Made by a program: the position numbers and the translations under genes
Notes under the pieces: generated by a model
What the model was told of the DNA's origin: nothing
Seen by the model: the letters and a program-made list of their open reading frames with translations, nothing else
Database searches by the model: none
Shown here: one piece after another, positions 1-63,643 of the stretch
How the letters are laid out: every line of letters begins with the position of its first letter
Position numbering within the stretch: the stretch's first letter is position 1
Source of the DNA: Octopus bimaculoides
Taxonomy: Eukaryota
Assembly: GCF_001194135.2 (NCBI RefSeq)
Contig: NC_068984.1
Location: forward strand, 30,361,518-30,425,160
DNA: 63,643 nt
Direction of reading: 5' to 3'

Positions 1-758
1 AAAAAATCTCTATCTTATCTGCATCTTGGGTATTTCGTCGTAGTATGTCAGCGAGATAATTTAGAATGGGTTTCTCATTTATATATAGCCAGAACCTGAA
101 GACCTTAAGGAAAAACTACGAAGGGGAGAGAGAGGATGGAGGGGTAGACAGAGGCATGGCGGGAGAAAAGATCATCATCATCATCATCATATATATATAT
201 AAAGAGAGAGAGAGAGAGAGAGGGGGGACCAGTCAAGCAGCACATCACGCTGTAATTCTTGGGCTGAGAAATCAACACTTAAAAGCCATAATTTTAAGGA
301 GCGATAAGAATTTTTGAATAAAACTCAGATCACAAACTAATTAAGTCTCATTAAATATAAAAATATTAAATCAGTGATTTGTTACTCACAGAAAGAGAAT
401 TGACATGATGAAAAATGATCAGTCTTTTCTGAGTTAAAGAAGGAATTCTCTTCAAATAAATATGTTAATAACTTTAGTTTACACATTGATTCAGTGTCTG
501 TTATAGAATCATCACATAATTGCCAATATCACAAATAATGATATTCTATCTCAATTTCATGTGCTTAAACACATGTAGGATAATAGATGTCTATTCTATA
601 TTGTTTTCTGATTCAGTTTATTAGACCAAGGTACAAAAGTGAAAATTTTGTGGCAAAGAATCCCATCAATGCAATAAATATGTAATATTAACAGCAACAA
701 CAAAAACTTCATAATACAAAACAACAAATGGATATACATATATTTATGTATGTAGACT

Positions 759-1085
<327 letters not shown>

Positions 1086-1411
1086 CATGGCTTTGTGGTT
1101 AATAGATTTGTTTGAAATTTACATGCTTTGGGTTTGATTTCATAGTATGGAAGATTTTAACTACTCCTTCTAGCAAGTTAGATGTCCTATTATGGCCATC
1201 TCTTATGTGTTTAAATGTACACTGTATTTATATGAATAATATGTAGTCTATTGACTAGTTTTTCTACACACAAGGCCACAGGTAGTAAAAAATTTCTAAA
1301 TAATTTTTTATGACCCTGAAATTTATTAATATATATATATATGTATATGTATACATATATGTATGATAGACATATATATATACATACACCTCTCTTTCTC
1401 TCTCTCTCTCG

Positions 1412-1448
<37 letters not shown>

Positions 1449-1559
1449 NNNNNNNNNNNNNNNNNNNNNNNNNNNNNNNNNNNNNNNNNNNNNNNNNNNN
1501 NNNNNNNNNNNNNNNNNNNNNNNNNNNNNNNNNNNNNNNNNNNNNNNNNNNNNNNNNNN

Positions 1560-1602
<43 letters not shown>

Positions 1603-3989
1603 GTATATATGCCTATATATTTCATGTATTTGAAATATTACTTGGAATTATTATTTTCATATAAGATTCAAAGTGAAAAATGTAAATATTTCATGTCTTT
1701 ATCTCAAAGTTCATTTTGAGATGTGTAGCTATTACTATACACATACATAGGTATGCTTACATTTCTGAATATATAATGCATCTTAGCAGTAGGGAAACCC
1801 AAATAACGAAACTTATGCGGCATATACTACACATTAGAATATCAATCTTCTTGTTGGCAGACAAACAGTTTATACCTAAACCAAACTCACATGTTTGATT
1901 AATTCCTTTCCCCATTTTCTTGTTGAACATTGCATACGTACACCTCCCTAATTCCGTTTGATTCTTAGTTGAGTAAATTCTAATGTTATTTGCCCACAAA
2001 TCAGGTAGGGACCCATTCAACTGAGGATTGAAAATGTTTGTTATTGCAACCATGCATCATTTCTTGAAGGTTTGATTTGACAGGAAAATATCTCATCATC
2101 TAACTCGGTGCTTACTTGCATATATTGACATATAACTAATATATATCAAGGTAAAAGAACAGAACTTGAGCATTTTGTATCATGGTGAGGTTAACTCAGT
2201 CATCTACATTGTTGATATGATCAAGATAAAGTACAAGTGTTATAAGATGTTAGTGAAGAATCTAGTAAGCAAAGTACTTAGGTACTCAGCAATAACAAAC
2301 GAAAAGGAAATGGTTAATTCACTTCTAAACATGTTCAATTTTTATGGTGTGAAAAAATAGCATTACGTCATTTCTTTTGCTTCCTAATTCAACATTTCCA
2401 AAATTATGTTTTATGAAATATGTGCAGTAAGTATATATGGATAAACATGTAATGAATACTGTGACATAACATTAAACAACATTTTTTATATTCCTCTTTC
2501 CAGCATTCTGTAGTTTTAAGCTAAATACATTGCATTGCATATTATTAGTACAGCATTTCTGAAAGGCAAGACAGTGAATGTTATGTGAAGAAGCAGATAT
2601 ATACAAAACAAAAAAATTTAAAAGAAGGTATTCATATGTATTAGTGTTAGTGCGTGTTTACAAACATGCATATTTGTTGCATCTGTGTGTATATGTAAAT
2701 ATATAAGTAAATGTATAAGTATTTATATATGTAAATATATAAGTATGCAAGTGTATATTTAACCACACACATGTACATATATTTACAAGGGTATGTATAT
2801 ATATGCATATTCATATGTATATATATATATATGTGTGTATGTGTGTGTGTGTATATACATATATATGTATATATATATATGTGTGTGTGTGTATGTGTGT
2901 GCATACATATGTATGTATGTATATATGTGTGTGTGTGTATAAATGTATATGCATGGCATGTGTATCTATGTATCTAGAAACAAACATAGATAGATAAATA
3001 GATAAAGATATAGTATAAGCCGATGTGTCTATGGCTGTATATTACGAAATTTGTTTCACAACATGTGTTTTAGATTCGATCCTATTGCCTGACACCTGAG
3101 GCAAGTGTCTTCTAATACGTACTCTTAGGTTTACCATGTCTTGTGACTGGAATTTGGTAAATGGAAAATGTGCAGGAGTCTATCTTATGCATGTGTATTT
3201 TCCAGTGTATGTGTTAGTGTGTGTTTGTGTGTATGTGTGAGTGTTTCAGTTTTTAAACAGGTAAATTGTATCCCTGTATATCATAATATGTCACTGTATA
3301 TGTTAGCTTTAAAAAGCTATCTGTCTGTAAACTATTACCTTAAGTTGTCCTGTTCGATACTCCAGAAGGGCATCAATCCATAGCAACTATGTCAAGCAAA
3401 AATCGAATCATGATGTAATCCCCAAACCTGAGCAAAGCCTGTCAGACTGTCCAATCCATTAAGTGTAGAATATGTAAGTTAAATGATGACGATGATGATG
3501 ACGAAGATGATGATGATGATGACAACGATGATGATGATGTATGTATGTATGCATGTATGTATGTATGTATGTATGAATGAATGAACTGTGAACACAAAGA
3601 AAAAGACAACACTGGTTGGACAAGTTTAAAGAAATGTTAAATTAGTTTAATGTTTAAGAAAGAAGGTAAAGAAACTTGGCATTTCAGATGCTAGAATCTT
3701 CATTGGAAGAAGAAATGAAGTAAAGGAGGAGTGTGAAAGAGGAAAAGTGTTTGAGACCCAGGCAGGAATGCAGTTCTGTGGTTGTGGTGGTGGTGGTGGT
3801 AGGTCAGCAAGGTAAAAGGGGAAGGTGTTTGTGTTCTTATATAGGAGTGCCTCCATCTTTTGAAATAACATTAGGGGTGAGTGGCATGTGTATGGTTTTG
3901 TGGTTTATTTGTGTAAAGGCACGCAAGTATAGAAGTTTACTGGTGTGGATTAGGATATGGAGAGAAAATTAAGCAAAAATTGGAGAGAA

Positions 3990-4039
<50 letters not shown>

Positions 4040-4330
4040 GCCNNNNNNNNNNNNNNNNNNNNNNNNNNNNNNNNNNNNNNNNNNNNNNNNNNNNNNNNNN
4101 NNNNNNNNNNNNNNNNNNNNNNNNNNNNNNNNNNNNNNNNNNNNNNNNNNNNNNNNNNNNNNNNNNNNNNNNNNNNNNNNNNNNNNNNNNNNNNNNNNNN
4201 NNNNNNNNNNNNNNNNNNNNNNNNNNNNNNNNNNNNNNNNNNNNNNNNNNNNNNNNNNNNNNNNNNNNNNNNNNNNNNNNNNNNNNNNNNNNNNNNNNNN
4301 NNNNNNNNNNNNNNNNNNNNNNNNNNNNNN

Positions 4331-4580
4331 CTCAATATATATATATAGCCCGAATTTTATCTATTCCACTGCCTCAATATATATATATAGCCCAAATTTT
4401 ATCTATTCCACTGCCTCAATATATATATATAGCCCAAATTTTATCTATTCCACTGCCTCAATATATATATATAGCCCGAATTTTATCTATTCCACTGCCT
4501 CAATATATATATATAGCCCAAATTTTATCTATTCCACTGCCCGAATTATAGCCCGTATTTTATCTATTCCACTACCTCTA
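4331..4580. repeat. 42-bp minisatellite, about 5.5 copies
   Basis: Unit CTCAATATATATATATAGCCC(G/A)AATTTTATCTATTCCACTGC starts at 4331, 4373, 4415, 4457 and 4499 and abuts the N gap. Confidence 0.95.
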
Positions 4581-4602
4581 TATATATATATATATATATA
4601 CT

Positions 4603-4805
4603 CTTTTACTTGCTTCAGTCATTTGACTGTAGCCATGCTGGAGCACCACCTTTAGTCGAGCAAATTGACCCCTGGGCTTATTCTTTGAAGGCCTAGTACT
4701 TATTCTATCGGCCTATTTTGCTGAACCTCTAAGTTACGGGGACGTAAACACACCAGCATCAGTTGTCAAGCGATGTTGTGGAGAAGGGACCAACACAGAC
4801 ACACA
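4603..4805 (-). mobile_element. SINE 3' tail fragment
   Basis: CTCTTTTACTTGCTTCAGTCATTTGACTGTAGCCATGCTGGAGCACCACC..., also seen at 13555-13710(+), 32200-32410(-), 56020-56210(+) and 56700-56900(-). Confidence 0.85.
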
Positions 4806-7229
4806 AACATATACACACACATACATACATAAGTATGTTGAAAAGTCTCAATGACTGAAGCTGATACTGAAAAGTTTTTTATAGAATTATTTTAGCATTT
4901 TCTACCTTGACTTTTTTTCCATACATATATACATGTATATATGTATATATATATATATATGTATGTATATATACGTACATATATATTTATATGTTTGTGT
5001 GTCTGTGTTTTAAGGGTGTCACAAAAGGCCTGGCTGGAGGCCCAAACTTCCAAGTTCTTTTACAAGGCTTTGAAAAACTGAAGGACCCCTGAAATAATTG
5101 TGTGAATCTGAGAGAGAAATACATTGAATAAGATCATAATTAACTGATCTTCCTGTATTTTATTTACTCAAAACCAGAAACTTTTCAGTACTCCCTCAAT
5201 CAGTTTACATGCATGTGTATATGTATGTGTGTGTGTGTGTGTGTGTGTATGTGTGTGTGTATGTGTGTGTGTGTGTGTGTGCAAGTGAAGGTGCATGACT
5301 TAGTGGTTAAGTTGTTGCATTCATGATTGTAAGATAATGGTTTTGATTCCCAGACTGGCCCATGTATTTACTTGAGTAAAAGATTTCATTTTAAATTACC
5401 CCAATCTATTCGACACTAAATTATTTACACCAATAGCTGGGAAATTAAGCCAGTGAGGGACTGACATCCAGTTCAGGAATAATGATTTGTAATCCCTGTA
5501 AGTCATTCACCATGGAAACCAGGTTAACTCCTACTATATGTGTCTTTGAGATCATGACAGTTGTGATTCTAAACATAAATATGTGCAAAGTTGTAAAACA
5601 AGCAATATTAAGAAGCCACAAGAAGCAGTTAGGAGTACTTTTCTAAACTCAATTTTGGCAGATTTTCTTCAAATCTTAAAATTGTATTTTATGGTTTTAT
5701 AACTTTTTTAATCCTCAAGTTATTTGATAACCAGTTGATATAGCAAGCAGGCCTCAGATCAGTGAGGGGGGCAGTGTGCAATGATGCTGTGAAGAGGTAG
5801 GCCCCCAAACAGTACGCATTCTCTCCTGATGAATCCATACGCTTGCTGGCTCCCAATATGTGAAGCTTTTGACTGGTAGCACTTGCATGTGCTAGTTGTT
5901 TGCAAAACATCACATATGATTTTTAAGGTTAGTAAAGATATTTCCTCTAGTATGAACACTTAGTTCAAGAAATACAGGATCTAAACCAAAGGAGAGAAAT
6001 TTAAAATAAAATCATTGCTTATAGATTCCATGCTCAACACAATCAGACTTACAATTTAGGGTACTTAAGAAATTTTTTTTTTACAAAGGAGTTGGGTATT
6101 GTATTTTTACTATTGGTTAAAAGAGCTTGTGATATAAAATTATGAATAAAAAATAATGTTGAGAATTTTATCAAAATGATGAGATCAAATCAGAGATATG
6201 AAAAAAAAAAACACCAGTTAGATATACAATCAAAAATAATAAATTTACTCTACAAATATCATAAGTAAAAATTATATTTATATAGTTTCTTCATAGAGTT
6301 TCTTAATGTTCATATTCAGTAAATTATCTTTACTTATATCAAGAAATGAAATATAAAATATTTATAAAGTATATTAGCATAAAAATTAAATATCAGATGA
6401 GATATAAAATATTTATCAGAATTTTAAAAAATGTGCTAGAGACCATAAAATCAGTGTTTTCTAATATCTAAATTCAATCAAATATGGTCAAAAAGCACTT
6501 AAAAACTTGCTTCTTAGTTCCTCTAGCATTTTAGCACCACAGAATGGATAGCTGTAAAACGAAAGAAGCACAAAATAATAATGTTTTAAATGAACAGCTT
6601 ACATTTTTGAAACCAAATTTAGGTTCCAGCAAGCACAGAATAAAATTTTACAGCTTCTATAAATATTTTAATTTCCAAAACTGCCAAAATGTTCACTTCA
6701 AAAGTTATTTTGTGCTTCATGCTTTTAACAATCAACCCTCAATTTCCAAAAGATTGATTTAAAAAGCTGAATCTTAAGGAATCTATTGTTTAATCCTCTA
6801 CACACACACTCTCTCTATCTCTATATGTGTTTGTGTGTATGTGTACACACACACACACACATATGTATATTTAGATAGATAGATATAGATATCTACATAC
6901 ACACATATAGGTACATGCATGGATATATATAATGGACATACACACATAAATGCATACATGGATATATAGATATAGATACATACATGGATGCATATATATA
7001 TATATTGTATGTTCTCATTATCCTTTGCTACTTCATTCTCATCATCATCCTATTACAACTGTTTTCCATGATTGCAGATGCTGGATGGGTAATCTTGGAG
7101 ATCTGGATTAGCTGCCAGTTGGATGCTCTTCCTAAAATAAAACACTTTACAGTATGTAATAGGCGCATTTTATCATGCAACCATATATGTATGTTATCTT
7201 CTGTTTTTAATTATCAAAATTCTTCCTCT

Positions 7230-7960
7230 AAGGAAGGAGCTGGTTTCTAACAAAGATGCAAAAATGTTAAAATGTGGATAAAAAAAACAATGTCATTTTA
7301 AACTTGAGAAAAGTCTCGCATATTTTTACTGTTCCACTTACGGATTGCATTTGTAGTGTACAAGTTAGTTGCTTGATTTCTTGTTCTGAAAACCCTAGCT
7401 TATTCAGATTGTCATTTAATCATTTACTCACAAAATCAAGCACACCAATTATTATTGGTGTAATTATGGATTTATAGTCCGGATAAAAAGGTTGGAGGCT
7501 TCAAAGCAGTTGTCTGTAGTTATCTGCTTTCTCTTTGACTTTGAAAGATATATTCACATCAGTAGGACAGGTAACCTCTATGATGGTACATACTTTTTCT
7601 TGCCTAACCCAAGTAACAATATCCAGCCTGTTAGGTTTACACTTGTCAGATTTTTCTATGGGAATGTTTCAACAGTTATCTTTGTATTGATGTTTCTGTA
7701 CATATTCAATAACATGGGAGTTCTCTATATTTATTTCAGGACATTACATATTGCTTTTGTGACAACATTGTGCCATTTATTGAGGTAGTATCTTGATGAG
7801 ATTTTTGGATAGCTGCTAATCACATGAGTGATATCTTCAACAGAAATATGATGTAATCTACAGTTGCATCTTGGGTTTCACGGTTGTTTTTGTTTTTTAA
7901 GCATTTAGTAACAATTTCTCACTCTTGACTGAAAATGCATAGCTTTTGAAGTATGATGTG
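7230..7960 (-). mobile_element. Degenerate non-LTR retrotransposon 3' part with CCHC knuckle and restriction-like endonuclease (R4/Dong- or NeSL-like)
   Basis: Minus-strand translation CRLHHISVEDITHVISSYP...WHNVV and NRLDIVTWVRQEKVCTIIEVTCPTDVNISFKVKEKADNY (degenerate PD-(D/E)xK pattern), with stops and frameshifts. Confidence 0.8.
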
Positions 7961-7975
7961 ATCTAAGAAGAGATA

Positions 7976-8325
7976 TTGCATTTTGGAATGGTTATTTTTT
8001 TTTTTTTCCAAATGAACACATGCACTATATATATATTTTTTTCACTTGTTTATTACTTTTCTTATTTTATTATTTTAACCTGTGTCCATTGAGTGGAAAT
8101 CTTTTGTCACACATCTTCAGCGACACTTCAGAACAGAGTAAGTGGAGCAAAAACACACACAAAAATGAAAAGTGTCACTGAAGAGGTCACATATGTGTGA
8201 TGAAAGATTTCTGAACATGAGTTAAAATAATAAAATAAAAACAGTAATTAACAAGGGAAGAAGAAATATATAGTGCATGTGTTCATTTGGCAAAAAGGAA
8301 AAAAAATGACCATCCCGAAATACAA
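7976..8325. repeat. Inverted repeat, arms 7976-8128 and 8170-8325, 41-bp spacer
   Basis: Exact inverted blocks GTTAAAATAATAAAATAA and TATATAGTGCATGTGTTCATTTGG, plus AAGTGTC(A/G)CTGAAGA in both arms. Roughly 80% identity by eye. Confidence 0.9.
8172..8218 (+). ncRNA. Degenerate type I minimal hammerhead-like motif
   Basis: gtgtca-CTGAAGA-GGTCACATATGTGTGAT-GAAAG-AT-TTC-tgaaca. Core motifs are present, but stems I and II are imperfect. Confidence 0.45.
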
Positions 8326-10456
8326 CAAAATATATTATACATAGGGCCAAAATGTAAAATAGGAATAATATTGACATAGTTGAATAAAGCAACCTTTACC
8401 CACAGTACTTTAATTTTAGATGTTGTTATCTGGTGTATTTCGGCAATATAGAATTTTTTATTTGTCAATGTGAAATGACTTAAGCAAGTCATAAATTTAA
8501 TGGCATTCACATAAAAATATTCAAAAGATCCTTTTGTACAGGAGAATTCTATTTATTCTTCCAATGAGTGTAGTAAAAAAAACTCTTAACTGCCAATGGA
8601 CACCACTTATATTTGTAAGCAGGGCTGTCAAATGTGCCAGATTAATTTCAGAAATACAATAGCACAAAATTATTGAAATGGCTGTGCTAAGAAAATAATG
8701 CAAAATGAGTATAACAACTACATGGTCTATTGATTATAATGTATGGCACATGATCTTTGGGTTCACTTCGTGGATGAGGTGGTACATTGTATCCTTGAGC
8801 AAGGCTCTTCATTTCCCTTTGTTCTAGTCTATTCAACTGTAAATTGGTACCAGAAGATGCTCCACTCTCTTCCGTCTGTCACATCCCAGCAAGTTGCTCA
8901 AATAAAATGAAAATAGTACTCTGCAAGTCATGGAAAGTAGTACAGTCCCCTAATTGTGACTTAAATTGGCAATCCTTTAATCCAAAGTCACACATATTGT
9001 CTGCATATCATGCTTAAAAAATTTTAATGTATCATTTTAAATGCTTTGTCACTCTACACTTTTATATTTATTTATTTCTAAGTTATTTTTTTTTCCAATT
9101 CCATTTGGCCATTTGTTATTCGCTGTTGAAGGAAGCCACATTAAACTGCTGACAGCTTATCTATATTCTTTGTAACCGTAACTGCACATGTAGTCCCATT
9201 GCAGCATAGACTGAGTGCACCAATAAGCTTCAAAGCAGAATTTGAACTCAGAACACAAAGAGCTAGAATAGACATCACAAGGTGTTTCATCTGATAGTCT
9301 AATAATTACACCACTACCACCACCATCTGTTGATAATTTATCTATCAACTCTGAAATGATGAATGAACAATATGGATGACTTCAATGATATTCGAATTAA
9401 TAGCTCAGAGGGCTGAAGCAAAATACTGCATTGCATTCTATCCAACTATAACAACTCTGCCAACTTAACAATTTATTCATCTCCAATAAGGAATAAATTG
9501 TTTCCATATTTGTCACCTGCAGTTTATTTTATGTGATCACCAGAATTATTTCTTTCTTCTTCTTCACTACATTCAATAGAACTGACCTAATCACTGATAT
9601 AGATCTCTCTTCTCATTCTCATTACTATAAATAAAATAACATACATAAATAAATAAAAATAGGAATGTATGGAAACAATGATTTCTAAGGCCATCTGATT
9701 TTCTCATTCCATCAGATGTCGAAGGCCTCAAGTGAGAATTACTTCACTCTGACACTCTTTCTGTTACTCATTCATTTATTCCCTTGAGAGAAGATTAAAA
9801 TTTGGCACTGACAACTACAGCTCATCAATTTCCATTTAACATAGCAGAGGGATTTCTCTGTTAGTCATTTAACCTGCACAGTGTCATCACTGAATTTTCT
9901 TGAACACATTCTCTGCCTTTATTATTTCATTATTAAGTGGCTAATAAGCTTGCTTTGCAACTGTGTGATTCTGGGTTTGATTTGACTGCAGCACCTTGAG
10001 CAAATGTCTTCTACTCTAGTTTTGGATCAACCAGAATCTTCTTAGCAGAATTTAATGGACAGGAACTGTGCAAATGCCTGTTGAATATGTTCATACAGCC
10101 TTTATTGTTTATTTATAACTGCTTTGCATGATTGCAGTTTTTGGCTGAATAATCTTGGTGATCTAGGCTAGCTCCATTTGGAGTTTCTGCTTTCTAGGTG
10201 AATACCTTCCCTAAATATCTCAAAACAATGACAATTATTATGGCTACTAATGCTCAGTCATTGCTTCCTGCGATCAGCTATATTCGTGGCATAGGTATGA
10301 TTGAGCTAAGTTACTGCCAAACAAATGAAAACCAATTTCTGTTTGTTACCTTACAATCTCTTGATCTGTCTGGTGCTCTCCTTTTTCTTTCTTCTCTGTT
10401 TCTGTCTCTCTGTCTCTCTCTCCCTGTCTGTCTCTGTCTCTGTCTCTCTGTCTGTT

Positions 10457-10487
<31 letters not shown>

Positions 10488-10489
10488 AT

Positions 10490-10950
10490 TATATCATCAT
10501 CATCGTCATCCTCATAATTTAATATCTGTTTTCCATGCTGGTATGGGTCACACAATTTGACAGTAGCTGGCCAGCTGAAGACCTGCTCTGGTTCCTTGTC
10601 TGTTTTGGCATGGTTTCTACATTTGGATACCCTTCCTAACACCAACTGCTTTACAGAGTGTATTGTGTGCTTTTATGCAACACTAGCACAGGTGTATTTA
10701 TGTGGCACCACTACAGGTGCTTTTTTATGTGATACCAGCACTTATGATCCTGCAAAATTAGGAATTCTCAGCAGGAGAGGGATGCAGCAGACATGCCTGT
10801 ATGCAAGAACAACCACACTTTCACTTAACTAGACATGTCTTTTCAAGAACAGCAATCACCAGGAGTCTTGCTCCCCTGTCATCACCTTTGTGGGTCCCAA
10901 TGCTTGTCAATTCCCATCAGGCAACACCACTGAAGTACTTAGAATATCTG
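10490..10950 (-). mobile_element. RTE-LINE-3'-end-type repeat (5'-truncated LINE or derived SINE)
   Basis: Reverse complement of the family ending ...CCATGCCAGCATGGAAAACAGACATTAAATGATGATG, seen on the plus strand at 22700-23100, 34815-35155, 39060-39265 and 62960-63305. Confidence 0.7.
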
Positions 10951-10959
10951 GTGGAGTGG

Positions 10960-11430
10960 GATATGACTTAGTCACCCATATTCATTCATATTGTTAATCA
11001 GGTTGTCCACAAGGGAGTCATACCCAATGATTGGTGTAGCAGCATTATAGTCAACTGCTACAAAGGCAAAGGTAATGCCCTAGATAGAACTAATTACAGA
11101 GGCATCAAATAATTACAGAGGCATCAAATAGTAACAGAGGCATCAAATTGCTGGATCAGGTGATGAAAGTTGCAGAAAGGGTTGTAGCTCAATAAATTGG
11201 GAAAAGAGTTAGCATAGATGAGATGCAGTTTGGATTTGTGCCAGGGAGAAGCACCACTGATGCTATCTTCCTGGTGAGGCAACTACAGGAGAAATACTTG
11301 GCCAAATAATATGCATGTATATCTGGCTTTTGTTGACACGGAGAAAGCTTTGACAGGGACTCACACTCACTTATCTGGTGGGCAATGAGGAAGCTGGGGA
11401 TAGTTGAGTGGGTAGTGAGAGCTATACCAT
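10960..11430 (+). mobile_element. RTE (BovB-like) LINE reverse transcriptase relic
   Basis: Translation IPNDWCSSIIVNCYKGKGNALDRTNYRGIKLLDQVMKVAERV...IDEMQFGFVPGRSTTDAIFLVRQLQEKYLAK...EKAFDR, with stops. Confidence 0.9.
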
Positions 11431-11469
11431 CTTGCATGAACATGCTATTATTTCTAAATGCTTCGGTCA

Positions 11470-12238
11470 CCCATGGAAAAAACATTTTTCTTCAACATTT
11501 TCATGTAAATTGCCAAATTCACCTTCATCCCCTCTTTAATAAACACCAGAGGAGATTTTTCACCATCAGATGGCACTGCTACCCAAACCATAACTCAAGG
11601 AGGTTTCATTTAGTGAAACACCCTAAGGGCGCCTTTGGAAGAAGCATCCAATTTCATGGACAAAATCCTATCATTCTAGATGTTTGCTACAGCCGCCATG
11701 TTGAATATATTTTCATCCAACCAGATGAAGACATTTTCACTGGTGCTCTGAATCTCCAGCACCATTTTTTTGCATGTGTCCAGTTGCTTTGCTTTGAAAG
11801 TGGTCAAAATTAGATGTTGACATTGTAATTTTAATGACTTACAATTTAAGTCTTCATGTAAGACCTGTCACATGGTTGTCTGGGAGATATCAAAACTTTT
11901 AGCTCCGCTATAGATTTCATGATACTCCCTGTTTGATGACAACCACCAACTGTTTCATTCTTATGGATTGTTTTCGACTAGAAATGGGCCTGCTGTCTAT
12001 TGAATCTGTCTCGCTGTAGTGTTTCATACATTATGGGCTATTCCAGGATGAACACCAACCCATGAAGCCAAGTCTTTGGTACCAAGTCCTGTTTTTTCAG
12101 AGCTACAACCTCACTTCACCTGTTATCTACCATAATGAAATGTTTCACTCACTGAATGTAAATAAACAATGAAGTGTACGTAAACAATTGAATGTCAAGG
12201 AGTGCATTCTAATTATTTTTGTGCAATTTCAGACTAAG
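11470..12238 (-). mobile_element. Tc1/mariner maT (DD37D, Bmmar1-like) transposase relic, 5' half
   Basis: Minus-strand translation FDISQTTM*QVLHEDLNCKSLKLQCQHL...VFIWLDENIFNMAAVANI*NDRI...VMVWVAVPSDG. The terminus reads CTTAGTCTG on the minus strand at 12238, recalled as similar to the Bmmar1 TIR start. Confidence 0.7.
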
Positions 12239-15200
12239 TTTAATAAAATATACATGTTTAAATAATCAGGTGCACTCTGTATAGAATTTATTATAACTGG
12301 CACCCATTAACTTTGGTCATCTTTACTAGCCTTATCTTCAGAAGTGTCATAATAATGAAATTACAGAATCATTAGGATGTGGAACAAAATGCTGAGTGGC
12401 ATTTCTTCCACTTCTTTACTTTCTAAATTCAAATTCCACCAGGCCTAACTTGGCCTTTCACTCCTTCAGTGTTGATAAAATAAAGTCCCTGTCAAGTACC
12501 ACAGTTGAGGCAATCAACTAACTCCTCTCTCCTTAAAAATGCTTACCTTGTATCAAATTATGAAACCATTAAATTCAGAAGCTTTGTTTTTTTGTACGAG
12601 AACATTGGGTTAGAATACTGTGAAAGAATAACAGAATGCTATGATATATAAACCTTTCTCGCAAACATTAAGAATACATTATGTTTTTAGATCTGTATTT
12701 ATTTCAATGTTATTGTATATTTCTAATTTTTTTACTTATCTAACACACACAGAAGCATTATTTAAAAAGAATTTCCCCTTAGATATTTCAAACTAATTTC
12801 ATTTAATAGAGATTTATTCCTGTATTTTCCTAATTTTCATATTCTTGTATTGTGGCTTATGTTATTTGATACTTAGCTACAGTTTTAAGGATAAAAACAT
12901 TCATTTATAAGAATTTTTATTTCATAATGTATTGCTAATGTTTGATAATGAACACTTAATTCATTTATTTTTATTAGATATAATGTATATACATGTGTGT
13001 GTGTCTGTGTGTATGAAATTATATATAAATTTTTAGTGGTGGAACAGTACTCAATACACACAGAATGGTTCGTTTGTTCATTGAAAGTTCATGTTTCAGT
13101 CCACCATTAATTTAATTTGTGTTGCATGCATTTTTGTTTATTTAGATGTTGAATAAACATTTAATTGTTTACTCTTTTAGCAGAATAGTTTAATCTTGCC
13201 AGTTTCAACTGTAATCCATCAACAATAACAGTGACAGATTCAGAGCACTTCTCTTTCACATGTATGGCCATGTAATCGGTTTTACTAGAATGTCTAGCAT
13301 ATATATGTGCACGTGTTTGTGTGCATATGTGTATGTGCATATGTGTGTGTGTGTGTGAGTGTTTAAATATAGTATAAATAAATCTTGGCTTTCATATGGC
13401 TCAACATACTGTAAACCACTGGGCTTTTCTGCAGTTTGAGGACATTGATGGTAAATAAGTTAAGCATGTAAGAATAAAAGTGATGTTATTAATTCTGTGG
13501 GGAATATAATAAGATGAATAATAGGGAATTGAACATGGAATCTTAAATGGATTGTGGTGTGTTTGTGTCCCCGTAACTTAGCAGTTTGGCAAAAGAACCT
13601 GATAGAATAAGTACTAGGCTTACAAAGAATAAGTCATAGGGTCGGTTTGCTCGACTAAAGGTGGTGCTCCAGCATGGCTGCAGTCAAATGACTGAAACAA
13701 GTAAAGAGTAGTTAGAAAAGAAAGAGAGAATTGGAGAGTTGCTAAGCTTATGTTCCAACAGGATGTGAAACAGAAATTATTCATATTTCAAAACAAAGTA
13801 CCCTAATAATTTCACCGTATTAATATAAAGTGTATGTGAAAAAATCGTCAGATCTTTTACTGGTAACTAGTAAGATAACAGGGATTGTTTGATGTAAAGT
13901 TTCTAGTTGTGAATCTAGTTATAGAGATAGTAAGATGAGTCAACATGTAACTAAGAATTTCAATAGGCAGAAAGTTATGAGGGTAAGAGTTCTTAATGCA
14001 TAGGGTGTCATTCAATTAATCTTGAATGATTCTTAGCTGTATCATTTGTAACTACTACCACACTAAAGGTGAGGTACTAATTGAGCAAAAACAATGCTCT
14101 TAATTCAGAAAAAATCTAGACAGATGCTGGAACAGAAATTAGCAATCAATATATTATTTAGCTACATCTGGACGTGTGTAAGTTCATTTCTGGTAATATG
14201 CTCGTGTATTATAAAAAGAAAAAAAAACTGCATGTATAATAGATTTCTTAGAAGTAGCACTGCAGATATGACAACACACAGACATGGTTGCCCTCGCGTG
14301 CTTTTCATGAAGAATCCTGGAAGGGGCTTTATGAGACCACAGCAGAGACGCTTCCAAAACAAAAAAAAACAGTAACCATTGGAAAACCGATTATAGCAGT
14401 GACTCGGTCAATTCCTAGCAATATCTGAAGGAATTTTTATATTCTAAAATATCATATCAGACTATAATTAAATTACAACAGTTATTATAGTCCACACTGC
14501 ATTGTTGCGCTATTCATGACACCGTATACTTCACAAACAATATGCAATGCTTCCAACGAACTACAATACTCTCCCATTACCATGACCACTTTCATGAGGG
14601 CTGTTGTTGTTGTTGTTGTCTTGGACAAGATCCCTGATGATGCAGACCTATGATCAGAAGTGTTCCATCCATGAACATCCAATCTTTTATTTGGACATAG
14701 TGTATTTAGAGATATATTATTCAATGTATCTTTATTTTTAAAGCAATATGGTATGAATTGAGAGATACTTGGCAGCTATTTCAAACTAGCCAAATTTTTG
14801 AAGATCCCTTGTTACTTTGTCATATAAGTTATTAGTTGTTGGAGACAAATATTACAAATGAAATAAACAAAAGAAATCGTGCATAAAAGAATTGTGACAT
14901 GAACTCAGTTGTCTGAAATTTGTGCTAGTTGTCTTAAATTGTAAAATCAGAGAATCTACAAACTTGCACCAAGCAAAATAAATTAATAAATAAACGTGTA
15001 AATATATAAATAACTAAAGAACATGTCTTTAATGAAGAGATTCAAAAACACAAAATCTAAGAAGGTACCAAAGTTCATGCAGTTTCATATTGTCAAGTGT
15101 TACCTGTCAATTTCAAAGCCTCTTTTGTTTTTGAAAGCAATAGAATCCAGAAGAATGTTCAGTGCTAGCACAGAAAATGTGCTTGCAATTATAATGAATA

Positions 15201-15476
15201 AAAGACAGTCCTTTCTCTTTTATGGTCATTCCTCCTAAATAAATAAGTGTGTGATGGGCTGTTTAATGTCAACAGAATTAGATTCAGAAGAACCAATTTA
15301 TGTGAATTGTTAGGTTTCTATAAAATTTGGTATGTGGGAAAGTAAATACCGTATTAAACATATTTAGACATGTATATAATATACCTGTGTGTCAGAAGTA
15401 AAACCTATAAGTACATACGCAAGCATAAATGCATACATGCATACATGAATATACATATCTGCACACTCCATATTGT

Positions 15477-15865
15477 TGTTGTTGACACTCCGTCGCTTAC
15501 GACGTCGAGGGTTCCAGTTGATGTGATCAACGGAACAGCCTGCTTGTGAAATTAATGTGCAAGAGGCTGAGCACTCCACAGACACGTGTACCCTTAATGT
15601 AGTTCTCGAGGATATTCAGCGTGACACAGTGTGACAAGGCTGACCCTTTGAATTACAGGCACAACAGAAACAGGAAGTAAGAGTGAGAGAAAGTTGTGGT
15701 GAAAGAGTACAGCAGGGTTTGCCACCATCCCCTGCTAGAGCCTCGTGGAGCTTTAAGTGGTTTCACTCAATAAACACTCACAACGCCCGGTCTGGGAATC
15801 GAAACGGCAATCCTATGACCGCAAGTCCACTGCCCTAACCACTGGGCCATTGCACCTCCACGCAC
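15477..15865 (-). mobile_element. tRNA-derived SINE, full length (second family)
   Basis: Reverse complement of 17422-17800, with a (CAA)n tail. Confidence 0.9.
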
Positions 15866-16089
15866 TCTCCATAATCATTGTACATCATGTATATGACTGT
15901 CTATCTGTCCATCTCATTCTCTCTCTCTCTCCCTCTCTCTCTTTGTGACACCTTGGGAGTTGTAACCAAATTCTACTCTGTTGCATGTATTTCAGCCAAG
16001 TTCCCAGTTTGAGGATTCTCTCTATGGTCCTTTCCACCATTCTCAGGAGGCCTGTTGCAGCCTTGTTCACTGCCTCACTTCAGACTAAA

Positions 16090-16430
16090 AGACTTATCCT
16101 CATCATTAGTGTCTACTTTCCATACTGGCATGGGTTAGATAGTTTGACCGGAACTGGTAAACCAGAGAGGTGCACCAAGTTCCTATGAGATTTAGCCTTA
16201 GCTCTATGGTGGGATGCCCTTCCTAATGCCAAGAGTGTAATTGGTGCTTTTAACATGCCGCTAGCATGAGTGCCAGTTATGTGACACTGGTATTGGCCAT
16301 GACTATGATTTCACTTGACTTGATGAGTCTTCTTAAGTACGATATCACCAAAGGATTTGGACCCTTGTCATCACCATGAGGCTCAATGTTCAAAGATCAT
16401 GCTTCATCACCTTGTCCCATGTCTTCCTGG
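16090..16430 (-). mobile_element. RTE-3'-end-type repeat fragment
   Basis: TTTCCATACTGGCATGGGTTAGATAGTTTGACC...GGATGCCCTTCCTAATGCCAA matches the family in reverse. Confidence 0.7.
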
Positions 16431-17421
16431 AGCTACCAAAAAGACTAAAACAGAAAAGTTCTCACCCCACTTCTACTTCAACTCTAAGGTTCTACACCTC
16501 ATGAAATGATCACATACATATGGTATAAGCATCAATATATTTTGCTAATTAAAATCAAGTCAACAGATCTTAATAAAAACTAAAGCAAGTTAAAACAGCA
16601 TAAAATATCAGTAAGTGAAAAAAATTCTGTTTCTTAGCGGAATTAATTAATGTTTTCCATGAGTTAGTCAACACAGAGCCATGTTAATCTGAAGCGGTAT
16701 TTATACATAGCTAAGAATGTGGGAATGATGTGATCTAAATTTACAAATAAGGAGCTTATATGAACAGACATTGATTCCGAAACAAAAATCAATTCATTAC
16801 ATAATTAGTCAGGAATATTAGAAGTAATCATGTAATTAATATATTTTCCTTCTTTTCCTTTTTATTTCTGTTTTTCTTCAAATGCCTTCTAACTAATTCT
16901 CCTCTTATAGAGGAATTTATTTGCCAGCAAGCAAGCAAACATTGTTCACTTGCTGATAAAAATATTGCAACAGGATTTTACACCAAATGACTTTTAACTT
17001 CACTAACTTCTTACTCAGTACACTACAGTCTTAGAGTCCTGAATGCAGCCATTAAATTAGTCATCATCACCATCATCTACTACTACTACTACTGCTGCTG
17101 CTGTTGCTGCTACTACTGCTGCTGCTGCTACCAACACCACCACCTAAATCATCATCATCATTATTATTGTTGCTATTTATTACTATTATTAGGTGCAGTG
17201 AGCTGTAGAAACATGAAATTATAAGAAAAATAGAAAAAATATTCGTTACTTTTATATTCCAAGTTTAAATCCTGTTGAGCTGAACTTTGTGTTTCATCTC
17301 TATAGGACTGCTATAATAAAGCACTAGCTAACTACTGGACTCAGTGGAATCAAATAATACTCGCTCCTCGAAATTGCTGGCCTTGAGCCTATATCTGATG
17401 CCATTATAGGGTAGTGTAGGG

Positions 17422-17800
17422 GGCACAATGGCCCAGTGGTTAGGGCAGCAGACACACGGTCAAAGGCTCACGGTTTCGATTCCCAGACCGGGCATTGTGA
17501 GTGTTTATTGAGCGAAAAACACCTAAAGCTCCACGAGGCTCCGGCAGGGGATGGTGGTGAACCCTACTGTACTCTTTCACCACAACTTTCTCTCACACTT
17601 ACTTCCTGTTTCTGTTGTGCCTGTAATTCAAAGGGCCAGCCTTGTCACACTCTGTGTCATGCTGAATCTCCCCGAGAACTACATTAAGGGTACAAAGTGT
17701 CTGTGGAGTGCTCAGCCACTTGCACGTTAATTTCACAAGCAGGCTGTTCCATTGATCGGATCAACTGGAACCCTCGACGTCGTAAGCAACAGAATGACAA
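17422..17800 (+). mobile_element. tRNA-derived SINE, full length (second family)
   Basis: A box TGGCCCAGTGG, B box GTTTCGATTCC, 3' end ...GGATCAACTGGAACCCTCGACGTCGTAAGC. Variants occur at 36895-37165(+) and 38805-39060(-). Confidence 0.9.
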
Positions 17801-18169
17801 CCAATAGGGTAGTGTACTGGCAGAATCATTAAAGTGCCAGATAAAATGCTATGCAATGTTTCTTGTCTTTACTTTCTGAGTTCAAATCTCATTGAAGGTG
17901 TCTTTGCCTTTCATCATTTCAGAGTTGATGAAATAATGTAACAGTCAAAATTACTGGACTTGCACCTAAATCAGAAGCCATTATTATTACTATTACTGAG
18001 TTTTCTCAGTGTGAGAGTCTAGAAACAGAATAGGTTTTTGCTTTGGGAGCAAGTTAGACCCAGCAGCCTCAAATCTCAAGAACTTTGTTGATGATTCTTT
18101 CTGTCTCAAGCAATGTGACTCTCTGCAGCTGCTCCATCTTACTTTTAAGTTTTAATTTATCAAGTCCAA

Positions 18170-18466
18170 AGTTCTAGTAAGTAGGAAGGCGAACACATCA
18201 CATCCCACTCAGGTAGGTGGCCCTGCTTGATCTGTAGAGAAGGTGTAGGTAGAAACTCCATTCGCCATGATAGATCGCTGACCACTACATTTATATTTTT
18301 TTTCTCCTCGTTTCTCTCCTTATTTCTTTCTGTGTTCCTTTCAGTTGAAGAGCGTAGCTTGAAACGTCAAAGACTTTCTCTATTCCTGAGTGTTAAACTA
18401 ATACATCCATTTGTTGTTTACACCACCTGTCTTCGTCTGTTGTTTTTTTCATAAATTCTCCCATAC

Positions 18467-18470
<4 letters not shown>
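18170..18470 (+). mobile_element. Penelope-like terminal repeat fragment with hammerhead-like motif at 18338-18373
   Basis: TTGAAGA-GCGTAGC-TT-GAAACGTC. The 3' part TTTACACCACCTGTC(T/C)TCGTCTGTTGTT is repeated at about 32455-32490, and the element ends at (TA)n. The family label is an inference. Confidence 0.45.
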
Positions 18471-18524
<54 letters not shown>

Positions 18525-18530
<6 letters not shown>

Positions 18531-18690
18531 GATGGGCTTCTTTCAGTTTCTGTCTACCAAATCTACTCACAAGGCTTTGGTCAGCCTGAGGTTACAGTAG
18601 CAGACACTTGCCCAAAGTGCTATGCAGTGGGAATGAACCCGGAATCATGTGGTTGAGAAGAAAGCTTCTTACCACACAGCCATGCCTGTT
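18525..18690 (-). mobile_element. SINE head (family of 759-925)
   Basis: Reverse complement of the 759-925 body. Confidence 0.9.
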
Positions 18691-20099
18691 CCTTGGCAAA
18701 CTTCTCCTTGAAAAGTTTTAGCCTTACAAACATGTTTAGAGCATTTATTATTTTGGCAATTTATTTCCCATGATATTAAATATCATTATAAAAAATATGA
18801 TACTATTGCCATCGATATCTTTTATTTTATTGTTATCAAAATACTTTCATGAGTATAATTCCTCTTCCAGTTATTCTTCATGCATTATTATTATTATTAT
18901 ATTTGTCTCTTAAAATACATTTCTTAGATTCTTACTCTGACTATGTGTTGCAGAGATTTCAAGGATTCATTTTGAAATAACAGTCATCTAAACATTATAT
19001 TTGCTCACTTGATTCCCTTTAACAGCATTTCATCCTATGACTGATGAGGTTTAAGATGGGACAATAGTTCTTAGAAATTCCTTTTTGCTAGCATAATAAT
19101 ACTAGGAGGTTTATCATTGAGTGTTATTGCCTATCCAATGAATATCAGCAGCACAAAATCTTTTTTGATTTAGGACTTAAAGGTATATACAATGACTGTG
19201 CATTTCAGCATAAAGAAAACTTTAACTCTTTCAATAAAGCTTATTTGATTGTTTTTGCTTTTATAATTTTACACTTTCTTCCTGAAATAGCTTTACATCC
19301 ATTTATACATGCTAACATGAAACGAAAGGATTTTCTAAACTTGAGTATTTGCATATTTTCATCATCCATTATCTGTTTAATCAAGGGTAGAATAAAAATC
19401 TTCTCATCGAAGAAAGAATTGCTGGAGTGTGATTAATTTTTATGATTCATACATGTTTCTTCTTGATAATCAACTAAGAGGTATTTCACAAGTTACAAAC
19501 AATTCTGAAATGTTATTAGATACATTCTTTTTAAGTGCACTTTGGATTGGTGGTAACACAAAATTAAAACAGGTCTGTGTGGTTAGCTCTTCTACTATGA
19601 TTCAAGCACACATGAAAAATTAGGTTCAACATTGCACACTAATTAATCATTTATAAATTAATAGTGTTGTCGATGTTCATAGTAATGAACATATTCCACT
19701 TTGTAGTTCACATTTAAATAGGCTGTGCTTTTAAGTGTTAATTTGGTTGGTTATGAATACAAACGAGCCCTAGTAATAACTGGAAATCAAATGACAGCTG
19801 TTTAACTGATTGCCAAACATCCTAAAAACCTAGATATTTAGTCATTGTCAAATATTAAATGATAGGGTACCAAATGGAATGTCATACTCTTTAGCTCTTT
19901 TAATGAATTCACTCATTAAAGTGCAGCCATACTGGAGTGTGACCCTGAAGATTTTGATCACTCAAATCAATTCCAGTGCTTATCTTAAAATTTGGTACAT
20001 AATCTTGCAGTCCTTTTTGGCCAAACTGTTAAGTTATGGGGACATAAACAAACCAATGCTGGTTATCATGCATACTTACATACCTGAATACATACATGG

Positions 20100-20300
20100 A
20101 TAGATACATGCATACAAGCTCAGGTTTATACCTGTAATTATTGGGGCCCTGAGATATGTAACACACTGCCTAAAATCCAATCTTGAGAAATTAGGCTTCT
20201 CCAGACCAGAAAGGAGAAAGCTAATTCGAAGACTACAGATCTAATGCATCACTGGAACTGTAAAAATAAGTAAAACTTTCCAGAAGTTTATCATTTAAAT
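20100..20300 (+). mobile_element. Restriction-like-endonuclease LINE extreme 3' end
   Basis: Translation PVIIGALRYVTHCLKSNLEKLGFS...KLIRRLQI*CITGTVKISKTFQKFII*. Confidence 0.7.
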
Positions 20301-21133
20301 ATATATGAGCATGTCTAGATATATAACTATATGAATGAGAATGCCTACATAAAACATATAAATCTGCACATGCATACATACATACAAACAAAAATATCCT
20401 GTTGTTGATGCTGAAATTCCAATGAATGGATCTCGGTTGAAAACCAATTCTTTCTCTATTGGCAAGAAACCTTGCAATAAACTGAATAATGACATACATA
20501 CACACAGATATGATGGACTCTCCTATCATAAATGTCAGATGAGAGTTCAGCAAATTCTCATCCAAACAACCTGCACAAATCATTTGTGGATAATTATCAA
20601 ATGTTTCTGTTGTACATTATCTCACTTTCTCCATCAAGTCAACATTACCCATACACGTGCACAATATGTTACATGTCAGATGACAAAGCGATTGCAGAGG
20701 AACAGGAAATGAAAAGCTTTGCTCAAGAGCACAACGCACTGNNNNNNNNNNNNNNNNNNNNNNNNNNNNNNNNNNNNNNNNNNNNNNNNNNNNNNNNNNN
20801 NNNNNNNNNNNNNNNNNNNNNNNNNNNNNNNNNNNNNNNNNNNNNNNNNNNNNNNNNNNNNNNNNNNNNNNNNNNNNNNNNNNNNNNNNNNNNNNNNNNN
20901 NNNNNNNNNNNNNNNNNNNNNNNNNNNNNNNNNNNNNNNNNNNNNNNNNNNNNNNNNNNNNNNNNNNNNNNNNNNNNNNNNNNNNNNNNNNNNNNNNNNN
21001 NNNNNNNNNNNNNNNNNNNNNNNNNNNNNNNNNNNNNNNNNNNNNNNNNNNNNNNNNNNNNNNNNNNNNNNNNNNNNNNNNNNNNNNNNNNATATATATA
21101 TATATATATATAAAAATGTTCAGAGGCATTCAT

Positions 21134-21233
21134 AAACCGAGGTACTACTGTATTAAACGAATATGAGAAAGACAAGAGATAAAGCATGATTTATTCATGA
21201 TCGGGGGTGTTCAAAAACCGAGGTTCTACTGTA
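21134..21233. mobile_element. Right end of a pogo/Tigger-like DNA element, with the TIR-like motif present twice
   Basis: AAACCGAGGT(A/T)CTACTG followed by TA at 21134-21152 and about 21215-21233 (reverse complement TA|CAGTAGAACCTCGG). The left end would lie in the adjacent gap. Confidence 0.5.
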
Positions 21234-22699
21234 TATTATAAGACATTTACCCAAAGTGTCATGCTGCAGAAATTTGAACTTAGAACGTAGCAATGTTCAC
21301 AATACAGCTAAGTATTTCATCCGGCACTGTAACAATTCTGCCAGCTCGCCACCTTGGAATAATAATAACCATATTGTTGACAACAATAACATGTATTTCA
21401 TTTTGAGTTTGCATTTATTGTAGGTAATCAATGTAATTGTTACTTGAAGGAAAATCAAATTTTTGCCAACAACCTTAAATAACTACGAATAATTGTGAAA
21501 GAATGAGAATAATTAGAGAATTTACTGGCCAAAGCACACTTAGAAGAAAAAGGAATTCTGCCTGATATTAAGTTGGTAATGAAACCTCAAACTTCTAAAT
21601 AAGTTAATTTGTGTTACTCCTAGATAGAATAACGCTTTATGTTATATCTTTAGAAAATTTGCTACATGTCTCTGAAGTATATCCCTTTACTCTGTTTGTG
21701 GCTTCAGTCATTGGACTGTGGCCAAGCTTGGACACCACTGTCACAACTTTTAGTCATTTATATGACTAATTTTATTATATTTCGTTCTCTCTTTCTACAG
21801 CATTTGTTTTATTGGTTCCAATGAATTACCATGTTATAGTTTGGCATAAATGGACAGAACCACCAAATCAGTTTAAGCTGTTAAACATAAAAACAGCTAC
21901 ATATATAGATACATACACACACATATATTTGGTAGTAAAGTGAAATGCATCACAACAAGACTATTTCAAGTGTGATATGATCCATAGAACTAAATATAAC
22001 TAAGTCCTCATTGAAATGACAGCTGTGTATTTAAATAAGAGATCTGAAACGATAGATTTTATTTATAAGGCTATCAATGATATATCATGAACAAGAATAT
22101 ATTTTACTAATTAAAATCTGGCTCAAAATGTCATATTAACTGATAGTATATACAAATTAATATACATATTAGAAAAATATACAAAATTCTACATGTATAT
22201 TTGTAGTATATACAATTAAATATGATTACAAAACCTTGAGGTTAGGATAATACTCAAAGTAATAACAGAAAATTATAAAGGTAAAGTGTTTAGCTTAAGC
22301 TATCTTTAAGAATATTTCTAATAAAGATGAGATGAAAGGAAGAATGAAAAAATATTAATTTAGAAAAAATGAAAAAATATTAAATGAATTCATAAAATGA
22401 CTGTCATTAATCTACTAATGATGTCATTTTATTTAATTAGGTAGTAATCTGGATCATATCTAATATCAATTTTCTATGCATTTCCTACTCAATTGTAAAT
22501 TCTATAGTAGTAAATTGGAAGTAAATCTATTCCTGGTAAGGATGTTGAATCACTGACTGAAGCTTTCCTTAACAAAAGATTTGGACTCAGTAATACTATT
22601 ATTTTTCTTCAAGTAAAGCACTCTATAAAATTTGGTATAAATGTAGAAGTTAAGTGTATTGAAGGCAGTGCTACAGCTTGGCCTTTGTTGTGATGTTTG

Positions 22700-23100
22700 A
22701 AGCAAATTAGGGGATGACAAGAGATTGAGACTCCTGGCAGTTTAGTGTGCCTGCGAAGACACATCAAGCTAAGCAAAAGTGTGGTTGTCCTTGCATACAG
22801 ACATGTCTCCTGCATCCCTCTCCAGCTGAACAATCGTAGTCTTGTGGGCTCGTGGGTGCTGGTGCAGCATAAAAAGCACCCATACCAGTGCCATGTAAAA
22901 GCACCCGTGCCAGTGCTGTGAAAAAGCACCCAGTACACTCAGTAAAGTAGTTGGCATTAGGAAGGCATCTGGCCATAGAAACCATACCCAAAACAGACAG
23001 CCTGGGCAGCTCTTCAGATGGCCAGCTCCTGTTAAACCATCTAATCCATGCCAGCATGGAAAACAAATATCAGATGATGTTGATGATGATGAAGATGATG
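22700..23100 (+). mobile_element. RTE-3'-end-type repeat with (GAT)n tail
   Basis: Similar to 34815-35155. Ends CCATGCCAGCATGGAAAACAAATATCAGATGATG. Confidence 0.8.
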
Positions 23101-26100
23101 ATATCTATAAACAGTATATAGCGTCTGTGATAGGACATAATGATTCCTAAGCATGTTGCTAGACATTCTATTGATTTCATCATCTACATTCTCTCAATGG
23201 ATCTTGCTACCTATTTATCTGTAGTTCAATATTCTATCAATGCATTCATTTTACCTCTCTAATAACATAACTAAGAGAAACCAAATTAACTACTAATATA
23301 TTTGCATCAAGTGTATATTGTTTCCTTGTCATCCTTTGCCAGATCCTCTTCATCATCATCATCATCATCCTCAGCAACAGCACAGCATCTCACCACTTAT
23401 TGGCTCTCCTCTGTTATCTATTTCAGAAGGTTCAACAGTCAGAAATCGACTTTCACTGTTTTTTTTTTCCCCATGTTTAACAGGTGTAAAATTACTGCAA
23501 ATAGATTGCATGGTTAAGCTTTAAATTTCAAAAAAGAATAACTCTATTTTATTTGTTTATTTTGTTTTGAGTATATTTTCTATGATTTAGTCAGTAATTA
23601 CATATATATATATATATGTATATATATATACATATATATATATATATTTGTGAACAAATAAAACATAGTTCACACACACATTGGTTCAAATGATCAAAAA
23701 TAGATAAACAAATATATAAAATAAGTAAATAAATGTACACGTTATCAAATTGTTAGTTTATCTTTAACAAAATTGTCAAATGATTTGATGTGTAATGACA
23801 CTACCATTCATTTAACTTTAAATTGAAATTGAGAGAGGTGAGGCAAATTGAGAGAAATCCTAAAATTAAAGGTGCTTATAGCCTTGTTAAAACCTGTCTA
23901 AAATCTCTAGATAATTTAATGTCTTTATGGTGAAGATGTGAGCAACAGTTTATGCATTGTGTTATCAGTATCACTCTCCCCAGTTTGCAGGATCTTTGAA
24001 GGTTATAGGCACTGCACGTTCTGCAAACCTAACAAGGAGCTTAGACAAGCCCCAAGTCCTTTTTTATGGACTTTGAAACTAGTGGTAGGAATGAAGGTAA
24101 AAGCTAAAATGCAAAGCTTTGATCTATACAAAGCAGAATATGAAGTGAGGTAGATAGTTTGAATGCTTACATCAGAGTGACATCCAATAAAGGCTACCTA
24201 ACTGGATAATTAAGTCTATCATCCTTTCTCCAGATGCAGCAAGCAAAAACAGAATAAATAAAAAGAAAGAGAACACCAGATTGTATGTTCTTTCACATGA
24301 CCTTGTGAAGATTTTTGATAAGGTTGATTTCACAACTCCCTATTTTCCACTGCTCTCTTATCTTCAACTGATTCCACCATTCATTATTTTACTTTACTTT
24401 GGCTTGCTTAGATGATAACCTTAAAGAATAATTATAATAATTATGGTAATTCATTAGAAATTTAAATATTGGTTATATCCATGTAAATTTCTGTAATATC
24501 CTTATATTATCTTGCTGTAACAGGCAAGTGTTTGTGATATGCTAGTTAAAAATCACAGTTCTGCAGTATCATTTCAAATAAAATAATTTTAATATTTTCA
24601 TGTAATTAAAATGTTAACTCTGCAGTTAACATCTTCAATAGAGAAGAATCGTGTTTATAATTAAGAAAAGCCATTCTATTTTTTAACAATTTTGTCTTTT
24701 ATTTTGGGTAACAATTAATATTTTTAACAAATTAATCTGATATCTGAAGGAAGTGGTTGTTTGTAAGGCCTTTGAGGTTTCTCAGCAGATAATAGAAAGC
24801 ATGACTCTATGACTGTTCCTCTCAACTATGCTTACATACAAATGCATTTAAGTATGTTTTCATTTTTTTAAAAATCTGTATGTTGTATATAATTTCTATT
24901 TATGTACATATATATGTATTCTTATATAAATAAAAATGATTTTATTTTATTTTTTTATTACATTTTGATGTTGACAATTTCTGCAATGCTGATTTCTTTC
25001 AGTGCTTCCATATTTGTTGCTATATTAAATCTTCTTCCCTACCCTTATATTAGTATCCCTAAACAGTGACATAGCTAAAGTGTGTACTGCTTGGGACAAC
25101 CCTTGAGTTTGTTGCTACACTTAGACACTCACATAGAATATACTGTATTGTGAAAGAATCCTTTTTTAAGTGTTATCCCTATAAAAGCGTTGCCTTGGGC
25201 AGACTAGTCATCCCTGCCCAATCCCACCTACAGTACTGCCTCTGCATTACCTTGTCTCTGAAAAATAAATATAACATTGTAATTTCCATTTTTTCGCATT
25301 ATCCCCGTTCTTTCCTTTTTTTCATCTTTTATCACCATGCTTATCGATGTCTAAATACTTAAAATATAGCCAGTTACCACACCTGAATAAATATGAGATG
25401 ATAGGGTGAAACCATACTTTTGTTAATTGCTTTAGGTGTCACTGTAAATTTGCAAGAAGACATAGACTGTTTCTCTGTCCTCTCGCTTTTGATCCAGTAA
25501 AACTTTCCAGAATGTGATAGCCAGAAGGAAAGTCTCACATGGTACTGAATACTTTTGAGTAGACTGGAGCAATGTAAAATGAATTACCTTGCTCAAGGAC
25601 AAAAATACACTATCTACTCTTGGAATATGTTCGTGAATTCATGTCTGTATGATCATGAGACAAGCACCATAAACACAAGACCAGTCTGAGTCTTATACTT
25701 AAAATGACTGTAACCTGTAAAGAGAAACTGGCTCTGCTGGACAAACTTAACCTGCAACATACTCTCTGAAGACAAGCCTTGAATGCAGTACAAAGAACTA
25801 ATAGATAAATGGATATTTCACTTTTCCCCTTACAGTTACAATGTTATTCAACAGGATTTTTGTTTTGTTGTTCACTGATTGAGATGACTCATAATAAAAG
25901 CCATTCGAGCTGTGACCATCCAGTCTTCTCATACACAGTTCAACTCAGATTACATTATCTAATGCCTTTCCTTTTTCAAAGATGGCACTGTGCATTTTGA
26001 GAGAGATTTGACCATTATTTCTAGCAGTTCTAATGGTGTTGTTCTAGATTCTACATGTAGTTATTTTAGTGTTGGTTTTACCATAAATAATTTCATTCTC

Positions 26101-26990
26101 TTCAGTCTGAGTGCAAATCCTGTTGTGATTGATGTAGCTTTTCATCCTCCCAGTGTATGATAGAATACATAACTGCAATATTCAGGAATTCATCTATTTC
26201 ACTACTGTAAGTTCTAGAAATATACTAAAAATCTGAATTTTTTTTTTCTTTAGAGAAATTAGTTGAGAAAGAATTATTCAGTAGAGGATATGACAAGATT
26301 GATTAAATTGTATTTGTCATTTGAAATATTGCTGCTAGTCTATTGCATCACTGATATGGAATTCTCTGATTGCAAAATAAAAGATTTAAAAAAAAAACAT
26401 TGAAAATATTAAAAAAATCTTTATTCAGAGAACATATCTGTTAAATGTTGATTCTTGTGTTGGACAATTTATTTAGTAGGGATGGTTTTTATTAATGGGC
26501 CGTTTGATATTATATAGTTATTTTGTCTTCCTTTAAAACCAAAAATATTGCTTATAGTTAAAGTGTTTGCAAATGAATCCAGTTTGAAGAATGCAATGAG
26601 ATCTCTATTAGATTTCTTTAAGCTTATTCTAGTATTCACTTTGTCATAGGCTTCACTTTAATGAAATTGGTTCATGCTTGGGTTTATGTGTGGAAGTAGC
26701 CTCCAATGGCTGAGTTGGTGTTATTTCATCTGCTTTAAGAAGTCCCTATATATTCTGAAGAAACTGTGCTTCATTTTGATAATAACAGAGCAAATGTGGA
26801 CAAACAAAATCATGCACTAAATCTTTTCTTTGCTTTCCTTTTGAAAATCAAACCTCATGATACCCAAGACACAGGAACAAGATTAAATTTACCACCATTA
26901 AGATGCGTTGTTAAAGGTTTGGGATTTCCAAACAATATAAAAGCAGTGCATATGCGTACATATACAGTTATATGTATATGTAAGTGTGTT

Positions 26991-27053
<63 letters not shown>

Positions 27054-27154
27054 NNNNNNNNNNNNNNNNNNNNNNNNNNNNNNNNNNNNNNNNNNNNNNN
27101 NNNNNNNNNNNNNNNNNNNNNNNNNNNNNNNNNNNNNNNNNNNNNNNNNNNNNN

Positions 27155-27204
<50 letters not shown>

Positions 27205-27730
27205 TATATATATATATATATGTATATGTGTGTGTATGTATGCGTATGTTTATGTATATACACACACACACATACTTGCACACATATATGCACACACACA
27301 CATGTATGTATGCATGTATGTATGTATGCATGTGTGTATGCATGTATGTATGCATGTGTATGTTTATATATACCAGAAGATGCATGAAAGATAAAGAGCA
27401 ATGGATGAGTTGTTAAAGTAATGGACTACTGAAGCAAGGAACCATGATCACAATCAACCACTGGCAGTTCCTTACATCTTTATGCTACATAAAATTGCTT
27501 GGCTTGCTTCCATTTACAAAGCTGAAAAGCAATTCCATTTCACAGTTATATCAATAGTATCAGAACGTAAATTCAACAGTAATTCAACAGCTTCAACAAT
27601 TTCTGAAGATAACTGAACAAATCCAACTGTTGAAATCCAAGCGGTCAATACAGAAAACTGGATGTACAAACATATGAATATTAAGTTATATCTCATACAG
27701 ACGTGTGTGTGTATGTCTATGTGTATGCGT

Positions 27731-27805
<75 letters not shown>

Positions 27806-27994
27806 AATATAAGTAAATATATTGTGTGAATATGTATATGTATATATATGTATATGTGTATATATATATATATATATGTGTGTATATATGTATATATATA
27901 TGTATATATATATATATGTGTATATATGTATGTGTATATATGTATACATATATATATGTGTGTATATATGTATATATATGCATATATATATGCA

Positions 27995-28097
<103 letters not shown>

Positions 28098-28859
28098 ACA
28101 TATGTATGTATATACATATATAAGTATATACATGTGTGTATATGTAAATTTGAAGCAGCATTCCACTGGTTATCAGATTAGCGTATTGACTTGATTACAT
28201 AGTTATGTTCAAACATGATGATATTACTCATTGTGTTGTGCCCTGTATATGCTACATAATTTTTGTATGTTCTAATTTGTCTTGCTAAGAAATCCATCAG
28301 GAAGTAAAAAAGGTAAAAAAAAAAAAAAAATTCCAGAAACATAAATATGTGCATATTTGCAAAATTCCTCCTATTCAAGTTAGCTTTGAAAAGTTAATTA
28401 AAAATGGATGGAAAACTACACAAAATACTTTTCACCAGCCTATTATCATCTGAAAAATCCAAAACCTCCAAAAACTACCAAAATTCTGCTACAATGAGAT
28501 TATTCATGTAATGACTTTATTATTTTTTAAGGCAATCCTACCAATAATTAGATATCAGAGTCCTTGTAAATTGTACAAGTGAATAATATTCTAAAACCAG
28601 TGTAGAGTAAGATGTAGGGCAGTTGCAGGTTTCTGTAAATATATTACATTAAAGATGATGTATTGGCAAAATTAGTTGAGTATTGGACTAAACATCTTGT
28701 ATTTTGTTATGAAATGACCTGAATTCAAATTCTTGCATTTTGTTATACAAAATACAATTTGGATCATTTTGTTATGCAATGATCTGAATTCAAATTGCAG
28801 GAAAGTTGAGTTTACATTTCATGTTTCCAGTCTTGATAATTATTTCTATTGAGAACATA

Positions 28860-29055
28860 AGGCCTCAAATTTGGAGGAAGGGATTAAGTCGATTTCACTG
28901 ACTCCAGTGCATTACTGGTACTTATTTAATCAATCCCGAAAGGATGAAAGGCAAAGTCAACCTCGACAAAATTTGAACTCAGAACGTAGCGGCAGATGAA
29001 ATACCGTTAAGCATCTCACCTGGCATGCTAACGATTCTGCCAGCTCACTGCTTTT
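28860..29055 (-). mobile_element. tRNA-derived SINE (third family)
   Basis: Minus-strand head GTGAGCTGGCAGAATCGTTAGC and B-box-like GAGTTCAAATT. Related copies lie at 21240-21355, 30775-30960, 50360-50560 and 50600-50780 (all minus), and 12380-12570 and 17810-17990 (plus). Confidence 0.8.
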
Positions 29056-29099
29056 TTACTCAACTAGCTCCTTCTTATGCTTATGATAAAAATTAGTAT

Positions 29100-29660
29100 T
29101 ATTGTCATTCTTTTAACTTAGGTTTTGTCGGAACTATTGTAGTCTTGTATGCATGGTGGGCTTGCTACCTGCTACTCATGGTACCATGCTGTCTGTTCTT
29201 TTCAACTATCCTGTATTTTCCCAATGATTCTGACCATGACAAGAAGGCAGAAGTCTTGCAACAGTCCTAATGGGCTCTCTATTCTTGTTTCCTTCTTATT
29301 CTTCTTAATCCTCAAGAACCCAACAATAATTGCCACTATCTTCACCTCCTTCATTTTTCAGTCAAGTTATCACATATTTAATGTCCACTTTTGATTTGAA
29401 TGTCTATTATTTTTTTTGGCTTTCCTTCTTAACTATTCATGGATCAAAGGGACATACAACAACAATTATAGAACATAGGTGGTTCACCTCCAACAGCACT
29501 AGATCCCACTTGTGTCCATGCACTTGGTCTGTTTGGAAAGGCAAATCCAACAGGATTTTGCATGTCTCCAACTCTGCCATGTTCTGTGGTTGGTGCTCAT
29601 ACTGTGCCTTGTATCATTTTAACCCCCACTTTTCACACAGTTTCCAGTACACCAACTTTG
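29100..29660 (-). mobile_element. R4/Dong-like LINE 3' fragment
   Basis: YWKLCEKWG...EHQPQNMAELETCKILLDLPFQTDQVHGHKWDLVLLEVNHLCSIIVVVCPFD. The 5' junction abuts (AAT)n. Confidence 0.75.
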
Positions 29661-30199
29661 CCTATTATTATTATTATTATTATTATTATTGTTGTTGTTG
29701 TGAATTTCTCTTCTTTCAATTTTGCTTCCATTTTTTTGTTGAGTATCTTCCCAACACCTAGAGCAAAGACACTGTATATATTGATATGCCATTAAAATAA
29801 ACACACCAGAGTGTTCATTTACAAAGTCTAGTTATGTGAGACAAAAAGAAAAATGGATGAAAAAAGAAAAAGAAAGCAAAAATAACTGTACATGGGTTGT
29901 AATTATTCTCACAGTGACAATGCTCTTCTCGGTATGTGTGATGTACCAACTAAAACATTCTTTTGCACTTCTTGCAAGGATGGTAAGTGTGGGGTCATTA
30001 TCAAATAACTTTCAATGACTTTTTTGATCATTCCTAGTGCTCCTATAATCACTAATATTGTAATCACCTTGAGATACCACATGCTTTTGATTTCAATGAG
30101 AAAATCCTTATATTTTCTGAGTTTGTCAATATTTTTACCAAAATATTATGATCACAAGGGATACTCACATTGATCAATAAACAGACTTTATTATTTTGG

Positions 30200-30730
30200 T
30201 CTTTTCCAGCATTTTAGTTTTGATGGTTCTGTTTGTATGCATACTGGAAATTCCTAAAGATTGTTATATTTTCTTCCTCAGCTACAGCCTTTGTGTGATG
30301 CTTACCTATCAGCCAGTTATTCATGTGCTTTTGTCCTTACCATTAATTTCACCTTCTTTGCTACAACAGTGGCCACACTTCCAACATGCTGCTCAATCTG
30401 GGTATTATGCATGAACTCACTAGCAAATTTTTTGCTCTCCTTCATGACAGAATGAAGCTTTATATGTCTTTTGTAGTTTTCAATGAGCTTTAGCATCAAG
30501 TCATTAGATGTTTCAAGATATTTGGTCAGTCCGGTTATGGTGGTTTTGTAAAAGAGTACAAACTGGATCAAGTTTCAACATTCTTGTGCCCTGGGAAGGT
30601 AAAGACAATCCATGTCTGCTTTTGTGTGGTGCATCTTATTGCAAGTCAGCAGCTTACATATTTTCCTGTCAATTTTCTTAATTCCACTGATGTTCCAGTT
30701 TAACACATCAAAGAAACAAGTAACAACTGC
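30200..30730 (-). mobile_element. R4/Dong-like LINE post-RT fragment
   Basis: VVTCFFDVLNWNISGIKKIDRKICKLLTCNKMHHTKADMDCLYLPR...YKTTITGLTKYLETSNDLMLKLI...KLHSVMKESKKF. Confidence 0.75.
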
Positions 30731-32409
30731 AACATACTTGCATGCCGAATGCCAGAGCCCTCATTTATTCTTTTCTACTCTAGGCACAAAGCCCAAAATT
30801 TTGGAGGAGGGGGCCAGTCAATCAGATCAACCCTAGTACACAACTGGTACTTAATTTATCGACCTTGGCAGAATTTGAACACAGAACGTAAAGACAGACA
30901 AAATACCGCTAATCATATTGCCCAACATGCTAATATTTTTGCCAGCTTGCTGTCTTAGAGCCCTCTGAAAGTGTTTACACTCTGTTGTACATGCACACTG
31001 ACAATGCACATTTAGCAAAGCATGCTAGCTTAATATCTTTCAAGCCTATGCATGTCCTGAGCAGTTACAGCCCATGTTTTGCTGCCATGTAGCATAGCTG
31101 TTTGCATACCAGCACCATACAATCTGCCTTTCCCTCTGAGGGAGAGGCCCTTTGTTACCAACAGAGGTAGGAGCTCTCTGAACTTCTACTAGCTTATTCA
31201 TATTCTAGTAGCTACACTATTGGAACATCCACCTCCACTACTGACTTGGTCACCTAGATAACAGAAGCTATCAACTATTTCTAGCTTTTTCCCCTGGCAT
31301 TTGATGGAGTCTATTTTCTGTACATTTTTAGAGTTTATTGTACCTGTGTACCTTCCACATGCAAAAACTATTTTTCCTGCTAACCTTTCTCTGACATTGC
31401 TACTCCTCTTGTTTTACAATATTGAGTTAAATCCTTCCTAGTTCAAAATTTCTCTCACCCAACTTAGCTGTTCACCCCTTCAGGGTTGACAAAATATGTT
31501 CCAGGGAAATAAGTATCCACATGCTAAAGCTGGAAAATGTTATTATCCCTATCCTTACTTTCCTCATCTTCCCTTTTACTCTCATCGGCATCGTCATCGT
31601 TGCCTTCCTCCTCATCTTTAAGTTTATTTTAGCTTTTCACTAGCTGTTTTAAGTAATGCATCTGAATTGCTGCTGTTTGATAACAAGCCTTCCATATTGT
31701 TTATAATCAAAGAATGTAAACTGATAATTCAAACATTTACCAAGCTTTTAACAAAAGAGTAAATATATTATAAGTAAGTTTTCTTATTCAAAACATTTGT
31801 CAAAGGAATAAGGGAAAATAATAAGAGTAACAATTAAATACAAATTTAAATATAATTGATTTTGTTGCTGTTGTTATTTTATCTGTCAAAACAAATTAGC
31901 TCAAAATAAATATCTCATCTAAACTTTCCTCAGCAAGTAATATGCATAATTATTTAATTACTATTGTTCAGTGTTTGCAGGATGATATTTTTCAAGAGAG
32001 GATGTGGAAGAAATTTGCCTATTTTTCACTGGTACCATTAACTTGAGTAAATAGTGTTTTGCTTTCTAAAAAAACGAAAACAAAAAAAAAAACATTAAAA
32101 AAAATAGTTACCTTGAATAAAAAAAAGTAAGATTACAAATGATTTATTAATTGTAAATGCATTCAATTTGCATCAAAATAAAACATAAGTATTCTTTTAT
32201 TCTTTTACTTATTTCAGTCATTTGACTGCGGCCATGCTGGTGCACCACCTTAATGGCTGTTTTTTTTAGTCAAAGAAACTGACCCCAGGACTTATTCTTT
32301 GTAAGCCTAGTACTTATTCTATCAATCTCTTTTGATGAACCACTAAATTAAGGAGATATAAACACATCAACATGGGTTGTCAAGTAATGGTAGAGGACAA
32401 ACACACACA

Positions 32410-32774
32410 TAAACACGTGTATTCCCGAGCGTCATACTAATATATACTTTTGTTATTTACACCACCTGTCCTCGTCTGTTGTTATTATTTGTATATTCTC
32501 CCACATATAATACACGCTCACGTGGTCACACCAGCTAATCCTGTCTCCTCTCATCACACACTACCAACTTTTGGATTCTACCTTCTTTCCTTCTGGATCT
32601 GGACTGTTTGATTCTGAACTTTATACCCTCCGGCTGCACCTCTCCTACCCACGGATTACACTGGACCCATCTTCTGATTGGAAATCGCTTCAATATACCA
32701 CGACGTCTAAAAAACTTTTGAACTTTTCCACTTTTGTAAACCTCCTTTATCATCCTTTTTTACCTTACTTTCCT
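32410..32774 (+). mobile_element. Penelope-like fragment nested between the tail (32200-32410) and head (33050-33210) of a minus-strand SINE
   Basis: Shares about 60 bp with 18405-18465, is pyrimidine-rich and runs into a gap. The family label is an inference. Confidence 0.4.
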
Positions 32775-33239
32775 NNNNNNNNNNNNNNNNNNNNNNNNNN
32801 NNNNNNNNNNNNNNNNNNNNNNNNNNNNNNNNNNNNNNNNNNNNNNNNNNNNNNNNNNNNNNNNNNNNNNNNNNNNNNNNNNNNNNNNNNNNNNNNNNNN
32901 NNNNNNNNNNNNNNNNNNNNNNNNNNNNNNNNNNNNNNNNNNNNNNNNNNNNNNNNNNNNNNNNNNNNNNNNNNNNNNNNNNNNNNNNNNNNNNNNNNNN
33001 NNNNNNNNNNNNNNNNNNNNNNNNNNNNNNTATATATATATATATATATATATGGCAGGCTTCTTTTAGTTTCGGTATATCAAATCCACCCACAAGACTT
33101 TGGTCAGCCTGAGGCTATAGTAGAAGACACTTCCTCAAGGTGCCATGGAGTGAGACTGAAGCCACAGGCCATGTGGTTTGGAAGCAAGCTTCTTACCACA
33201 CACACCTGTGCATAGTATATGTATGTAATTTACATAAAA

Positions 33240-33590
33240 ATGAACCTGGTGCAGACATTCCTCACTGTGTCCCTGGGGAGATCTTTAAGCACCTCCTTGA
33301 TCTTGGCCACCAGCTTGGCTTCGATGTTACAGGTAGAGTGGTTGATGTCTTTCTAAACCATGCCCCAAACATAACTGTGCATGGGATTACAATGAAGGAA
33401 CCAGGAAGCCTTAAATTGGAGCTTGGAAAATCATAGGAATTCTCTGACAACCACATCCAACTATTTCTAGAGGTAAGGCAAGGAGCTGAATCCTGCTGCA
33501 ACCCATTCTGACCAAGGTTTGACAACAATCTCCAGCTGCTTCACCAAGCTGAGCTTAAGGCCCTGTTCAAAGATGTACGCAATAATCCTG
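33240..33590 (-). mobile_element. maT/DD37D-like transposase C-terminal relic
   Basis: ORF 33262-33528 LQQDSAPCLTSRNSWMWLSENSYDF matches the QQDxAPxH...WLxxN...WPPxSPDLNP region. Upstream reads IFEQGLKL. Confidence 0.75.
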
Positions 33591-34429
33591 ACATGTTAAC
33601 CCAGTCAGAACTCCTGTTGTGTCCTTTCCTACTGGTCATGGCTTTTTAGACTACGTTGCAGCTGTCCATGTCTTACAACCTTCACAGCGTTCACAGAGCA
33701 TTGAGCAACATTCATGATATTGGAATTCTTTTATATCCAACTCGATTCATCATAATACAAGTAAATCTTTTCCATTATTTAAATGGCTTCCAGTCATTCA
33801 TGTCAGTTAGCTTTTTCTCAACTACAGTGTTAATATTTATGCTCTCCAATACCATTGACTGTTCACCAATACATCAAGCTGTTTCTGACAAAAGAGACAT
33901 GAACAATCATCAAATTTAGCCACAAGCTCTTGTGTGTGTGTGTGTGTGCACATCATCAAAAACAACATCATCTTCGTTGTCATTTTATATTTGTATGCTG
34001 GTATGGACAGGACATGCTGTAATGGTTGAAGACAGATGAAAGAACCATGTTTAGCTCTATGCTTCACATCGTCGTAGTTTCTACAGCTGAATATTGGTAG
34101 CACTATGCTGTTTATTATTTATTGAGGCACACCAAAAAAATCATGAAGTCAGATTGTGAAGAAAATATGTGAATTGTTTATGCTGTGGTTATGAGTTCAC
34201 GTTCTGGTAACAAGACATCACAGATTACACTAAACTGGCCTTAAAAAAAGGAGGTGGGGGAAGATTTTAGCAGATGTCACATCACTACGAGAGAAACAAT
34301 AAGACATATTGAAGGCCTTAAACTCAAACAACCTTTCTCACAAATATGCACTCAAATATGAATGCTGACCTGTTATTTGCAGTATCATGTACTTGCTGCC
34401 ACTTTACCACGACCATTACAACCACCACC

Positions 34430-34590
34430 ACCACGCCCTTCATCATCGTCGTCGTCATCATCATCATCATCTTCATCATCATCGTCATCATCGGCGTCAT
34501 CATCATCATCATCATTGTCATATTTGTGTCATCATCATCATTTTTATTGATGCCATCATCAGCTTCAGCATCATCATCGTTGTTGTAATC
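34430..34590. repeat. Imperfect (CAT/CGT)n trinucleotide tract
   Basis: Directly visible. It generates the poly-His, poly-Ser and poly-Ile ORFs. Confidence 0.95.
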
Positions 34591-34814
34591 CACATTGTCA
34601 CCATCAGCATCTTGCTTTTTGACTCGCTTCCTACATCTCTACGGCATTAGACATATTTGGTCATCTCCAACTCTCACATCGTCAGCTTTATAGATAAAAT
34701 GAATCATTTGAATATTTCATAAATACTAAAATGTTATTGAATGTGTTATACAATAAGCTACAGACATACAAGCTACAATCACCATCTGTGTTTATTAGAT
34801 GCATCTGGCAGTTT

Positions 34815-35155
34815 GTTGTGCTTAAGAAGATGCCAGGCTAAGTAAAAGGGTGGTTGTCCTTGCATGCAGGCTTGTCCTCTGCATCCTTTTCCAACTGAGT
34901 ATTCCTAATCTTGTGGGCTTGTGGGTACTGGTGCCACATATAAAGCACCTGTACTGGTGCCACATAAATGCAGCCAAACTGGTGCTGCATAAGAGTACCC
35001 AGTACATTCTCTAAAGTGGTTGGTGTTTGGAAGAGCATCCAGCCATAAAAACCATACCAAAACAAACAGAGCCTGGGCAGCTCTTCAGCTGGCCAGCTCC
35101 TGTCAAACCCATGCCAGCATGGAAAACAGACATTAAATGATGACGACGATGATGA
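34815..35155 (+). mobile_element. RTE-3'-end-type repeat
   Basis: Homologous to 22760-23095, with a (GAT/GAC)n tail. Confidence 0.8.
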
Positions 35156-35184
35156 CTTTTAGAAGGCTTAATGCTTTTTATTCT

Positions 35185-35620
35185 TTTATCTTTTGCCTGT
35201 GTCAGCCATTTGATTGTGACCGTACTGGGGCATCAACTTGAAGGCTCTTTAGTTTAAGAAATCAACCCCAGAACTTATTATTATTTAAAGCCTGTTTTTA
35301 TTCTATTGGTATCTTTTGCTGAACTGCTAAGTTACATAGACATAAACACACCAACAGCTGGTTCTCAAACAGTGGTAGGGGACAAACACAGACTCAAAAA
35401 TACACACACATAGATACATATATATATAAATATATTTCTATATACACACATATATATATGACAGACTTCTTTCAGTTTCTGTCTACAAAACCCACTCACA
35501 CGGTATTAGTTGGCCCAAGGCTAAAGTTGAAGACACTTGCCCAAGATGCCACACAGTAGGACTGAACCCAGAACCATGTGGTTGAGAAGCAAACTTTTTA
35601 CCACACTGCCATGCCTGCAC
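35185..35620 (-). mobile_element. Composite SINE: head, internal AT/CA tract and tail
   Basis: Head at 35455-35620 and tail at 35185-35400 have the same arrangement as 56700-57110. Confidence 0.8.
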
Positions 35621-38600
35621 TTAATGTTGTGGAATTGTCTGAGATAAAATCTTTCCCCATATATATATATATANNNNNNNNNNNNNNNNNNNNNNNNNNN
35701 NNNNNNNNNNNNNNNNNNNNNNNNNNNNNNNNNNNNNNNNNNNNNNNNNNNNNNNNNNNNNNNNNNNNNNNNNNNNNNNNNNNNNNNNNNNNNNNNNNNN
35801 NNNNNNNNNNNNNNNNNNNNNNNNNNNNNNNNNNNNNNNNNNNNNNNNNNNNNNNNNNNNNNNNNNNNNNNNNNNNNNNNNNNNNNNNNNNNNNNNNNNN
35901 NNNNNNNNNNNNNNNNNNNNNNNNNNNNNNNNNNNNNNNNNNNNNNNNNNNNNNNNNNNNNNNNNNNNNNNNNNNNNNNNNNNNNNNNNNNNNNNNNNNN
36001 NNNNNNNNNNNNNNNNNNNNNNNNNNNNNNNNNNNNNNNNNNNNNNNNNNNNNNNNNNNNNNNNNNNNNNNNNNNNNNNNNNNNNNNNNNNNNNNNNNNN
36101 NNNNNNNNNNNNNNNNNNNNNNNNNNNNNNNNNNNNNNNNNNNNNNNNNNNNNNNNNNNNNNNNNNNNNNNNNNNNNNNNNNNNNNNNNNNNNNNNNNNN
36201 NNNNNNNNNNNNNNNNNNNNNNNNNNNNNNNNNNNNNNNNNNNNNNNNNNNNNNNNNNNNNNNNNNNNNNNNNNNNNNNNNNNNNNNNNNNNNNNNNNNN
36301 NNNNNNNNNNNNNNNNNNNNNNNNNNNNNNNNNNNNNNNNNNNNNNNNNNNNNNNNNNNNNNNNNNNNNNNNNNNNNNNNNNNNNNNNNNNNNNNNNNNN
36401 NNNNNNNNNNNNNNNNNNNNNNNNNATTTTTTTTTTTTTTTTTGATTTAAACACTATAAAAATGGGTTCTTGAGGATTATTGATTTTTTTTCAAAATGGG
36501 TCAAAGAGAATATATTGATTTTCGAAATTGGATTGTGATGGGGAAAAGTTAAAGAATCACAGATCTAAAGATACTGATTTAGTTTTGTCTTCTTTTCTTA
36601 TTTTGTTAAACACAGTTACAATGATGACTTTTCATATTAGTCCAAGGTTATGAATTTGTGGTAAACACTGCATTTCTCCTGGTTTTAGAATAGGTACATT
36701 ATTTTCTTCCATATTGAAAGAAGTTACTAGAATAGATGGCACGAGGAAGGCCATTGAATTTGAAAACACTGCCTCAAAAAAGCTACTGAGCCCATGCTAG
36801 ATGTTGATGATAGTGATAATGATGCAAATTGTGGTAGAAGGATATAGTAAATTAATTGACCAAAGTATTTGTCTGTTTTTTTTTACCTTATTAATTTGCA
36901 TGTGGCTTAGTGATCAGGGTATTCAACTCATGATTGTAAGGTCATGAGTTCAATTCCAGGTGATACGTTGTATCCTTGAGCAAGACACTTATTTCATGTT
37001 GCTCAGCTGGCAAAAATGAGTAGTAGCTGTATTTCAAAGGGCCAGCCTTGTCCCATTCTGTGTCATACTGAATCTCACCGAAGACTATGTTAAAGTACAC
37101 ATGTTTGTGGAGTGCTCAGTCACTTACATGTTAATTTCATGAGCAGGCTATTCCAGTGTTTGGATCATAACTGATGAAATGCCAGTTTTATTTGAGTACA
37201 GTGCAATCTCAAATGTAATACAAATCCTACATTTTGTTCCTAAAAGTCAATAAAATTTTATTCCCTTACCTTATTTTTACATCTATGCATAATTCTGCAC
37301 GTCAATTAACTCATTTTTTTTTTATTTATTTATTTATTATTATTATTATTTTTTTTTTTTGGTTAGTGCTAAGAAAAGGAAAAACATCCAACTATAGAAT
37401 CTATGCCAAAAACTGGGATGTATGAGGAATATGTGGTCCTCCAATGCTGCTAGGTGGGCATTAACTCTAAATAAGAACCAACTCAAACCATGAACACTCA
37501 TCCAGTCTATGTCAGAATTAAAAGATTAAAATGATGATGATGTTTTGTACTAAATTTGCAGTACATATGGTAAACCAGTAGCCTCAGTGGGGTTTAAACA
37601 CCCAATATAAAGGTACAGAACTAAAGGTACTCTCAACCAATCTGGATATAATACTATTATAAATCTATTGTAATATGGTAAACCTTAAACTTTTGATTAT
37701 GGAATAAATTGCTTAAGATTATATTGTGAAACAGTAACTGAATTAGTTTTAGTAATCAAATAATTACCTAAATGGATCTATTGTAATTTTTCCTCTCTGA
37801 TATATGTTTGTACTTGTTTAGTTTGACTTTGAAAATAATTTGCCAGCTTGTTAATTCAACAAATATAAAATATATGAGTTCTCATGCCTGTTTGAAGAAT
37901 TACTCTAATAGAATAACATTCCTGATGCTCGTGAATTTGGCTTAATTCCATGGTTGGTGTCATTTTAGCAAAGCGAACAATATTGTCTTTTATTGTAATG
38001 GATTAATCTGTAAATGAACTCATGTTTGCATTCCTAGGGAATCAATTTGAAAGTATTTGGGCTAATACAAATGACTTCATACCTAATAATGAATCACAAC
38101 AAACTGGTGGTAGTCACAGCGACGATGAGGATGATGATGACGATGATGATGATGATAACATTGGTGTTATGAGGTGAGCGAAAAAGGATGATAGTGTAAA
38201 ATGCTTTGGAGTGAAAGAGATAGAGAGAAAGAAAGAGAGAAAATGATTAAACATTCCAGCAGTTACTTTTTGTAAATTGATTTTGTTAATACATTTTTTT
38301 TTTGATGTTATCATCGTTCTTGTAGTTTTGTAGTGAGAGTCAGCTTTGATCTGGTGGAGGGCAACAATTTGTACATTTAGAGATGATGAGTTGTGTTAAT
38401 CTGGCCTGGTATGTTGGATTGACTGGTAATATTAATTGACGTGTAGCTATTTTTCCAACGAAAGTTGATGGAAGAAAGTAACAGCTAAATATTGGAGTCA
38501 ATATAATTGGATGGGAGATCCACCTCACAAATTTATGATCTTGCACTTGTTTGAATTTCAGACTAGTTTTAAATCAACTTTTTTAATGTAGCATAAATTG

Positions 38601-39059
38601 GACTATATTCAAAATATTTCATAACTGCAAACATGTTTATGAAAGTTCTATACATGTCAGTCAGGGGTAAATGAATTAGGACATTTGTCAGCAGGAGCAT
38701 ATCTGTTAAAACACTGAATTTGACCTAAGTACATGTGCAATTTCTTGGGGTGTCAATACTGGAGTGATACATCACTAAATTCTGTTTCCCACTTGCATAT
38801 ATAACTGGCACTCTGTTGGTTACAGCAACATGGGTTCCAGTTAATATGATCAATAGAACAGCCAGCTTGTGAAATTAACATGCAAGTGGCTGAGTACTCC
38901 ACAAACACATGCACCTTTAACATAGTTCTCAGGGACATTCAGCATGACACAATGTGAAAAGGTTAACCTTTGAAACACAGCTACTACTCATTTTTGCCAA
39001 CTGAATGGATTGGAGCAAAGTGAAATAAAGTGTCTTGCTCAAGGACTCAATGTGTTGCC

Positions 39060-39265
39060 ATTACCACCTGAATGGCCCTCATGCTGGTGGCACGTAAAAG
39101 CACCCAGTAGACTCTCGGAGTGGTTGGTATTAGAAAGGGCATCCAGCTGTAGAAACTTTGCCAGATCAGATTGGAGCCTGGAGCAGCCTTCTGGCTCGCC
39201 AGTCCTCAGTCAAACCATCCAAACCCATGCCAGCATGGAAAGTGGACGTTAAACGATGATGATGA
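39060..39265 (+). mobile_element. RTE-3'-end-type repeat
   Basis: GGTGGCACGTAAAAGCACCC...CCATGCCAGCATGGAAAGTGGACGTTAAACGATGATG. Confidence 0.85.
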
Positions 39266-40196
39266 TATGTGTGTGTGTGTGTTTATTATATATACACACA
39301 CCCACATTCACACATACATACATACATACATACATCAAATTTCAATGTTGTTCAATTTTCACTTTTTTTGTTTGCTTTTTTCATTTTTACCTGTTCTTTT
39401 ATGTTTTATAACAACCTCAGGTGTATGTATACCTAACAGCATTAGCAAACTAGATTACATAGTGTACAGTAAAAAGCATGAATTGAAGATCGGGTATTGG
39501 TGAGTACATGCATCTTTATAAAATCTACATCTATTGTAATGCAGCATGGATTATTTGTAATTACCATTATATTGAGAAATGGTAACTTCATATTGTGACT
39601 TTAGAAGACTTATCGAGGGCATATGGATAAAGATACCTTGATGATTGTTTTCAAATTTAGTGTCAACCACCCTTCTGAATAAGTCACATTCACCTTTGAA
39701 ATCCATAAAGAAGATGAATATTGCAAAATTGCCATTCTTTAGTATAATTGTAATTAAAAAATAGTATCAACATTACAATGAATATCCATCGTAAAAACAG
39801 ATAGCCTGATTTTAAGTTCAGCTGCTGATGTCTATCTAGCACTTACAAAACATTATGTATCATACTGTCTAGACAGGAAAAATTTCTACTGTTGTTGATG
39901 ATGTAGATACCAGAGACAAATGACTCCTGGAACTCAAGGGATTTCTACTCAAACAAAAATATCAAAACTCTCAACTCCTGTTTAGAAAATGGTGCAAAAC
40001 AGGCAAAGCAAATGCCTATAAAACAACTTAGAGCAACTCAAGAATGGAGACTGCAAGTCATTTGTTCAAATTTCATCAACAAAATAAGTAGATCAACACT
40101 TCCAAAGTTAGTTCCAAAGAAAATTCTTTTATTTGACAGCACGTTAGAGTTAATGACTGGAAGAGCATATGGCTATAAAAGAATGCTTTAATAATA

Positions 40197-41372
40197 CTAG
40201 GGTCAGTTGAAAAGTTCATAGGCTGACCAAGATACTCTCATGGAATATGACAAATGAGGTTTATTTTTCAACACAATCTCCCTTGCAGTTCATGGATTCT
40301 ATTGGTGAGGAAGCTTTCATCCTGTTGATCAAAAATGTCATCAACAGAAGATATGATGACATAATCACTAAAAAACTGCTTCCTAGCCAAGTGTTTTTAC
40401 ACGTGGGGAAGACATGATAGTCAGATGGGGTCAAACCTGAAGAATATGGAGAGTGATCAACTAGTTCAAAGCCACAGTCATGCACAACAGCCATTGAAAC
40501 AAAGGAGTAGTGTGCTGGAGCATTGACTGATGAAACAAGACCCTTCTCGTCAGTTTTCCTGGATGTCTGGTCTTGATAGCCCTTCGTAACATCCTCAGCA
40601 AGTTGTCATAGTACTCTCTCCATTGAGGGTGTGGCCCTTTTGAAGATAGTCAATAGATACAATGCTTTTTGCATCCCCAAATACTGTGACCGTCACTTTC
40701 CCTGTGGACAAAATGACCTTCGCTTTCTTTGAAGCTAGGTGAGCACTGATGTTTCCATTTCATGGATTGTCTCTTTATCTCTTGTTCGAAGTAATGAACC
40801 CAATACTCATCATGGCTTAGGAAACATTCAAGGGAACCAGCTAGATCTGTCTCAAACAATGTCAGATTTTACCTATGATGTGATCAGTCTGGCATGCATT
40901 TGATCAGGTAACGGAAGATGTGGCACCCACTGAGCAGAAACTTTTGTGATGCCAAGTTTATTACTGTGCAGAATATTCTTAACTCTCTTATGGTATATGC
41001 TAAGAGTGGCAGTTGCAGGACGTCCAGATCCTTAGCCATCTTCAAGACCCTCTTTTACCTTTTAAATTTAGCCTGCCACTTTTACACTGTTGATAAAACT
41101 GGAGCATCATCTTCTGACATGGCAATCATGCCACCGTGAATGTTGTTGAGGCTAAACCTTTTTCCTGCAGGTTCTTGATAATACCACATTGCCAAATTTT
41201 GTCCATTTTCACTACTAGTTACTTTTGAAATTTTCTTTCAACAGTCAGATATCAAATTATTGGGAAAGAGACAACGCAGTTATTAATAAAAAGAGTTTAA
41301 AGTAATGTATGCAAGTTTTCACAGCTCCAGCATCACTCCTTCATAGTTAGCCTATGAACGTTTCAGCCCTCA
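40197..41372 (-). mobile_element. Near-full-length mariner (DD34D-type) transposon with pseudogenised transposase
   Basis: Imperfect TIRs CTAGGGTCAGTTGAAAAGTTCATAGGCTGAC and (reverse complement) TGAGGGCTGAAACGTTCATAGGCTAAC, both flanked by TA. Translation gives LSHDEYWVHYFEQEIKRQSMKW and GFELVDHSPYSSGLTPSDYHVFP (YSPDLAP motif). Confidence 0.92.
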
Positions 41373-43099
41373 TATGTATTCATCTGAGCTCTAACCTATT
41401 CTAGCATGAAGAAATATGTAAGTCAACCAAACACGCAATACGTACATGGATTTGTGTCTGTTTTTATGTTTACAGTGATTTGAAACAGGATGTTGTTTCT
41501 TGACTTAGCAGTTCCACAAATAAAATTTGATAAAATAAGTATCAGACAGAAATAAGTAAAGGGATGGATAACACTAACTAACTCTTTGTTAACTTTGCTC
41601 TTGTCTTGTTACAGTTGAAATCCAGTAAGAGATTAAATATATGCTGTAAACCTCTGAACCAACACTCATTAAATTCTCTTATGTAGTAAGTATATTATTA
41701 TCATATAATGATAGGGGTAGTGGCAATGGTGGCAGTAGCAACAGTAATAGAAGTAGCAGTGGTTGTAGTTACTTCATCCCAGTTCAGCTCTAATTAAGCA
41801 GATTTTAATTAGTAATAGCATTCTAGTTATGAATATCTTATATTTTTCAGAAATAAAAATGTTTCTAGGCTTACATTGTACATCATAAATTTCAGTTATT
41901 GAAGACGTTAGAATGCAATTTAGCTGCTATTTCTACCAAATTTCCCAACCACATAAAAAAAGGCTACCTTTGTGGATTGTGTAATTGTGGCACATGTTTT
42001 CTGCTATAAAAATGAGGTTTGCTTAATTTTACAGTGTAGTGTTTTGTGTGAGGGAATTGTAAATTTTCTTAATAGATTGAAAGGTTTGCTCTATTCTCTG
42101 CAGCTGATCTCTTAAGATTCATAAGAATCAAAGCTGTTTGTCAATCAAACAGACTAAAGCAAGCAGAATTATGTAAACTGATACAAGATAACACAATGAC
42201 TGTCATGACTATTCAGTTGTCAATCTCATCCATTGGCATCTTCACATTCTACTGCAATTCATATTAGATTTTTGTTTTAACACTTTTTGGAAGCTTGTTA
42301 CTGTTGTAGAATAATGCATATTACATAACTCTTGATGTAGACGTATTCTTTTGTGCTAATTAATTAACTTAAGAGTGGAATTGCTTCCTATTTTCTAAGT
42401 AAACGGATGCGTAGTGTTAGATAAATTTTCTCCTAATAGATACGCTCTCACATGCATGCATACATTCTCTTTTGCTCTCTCCCTTTCTCTTCCTCTCAGT
42501 TTATCTGTCTGCCTGAGTCTAGCACACAGATGGAATTAGTTATTTAGATTGACATGAACAGTATTATGACGATACTCTACTGTAATCCACCACTCATTCA
42601 ATTATCTCACCCACTTAGTGTACCAGCTAAGAGTAATCCCATCCTTGGTAGCTGTATCTGGTTTTATAGACTGAAGCAAAGATCAGGCTTGTCCAAGTCT
42701 ACATTACGGCATGTGTGTGTGAGAGAGGAATTAGAAAATCTTACCACATTGACCAATCAACCAGTGTGAATATACAAAATAAGAAATACCAGACTTGAAC
42801 TTGTTTGGTTAGTGATGTAATCTGTCTGAGATGATGTCTAGAAATTGAATTACATTGTAGATGAGCTATGATTATACTCTTGCATTGTTACGTTCATTTC
42901 TGTCTTATTTTGTATTTGCATTGAATATGAAAGAAAATATTTGTTAATACTATTATATGGTTTTAATAAAAAGCAATTATATTAACAATAGGCACAGTTA
43001 AAGTGAAACAAAAGTGATTATAACAGAATAAGGGTTTTCAGAAATAGTTTTCACTATGAAGTTACATACATACATCATCATTGAGCTGCCCTCCCTGAG

Positions 43100-43920
43100 C
43101 CCAAGGTTTGATTGGCCAAGACTCTCCAGTTTGGTCAATATTGTGCTGCATGCATACAATCAGTCACATTACAGTTTCCAGTTAATTTTTTAATAACATC
43201 TGTCCACAAACTCCTTTGACAGACTCTTGCCCTTTTCCCCTCCACAGCTCCTGTCAGGATGGCTTGTACAGTGACTCATTGTATGTCCAAAATATGGTAG
43301 CTTTGTGGACTCTTATTTCTTAAAAGGTGTCTTTGGATTTTCAGCATTTCTATCTCTGCAGAGTTTTTTTACTCTGTTTTTCAAGTTATTTGGCCCACTC
43401 TATAAAATATCCTCATCTCAAATACTTTCTTTCTTCTCCATCTATTTGTATATTATCCAAGTTTTTGCCTGACAAAGAGCAACTGGCATGATATAACAAT
43501 TTACTAACCTCAATTTTCGGTGCAATGTTATGTCTTTGAAGTGAAGATCTTTGTAATTCTTATAGATGTTGTTTTAGACTAATCTATTCTATGAGTAACT
43601 TTTACTCAGTGATCTTTTCCATTAATTATTTGTCATAATTCTTTTAATTCTACAAACTTTCAAGTACTTTTATTTGTGCAGTCTTCTGTGTATCAACTTT
43701 TATATATGCTTCCTTACTCATAACCATTGTCATATTCATAACCATTGTACTTGTTCTCTTTAAATCCATATTTTGGTCTTTCTTGTCACTTTGCTCTTTT
43801 CCAATAATTTCTTGTAATTTCTCATTGTTGTTTGCCAATAATGCTGTATCATAGCATATCTTATATTGTTTGTGACCATGTCATTGTCTGTGAGACCTTT
43901 GATGGTATTTGACTCTCTAA
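43100..43920 (-). mobile_element. RTE LINE RT C-terminal relic
   Basis: Frameshifted NNIRYA(D)DTALLANNNEKLQEII...KRTSTMVM, and downstream YFGHTM. Many stops. Confidence 0.7.
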
Positions 43921-45939
43921 ATATATACAGTGTAGATATTAAACAGGTAAAGAGATAGCACTCACAAATGTGATATATACATACTCATTGACAGGTATAC
44001 ATACATATGTAGGATTTAATTTGTAACCATGTGACTTCATGGTGACACACACATACATACACACATACACACACACACTTAGACATACATATCGCAGGTA
44101 GAAACTTCGTATGATATACCCGGTGCAAGCTGTCAACACATAAGAGATGCAACAATATCAGAGGAAGGTTAATAAGGAAAATAATCTTTGTGTGTGGCAG
44201 ATGTACAGGTACAGTAAACACTAGAATTGTAATTTAAACTCACACAAATTGGTTCTATAATACAAACTACTTCTTTTGAAGTAATTTAAATTAAAACATT
44301 CCATCAAAATTTCGTGTTAATGTTTCAAATATTGTCTTGATAATAACAAAATTACTTTACTAAATTCTTCATGTTTTCAAAATGAATTGCAATAAAGGCA
44401 GTGTATTTCAACTGAAATTTGGTAATAAATGGATTAAAAGGAGATGGAGGGGGCAGATTCCATACTTACACTATCTACTTATTGTACTCTTTTTGCATTT
44501 TAGGTTGCATCTACAAGAACAACTATTTCTCATAATTAACTAGTTAAATAGCACCTCCATCAAAGCCAACCTCTCCCTGACTCTTTTTACACATTCTGTG
44601 TTTCCTTCATTCTCCATCTGCATCAATGATCACGCATCAAGCCTCTCGAAGTTTCCATTCCTGTCTTTTTATTTTATTGCAGTCGTCATTAACTGCATCA
44701 AATTCATCAGTCTCAGAGGTCTTGTGACGGTCATAGATACAGCCTCCTTTCTTCTGACTAAATGATAGCTAAGCTATAAATATATACACATTTGTGTATG
44801 TGTGTATATGTGTGTGTATGTATGTAGGGATGAATGTGTATTATGTGTGTGTATGCATCATTGTTTGAGAATGCATTTGCGTGAGTTTAAATTAAATTAT
44901 TTGACATGTTTTGCTACTTCTTTAAGGAAAAAATTTTAAAAAGAGGTGAAAAAATTATTGCTTAGTTTCCACAATTTTCAGAGAGTTGTTGCACATATTA
45001 GATTTTCAATATATCTTTAAAGAAATGTAATTAACTGTCATTTATAACTTTGCAGAGGATTTTAATCACAAGCCAGTGACAGCAATAAATATTATTGAAA
45101 ACCTGATTAGGTAGTACAATAAGAGAATTAGCCAAGAAACAGACTAGAAACATAAGAAAATAGAATGCTAATGTCCATTTTAGAACTGTGTCAACCCTTG
45201 ACTTTCTAACAATCTAATTAAATGAAGAGGAATTCTTGGGTCGTGACTTTTAAATATTTCTGGTTTTGAGAGCAATTTGCAGCAATTTCTAAATTTACAA
45301 TAAGCTGAACTATTTGGTTTTCATTGAAAATAACTATTGTGTTCATATATGTCACAAGAGAATATATCATATAAAAAGTAAAACACAAAAGTTTCTATTG
45401 TCAAAAGTATATTTGGTTTATTCTATTTGTCTTTAAATAATCCCCAAAAAAGAGATTAGAGATTCTGTCAAATAGGTTCAGTATCCTCATTCATCAATTC
45501 AGATCGAAAAAGTTATCCTAATCCATAGTATTGAACATTGGCTGATATTTACAAATATCATACCTGATAGAACAGTGTTTTGACGAAATAGTTTAGTCTA
45601 ATGTTTACTGACTTTTAATTTCATTGTAAGATATAAAATGAGAATGCTTTCATGTAATAGAATGTTAGAACTACATGTTCATGGAAATATTTCATGCACA
45701 AATAATTTTATTTACATATCAGATTAACATTTTGTTTTGTTTTCTTTAACGATGATACGAATCAAGAAAGTACAGAGCATTTACTGGAGACAGAAGAAAG
45801 TAAGTGGCACACATTATAAGAACGCAAGATATTTCAAAAACAGGATCTTAAATATTTCCTAAAAGTCTTGAAGCATTTTCTGGAGAATTTTAAAAATATT
45901 TGGTAAATAAAGGCATTTGGTACATGATAATAGAGTACA

Positions 45940-46385
45940 CTTGTTTAAAGGAATCTAAACATATTTAGCTATTGAAAACTGAATTTCATTTAGACTTGGT
46001 CTGTAAGACTGACAGAATCAATAGAACAGCAGATGTCTTCCAAAGCTGGTTCCATAGGACAATACTAAGTATTTCTTGGCATGACCTCATTATGAATGAA
46101 GAAGTCATAGAAGCAAATCAGGTAATGTATCCTACATGATACCATCACTTTAAGATGACAGAAGGCTCTCTGTCATTTGTTATGAAGAGACCATTAAGAA
46201 CTCCTCTTGAATGGTAATCAGAGAGGGAGCATAGGAGGTCAAACAGATCTGTCAAGTCCTGGTTGAGAATTGTGGCAGAGGATCTTCTAGATATGGGCCT
46301 GGGAGAAAGTTTATGAAAGGAAGGCAATCATTGTGAGAGGAGTTCTCTGATCACTCTATGCTCAATGAGGAAGGAAATTAGACGT
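45940..46385 (+). mobile_element. RTE-type LINE ORF2 3' relic
   Basis: DVFQSWFHRTILSISWHDLIMNEEVIEANQ...LRTPLEW*SEREHRRSNRSVKSWLRIVAEDLLDMGL. Confidence 0.65.
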
Positions 46386-47689
46386 ACATTTTGATGGTTA
46401 TTTAATGTTTTGCTTTTGAATATATATCATTTTACTTTTATTTAAGCCAAACTATTTGAAAAGTTATATTTTCAACATGCTCAGTAGAGAAGTCTCAAAA
46501 AGGATACATTAGTTTGGTTTACTACTTTTAATTGCTTGAAGTGAAGTAAAATTGTTACACCAGGCAGGTGAAACAGCATAAAGGGTATATTTTCCAATAG
46601 ACCAGGTCTGTGTGTTGGCTTCATGAGAAATTGTTTTCAATTTTACACTACTTAACACAGTTAAAAACTATTTTAGGTTGATATACATTGTTGCTTTTCC
46701 AGTATATTCCATATGTATAACACAAGGAACATTAAATTTAAGAGATTTGATGAAACTACCAACTAATTATAGGCTGATGATCAAAAAGAATAATTTCTTC
46801 ATGAAAACATTTCCTGTATGAAGAAATATATCTATACATTAGATTAATGGTCATTTATGTTTCCTGTGGATAATGATCTAAACCAACTCTCCTAACTCCA
46901 GCCATTACATTGCTTATTCTATATTTGCAAATTAGCATGTGTCACAATACAATAATTATTTCTAAGAGGTTTCAATACTTCACTGATGACATAAAACCCA
47001 AAATATTAATTTAAAGTCATTTATGGGTTCTCTTCCAATTAAGAGATCAGTTTTTGTAGAATGACTGAACTATTAAAAATAGAAAAAAAAAAATTATTAC
47101 TCCTTTCTAGAAAAAACTCCTGATATTAAAAAAAAAATTTACTCTCCTAGATGATTAAATTTATTTTCCCAATAATTTTCTTCTTATTTGAAGCCATGGA
47201 CTGTGTGGCATGTTTATATAATTTATCCATTTTGCTGTGAGGAATATTTTTCTGATATTTCAACAAGTTCTATGTTTATAATGATCAGTTGAGAACTAGG
47301 GAAATGAAGACTAAAAGTAGAAACCAAAATGTAAAGATGTCAACGTTACCTTAAAATATATATATATAAATAATATTCCTTTTTCCTAAAGGTATCTCTC
47401 ATGTCATGCAAAAGATGAAGTAGCCATTTTCTGCTGATCATTAATATTCTAGCGAAATCCATGACTGCAGCATTATAAAAGTATATTCTATGCATAATTT
47501 TTCTTCCAAAAAATATTTGCAATGGGCAATGTAGCCCATAGCCTATTATAAACCCTCAGAACAGAAGTATGAAGACATAATTGTAGATTAATGGAATACA
47601 GATTTAAAACTTTCTGCTGCCACTTAAGAGAGGTAAATAATGATGATGATGATGATATTAATTTAGATTAATATATATAACTATTCCTT

Positions 47690-48130
47690 ATATTAATAGA
47701 TATATGTGTTCCCACTGATAAAACTATATCTGTCAAGGAATTTGACAAACTAAGTAAATATAAGGACCTGAAAATTGAAATACAAAAGATGTAGCATCTT
47801 AAAATGAGAACTGTTCCTGTTACTGTAGGTGCTCTAGGTATGATACAAAAGGGATGTCAGAAACATCTAGATAAGATCCCAGGAGAACCATGTCTCAGAG
47901 AAATCCAAAAGTTTGTAGTGACTAGTACAGCCCACATCTTTAGAAAAAACCTATCCATTTAAATGTCTGTGTTCTATTATATGAAGATATTTTGCTACTT
48001 CCCCTTCCCAAGCTTTCAGTTATACTGTAACTCCTCTTATCCTTCACTTGCCCCAGGGAATTGGGTGTGTCTTGGCAAGTGACTGTAACAAACATGCAGA
48101 ATGAAAGTAAAAAATAATAACAACAACAGC
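47690..48130 (+). mobile_element. R4/Dong-like LINE 3' end with (AAT/AAC)n tail
   Basis: IDICVPTDKTISVKEFDKLSKYKDLKIEIQKM*HLKMRTVPVTVGALGMIQKG...EIQKFVVTSTAHIFRKNLSI*. Confidence 0.9.
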
Positions 48131-48134
48131 AACT

Positions 48135-48660
48135 GTAGTAACAATAGGCAAAAGTGTGCATTTGAATGTCAGTCAAGTGTGTGGTTTCAAAGCTGAAAAA
48201 TGGCATGAATACAAACCAGAGGCTGTGAGAAAAGTTGAGAACTACAAGGACCATACTACTGAGGCAAGAAGACCAGATATAATTATAGGAAACAAAATAA
48301 ACAAACAGTATAAGATTTTGAAATTCCCTCTGATAGTAGAGTTGATACCAAAGAAACTGAAAAAAATTGAGAAGTATCAAGATCTAGTTAGAGTGCTAAG
48401 GAGACTGTAGAAGACCAAGACAACAATTATTCTTGTAGTAATTGGTGCACTTGGCACAACACACAAAATGCTTCCTATAAGACTGAAAAAAATTGGAATT
48501 CAAAATCACATTGTTGAATTATGGAAAATTACCATCCTATATTCTGCAAGAATCCTAAGAAAGATTTTTGAGATTTGATGGGGCTTGTTGTCACTGAGCC
48601 TCAAGATAAAATACCAGCTAACTAAATTATCATGTACTGGCAAAATAATAATAATAACTT
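48135..48660 (+). mobile_element. R4/Dong-like LINE 3' fragment (second in tandem)
   Basis: KWHEYKPEAV...EARRPDIII...KIEKYQDLVRVLRRL*KTKTTIILVVIGALG, followed by an (AAT)n tail. Confidence 0.85.
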
Positions 48661-48673
48661 GCTTAATCATATA

Positions 48674-48839
48674 TGTTACTGTCGTGTCAACGCCCCCAGG
48701 CGAAGAAGTAGGATCTCCCAAAACATATAAATAGAGGTAGTCCGGTCATGGTAGGAGTGTTGAGTAGCAGTTGTGTAGCGGCTGAGTAGAGATCATCCGA
48801 AGGTGCTAGATAGCAGTAGCTTGAGACATAACAGTTACA
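48674..48839 (+). mobile_element. Possible solo LTR
   Basis: 166-bp GC/CpG-richer island with TGT...ACA ends and internal TATAAATA. Flanks TATA/TATC are an imperfect 4-bp TSD. Confidence 0.35.
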
Positions 48840-48939
48840 TATCCTGATGATGATAGAATATCAGAAAGAGAAAAAGAGAAGCCAGTCAAATTTGAAGTGG
48901 GAGTTGAAAAGACTGTGGAGGTGAGTGTTGTACATGTTG

Positions 48940-49190
48940 CTGTTGAAACCTTGGCATCTTGAGAACTATAAGTATGAAGCTCATAAACTGGATGGGAAAA
49001 ATAGAAGAAAAGTGAAGATCGAGCATCTACAGAAAAAAAGTACTGCTTGGAACTGCACAAATCCTCTGCAGAGATTTAAAAATCTGAATGTTCCGGAGCA
49101 AATGGACTATGTTAAACAATAACAACAGCAGTGGTAGCAGCAATAACAGCAACAGTAACAACAGCAAAATGAAGAATAGTAATAGTGAAT
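48940..49190 (+). mobile_element. R4/Dong-like LINE extreme 3' end (third in tandem)
   Basis: LGILRTISMKLINWMGKIE...KIEHLQKK(frameshift)VLLGTAQILCRDLKI*, followed by an (AAC/AGC)n tail. Confidence 0.7.
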
Positions 49191-51470
49191 ATTGTTTCAT
49201 ATACACATTTAGTAACAAATATACTGGTGCAAGGAATATGATTGTGTGAGGTTAATGGTATTCATGACTTTCTTATATGGATTAGCAACATCATTGACAG
49301 GAATTTGTTATGACCAAGAATAAAAACTGACTCGTCATTATTCTACATTTTGAAACCTAAATGTCAGATGATACTAAAAACTGAAGCTAAAATACTTAAT
49401 GTAGTGGATTAAAAAATTATTCTGTTTATATGAAAACATGTCATTAGGTTAATTATTCATTTTGGTGAAGAAAGTCAAAGGAAACAACAATGGAAATTAT
49501 ATTAAAATTCATACTGAGATAAATTCATTGGAAATAGAATGCAGTGGGTATTGAGTCTGATATTTGGTACTAAAATGACTAGCACAGACATATTTCAGTC
49601 TTATTAAACCTCCCTAGTGAAGCATATTATTACTATTACTGTCAGATATATGATAACCAGAGTTTTAGTAAATGAACTCTGAGCTGGGTGATATCATAAA
49701 AAAATGAAATAAAGAAGTTATCTAGGGAGGTCTGCTACAATGAAAAAAAAAAAAAGAAAAGAGAGAGAGAGAGAAGTCAATGCTAATGTGCTTAATATAC
49801 TGAACCAAGAATTTTAATCAACTAGAATTCATTGTGAGAACAAAATATTCATCAGTTTAATGATTAATTTTGGACAATAAAGTCAGTGGCATTCAGCTTC
49901 ATTTTTACATCTGTTTATTCATGTTCGAATGTGTTAGGCAAATATATTAATGAGCTGAATTAATTTAGTGCTATGCATGTCGTTGGTGGAATCATTGGGT
50001 TGAATTGCATTTATTTGACAATTATTAGACTGAGGCTACTCTTTCCCTTGTCAGTTTATAACGCTACCCTCTTACTGGTTGGATTAAACAGCAAGCTATC
50101 TGTTTAACCACAGAGCCATGATTAGAGCTTATGTTATGTTCCAAAACTCCACTCACAAAAGTTTAAATAGTGATAGTGATTTAGGCAACAACACAGTAAT
50201 TATTAAGAAATGGCCTTTGTTGATTCCATCAATCCTAGAGCTTGACTAATATAATATTTTATCAAGCCAAAAAGAATGAAAGGCAAAGATGACATTAGCA
50301 GTATTTCAATGCATATCTTAAAAAGCTGAAGCAAATATGGAAAATTAATAACTTCTTGCATGGGTACAAAGTCTGGAATTTGGATGAGGGGGAACAATTA
50401 ATTTTATCTATCCCAGTACTGATCTGGCACTTTATTTTATTAAAACGAAATAGTTGGAAACAATGTTGACTTCAGTAGAATTTGAACTCAGAATGTTATG
50501 TGTTAGGACAAATACCAAAAAGGCATTTTGTCCAATTCTCTGAAAATACTGCCAAAGAATGGGATGATAAAAGTTCATGATTTAGGCTTTATTCCAACAA
50601 TTTTGATGAGAGCTGGTTAGTTGATTACATCCACTCTAGTATTTGATTGGTTCTTTATTTGACCAACCCCAAAAGGATGAAAAGTAAAGTTGTCCGTGGA
50701 GGGATTTGAATTTAGAATGTCAAGTATTGAAACAAACACAAAAGCATTTTGTCCAATGCTTTAAAGATTCAACCAATCCATAAAATAATTAATAACTATT
50801 GTAATGAACATGTCATGCCATGTGGAATAAATTTAACTAACTGACTCCAGAATGGTCCATTAATGTGGCGACTGGTGCAACAAGTTAGCGAATTTACTGG
50901 ATTTTAACACACAAAACTTCCCTTTATTATTTCACTTTGTATACACATCAATTAATTTTTGACTTATTCTTGTTTCAGTTGGTGTTCTGCCAGTTTATCA
51001 ATTTAGTTTATTGAATGAAAACCCATTTCATATCTAGTGCTGGAAGATTTCTTCCATTCTTACAATGCATTAAAAATGACATTCATTTTTCTGTTTCCTT
51101 TCTTAATATTAGGGAAGATGGCTTATATAATGTGATGTACATTAAATAATGATGCATGTGTATGCGTGTGCATGTATCTGTGTAGGAATAAAATTTTCTT
51201 AATTTGTGTGCATGCATATAGAAGTACCGATCAGAATATGTTTTGCTCAAACAAATAAACTCTATATATGGACACATATTCAATACAGAAACATATTTCC
51301 ATGTGTGGGTATATACGTTAAATTCAATGACATATATAGATGTGTGTATGCATATGTGTGTGTGTATGTGTGTGTGTATGTATGGATATGTTTTTGTGTT
51401 TACAGAAACTTATGTAGCTTCTATGTGTAAGTATATATTCAAAATTCAATGATGTGTGTTCATATGTGTG

Positions 51471-51515
<45 letters not shown>

Positions 51516-52064
51516 GTCCATATGTATCTATACACATACATGCACATGTATATAAATATATGTATGAATGTAAGTAAGTATGGAGTACCATAAAGCCCTT
51601 ACACTATGTGTCGAAGGGTCTATACAAACCTGATAATATTTTAGATTAATGATATTCTAAAAATAGTGATATCACATTCTTCATAAGCTTATTTCCAATT
51701 AAGACCATAAAGCAGTGAGTTATGCACAGGATTTGACAACTAACACTGTAATTTATATTAAAAAATAATACAAACAATAGGAAAATATGAATTAAGCACC
51801 AATATATTTTTCTGTGTATGTATGCAAAAGTGTATACACATACATACATGCATATATACATACATACAAAACTAAATAACGACATACATATGTGCATACA
51901 CACATACATACATACATATATACATAGTTTACTGTTCCATTGAGGTAAGATCAACAAAACAGTACTCCATGCTCTAAGAGATAAATATTTTGTACACTTA
52001 TTCTTACTGCTCAATATTAGAGTCTTTCTTTCTCTCTCTCTACACACACACATATATAGGCACA

Positions 52065-52716
52065 ATACTTTTGAGTGTTGGGCCTCACGGAAGCAATGAC
52101 CAAGACCTTGGCATTATGTGTGCTTGAGAAGAAGATCCATCAAGCCAAGCAAAATCGCAGTCATGGCAGATACTGGTGTCATGCAAATGGCACCATGCCA
52201 GTGGCACATAAAATAACCCATTAGACTCTTGGAGTGGTTGGTGTTAGGAAGGGCATCCAGTCATAGAAAATCATGCCAAATCAAACTAGAGCCTGGCACA
52301 ATCTTCCAGCGTACCAGCCCAGCCAAATCATTCAACCCATGGCAGCATGGGCAACAAACATTAAGTGAGGAGGATGATGAGGAGGAGGATTTCATCATCA
52401 TCATCATCGTTGTCGTTTAACGTCCGCCTTCCATGCTAGCATGGGTTGGATGATTTGACTGAGGACTGGTGAAGCCAGATGGTTACACTAGGCTCCAATC
52501 TGATCTGGCAGAGTTTCTACAGCTGAATGCCCTTCCTAACGCCAACCATTCAGAGAGTGTAGTTGGTGTTTTTACATGCCACCCGCATGAAGGCCAGTCA
52601 GGTGGTACTGGCAACGGCCACTCTCAAAATGGTGTATTTTATGTGCCACCCGCACAAGAGCCAGTCCAGGGGCACTGGCAACGATCTCGCTCAAATGTTC
52701 TTACACATGGCGCGGG

Positions 52717-52720
<4 letters not shown>
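52065..52720. mobile_element. Tail-to-tail inverted pair of RTE-3'-end-type repeats
   Basis: Plus copy 52065-52380 and minus copy 52390-52720 meet at GAT/GAG and CAT tails. Confidence 0.85.
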
Positions 52721-52794
<74 letters not shown>

Positions 52795-53159
52795 CATACA
52801 TATCCTTCCCTTGTTTATTTTCCTTGTCTACTGTATCCTTCCCTTGTCTACTGTATCATTATTGTGATTTTTCTGCTCTTTTCCCCAGTCTTCTGCACTA
52901 TCATTCATCCCTTAATCTTCCCTACATCCCCAACTCATATGTATCACTTGTCACTCCCTAGTTGTCATTTACAATATCTGCCTTTCAATCATACCCAATT
53001 TCTAAACTTATCACCTATTTTGCTCTACTTTGTCTGCTTATTATCCCTCAACAATTTGTTGTTCATTGTACTCACCCCTCTTCCATTTCCTATCCCTAGC
53101 TATTTCTTACTGAAGCACATTATTGTAATCTTGGCACCCACAAAAACAATGTAAAGTCA

Positions 53160-54010
53160 GTAAAAGAGGAAAATATTCTTGCTGATGGGAAAGAGAAGAC
53201 AGGTGTATGACATTTGCCTAGCAAATTCTTTATAGATACAGAGCAGTTTGAAGGAGAAACGAGCTAGAACTGGTAGAAGAAAAGTGGCTTGAGGAAAGAG
53301 ACTCCTCAAGCCACTTGAAAGAATGGTTATGGCTTCACAAGAGCAAGTATTGTGGATGAGAAACATCTGCAAAGTCACTAAAAAAGAAAATATTGACAGG
53401 AAATGTAGGAATCTACAGTGAAAGAGAAGAAACAATTGCATGCATAATTTCGGAATATCCAAAACTAATCTAGAAAGAGTATAAGAAATAGAGATACGAT
53501 AGGGAGGTGAATGTCATGCAGTGGGAAATCTGTAAGATGTACAACTTCCTTTCTTCCGAAAAGTGGTATGACTACAAAATGGAGAAAGTGTTGGAGAATG
53601 AAAATACAAAGATCTTGTAGGATTCTAAACTGCAGACAGAAATGTCATTGAATACTCTTTGCCTGACATCATTTTCTTCTGCAAAATATCTTGTAAATGT
53701 ATAATGGTGGATATAGCATACCCCTTTGATACCAGAGTGAAAGAGAAAAAAGCAGGAAAAGATAGATAAGTATGATGATTTCAGATATGAATTTGGGTTG
53801 CTATGAGAATGTAAGAGTGAAAAGATAGTGCCACTTGTCATCGGCATGTTGGGTAATGCAAGTAGAAATTTTGAAAACATTGAGCAACATCTTTATTGTT
53901 ACATAAGCTTTGCAATTGTATAGAAAGCCTGTTTATAAGGGACAGTAAGAATCTTTAGAAAGATGTGAGATACCTAAGGTCACAAGCTGTGACTGCTATC
54001 CAGTAAAATT
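53160..54010 (+). mobile_element. R4/Dong-like LINE 3' fragment
   Basis: Frameshifted AFLKRETESLLMAAQEQ-like, HWEICK, KWYDYKMEKVLENENTKIL*DSKLQTE and PFDTRVKEKKQEKIDKYDDFRYEFGLL motifs. Confidence 0.85.
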
Positions 54011-54069
54011 AACTGACAAAAAAAAAAAAAAACCTATGATCAAGAGATAAACATTAATAATAAAAATAT

Positions 54070-54480
54070 TTTTAAAATAATTAGTAAGCCTAATTGTAGC
54101 AGCCCAAGATAAAGTGATGAAAACAAACTACTTAAGAAAAAACATATATGGAGAGAATGTGTCAGAAAAATGTAGAGTCTGTGAAACTTGGAACAAGACA
54201 GTGGCACATGTTGTGGAAGAATGCCCCACGTTGGCACAAGAAGAATATAAGAAATGGAAGCACGACCAGGTTCTGAAAGTTTTACACTTGAAACTGTGCC
54301 AGAAATGTGGATTTGAAGCTGGAAACACATGGTACAATCATCAAGTCAAAAGAGTAACAGAGTCGGAGTAATGTAAGATTTTGTGGGACTTACCAATTCA
54401 AACAGAAAAGAAGTTACAAAATAATAGACCACATATTACAATTGTAGATAAAGAAAACTGATGTTGCTTACTTATTGAAC
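54070..54480 (+). mobile_element. R4/Dong-like LINE fragment (CCHC knuckle to endonuclease)
   Basis: ORF 54114-54371 KCRVCETWNKTVAHVVEECPTLAQEEYKKWKHDQVLKVLHLKLCQKCGF, then KILWDLPIQTEKKLQNNRPHITIVDK. Confidence 0.9.
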
Positions 54481-54682
54481 TTTAATTATCTTTTTCTGAT
54501 GATATCTGAAAAGAAACAGCAATTTTAGCAAAGCATATTAAGCGACACTAATAATAAATGAAATAAAAATAAACAAGCCTTTGACAATTTTATAGATATA
54601 TCAAAATTATGATGCTAGGCGTTTCCCTTATTTTGTCCAACCCTTGTATATATATATATATATATTAGAAATATAATATTTC

Positions 54683-55001
54683 TAAATCTCTCAGAGAGAT
54701 TTAAGCAGTAGTGGAGCAACAAAGTTGTAGTATATTGTCAACTTAATGTGACAATCCCAATAAGGGAATACACTACTGCTGTTTAGCCCTAGGAAGCTGG
54801 ACAGCTTCCTGTCGGCCTTGACACAATTACTGTGTCCTTAAGTTTGTGAAGGGGAGACAAGCTCCCCCACCCAGCCTAGCCAGCATTCAGGGACATGTTT
54901 CTGAGTCTTTGCTCGTCATCAGCCTGAAGTAGCTTGCCAGCTGGATAAGGAGGCCAGTTTCTCCTTCACAAACTTATGTAAATCATAGTGAAGTTCATTC
55001 A
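54683..55001 (-). mobile_element. Retrozyme-like unit, variant B (diverged homolog of the 350-bp unit)
   Basis: Collinear similarity to 55462-55811, with the same hairpins in the same order. It contains a hammerhead on a rod closed by the 14-bp stem 54839-54852/54963-54976. Confidence 0.75.
54886..54928 (-). ncRNA. Type I minimal hammerhead ribozyme (variant B)
   Basis: ttcagg-CTGATGA-C-GAG-caaaga-CTC-A-GAAAC-AT-GTC-cctgaa: perfect 6-bp stem I, palindromic stem III ACATGT, GUC cleavage triplet (cut after 54892). Confidence 0.8.
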
Positions 55002-55460
55002 NNNNNNNNNNNNNNNNNNNNNNNNNNNNNNNNNNNNNNNNNNNNNNNNNNNNNNNNNNNNNNNNNNNNNNNNNNNNNNNNNNNNNNNNNNNNNNNNNNN
55101 NNNNNNNNNNNNNNNNNNNNNNNNNNNNNNNNNNNNNNNNNNNNNNNNNNNNNNNNNNNNNNNNNNNNNNNNNNNNNNNNNNNNNNNNNNNNNNNNNNNN
55201 NNNNNNNNNNNNNNNNNNNNNNNNNNNNNNNNNNNNNNNNNNNNNNNNNNNNNNNNNNNNNNNNNNNNNNNNNNNNNNNNNNNNNNNNNNNNNNNNNNNN
55301 NNNNNNNNNNNNNNNNNNNNNNNNNNNNNNNNNNNNNNNNNNNNNNNNNNNNNNNNNNNNNNNNNNNNNNNNNNNNNNNNNNNNNNNNNNNNNNNNNNNN
55401 NNNNNNNNNNNNNNNNNNNNNNNNNNNNNNNNNNNNNNNNNNNNNNNNNNNNNNNNNNNA
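55002..55460. other. Assembly gap inside the retrozyme-like array
   Basis: 459 N. Other gaps lie at about 1449-1559, 4043-4330, 20742-21090, 27054-27154, 32775-33030, 35674-36426 and 62793-62801, almost all next to simple repeats. Confidence 0.99.
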
Positions 55461-55461
55461 T

Positions 55462-56000
55462 AAGCAATGTTAAATCTCTGAACGAGGTACTAACAGTAAC
55501 TGCACGACAAGGTGAAGTATATTTGCCACTTAAATGTGGCTGACCCCTAAGGGTGGATGTTAGTGTTGCTTTTAGCCCCAGGAGAACATCTCCTCCAGCT
55601 GGCTATTGACACACATCTGTGTCCTGTCTGTATTTGCAAAGGGAAGTCATCCTTCCCATCTTGATCTGCGATACGTACGGACTCGAGTTTCTAGGTATTT
55701 ACCTGTCCTCAGCATACGACAATCACGACCTTCGATGCGAAAGATTTCCCTTTGCAAATACTTATATCTTTTTCCAGTGAAATTATTCACTGATCTCGGA
55801 AAAGTGAAAACAAGCAATGTTAAATCTCTGAACGAGGTATTAACAGTAACCGCACGACAACGTGAAGTATATTTGCCACTTAGATGTGGCTGAGCCCTAT
55901 GGGTGGATGTTACTGTTGCTTTTAGCCCCAGGAGAACATCTCCTCCAGCTGGCTATTGACAAACATCTGTGTCCTGTCTGTATTTGAAAAGGGAAGTCAT
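55462..56000 (-). mobile_element. Retrozyme-like tandem repeat, 350-bp period, 1.5 copies visible (variant A)
   Basis: 55462-55650 repeats at 55812-56000 with about 9 differences in 189 bp. It abuts the N gap on the left and (TA)n on the right. Confidence 0.85.
55674..55718 (-). ncRNA. Type I minimal hammerhead ribozyme (variant A)
   Basis: cgtatg-CTGAGGA-C-AGGT-aaat-ACCT-A-GAAAC-TCGA-GTC-cgtacg: palindromic stem III ACTCGAGT, GUC triplet (cut after 55680). Stem I extends to the 16-bp stem 55630-55645/55746-55761. Confidence 0.85.
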
Positions 56001-56019
56001 ATATATATATGCATGCTTG

Positions 56020-56210
56020 TGTGTCTGTGTTTGTTCTCCAACTATCGCTTGACAACCAATGTTGGTGTTTTTACATCACTGTAACCTAGCGGTTCGGCAA
56101 AAAAGACCACTAGAATAAGTACTAAGCTTACAAAGAATAAGTCCTGGGGTCGATTTGTTCGACTAGAAGGCAGTGCTCCAGCATGGTCGCAGTCAAATGA
56201 CTGAAACAAA
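56020..56210 (+). mobile_element. SINE 3' tail
   Basis: GTGTCTGTGTTTG...GAATAAGTACTAAGCTTACAAAGAATAAGTCCTGGGGTCGATTTG...ATGACTGAAAC. Confidence 0.9.
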
Positions 56211-56699
56211 TAAATTAATTAACGAATAAAAGAAAAGAACATATTCATATTAAACATTGAAAGTAATTTAAGCATTGTTCAGATTTTATTGTTATTGATG
56301 TCATTATAATTATCTGGAGATTTTTATTGAATCATAAAAATGGATCAAACAGATTAAATAAGTGTATAGGGTGAGATTTATGGATCAAGATGAATTAGTA
56401 ATTTTATTCATTTCAAGTTTAACGAAGCTTGCTTTCTACAGAAAGCTTTGTTGTCTATTGACAGTTGATTTAAAGTATAATATTACTGTACTAACAACCA
56501 ATTGTGTTTATTGCCTTTAACCATATTTTAAAACTACGAATATCTTTTTCTACTCTAGGCACAAGGCCCGTAAAACTACAAATATCAGAGCCAATGAAGA
56601 AATCTCTCTGTGGTTGCTCGGTCTCCTAGAAATACCAGCTAAATCTACCTCCTTGAAATAGCTATCATTTTAAAAAAGGAGGAGTATGTTTGTTAATAT

Positions 56700-56919
56700 T
56701 ACTCTTTTACTTGTTTCAGTCATTTAACTGCAGCCATGCTGGAGCACTGCCTTTAGTCGAGAAAATCGACCCCAAGACTTATTCTTTGTAAGCCTAGTAC
56801 TTATTCTCTCAGTCTCTTTTTGCCAAACCACTAAGTTACGGGGACGTAAACACACCAGCATCGGTTGTCTAGCGATGATGGGGGGGACAAACACAGACAC
56901 ACAAACACACATACATATA

Positions 56920-56952
<33 letters not shown>

Positions 56953-57110
56953 GACGGGCTTCTTTCAGTTTCCGTCTACCAAATCCACTCACAAGGCTTT
57001 GGTTGGCCCGAGGCTATAGTAGAAGACACTTGTCCAAGGTGCCACACAGTTGGACTGAACCCAGAACCATGTGGTTGGTAAGCAAGCTACTTACCACACA
57101 GCCACTCCTG
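56700..57110 (-). mobile_element. Complete composite SINE: head, (TA)n and tail
   Basis: Head at 56945-57110, microsatellite at 56900-56950 and tail at 56700-56900, highly similar to the other copies. Confidence 0.92.
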
Positions 57111-57730
57111 TGCCAAGTTATATAATTTCTGGGAGAATGATGTGATGGTCATGGAAGGAACACCTTTCCTCACATGTCTACTCAATCAGAACTAACATGA
57201 GATATAACAAGATGAACAACTGTGGATATCACAAAATACAGGTAAATCTCAGCTGAATCAAAATTGTAAGATGGGTTCAATCTATAGCAGAGTCAATTCA
57301 TTTAATTTCTTTTACGTACTGCAATTCCTATAATTGAACTCAGCCAGGAAACTTACCCTCAACTCATCACTTGAGACAATGACATCAAAGGCAATCTAAC
57401 GGTCAATCAAAAGTCTTAGATGTTTTTTAGGCGTATTCTGTAAAATAACAATAAAGAAAGGTCAATCTTTCAATAAATCTTCAGAATGGGCAGAAGTAAT
57501 GCTTAGAGATAGAAAGAGAGATGAATACACTCCTGGATAGAATGCACAGGCATTTCAATTAACTTTCCAGGAATCAATTGATAACTGTGTATAAAGGTAA
57601 GGTAAATGGAAGAAATGTAAAAGCAAAATTCTTGCCATGTCAATGGAATGTATCAGATATGAACTGCAAATGTATGCCTTTTACTTACATACAAAACATA
57701 CTTGCAAATATACAAGTATGTATGCATTGC

Positions 57731-57770
<40 letters not shown>

Positions 57771-58894
57771 GTGTACGTGTGTGTGCGTGCGTGTGTGCGT
57801 GTGTATGAATGTATGTATGCATTGCATGTGTGTTTGTGTGCATGTATGTTATTCAGTTTTATTTTTAAAATTTCTTGCCAAAACATGAAAACCAGTCTCT
57901 AACCTAGATCCAAGATTCCTTCATGGGAATTTTAACGATGTCAACAGGGTATACTCAAATTCTGGAAAGTTTTACATATCCATTGATGGCTTGAAACTGT
58001 AGTAAGCATGTATGCATGTATGTGTGTAGAAAACTCAAGCCAGTCACTAACAAAGCAACAAGAATTTTTGAGTTGAAAGATCTCCTCGTGTTTATAAATA
58101 TGTGACGGTGTTGGTGTGTTGCTTGATCATTCACTGCATACGCCCAAGTGTGTATATATATATTCACATAAGAATCTCAGATATATGTGTGTGTGTGTGT
58201 GTGTATTCACACACGCATGTGCATATGTATGTGTTTATGCATGTATGCTTGATAAGCTGATTGACATTGAAAACTTGGATCCTGACCAGTTGAATATGAT
58301 TTCTCTTTCACATCCATTTAGTATGTATTACAACGTTTCAAAAACCACCAGATTTTTTTAATCTTCAAAGAGTTAACATTTGATCTGCAAAAACTCCATT
58401 CAGCTGTTGGTATATTGGTTTCAATTTTGTTATGTGTGTTACTTTAGCCAGTCAGAAACTGAAAGTCTGCGAGCCATCTTTAAGTTAAGTGAACAGAAAT
58501 AAATCTTTATCTAACTTTCTCTCTCTCTCTCTTTCTTGTATGTCACCAGATTTAAGCTGCCTCATTTCTCTCTCTCTCCCTCATTTAACAAACAGTTAGC
58601 CTATGATCTAACATCAATTAAATAATTTCTACTAGTTTAAATAAATGTTTGTTATCTATTTTTTTTTACTGGTAGCTCTTTTATCTGTTTATATACAATT
58701 CTACAACATATTGCACCATACTTTTTGTAAAACAAGAAAATTTATGCATACATTCTTATGAACTGGTTTGTGTAAGATTTTCTTTGATTGATTTTGTAAA
58801 TTAAGAACTGCTATATTTCTTTCTGGATTCTACCTAACACAAATTTACATTCACAGACCAAACGCTAGGTAATTATCATTATTCACAGATTGGC

Positions 58895-59640
58895 TCCTAT
58901 GCCAGTGGCATGCAAAAAGCACCATTCAAGCATGATTATTGCCAGCATCGCCTTACCGGCACATGTGCCGGTGGCATGTGAAAAACAGCATTCGAGTGTG
59001 CATGTTGCCAGTGCCACCAGACTGACTCCCATGTAAAAAACACCTTTTGAGCATGGTCATTGCCAGAACTGACTGACTGGTCCTCGTACCAGTGACACAT
59101 AAATGCACTCACTACACTCTTGGAGTGGTTAGCATTAGGAAGGGCATCCAGCTGTAAAAACTTTGCCATATGAGATTGGTGCAGCCTTCTGGCTCACCAG
59201 TCCTCAGTTAAGCCGTCTAACCCATGCCAGCTTGGAAAGTGGACGATAAACGATGACAGCAATGAGGATGATGATTCACAAACAAATCAAAATGGGAAAA
59301 AAGATATAAAAGGAAACAAATTATAAATTCATCATCATCATCACCATCATTTAACATCTGTTTTCCCTGACAGGAGCTGGCAAGCCAGAGAAATGCATCA
59401 GGCTACAGTTGTCTGCTCGGTCTAGTTTCTATGATTGGGTACCCTTCGTAATGCCAACCACTGTACAGAGTGAGCTGGGTGCTTTTTATGTGTCACCAGC
59501 TCAGCTGCTTTTTGTGTGGCACCAGCACCAGTGGTGTCACCAAGAATCTTGCAAAACAGGAGCCTTTCAGCTGAGAGAGGGATTGAAACTGGAGAAAGTG
59601 GCTGTGTGCCACACAAGAGATTAAAGCATAACAGAGAGAC
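58895..59640. mobile_element. Second tail-to-tail inverted pair of RTE-3'-end-type repeats
   Basis: Plus copy 58895-59275 and minus copy 59335-59640, with about 60 bp of spacer. Confidence 0.75.
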
Positions 59641-61971
59641 AGCAATAGCTGTCTTACTATTGAGGTAATATTTGGGTATCTCAGTTGGACAAGGAAGAAG
59701 AGGCAGGTAGGAAAAAGTTAGAAATAGTAAGGCAGTCAGAGCAAGAGAGAGAAATAGATGGTAGTGGAGATGTGTTGAGGCCTATTCATAGGGAACAATA
59801 GGGCTGAGTGTAAGTAGTACAGGGGGAGAGAGGAGGATGTTCTGCTCTCACATATTTGCCGTAACCTGCTCCTATCCACTCCAATTTCTCCCAACATCAC
59901 TTGCTACACACACACGCACACACGCATGCACGCACACACACACACACACACACACACGTACACACACACACACAGTGCACACACACGTACACACACCCAT
60001 ACATACACACACCCATACACACACCCATACACACACCCACACCCACCCACACACCCACACCCACACTCACACACACCCACACACATTATGTTGCTAATCC
60101 TCTGAAAATCCATTTTATTCTCTAGAAATCTCTTAAATGATAAAAATATTTTTAATGGCTGCTCTCTAATAAAGTAATGTAAATTAAAAATTGTAAACAA
60201 TATTGCTGTCAACATATTTATGAGAAATATAATTTTTTTAACTTGTAACACGATCTGTATTCTCTGAATGTAATAGCTTTCATGAAAAATGAAAGCTGGT
60301 TAAATGAATCTTGCCAATGGTTTATCATTTTAACATGTCCCATTAGATACACTTAAAATACCAAAGAAGTATAAAACCTCATGGAGAAAGATGTGGATGA
60401 CAATTAACCATCCTGTGTAAGAATATGTCTATTTAAGAAGTGAAATTCATTTGGTGTAGTGGAATCAAAATTGTTTGTATTTCAAAAATCACAAGTCACA
60501 AACCAAATTGAAATGGTTAAAAAAGATGCATAGTCCAGTGATTTAGAGTGTTGACCTAACAATAAAACTATGGCTTTGATTTCTGTACAAGTACCTTGCT
60601 TAAGGACATGGTACCCTTGAGCAAGATACTTCATTTCATGTTGCCCCAGTCTATTCAACTGAAATAAGTGTTATCTCCTCTCTCCCTTTAGTTGTCACAT
60701 CCTTGGTATTTTGCTGGGTCAAAGGTAATGGTTCAAAGAGCATGGCTATCTACTCATAATTACATACCCATTTGAAACAATTATCAATAGTTGCAGGTCA
60801 TACTCAATTGCAGATAAATGATGGCTTTGACATTGTTTTTTTTTAAACAAGTTGAATTGATATAGCTAAGAACTGGCATCATTCATATACATAAAGCACA
60901 AAATTACTAAGCATCTGTAGATTTTGTTTATTGCTTTAACAATATTCTAAGACTGCAAGTATTGCAAAATGCTGTGAAGTATCCTCTGAATTGAGCTTGT
61001 AATGCAATTTTAGTTCTCCGACGAAGCAATCCATTTAAATTAGCTTACTTCTGAGATAATTGTCATTTTTTTTAGCTCTTAACTTCAGCTGATTAAGTGA
61101 ACAAAATGAATGGCTACCTCTACAAAGAGGGAACGATTTATATTCTTTCATCACTGCTGAGCAATAGTCACTTTCCAGACATGTAAACTTTAATATTTTA
61201 ACCAATTTACTAATAACTAAGTGCTACGAGATGGTACAGCTGAACTTTGTAAACAGAAAGATTGGTCTAAGATTGGAGAGTAAATCTTGATCATGAAATG
61301 TTAATCTCATATCTTGCCAATCATGGTCAACTTGGGGAAGTACTCTCTTTAAGTTAGTATGATTAATGATTTATAGCTGGGGGCATCTGATTAGAAGGAG
61401 AAGGGTAGGACATTTTATTTATCAAATATACATGCGAAAATAGAAAATTTACATTCACAGACCAAATGCTGGGTAATTATCATTATTCACAGATTGGATC
61501 CCATGCTGGTAGCATGCAAAAAGCACCATTCAAGTGTGATTATTGCCAGCATCGCCTTAATGTGAAAATAGAAGAAATGTAATATCTGAGAAATCCACAC
61601 ATAGAACTGTGCTGACAAGTTATTCCAGAAATAAGGAGAAGGAAAGCCCATAATGTCATAAGGTCACTGTATTTCATTCAGAAGAAAAGAAAGATATCTC
61701 AAGATTTTGGAATATTTTCCTTTGTTGAAATAGACTGAAAGAAGAAAAAAGAAAAAGCATTAAAAAAAAGAGAAAAGAAAAATGTATGTGTGTTATCAAA
61801 CCAGCATGGCTGAAGATTGAAATTGTGAATAATAATAAGATTAACAGTAAATAAAAGTAATAAAGCTAAAAAATATTTTCTACACATACACACATGTATG
61901 TATGTGTATATGTATGTATGTATGTATAATTTCTGAGGATGTGCATAGAGTAGTGAGGTGAGAATCCAAAA

Positions 61972-62638
61972 AATAATGTAACTATTCACTCTTAATATTT
62001 TCTAACAGATTCAACCGGGAATAACTGACTGCTGTTGTTTGCATCATTGGAAAGCACTTCCTTCCCTTAGATGATATGATTCACATGTATTTCAATGGTG
62101 TAAGAGGATTTTGGGACACCATGGTGTTTTGCTCTGATTATGTGTTTCCGCAGACAAAGTTTCCTTACTGGACCAATGAATGTAACAAGAGGGTGAGCTC
62201 TTGTTTATAGATATTAGCAAATAAAGTTCTTGCTGATGTGGTCAGATATTTATAGTTGAATCTGCTAGAATATATTAAAAATGATTAAATAATTTATTGC
62301 TTGGATTCATACTGTTCTACAGGCATCCCATGATTTATTATCAGTTTGGAAGACATCAGCATGCATCAGAAAATAATTTGTTTATTGATTTTTATTAAAC
62401 AAAGAACTTATACTCTTGTTTGATTCATTGGGTTTGCCGGGTATCTTTGGGTGAGAAGACACACAACAAGGTCAAAATACTGCAATGTATTAAAGTCTCC
62501 TTACACCAGTGAGTCAAGTGTATTACGAATGTATATCAGCAATAGGAAGAGGTGTTTTCCAATGACGAAGAACAACACTGATCAGACATTCCTGTTTAAA
62601 TCTGCCAGAATGCATTAAGAATAACTAGATACATTATT
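61972..62638. repeat. 667-bp imperfect palindrome centred near 62291
   Basis: Outer 68 bp match 50/68 without gaps. A further ~105 bp (62096-62200 vs about 62405-62508) aligns without gaps at about 63%. The centre is AAATAATTT. Confidence 0.9.
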
Positions 62639-62649
62639 GTAATAACACA

Positions 62650-62960
62650 CAGACATATACATACATACACATACACACATATGTATATATATGTACATAC
62701 ACATACACACATATGTATATATATGTACATACACATACACACATATGTATATATATGTACATACACACATATGTATATATATGTACATACACNNNNNNNN
62801 NNTATATATATGTACATACACACATATGTATATATATGTACATACACATACTCACATATGTATATATATGTACATACACATACACACATATGTATATATA
62901 TGTACATACACATACACACATATGTATATATATATGTACATATACACACACACATATATA
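62650..62960. repeat. About 26-bp compound minisatellite (ACATACACACATATGTATATATATGT)
   Basis: Directly visible, with a small internal gap. Confidence 0.9.
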
Positions 62961-63305
62961 TGAGTATTTGGCCTCACGAAGGCAAAGTGGCTGAGTTCCT
63001 TTCAGGTGTTTGGCCACATGGGAGCAAAGTGGCCAAGTTCCTTTCGAGTATTGGGCCTCATGGAAGCAATGATCGAGACCTTTGGCATTATATAGTGCTT
63101 TGGAAGAAGACTCATCAGATACCGGTGTCACACAAATGGTGCCATGCTAGTGGCATGTAAAAGCACCCATTACACTCTCAGAGTGGTTGGCATTAAGAAA
63201 GGCAAATCAGACTGGAGTCAGGTGTAGCCTTCCAGCATGCCACCCCAGTCAAACAATCCAACCCATGCCAGCATGGACAACAGACGTTAAATAATGATGA
63301 TGATG
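62960..63305 (+). mobile_element. RTE LINE 3' end (ORF2 terminus plus 3'UTR) with an internal ~42-bp tandem duplication
   Basis: ...GGCCTCA(C/T)G(A/G)A(G/A)GCAA... is repeated, then RDLWHY-type codons, the family 3'UTR and a (GAT)n tail follow. Confidence 0.7.
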
Positions 63306-63610
63306 ATATATATATATATATATATACTGCTATCTGTGTATCACACTAAATGTATACACATCAAAATGTTGTTAGAGAATTATTCAAGATATGTTCTCAT
63401 AGACTTGTGCTAAAAAAGCACAGTGCATATTGGAGTGAGAAGAAACATCGTTTTGCGAACACTCTTCACAACATGTAACTGATAGAAAAAGGAACAAACT
63501 TTAATAAAACAAAAAAAACAAGTACTGGGATTGATTCATCTAACTAAACCTTTTCAAGGCAGTGCCCCAGCATGGCTGCAGTCTAATGACTGAAACAAGT
63601 AAAAGGCAAG

Positions 63611-63643
<33 letters not shown>

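What the first reader, a model, noticed from the sequence alone, without database searches (positions are those of the whole stretch)
55462..56000. Candidate cephalopod non-LTR retrozyme: 350-bp tandem unit with a hammerhead ribozyme on a 132-nt rod
Seen: a 350-bp period, a complete type I hammerhead with GUC site, a palindromic minimal stem III, stem I extended through GTGAT/ATCGC, GGTC/GATC and TTCGCATC/GATGGGAA to a perfect 16-bp stem (55630-55761), and no coding capacity. Established: minimal hammerheads with palindromic stem III act as dimers. Tandem hammerhead repeats a few hundred nt long in newts, schistosomes, corals and bivalves are transcribed, self-cleave to monomers and form circular RNAs. 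Inference: this array yields ~350-nt linear and circular RNAs mobilised by an autonomous retroelement. Only one complete A ribozyme is visible, because the second copy is truncated before its core.
Basis: partly seen in the sequence, partly recalled or inferred. Interest (0 to 1): 0.92.

Follow-up and report, generated by a model that had tools for sequence, protein, structure and literature searches.

The report
Hammerhead-ribozyme repeat (retrozyme-type) element
This is a short, non-coding repeat carrying two genuine-looking self-cleaving hammerhead ribozymes, an ordinary member of the animal "non-LTR retrozyme" class that makes small circular RNAs; that it comes from a cephalopod could not be checked.

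Summary
On the minus strand there is a 350-nt unit (55462-55811), a 5'-truncated second copy (55812-56000, 95% identical), a complete type I hammerhead (55718-55674, cut after C55680) and a 132-nt rod (55630-55761). The array abuts a 458-N assembly gap. Across that gap lies a third, diverged unit (54666-55001, about 65% identical) with a second complete hammerhead (54928-54886). The two ribozymes keep the whole catalytic core while 6 of 9 helix I/II pairs differ by compensatory double changes. An explicit descriptor finds only these two motifs in 63.6 kb, against 0.003 expected. Both have the canonical metazoan architecture: helix I 6 bp, helix II 4 positions, helix III 1-2 bp with a palindromic loop. 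This is not the Penelope "minimal" type. No RT/GIY-YIG ORF lies within about 8 kb. The element is bounded by (TA)n on both sides and is 5'-truncated, which suggests Penelope-type insertion. Best reading: a small non-LTR retrozyme insertion, a known class already described in molluscs. Self-cleavage, circular RNA, genomic copy number and the cephalopod origin were not testable. Rfam scores are below gathering thresholds, and both ribozymes have an unusual C10.1·A11.1 pair.

The parts
54647..54665 (.). (TA)n tract abutting the 3' end of the element (element sense = minus strand)
   Evidence: TRF, sequence, tract list
54666..55001 (-). B unit: a diverged copy (about 65-68% identity) of the same repeat, colinear with A. 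It runs into the assembly gap at its 5' side. Its 3' end carries an approximately 18-nt AT-rich tail.
   Evidence: blastn 68% over 123 nt; MAFFT alignment, mean column identity 65%; nhmmer E=2e-90 with a profile that includes it
54886..54928 (-). Hammerhead B, type I: helix I UUCAGG/CCUGAA; core CUGAUGA...GAA; helix II C-GAG-CAAAGA-CUC-A; helix III A-CAUG-U (1 bp plus a palindromic tetraloop); GUC site, predicted cut between 54892 and 54891
   Evidence: pattern and descriptor hits; Rfam Hammerhead_HH9 26.1 bits (gathering 52) on a slice
54839..54976 (-). Rod (long imperfect hairpin) that extends helix I of hammerhead B
   Evidence: RNA fold -66.4 kcal/mol, z=-6.65
55002..55459 (.). Assembly gap (458 N) inside the array. 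It probably hides about one further unit. The two cleavage sites are 788 nt apart as scaffolded.
55462..55811 (-). A1 unit, one full 350-nt period
   Evidence: circular fold -117.6 kcal/mol, z=-7.6, 63% paired, 43% GC
55674..55718 (-). Hammerhead A, type I: helix I CGUAUG/CGUACG; core CUGAGGA...GAA; helix II C-AGG-UAAAUA-CCU-A; helix III AC-UCGA-GU (2 bp plus a tetraloop; ACUCGAGU is an 8-nt palindrome); GUC site, predicted cut between 55680 and 55679
   Evidence: Rfam Hammerhead_1 19.0 bits (gathering 34) on a slice
55630..55761 (-). 132-nt rod extending helix I of hammerhead A, ending in a perfect 16-bp stem
   Evidence: inverted repeat I1; fold z=-7.96
55812..56000 (-). A2: a 5'-truncated copy (189 nt, 95% identical to A1). 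It begins inside the 3' arm of the rod and so lacks a ribozyme.
55999..56010 (.). (TA)n tract abutting the 5' end of the element

Best explanation
The locus 54666-56000 (minus strand) is one small insertion, or two adjacent insertions, of a non-autonomous, non-coding retroelement of the metazoan non-LTR retrozyme type. It consists of head-to-tail ~350-nt units, each carrying a canonical type I hammerhead ribozyme embedded in a long hairpin.

Shown here:
- The repeat structure.
- Two complete hammerheads on the same strand, whose helices covary while the catalytic core is kept.
- Strong self-pairing of the monomer.
- Absence of any coding capacity or RT/endonuclease ORF.
- A 5'-truncated first copy.
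- (TA)n on both boundaries.

Inferred from the family:
- A read-through or unit-internal promoter transcribes the array.
- Helix III is only 1-2 bp, so each ribozyme is weak alone. Two copies of the same type pair through the palindromic helix III (ACUCGAGU or ACAUGU) into a double hammerhead and cut after GUC.
- The released unit-length RNA, with 5'-OH and 2',3'-cyclic phosphate ends, is circularised by a host RtcB-type tRNA ligase. It then rests in the stable rod/branched fold that sequesters the core.
- A Penelope-like element's RT/GIY-YIG machinery copies linear multimers or circles into AT-rich/(TA)n targets by target-primed reverse transcription. This gives partial tandems with 5' truncation.

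This particular copy is probably old: A1 and A2 differ at 4.8% of positions. Whether it is still active is unknown.
For: - Repeat: a 350-nt period, 189 nt at 95% identity.
- Hammerheads: two complete type I motifs and nothing else in 63.6 kb, with a chance expectation of 0.003 per window.
- Covariation between A and B: 4 of 6 helix I pairs and 2 of 3 helix II pairs are double compensatory changes. All core positions (C3-A9, G12-A14, A15.1-U16.1, C17) are identical apart from the free N7, in units that are only about 65% identical overall. A further 11 of 53 consensus pairs in the rest of the unit are compensatory.
- Architecture: it matches the published canonical metazoan type I hammerhead, with helix I 6 bp, helix II 4 positions and helix III 1-2 bp plus a 2-4 nt palindromic loop (PMC4209133). 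B has the UAC/U internal loop 1 and aligns to Rfam HH9. A aligns to Hammerhead_1.
- Unit properties: length (350), GC (43%) and self-pairing (z=-7.6) match non-LTR retrozymes, which are 150-450 bp with GC<50% and highly self-paired; mussel units are 350-390 bp (PMC7229834).
- Coding: no RT or GIY-YIG in ORFs >=45 aa from 46.5 to 61.7 kb, and no protein homologue of any unit ORF.
- Boundaries: both ends abut (TA)n, p about 4e-4 for two random points. PLEs prefer (TA)n/AT-rich targets and insert as 5'-truncated partial tandems (PMC8557442, PMC11167929). A 2026 preprint relates retrozymes to PLE pLTRs (10.64898/2026.07.22.740005).
- Dimer mechanism: the B core fragment cofolds into exactly the double-hammerhead pairing, and the A palindrome duplex is -10.7 kcal/mol. 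Axolotl HHR_Amex1 and HHR_Amex2, with the same helix III types and a U·U mismatch at the base of helix II, are weak as monomers and efficient as dimers (PMC7229834).
Against: - Rfam scores are well below gathering thresholds (19 vs 34 bits; 26.1 vs 52). There are no hits at all unless the search space is cut to 81 nt.
- Both ribozymes have C10.1·A11.1 where G10.1-C11.1 is 'highly conserved' (PMC4209133). This could lower or abolish activity.
- Only 1.54 copies of A are visible, and TRF does not call a tandem repeat.
- The published operational criterion of two consecutive units with complete hammerheads cannot be verified because of the gap.
- A and B cannot form a heterodimer through helix III, and only one complete A ribozyme and one complete B ribozyme are visible.
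- The active single-hammerhead fold is much less stable than the alternative fold (-2.7/-1.6 vs -16.2/-13.9 kcal/mol).
- No other copy was found in the window or in any searchable collection. Multi-copy, dispersed status is therefore not shown.
- Nothing on transcription, cleavage or circles could be tested.
Confidence: 0.7

Rival explanations
1. The repeats are pseudo-LTRs (pLTRs) of a Penelope-like element, either a solo or eroded pLTR pair or a PLE whose ORF is hidden in the assembly gap. On this reading the hammerheads are ordinary PLE terminal-repeat ribozymes rather than part of a separate non-autonomous element.
For: - PLE-like insertion signature: (TA)n target, partial tandem, 5' truncation (PMC8557442).
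- Retrozyme consensus sequences in Xenopus are homologous to PLE pLTRs.
- A gap lies exactly between the two hammerhead-bearing units.
Against: - No RT/GIY-YIG signal within about 8 kb on either strand.
- The gap is scaffolded at 458 nt, far less than a ~2.5-3 kb PLE ORF.
- A and B are only about 65% identical, whereas pLTRs of one insertion should be nearly identical, as A1 and A2 are at 95%.
- The hammerheads do not have the PLE min-HHR architecture of helix II 7-8 bp, helix I 4-5 bp and no helix III (PMC4209133). They have the canonical architecture instead.
Confidence: 0.15
2. This is a decayed hairpin-rich repeat whose hammerhead-like cores are inactive relics or look-alikes. No ribozyme activity or circular RNA arises from this family today.
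For: - Sub-threshold Rfam scores.
- A C·A mismatch at 10.1-11.1 in both copies.
- The stable alternative fold outcompetes the active fold.
- 4.8% divergence between A1 and A2 indicates an old insertion.
Against: - A chance origin is excluded by the descriptor control.
- Full core conservation with compensatory changes in both helices, between units 35% diverged, argues that the fold was selected for a long time.
- A mismatch at the base of helix II (U·U) is tolerated in the active axolotl HHR_Amex2.
- Weak monomeric folds are normal for this class, which works as dimers (PMC4209133).
Confidence: 0.1
3. It is a Schistosoma Smα-type SINE: a tRNA-derived, Pol III-transcribed short interspersed element that happens to carry a hammerhead.
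For: Smα-type elements also carry canonical type I hammerheads and are short and non-coding (own knowledge; cited in PMC7229834 as the schistosome case).
Against: - No tRNA-like sequence was found by ARAGORN in 53.5-57.5 kb.
- No B-box match in the unit.
- The units are arranged head-to-tail rather than as single poly(A)- or tail-terminated copies.
Confidence: 0.03

Closest known systems
Metazoan non-LTR retrozymes (Cervera & de la Peña, NAR 2020, PMC7229834), especially the Mytilus galloprovincialis 350-390 bp repeats and the axolotl Rtz_331/Rtz_353 repeats
   Same: - Head-to-tail ~350-nt non-coding units with GC below 50%.
- A canonical type I hammerhead with helix I of 6 bp, helix II of 4 positions and a 6-nt loop 2.
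- Helix III of 1 bp plus a palindromic tetraloop (B, like HHR_Amex1/newt) or 2 bp plus a tetraloop (A, like HHR_Amex2).
- A non-Watson-Crick pair at the base of helix II, as in HHR_Amex2 (U·U there, C·A here).
- A highly self-paired monomer.
- No LTR, PBS or PPT.
   Different: - Only a very short array is visible: 1.5 A units, a gap and one diverged B unit.
- Two subfamilies about 35% diverged sit side by side.
- The C10.1·A11.1 pair is not described in the texts read.
- Expression, circularisation and copy number are not shown.
- No cephalopod example is mentioned in the papers searched.
Newt satellite 2 / amphibian hammerhead repeats (the dimer-dependent 'double hammerhead' of Forster et al. 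1988, as cited in PMC4209133 and PMC7761336)
   Same: ~330-350-nt tandem units. A type I hammerhead with a minimal palindromic helix III that needs a second copy to form an extended helix III.
   Different: Those are very large satellite-like arrays in vertebrates. This is a short dispersed-type insertion bounded by (TA)n.
Penelope-like element pLTR hammerheads (min-HHRs; Cervera & de la Peña 2014, PMC4209133; Lünse et al. 2017)
   Same: Type I topology, action as dimers, partial-tandem genomic arrangement and a (TA)n/AT-rich target preference. PLEs are the proposed mobilising partner and evolutionary source.
   Different: - PLE min-HHRs have helix II of 7-8 bp, helix I of 4-5 bp, no helix III, an extra nucleotide after A9 and a conserved G10.1-C11.1 pair.
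- The motifs here have the canonical 6/4/1-2 bp layout.
- No RT/GIY-YIG ORF is attached.
Rfam Hammerhead_1 (RF00163) and Hammerhead_HH9 (RF02275)
   Same: The core and helix layout align end to end with both models.
   Different: Scores are about half the gathering thresholds, mainly because helix II differs (C·A closing pair and different stem sequence) and helix III is shorter than in HH9.

Membership tests
Hammerhead ribozyme, type I (canonical metazoan architecture) | Conserved catalytic core: C3 U4 G5 A6 N7 G8 A9, G12 A13 A14, A15.1-U16.1, H17 | tested here: met
   Both A (55712->55680) and B (54922->54892) carry every core nucleotide and a GUC site.
Hammerhead ribozyme, type I (canonical metazoan architecture) | Three helices in type I topology: helix I ~6 bp (open), helix II ~4 bp with loop 2, helix III 1-2 bp capped by a 2-4 nt palindromic loop (PMC4209133) | tested here: met
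   Helix I is 6 bp in both. Helix II is 3 Watson-Crick pairs plus a closing C·A, with a 6-nt loop. Helix III is 2 bp plus UCGA in A and 1 bp plus CAUG in B. The helices covary between A and B.
Hammerhead ribozyme, type I (canonical metazoan architecture) | G10.1-C11.1 (R-Y) closing pair of helix II | tested here: not met
   Both copies have C10.1·A11.1. A comparable U·U mismatch occurs in the active axolotl HHR_Amex2.
Hammerhead ribozyme, type I (canonical metazoan architecture) | Score at or above the Rfam gathering threshold | tested here: not met
   There are 0 hits at gathering thresholds. On slices, A scores 19.0 bits against 34 for Hammerhead_1 and B scores 26.1 against 52 for HH9.
Hammerhead ribozyme, type I (canonical metazoan architecture) | Site-specific self-cleavage | not testable with these tools
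   This needs in vitro transcription of monomer and dimer constructs.
Metazoan non-LTR retrozyme | Short tandem repeats of 150-450 bp carrying type I hammerheads | tested here: met
   The period is 350 nt. A1 is complete, A2 is partial and B is a colinear diverged unit. TRF does not report the repeat because fewer than 2 copies are contiguous.
Metazoan non-LTR retrozyme | [quoted passage not shown] | tested here: inconclusive
   Two complete hammerheads lie on one strand, 788 nt apart as scaffolded, but they are separated by a 458-N gap and belong to diverged subtypes.
Metazoan non-LTR retrozyme | Low GC (<50%); no LTR, PBS or PPT; no coding capacity | tested here: met
   GC is 43%. No Pfam domain was found and no homologue of any unit ORF.
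Metazoan non-LTR retrozyme | Monomer RNA predicted to be stable and highly self-paired | tested here: met
   The circular fold is -117.6 kcal/mol, z=-7.6, with 63% of bases paired. Several hairpins are kept by compensatory changes between A and B.
Metazoan non-LTR retrozyme | Many dispersed genomic copies; expression as unit-length linear and circular RNAs | not testable with these tools
   No eukaryotic genome or transcriptome database is available. No other copy exists in the window or in the protein or contig collections.
Penelope-like element (pLTR with min-HHR) | RT plus GIY-YIG ORF flanked by the repeats | tested here: not met
   No RVT or GIY-YIG hit in ORFs >=45 aa from 46.5 to 61.7 kb. 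The gap is only 458 nt.
Penelope-like element (pLTR with min-HHR) | Min-HHR architecture: helix II 7-8 bp, helix I 4-5 bp, no helix III | tested here: not met
   Helix II is 4 positions, helix I is 6 bp and helix III is present.
Penelope-like element (pLTR with min-HHR) | Insertion signature: (TA)n/AT-rich target, partial tandem, 5' truncation | tested here: met
   (TA)n abuts both ends and A2 is 5'-truncated. This is consistent with mobilisation by PLE machinery but does not show membership.
Smα-type tRNA-derived SINE with hammerhead | tRNA-like Pol III head (A and B boxes) | tested here: not met
   ARAGORN finds none and there is no B-box in the unit.

The most novel reading that the evidence does not exclude
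The A and B units represent a lineage-specific (possibly cephalopod) retrozyme family whose hammerhead has a conserved, functional non-canonical C10.1·A11.1 closing pair. Its unusually long, near-perfect double-stranded rods (132-138 nt, with a perfect 16-bp distal stem) would make abundant circular RNAs that double as substrates or decoys for dsRNA-acting enzymes such as ADAR. Mixed A/B arrays would be a way to control which ribozymes can dimerise.
Probability: 0.1. Interest if true: 0.6.

Novelty: new member of a known kind. Interest (0 to 1): 0.35.

Why it matters
If the source really is a cephalopod, this would extend hammerhead-bearing retrozymes to another mollusc class, whose RNA biology (heavy editing, large transposon load) is of wide interest. 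It would also give a concrete pair of sequences for looking for small circular RNAs there. The A/B pair is a neat natural covariation experiment: the hammerhead fold, including an unusual C·A pair at the base of helix II, appears to have been kept under selection. The (TA)n boundaries and the 5' truncation add one locus-level data point to the recent proposal that animal retrozymes are mobilised by, and derived from, Penelope-like elements. None of this changes what is known about the class.

Tried and rejected
- Rfam at gathering thresholds over the whole window: no hits.
- Rfam at E<=10 on 600-700-nt slices: only noise from snoRNA, miRNA and CRISPR-DR models. Hammerhead models appear only on 81-nt slices.
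- TRF: does not report the 350-nt repeat.
- Protein-proxy search for other copies: a chimeric query of all unit ORFs in six frames against 5.8 billion proteins gave no hit.
- Organism identification: a chimeric query of LINE, RT and mariner fragments gave only 7 unnamed ENA/JGI proteins at 30-43% identity (six at 40-43%), so the organism was not identified.
- Pattern scan for the C10.1/A11.1 variant consensus: 0 hits in JGI metagenome contigs. One hit in a Gammaproteobacteria MAG lacks helix II pairing and was rejected as chance.
They were replaced by explicit ORF strings. The only hit, PhiKZ_gp91 at 16.9 bits against a cut-off of 27, is noise.
- tRNA and B-box search for a SINE head: negative.
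- blastn and nhmmer for further copies in the window: only A1, A2 and B.
- Supplement of PMC7229834 searched for CUGAUGAC/CUGAGGAC and octopus: nothing.
- The miRNA-precursor reading of the rods was rejected. MIR5743 and mir-878 hits score 14-18 bits against gathering scores of 80-111.

Full report
**What is in the sequence.** The interval lies immediately to the right of an assembly gap (N from 55002 to 55459). From 55462 to 55650 the sequence repeats at 55812-56000 with a start-to-start spacing of 350 nt. The repeat is 189 nt long and 95% identical, with nine mismatches. Tandem Repeats Finder does not list it because fewer than two copies are contiguous. The second copy stops at 56000, where a (TA)n tract begins.

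**Hammerhead A.** The 140-nt segment folds at -59.3 kcal/mol, z = -8.0 against dinucleotide shuffles.

A simple core pattern and a full descriptor both pick up a second motif on the same strand, just across the gap. It reads 54922->54892, CUGAUGA-CGAGCAAAGACUCA-GAA-ACAUGU-C, with helix I UUCAGG/CCUGAA. It sits in its own 138-nt rod (-66.4 kcal/mol, z = -6.65). The surrounding sequence, 54666-55001, is colinear with the A unit at about 65-68% identity. I call this unit B.

Read in the sense of the ribozymes (minus strand), the locus is: (TA)n, then a 5'-truncated A2, then a complete A1, then a 458-N gap, then B, then (TA)n. The two predicted cleavage sites are 788 nt apart as scaffolded. That is close to two unit lengths, so the gap probably hides about one more unit. 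That step is inference, and scaffold gap sizes are estimates. A profile of the three units finds no other copy in the window.

**Is it more than chance, and is the fold real?** I wrote a descriptor with these requirements:
- the full core;
- helix I of at least 5 bp;
- helix II of at least 3 bp, with the closing pair allowed to mismatch;
- helix III of at least 2 pairs, counted through the palindrome.

It finds exactly these two cores in 63.6 kb. In 300 dinucleotide shuffles of the window the mean count was 0.003, and one shuffle had any hit.

Comparing A and B gives stronger evidence still:
- every core nucleotide is the same, except the free N7;
- four of the six helix I pairs are double compensatory changes;
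- two of the three Watson-Crick helix II pairs are double compensatory changes;
- the helix III palindromes differ (ACUCGAGU against ACAUGU).

Outside the ribozyme, RNAalifold on the three-sequence alignment predicts 53 pairs, of which 11 keep pairing through changes on both sides. The whole A monomer, folded as a circle, gives -117.6 kcal/mol, z = -7.6, with 63% of bases paired and 43% GC.

Against this, Rfam gives no hit at gathering thresholds and none at E<=10 on 600-700-nt slices. Only on 81-nt slices do Hammerhead_1 (A: 19.0 bits, gathering score 34) and Hammerhead_HH9 (B: 26.1 bits, gathering score 52) appear. The shortfall comes largely from helix II, and both copies have C10.1·A11.1 where G-C is usual.

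**Which kind of hammerhead, and which kind of element?** Cervera and de la Peña (PMC4209133) define two types:
- The canonical metazoan type I motif has helix I of 6 bp, helix II of 4 bp, and helix III of 1-2 bp capped by a 2-4 nt palindromic loop, and it is active as a dimer.
- The Penelope min-HHR has helix II of 7-8 bp, helix I of 4-5 bp, no helix III, and G10.1-C11.1.

A and B fit the first type and fail the second. B even has the UAC/U internal loop 1 seen in the HH9 and schistosome-type motifs.

The axolotl motifs in PMC7229834 are close structural analogues. HHR_Amex1 has a 1-bp helix III with a palindromic tetraloop, like B. HHR_Amex2 has a 2-bp helix III with a tetraloop and a U·U mismatch at the base of helix II, like A with its C·A. 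Both cleave poorly as monomers (6% and 22% in one hour) and efficiently as dimers.

The same paper describes non-LTR retrozymes as 150-450-bp tandem repeats with GC below 50%, without LTR, PBS or PPT, and with highly self-paired monomers. In mussel the repeats are 350-390 bp. The A unit meets each of the sequence-level criteria.

It found no reverse transcriptase and no GIY-YIG domain. The unit's own ORFs (up to 105 aa, stop to stop) have no homologue among 5.8 billion proteins. A 458-nt gap cannot hold a Penelope ORF. A and B are also far too diverged to be the two pLTRs of one insertion; A1 and A2, which plausibly are products of one event, are 95% identical. A tRNA-derived SINE of the schistosome Smα kind is also not supported, since there is no tRNA-like sequence and no B-box in the unit.

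**Boundaries.** Both ends of the element abut (TA)n tracts (54647-54665 and 55999-56010). Such tracts cover 1.6% of the window. The chance that two random points both fall within 3 nt of one is about 4e-4. The first copy is truncated at its 5' end, inside the 3' arm of the rod. Craig et al. (PMC8557442) report that Penelope-like elements prefer (TA)n and other microsatellite targets and insert as partial tandems, often 5'-truncated. Frangieh et al. (PMC11167929) find that a Poseidon endonuclease prefers AT-rich DNA. [quoted passage not shown] The boundaries here fit that picture, but a single locus does not prove it.

**How it most likely works.** Shown here: the anatomy above. The following steps are inferred from the family.
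- The array is transcribed.
- Each ribozyme is weak alone. In a 60-nt context the active fold is only -2.7 (A) or -1.6 (B) kcal/mol, against -16.2 and -13.9 for the alternative fold.
- Two ribozymes of the same type pair through the palindromic helix III. The duplex is -10.7 kcal/mol for A and -4.6 for B, and the B core fragment cofolds into exactly the double-hammerhead pairing.
- Cleavage after GUC releases unit-length RNA.
- A host RtcB-type ligase circularises it (PMC7229834).
- The circle rests in the rod/branched fold that hides the core.
- A Penelope-like RT/endonuclease copies it back into AT-rich DNA.

A and B cannot heterodimerise through helix III. At this locus, cleavage would therefore need further copies hidden in the gap or partners in trans.

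**What could not be established.** The cephalopod attribution could not be tested. Transposon-derived coding fragments from the window hit only unnamed metagenomic RT-like proteins at 40-43% identity, and no eukaryotic genome database is available here. No paper in the searchable library mentions hammerheads or retrozymes in octopus or other cephalopods. The 2020 survey did scan RefSeq invertebrate genomes and states that such repeats occur in many phyla, including molluscs. A scan of JGI metagenome contigs for the A/B consensus core found nothing. One hit in a bacterial MAG lacks helix II and is chance. Copy number, transcription, cleavage and circular RNA are all untested.

**Verdict.** This is a real, well-formed hammerhead-bearing repeat of the non-LTR retrozyme type: a new member of a known kind, not a new kind. 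Three points are mildly unusual. The C10.1·A11.1 pair is shared by two diverged units. Two subfamilies sit side by side. The helix I rods are very long and nearly perfect. Interest is moderate to low for a specialist, and it would rise somewhat if the family proves abundant and expressed as circles in a cephalopod.

Noticed in passing
window 54081-54368 (+): A 96-aa open frame resembling the C-terminal region of a non-LTR (LINE-type) retrotransposon ORF, with a CxxC...HxxxxC motif. It lies on the opposite strand, about 300 nt before the (TA)n that bounds the hammerhead element. Similar pieces lie at 48111-48407 (+), and an RT-like piece lies at 11337-11810 (+). A chimeric query containing these hit RT-domain proteins (PF00078) at 40-43% identity. 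Which segment matched was not resolved.
   Followed up: partly
window 56045-56218, 56727-57122, 747-1156, 33113-33433: A SINE-like repeat recurs at several places. Its translations share motifs such as KNKSWGRF and GYSRRHL.KVP.S.TEPRTMW. Each copy is next to (TA)n/(TG)n microsatellites, and one copy directly follows the hammerhead element.
   Followed up: no
window 52117-52260, 52463-52864, 58939-59193, 10518-10829, 22767-23104, 34841-35158: A second dispersed repeat family, recognisable by the translated motif LDALPNANHS.SV..F.CH, is present in both orientations on both sides of the locus.
   Followed up: no
window 40264-40605 (-): An open frame with a mariner/Tc1-like transposase C-terminal motif (HSPYSSGLTPSDYHVF). 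It is probably a decayed DNA transposon.
   Followed up: no
window 54683-54703 (-): Near the 3' end of the B unit is a perfect 10-bp palindrome, UAAAUCUCUC-U-GAGAGAUUUA, followed by a second AT-rich palindrome, GAAAUAU-U-AUAUUUC. The A units have only a 3-bp equivalent at this position. It could be a terminal hairpin or a PLE-type 'tail'; this remains unexplained.
   Followed up: no
window gaps at 1449, 4043, 20742, 27054, 32775, 35674, 55002, 62793: There are eight N gaps of variable, estimated size. Several directly abut (TA)n tracts (for example 1560, 4335, 21092, 27009, 33031 and 35659), which suggests the assembly breaks at microsatellites and repeats. Overall GC is 34%.
   Followed up: no
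L001 3020-3046 (-), Gammaproteobacteria MAG JASFOJ010000143.1: This is the only public-contig match to the A/B hammerhead consensus pattern. It lacks helix II complementarity and is a chance match.
   Followed up: yes

What the first reader, a model, noticed from the sequence alone, without database searches (positions are those of the whole stretch)
61972..62638. 667-bp ancient, nearly loop-less palindrome with long gap-free arms
Seen: arms pair from the outer AATAATGTA/TACATTATT inwards to about 62291. Identity is about 74% over the outer 68 bp and about 63% over a further ~105 bp, both without indels, and most mismatches are transitions (G-U or A-C in the fold, with no clear strand bias in my count). 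No TE homology was recognised. Retention of register despite 25-40% substitution is unusual for neutral DNA. Inference: it is a hairpin-RNA (endo-siRNA) locus, an ADAR hyper-editing substrate or an old foldback element.
Basis: partly seen in the sequence, partly recalled or inferred. Interest (0 to 1): 0.7.

Follow-up and report, generated by a model that had tools for sequence, protein, structure and literature searches.

The report
Inverted pair of old ribozyme-bearing retroelement copies
The "palindrome" is two decayed, oppositely oriented copies of a common ~338-bp octopus repeat that once carried a hammerhead ribozyme, joined head to head in the way Penelope-like retroelements typically insert, so it is ordinary repeat debris and not a dedicated hairpin-RNA gene.

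Summary
An inverted repeat is present at 61972-62638, but it is not gap-free, not loop-less and not unique. Ungapped identity is 73.5% over the outer 68 bp, then 27%. With six indels the arms (61972-62238 and 62364-62638) align at 70% around a ~125-nt centre.

Both arms belong to a dispersed family: at least 1885 first-look candidates genome-wide, 338-bp unit, about 19% diverged from its consensus. The arms resemble each other (67.8%) no more than unlinked copies do (70.2 +/- 3.9%). The transition excess is family-wide (ts/tv 2.35, CpG decay).

Across 45 loci the family shows the Penelope-like-element (PLE) insertion signature:
- partial tandem units and variable 5' truncation;
- two discrete 3' ends about 42 bp apart (the "tail");
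- a head-to-head inverted partner at 17-18 loci, tail-to-tail at none.

The consensus holds a complete type I hammerhead ribozyme. One copy scores 31.3 bits against Rfam Hammerhead_1 (cut-off 34). Both window remnants carry core mutations.

Best reading: an old composite insertion (61926-62638) of a non-autonomous, retrozyme-like element mobilised by PLE machinery. The RNA would fold into a long hairpin (z = -8.9), but nothing indicates selection for that. No autonomous partner and no target-site duplications were found.

The parts
61894..61927 (.). (ATGT)n microsatellite directly abutting the left end of the composite insertion
   Evidence: TRF, (period 4, 8.5 copies). Sequence read.
61926..61971 (-). 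'Tail' extension of the left arm. It is the reverse complement of unit positions about 1-47 and ends ...GAAATTAT, close to the canonical tail end ...GAATTAT.
   Evidence: Alignment to the family consensus. Strict local alignment supports only the first 14 nt, so the remainder is decayed and the outer limit is approximate.
61972..62249 (-). Left arm: an inverted, 5'-truncated family copy covering unit positions 338 down to 55, 76% identical to the consensus
   Evidence: nhmmer E = 7e-53..
62108..62162 (-). Decayed hammerhead remnant of the left arm. The core reads CTGCGGA (A6 to C) and AAAAC (G12 to A).
   Evidence: Family alignment; coordinates.
62238..62298 (+). Partial upstream unit (positions about 279-338) preceding the full unit. 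This is a pseudo-LTR-like partial tandem, and it explains why this stretch also pairs with 61962-62029.
   Evidence: (pair I7), (nhmmer 62238-62291).
62299..62638 (+). Right arm: a full-length family unit (positions 1-338/339), 81-82% identical to the consensus, ending at the canonical 3' end ...GATACATTATT
   Evidence: nhmmer E = 1.5e-91..
62443..62496 (+). Decayed hammerhead remnant of the right arm. The core reads GTGAGAA (C3 to G, G8 to A) and AAAAT (G12 to A).
   Evidence: Family alignment; coordinates.
62645..62961 (.). Complex (ACAT/AC/AT)n microsatellite to the right of the insertion. It contains a run of N at about 62794-62803.
   Evidence: TRF. Sequence read.

Best explanation
Window 61926-62638 is one old composite insertion of a non-coding, non-autonomous retroelement family. 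The family has a 338-bp unit, 41% G+C and thousands of copies. Its master copies carried a type I hammerhead ribozyme, which makes it a metazoan 'non-LTR retrozyme'-like repeat. It was inserted by Penelope-like-element (PLE) machinery.

Published in vitro work on a PLE protein shows that it cleaves and extends both DNA strands and starts reverse transcription at two nearby sites in the RNA. On a multimeric or tandem template this would give three features. A 5'-truncated copy longer than one unit forms on one strand: the right arm, with a partial unit plus a full unit. An inverted 5'-truncated copy forms on the other strand: the left arm, with its 'tail'. The two variable 5' ends are joined in the middle and the canonical 3' ends face outward.

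Since insertion (roughly 0.2 substitutions per site ago) both arms have decayed neutrally, mainly by transitions at former CpG sites, to about 68-70% mutual identity, and both ribozyme cores have been destroyed.

Shown here: family membership, the family's architecture, the hammerhead motif in the consensus, and the neutral level of divergence. Inferred: mobilisation by a PLE enzyme, origin of both arms in a single event, and former ribozyme activity.
For: Family membership
- The 667-bp query gives 76 matches from 410 candidates.
- The unit consensus gives 80 matches from 1885 candidates, at 73-85% identity.

Architecture across 45 distinct loci
- Copies are typically a partial unit (starting around position 230-290) followed by a full unit.
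- Several loci hold 2-3.3-unit tandems.
- There are two discrete 3' ends: at position 338 (...ATACATTATT), or 40-44 nt further on (...CATGAATTAT).
- 17 loci have an abutting inverted partner and one more has a partner 250 bp away. All 18 are head to head and none is tail to tail (binomial p about 4e-6).

Match to published PLE features
- Pseudo-LTR, 5' truncation, an adjacent inverted 5'-truncated copy and a 30-40-bp tail are described for PLEs (PMC8557442, read).
- The PLE protein cleaves and extends both strands, and the two RT start sites define the tail (PMC11167929).

Hammerhead
- Consensus positions 144-196, sense strand only, read: helix I GCTTTGA/TCAAAGT, core CTGAGGA, helix II GAC/GTC, GAA, helix III ACAC-TGCA-GTGT, cleavage triplet GTC.
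- A looser descriptor matches 5 of 200,000 shuffled units.
- Rfam Hammerhead_1 is the only family hit on copy L052 (15.7 bits, full model).
- It scores 31.3 bits on L080. L080 is a family member by nhmmer, E = 1.3e-27.

Fit to retrozyme descriptions
- Unit size, 41% G+C and a self-paired fold (z about -3.2 to -3.7, 65% paired) fit non-LTR retrozymes (PMC7229834).

Genome background
- PF01541 (GIY-YIG) gives 2261 candidates, of which 112 of 150 scored are hits.
- RF00163 gives 186,549 first-look candidates.

Neutral decay
- Arm-to-arm identity of 67.8% is at the 25th percentile of unlinked pairs.
- Family ts/tv is 2.35, G>A and C>T dominate, and 13 columns look like ancestral CpG.
- The JC distance of 0.22 matches the PLE expansion at JC 0.2 reported for Octopus vulgaris (PMC13282606).

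Co-insertion
- Inverted partners share derived variants more often than random pairs. Four of 8 pairs lie above the 90th percentile.
Against: - No autonomous PLE sharing the family's 3' end was found. All 24 flanks downstream of GIY-YIG hits gave no match, though many were partly masked with N.
- No target-site duplications are detectable.
- The microsatellite insertion bias described for some PLEs is absent in this family: 6.7% of flanks against a 7.6% background.
- No individual copy reaches the Rfam gathering score of 34 bits.
- Helix II of the candidate ribozyme is only 3 bp with a 10-nt loop.
- The thermodynamic MFE of the consensus prefers an alternative GAGACAC/GTGTCTC stem.
- For this locus the shared-variant signal is only at the 88th percentile, so two successive insertions cannot be excluded.
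- The proportion of inverted pairs may be inflated, because the genome search favours loci with more seed matches.
Confidence: 0.8

Rival explanations
1. Two independent insertions of the same family landed next to each other in opposite orientation, by chance or because the element's endonuclease prefers its own sequence as a target. On this view the palindrome is not the product of one event.
For: - Arm-to-arm identity is no higher than for unlinked copies, and shared derived variants are only at the 88th percentile.
- The left arm is more diverged from the consensus (76%) than the right arm (81%).
- PLE endonucleases are reported to recognise their own pLTR/tail sequence (PMC11167929).
Against: - The 18 head-to-head versus 0 tail-to-tail count shows a directional mechanism, not chance adjacency.
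- Across loci, inverted partners share derived variants more often than expected.
- The literature treats the inverted 5'-truncated copy as part of the insertion unit (PMC8557442).
Confidence: 0.12
2. The structure is a foldback or MITE-type DNA transposon with long terminal inverted repeats made of tandem subrepeats, moved by a transposase.
For: - The outer ends are inverted copies of the same sequence (AATAATGTA...TACATTATT).
- The arms contain tandem subunits.
- Many copies are dispersed through the genome.
Against: - No TSD signal above background was found.
- 27 of 45 loci are single-orientation copies with the same canonical ends.
- Inner junction positions vary from locus to locus.
- There are two alternative 3' ends about 42 bp apart.
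- The hammerhead motif occurs on one strand only.
Confidence: 0.04
3. The inverted repeat is maintained as a functional hairpin-RNA source, acting as an endo-siRNA precursor or an ADAR hyper-editing substrate.
For: - The 716-nt RNA would fold into a long imperfect hairpin (z = -8.9).
- About 77-79% of arm positions pair when G-U is allowed.
- Cephalopods edit RNA extensively (general knowledge, not tested here).
Against: - The arms decay at the family's neutral rate.
- The transition bias is the family-wide spectrum, with no strand bias.
- There is no Rfam match in the region.
- The same geometry occurs at about 40% of sampled family loci as a by-product of insertion.
Confidence: 0.04

Closest known systems
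Metazoan non-LTR retrozymes (Cervera & de la Pena 2020, PMC7229834; Li, Clavereau & Pollet 2026 preprint, 10.64898/2026.07.22.740005)
   Same: - Non-coding tandem-capable repeat with a 338-bp unit, within the reported 150-450 bp range.
- Low G+C (41%).
- One type I hammerhead per unit, on the sense strand.
- A self-paired predicted RNA.
- It co-occurs with abundant PLEs, and the proposed mobilisation is by PLE machinery.
   Different: - Most copies here are 1.2-1.4 units carrying a single, decayed ribozyme, not long multimers.
- The family is old (about 19% divergence) and no intact copy was seen.
- circRNA expression and self-cleavage were not tested.
- Helix II is short (3 bp).
- No cephalopod example was found in the searched literature.
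Penelope-like element insertion architecture: pseudo-LTR, inverted 5'-truncated copy and 30-40-bp tail (Craig et al. 2021, PMC8557442; Frangieh et al. 2024, PMC11167929)
   Same: - Partial tandems.
- Variable 5' truncation.
- A head-to-head inverted partner abutting the 5' end.
- An optional 40-44-bp tail defined by two alternative 3' ends.
- A hammerhead motif in the repeated part.
   Different: - The element has no ORF (no RT, no GIY-YIG), so it is non-autonomous.
- No similarity to an autonomous PLE 3' end was found in 24 sampled flanks.
- No microsatellite insertion bias was detected.
Foldback elements and MITEs
   Same: Terminal inverted repeats several hundred bp long, partly built from subrepeats, with many dispersed copies.
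   Different: No TSDs, predominantly single-arm copies, variable inner junctions, and features of reverse transcription (5' truncation, discrete 3' starts).
LINE-1 5' inversions by twin priming
   Same: An inverted 5' segment joined to a direct 3' segment within a single retro-insertion, at a frequency of tens of percent.
   Different: In twin priming the outer end of the inverted segment is an internal RNA position. Here both outer ends are the element's canonical 3' ends. There is also no poly(A) tail and no LINE-type tail.
Inverted TE pairs as dsRNA sources (inverted Alu pairs edited by ADAR; Drosophila hpRNA loci)
   Same: Two oppositely oriented repeat copies that could form a long imperfect RNA duplex if co-transcribed.
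   Different: No evidence of transcription, editing or small RNAs, and no sign of selection on pairing.

Membership tests
Metazoan non-LTR retrozyme | Type I hammerhead ribozyme motif in each unit | tested here: met
   The consensus at positions 144-196 has all core nucleotides and three helices. A looser descriptor matches by chance in 5 of 200,000 shuffles. Rfam Hammerhead_1 aligns over the full model at that position in two copies, scoring 31.3 and 15.7 bits, both below the gathering score of 34.
Metazoan non-LTR retrozyme | Short tandem repeats of about 150-450 bp with low G+C and no ORF | tested here: met
   The unit is 338-339 bp with 40.7% G+C. Tandems of 2-3.3 units occur at L009, L020, L027, L039, L044, L051 and L057. 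Most copies, however, are only 1.2-1.4 units long.
Metazoan non-LTR retrozyme | Self-cleavage and expression as small circular RNAs | not testable with these tools
   This needs in vitro transcription and RNA data such as RNase R treatment or northern blots. Here only a self-paired predicted fold is available (z about -3.2 to -3.7).
PLE-type (Penelope-like) insertion | Partial tandem (pseudo-LTR) with variable 5' truncation | tested here: met
   Upstream partial units start anywhere from position about 125 to 290, followed by a full unit.
PLE-type (Penelope-like) insertion | Inverted 5'-truncated copy abutting the 5' end | tested here: met
   17 of 45 loci have an abutting partner and one more has a partner 250 bp away. 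All are head to head and none is tail to tail. The window locus is one of them.
PLE-type (Penelope-like) insertion | Optional 30-40-bp 'tail' from two RT start sites | tested here: met
   3' ends fall either at position 338 or 39-44 nt further on. The script scored 14 of 52 arms as tailed, 10 of them ending at 39-44. About 8 further tails were recognised by eye in the flanks printed by the same call. The window's left arm carries a decayed tail.
PLE-type (Penelope-like) insertion | Sequence similarity of the non-autonomous element's 3' end to an autonomous RT + GIY-YIG element | tested here: inconclusive
   There were no nhmmer hits in 24 flanks downstream of GIY-YIG matches, and many of those flanks were partly withheld as N. 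The genome holds at least 2261 GIY-YIG candidates, so the sample is tiny.
PLE-type (Penelope-like) insertion | Microsatellite insertion bias (reported for Naiad/Chlamys PLEs) | tested here: not met
   6 of 89 flanks are simple-repeat-like, against a 7.6% background (p = 0.67). The microsatellites flanking the window copy therefore carry no weight.
Foldback element / MITE | Terminal inverted repeats flanked by target-site duplications | tested here: not met
   Best flank matches are no better than for mismatched locus pairs (mean 7.07 against 7.00). The copies are old and their boundaries fuzzy, so the test is weak.
SINE (pol III head, LINE-type tail) | A tRNA-, 5S- or 7SL-derived 5' head and a poly(A) or LINE-derived 3' tail | tested here: not met
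   No tRNA, 5S or 7SL match appeared in permissive Rfam scans of the window element and five loci. There is no poly(A), and the copies end at ...ATTATT(GT) or ...GAATTAT.
Hairpin-RNA / endo-siRNA locus | Arms conserved above the neutral level, or with compensatory changes | tested here: not met
   Arm-to-arm identity is 67.8%, against 70.2 +/- 3.9% for unlinked copies.
Hairpin-RNA / endo-siRNA locus | Small RNAs or A-to-I clusters mapping to the arms | not testable with these tools

The most novel reading that the evidence does not exclude
Because PLE-type insertion primes on both DNA strands, a large fraction of this family's insertions (about 40% of sampled loci) are born as long inverted repeats. 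In a PLE-rich octopus genome such composite insertions could be a systematic, genome-wide source of long dsRNA hairpins that feed ADAR hyper-editing or endo-siRNA pathways, with this locus as one example. Separately, the family would be the first cephalopod retrozyme-like repeat described. Its insertion signatures (tail, inverted partner) would be direct structural evidence that animal retrozymes are mobilised by PLE enzymes.
Probability: 0.15. Interest if true: 0.55.

Novelty: new member of a known kind. Interest (0 to 1): 0.28.

Why it matters
For the scan, this removes a candidate. The palindrome is a by-product of a known insertion mechanism acting on a common repeat, and it decays neutrally.

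For repeat biology there are two modest gains. First, it documents an octopus repeat family that has a canonical type I hammerhead in its consensus together with every structural hallmark of PLE insertion. That links 'non-LTR retrozymes' to PLE machinery through insertion signatures, not only through co-occurrence. Second, it warns that long 'ancient palindromes' in PLE-rich invertebrate genomes should be checked against this architecture before they are read as hairpin-RNA genes.

Tried and rejected
- **Hammerhead at CTCCGATGACGAAAAAC (unit position about 268).** Rejected. The hairpin lies before the GATGA box, not between the core boxes, so it is a false lead.
- **TRIM or small LTR retrotransposon (terminal direct repeats plus an internal region).** Considered because positions about 230-338 recur at both ends and as solo pieces. 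Rejected because the 5' starts vary, there are no TG...CA ends and no convincing primer-binding site, and the extra 40-44-nt tail does not fit.
- **SINE with twin priming.** Rejected. Both outer ends are canonical 3' ends, there is no pol III head and no A-tail.
- **Rfam scans of the window element and five loci.** Only sub-threshold miRNA-like hits in the flanking microsatellites, and no hammerhead. The window copies are too decayed. The motif appeared only in the consensus and in better-preserved copies.
- **TSD search.** No signal.
- **Microsatellite target bias.** None for the family, despite the suggestive flanks in the window.
- **Autonomous partner.** 24 flanks downstream of GIY-YIG matches gave no similarity. 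Many of these stretches are withheld as N.
- **Coding context.** Ten of the longest stop-to-stop frames in the window have no Pfam match, and no Rfam family reaches gathering score anywhere in the window. Whether the locus is intronic or intergenic remains unknown.
- **Cross-species conservation.** No other cephalopod genome is reachable with these tools.

Full report
**1. The observation**

Reading 61700-62900 and an inverted-repeat scan confirm arms 61972-62039 and 62571-62638: 68 nt, 74% complementary and ungapped. The same scan shows that 61962-62029 also pairs with 62241-62308. This was the first sign that the right half holds a repeated terminal segment.

In the fixed palindromic register, identity is 73.5% over the outer 68 bp. 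It then falls to 26.7% over the next 105 bp, which is chance level.

A gapped local alignment recovers pairing between 61972-62238 and the reverse complement of 62364-62638. It gives 186 matches in 266 columns (69.9%) with six gap events, and scores 178 against 29 +/- 4 for shuffles. About 125 nt in the centre have no partner in that register.

As RNA, 61926-62641 folds to -218 kcal/mol, against -163 +/- 6 for shuffles (z = -8.9). The inverted repeat is real and far beyond chance, but it is neither gap-free nor loop-less.

**2. Both arms belong to a dispersed repeat family**

The window is G000:C4:30361518-30425160 in a 2.34-Gb genome. The 667-bp query matched 76 places at 65-84% identity, from 410 first-look candidates of which only 40 were scored. 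The matches cover query 268-667 on one strand and query 1-267 on the other. So 62239-62638 is one family copy and 61972-62238 is an inverted, truncated one.

An alignment of 24 copies gave a 338-339-bp unit, GTTTGGATTC...GATACATTATT. Searching with its consensus raised the first-look count to 1885, with scored copies at 69-93% identity (full-length copies 73-85%). These counts are lower bounds. The window's right arm is 81-82% identical to the consensus and the left arm 76%.

**3. The arms have decayed neutrally**

Over 276 aligned positions the arms are 67.8% identical. This is the 25th percentile of 1790 pairs of copies taken from different loci (mean 70.2%, sd 3.9).

Arm mismatches are 55 transitions and 34 transversions. 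Family-wide ts/tv against the consensus is 2.35, G>A and C>T dominate, and 13 columns show the CG/TG/CA mixture typical of decayed CpG. Counting G-U, 77-79% of positions pair on either strand, so there is no strand bias.

Mean divergence is 0.19 (JC 0.22). That equals the Penelope-like/LINE expansion at JC 0.2, about 56 My, reported for Octopus vulgaris (PMC13282606).

**4. Anatomy of the family**

A profile HMM of the unit was run over 45 distinct loci with 1.5-kb flanks. It shows the following.
- **Partial tandems.** Most copies are a partial unit starting at about position 230-290, followed by a full unit 1-338. Some loci hold 2-3.3 units (L009, L020, L027, L039, L044, L051, L057).
- **Ends.** 5' ends are variable, while 3' ends fall at two discrete places: at position 338 (...ATACATTATT, often followed by G or GT), or 39-44 nt further on (...CATGAATTAT). 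The script scored 14 of 52 terminal arms as tailed, and several more tails are visible by eye in the same output.
- **Inverted partners.** 17 loci have an oppositely oriented copy abutting the 5' end, and one more has such a copy 250 bp away. In all 18 the 5' ends face each other and the canonical 3' ends point outward. No locus shows the opposite, tail-to-tail order (binomial p about 4e-6).

The window locus fits this pattern exactly. On the minus strand, the left arm runs tail 47->1 (61926-61971) and then unit positions 338->55 (61972-62249). On the plus strand, the right arm runs 279->338 (62238-62298) and then 1->338 (62299-62638).

Adjacent units, including inverted partners, share non-consensus variants more often than random pairs do. 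Four of 8 inverted pairs lie above the 90th percentile; the window pair is at the 88th.

**5. A hammerhead ribozyme in the consensus**

Positions 144-196 of the consensus read GCTTTGA-CTGAGGA-GAC(N10)GTC-GAA-ACAC-TGCA-GTGT-C-TCAAAGT. This is a complete type I hammerhead with:
- a 7-bp helix I, extendable through a UA bulge to GGGG/CCCC and a further 11 bp;
- the CUGANGA and GAA boxes;
- a 3-bp helix II and a 4-bp helix III closed by a tetraloop;
- a GUC cleavage triplet.

It occurs on the sense strand only. A looser descriptor matched 5 of 200,000 shuffled units on either strand. CG/TG/CA variation among copies suggests the ancestral helix III loop held CpGs.

Independent support comes from Rfam.
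- In a 161-nt slice of copy L052, the only hit among 4227 families was Hammerhead_1. It covered the full model at the predicted place, at 15.7 bits.
- A genome-wide RF00163 search returned, among its scored hits, C11:73295420-73295466 (L080) at 31.3 bits, with a local E-value of 2e-6.
- The family HMM then identified L080 as a family member, E = 1.3e-27.

No copy reaches the gathering score of 34. The two window remnants (62443-62496 on the plus strand and 62108-62162 on the minus strand) carry core mutations (C3, G8, G12; A6, G12). This is why direct Rfam scans of the window found nothing.

The unit consensus is 40.7% G+C. It folds better than shuffles (z = -3.7 linear and -3.2 circular, 65% paired).

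**6. Comparison with what is known**

Craig et al. 2021 (PMC8557442) describe PLE insertions as follows:
- highly 5'-truncated;
- organised in partial tandems that form pseudo-LTRs;
- with an optional 30-40-bp tail;
- with hammerhead motifs in the pLTRs of canonical clades.

Frangieh et al. 2024 (PMC11167929) show in vitro that a PLE protein cleaves and extends both DNA strands. They also show that reverse transcription starts at two adjacent internal sites, whose spacing corresponds to the genomic tail.

Cervera & de la Pena 2020 (PMC7229834) define metazoan non-LTR retrozymes as low-GC tandem repeats of about 150-450 bp carrying type I hammerheads. A 2026 preprint argues they are non-autonomous PLE derivatives.

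The family here meets all the sequence-level criteria of both descriptions. The genome is also rich in GIY-YIG domains (2261 candidates, 112 of 150 scored are hits) and in minimal PLE-type hammerheads.

Some features were not met or not shown:
- no microsatellite bias;
- no TSDs;
- no autonomous partner among 24 sampled flanks, many of them masked;
- no activity or expression data.

A full-text search combining octopus, hammerhead ribozyme and Penelope turned up no paper in the held library that describes such a family in an octopus.

**7. Verdict**

The finding is an old composite insertion of a retrozyme-like, PLE-mobilised repeat. The palindrome is a by-product of the insertion mechanism and has since decayed neutrally.

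The hairpin-RNA and ADAR readings are not supported, although transcription cannot be tested here. The 'old foldback element' reading is right in spirit but names the wrong class.

Interest in the locus itself is low. The family is a modestly useful new member of a known kind.

Noticed in passing
G000 genome-wide; examples L062, L070, L075, L078 (around position 1500 of each locus): The genome holds very many minimal PLE-type hammerheads of the form GTACCTGAAGAGACCCAGAACAGGTCGAAACATGTGTTGTAC. The RF00163 search gave 186,549 first-look candidates, and 11 of 74 scored hits were above the gathering score. Several sit next to (TA)n or (TGTA)n runs.
   Followed up: partly
L061, L064, L068, L069, L079 (about 1500-1610 of each): These are Hammerhead_1 hits about 105 nt long with a large insertion inside the model. 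They share a conserved sequence (TTTTGTACAACG.TCGTTTCGACC...CTGGGTCTCGTCAGGTAC on the strand shown), so they form a second, distinct hammerhead-bearing repeat family.
   Followed up: no
L017:923-1070, L020:2800-2948, L027:2845-2994, L002:2435-2541: Recurrent sub-threshold 'SCARNA7' matches (18-32 bits against a gathering score of 65) appear in the unrelated flanks of four loci. They probably mark another abundant dispersed repeat and not real scaRNA genes.
   Followed up: no
window 62655-62961 and 62794-62803: A complex 32-bp-period array built from (ACAT), (AC) and (AT) motifs (10 copies, 79% matches) lies here. It is interrupted by a short run of N, which is an assembly gap inside the simple repeat.
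   Followed up: no
window 62963-63069: A 42-bp tandem repeat (2.5 copies, 76% matches; unit AGTATTGGGCCACATGGAAGCAAAGTGGCCAAGTTCCTTTCA) lies just beyond the microsatellite.
   Followed up: no
window 55910-55947 (-): A weak 38-nt fragment matches unit positions 245-282 of the same family (E = 0.008). It may be a solo remnant or chance.
   Followed up: no
window 1-63643: The window has 34% G+C and 2326 N. Many multi-frame 'ORFs' are caused by simple repeats. None of the ten long frames tested has a Pfam match, and no Rfam family reaches gathering score. The window therefore appears to be repeat-rich non-coding DNA.
   Followed up: partly
family 3' ends (loci): Both alternative 3' termini lie at an ATTAT motif...ACATTATT(GT) and ...GAATTAT(TA). 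This suggests the two reverse-transcription start sites share a short sequence cue.
   Followed up: no
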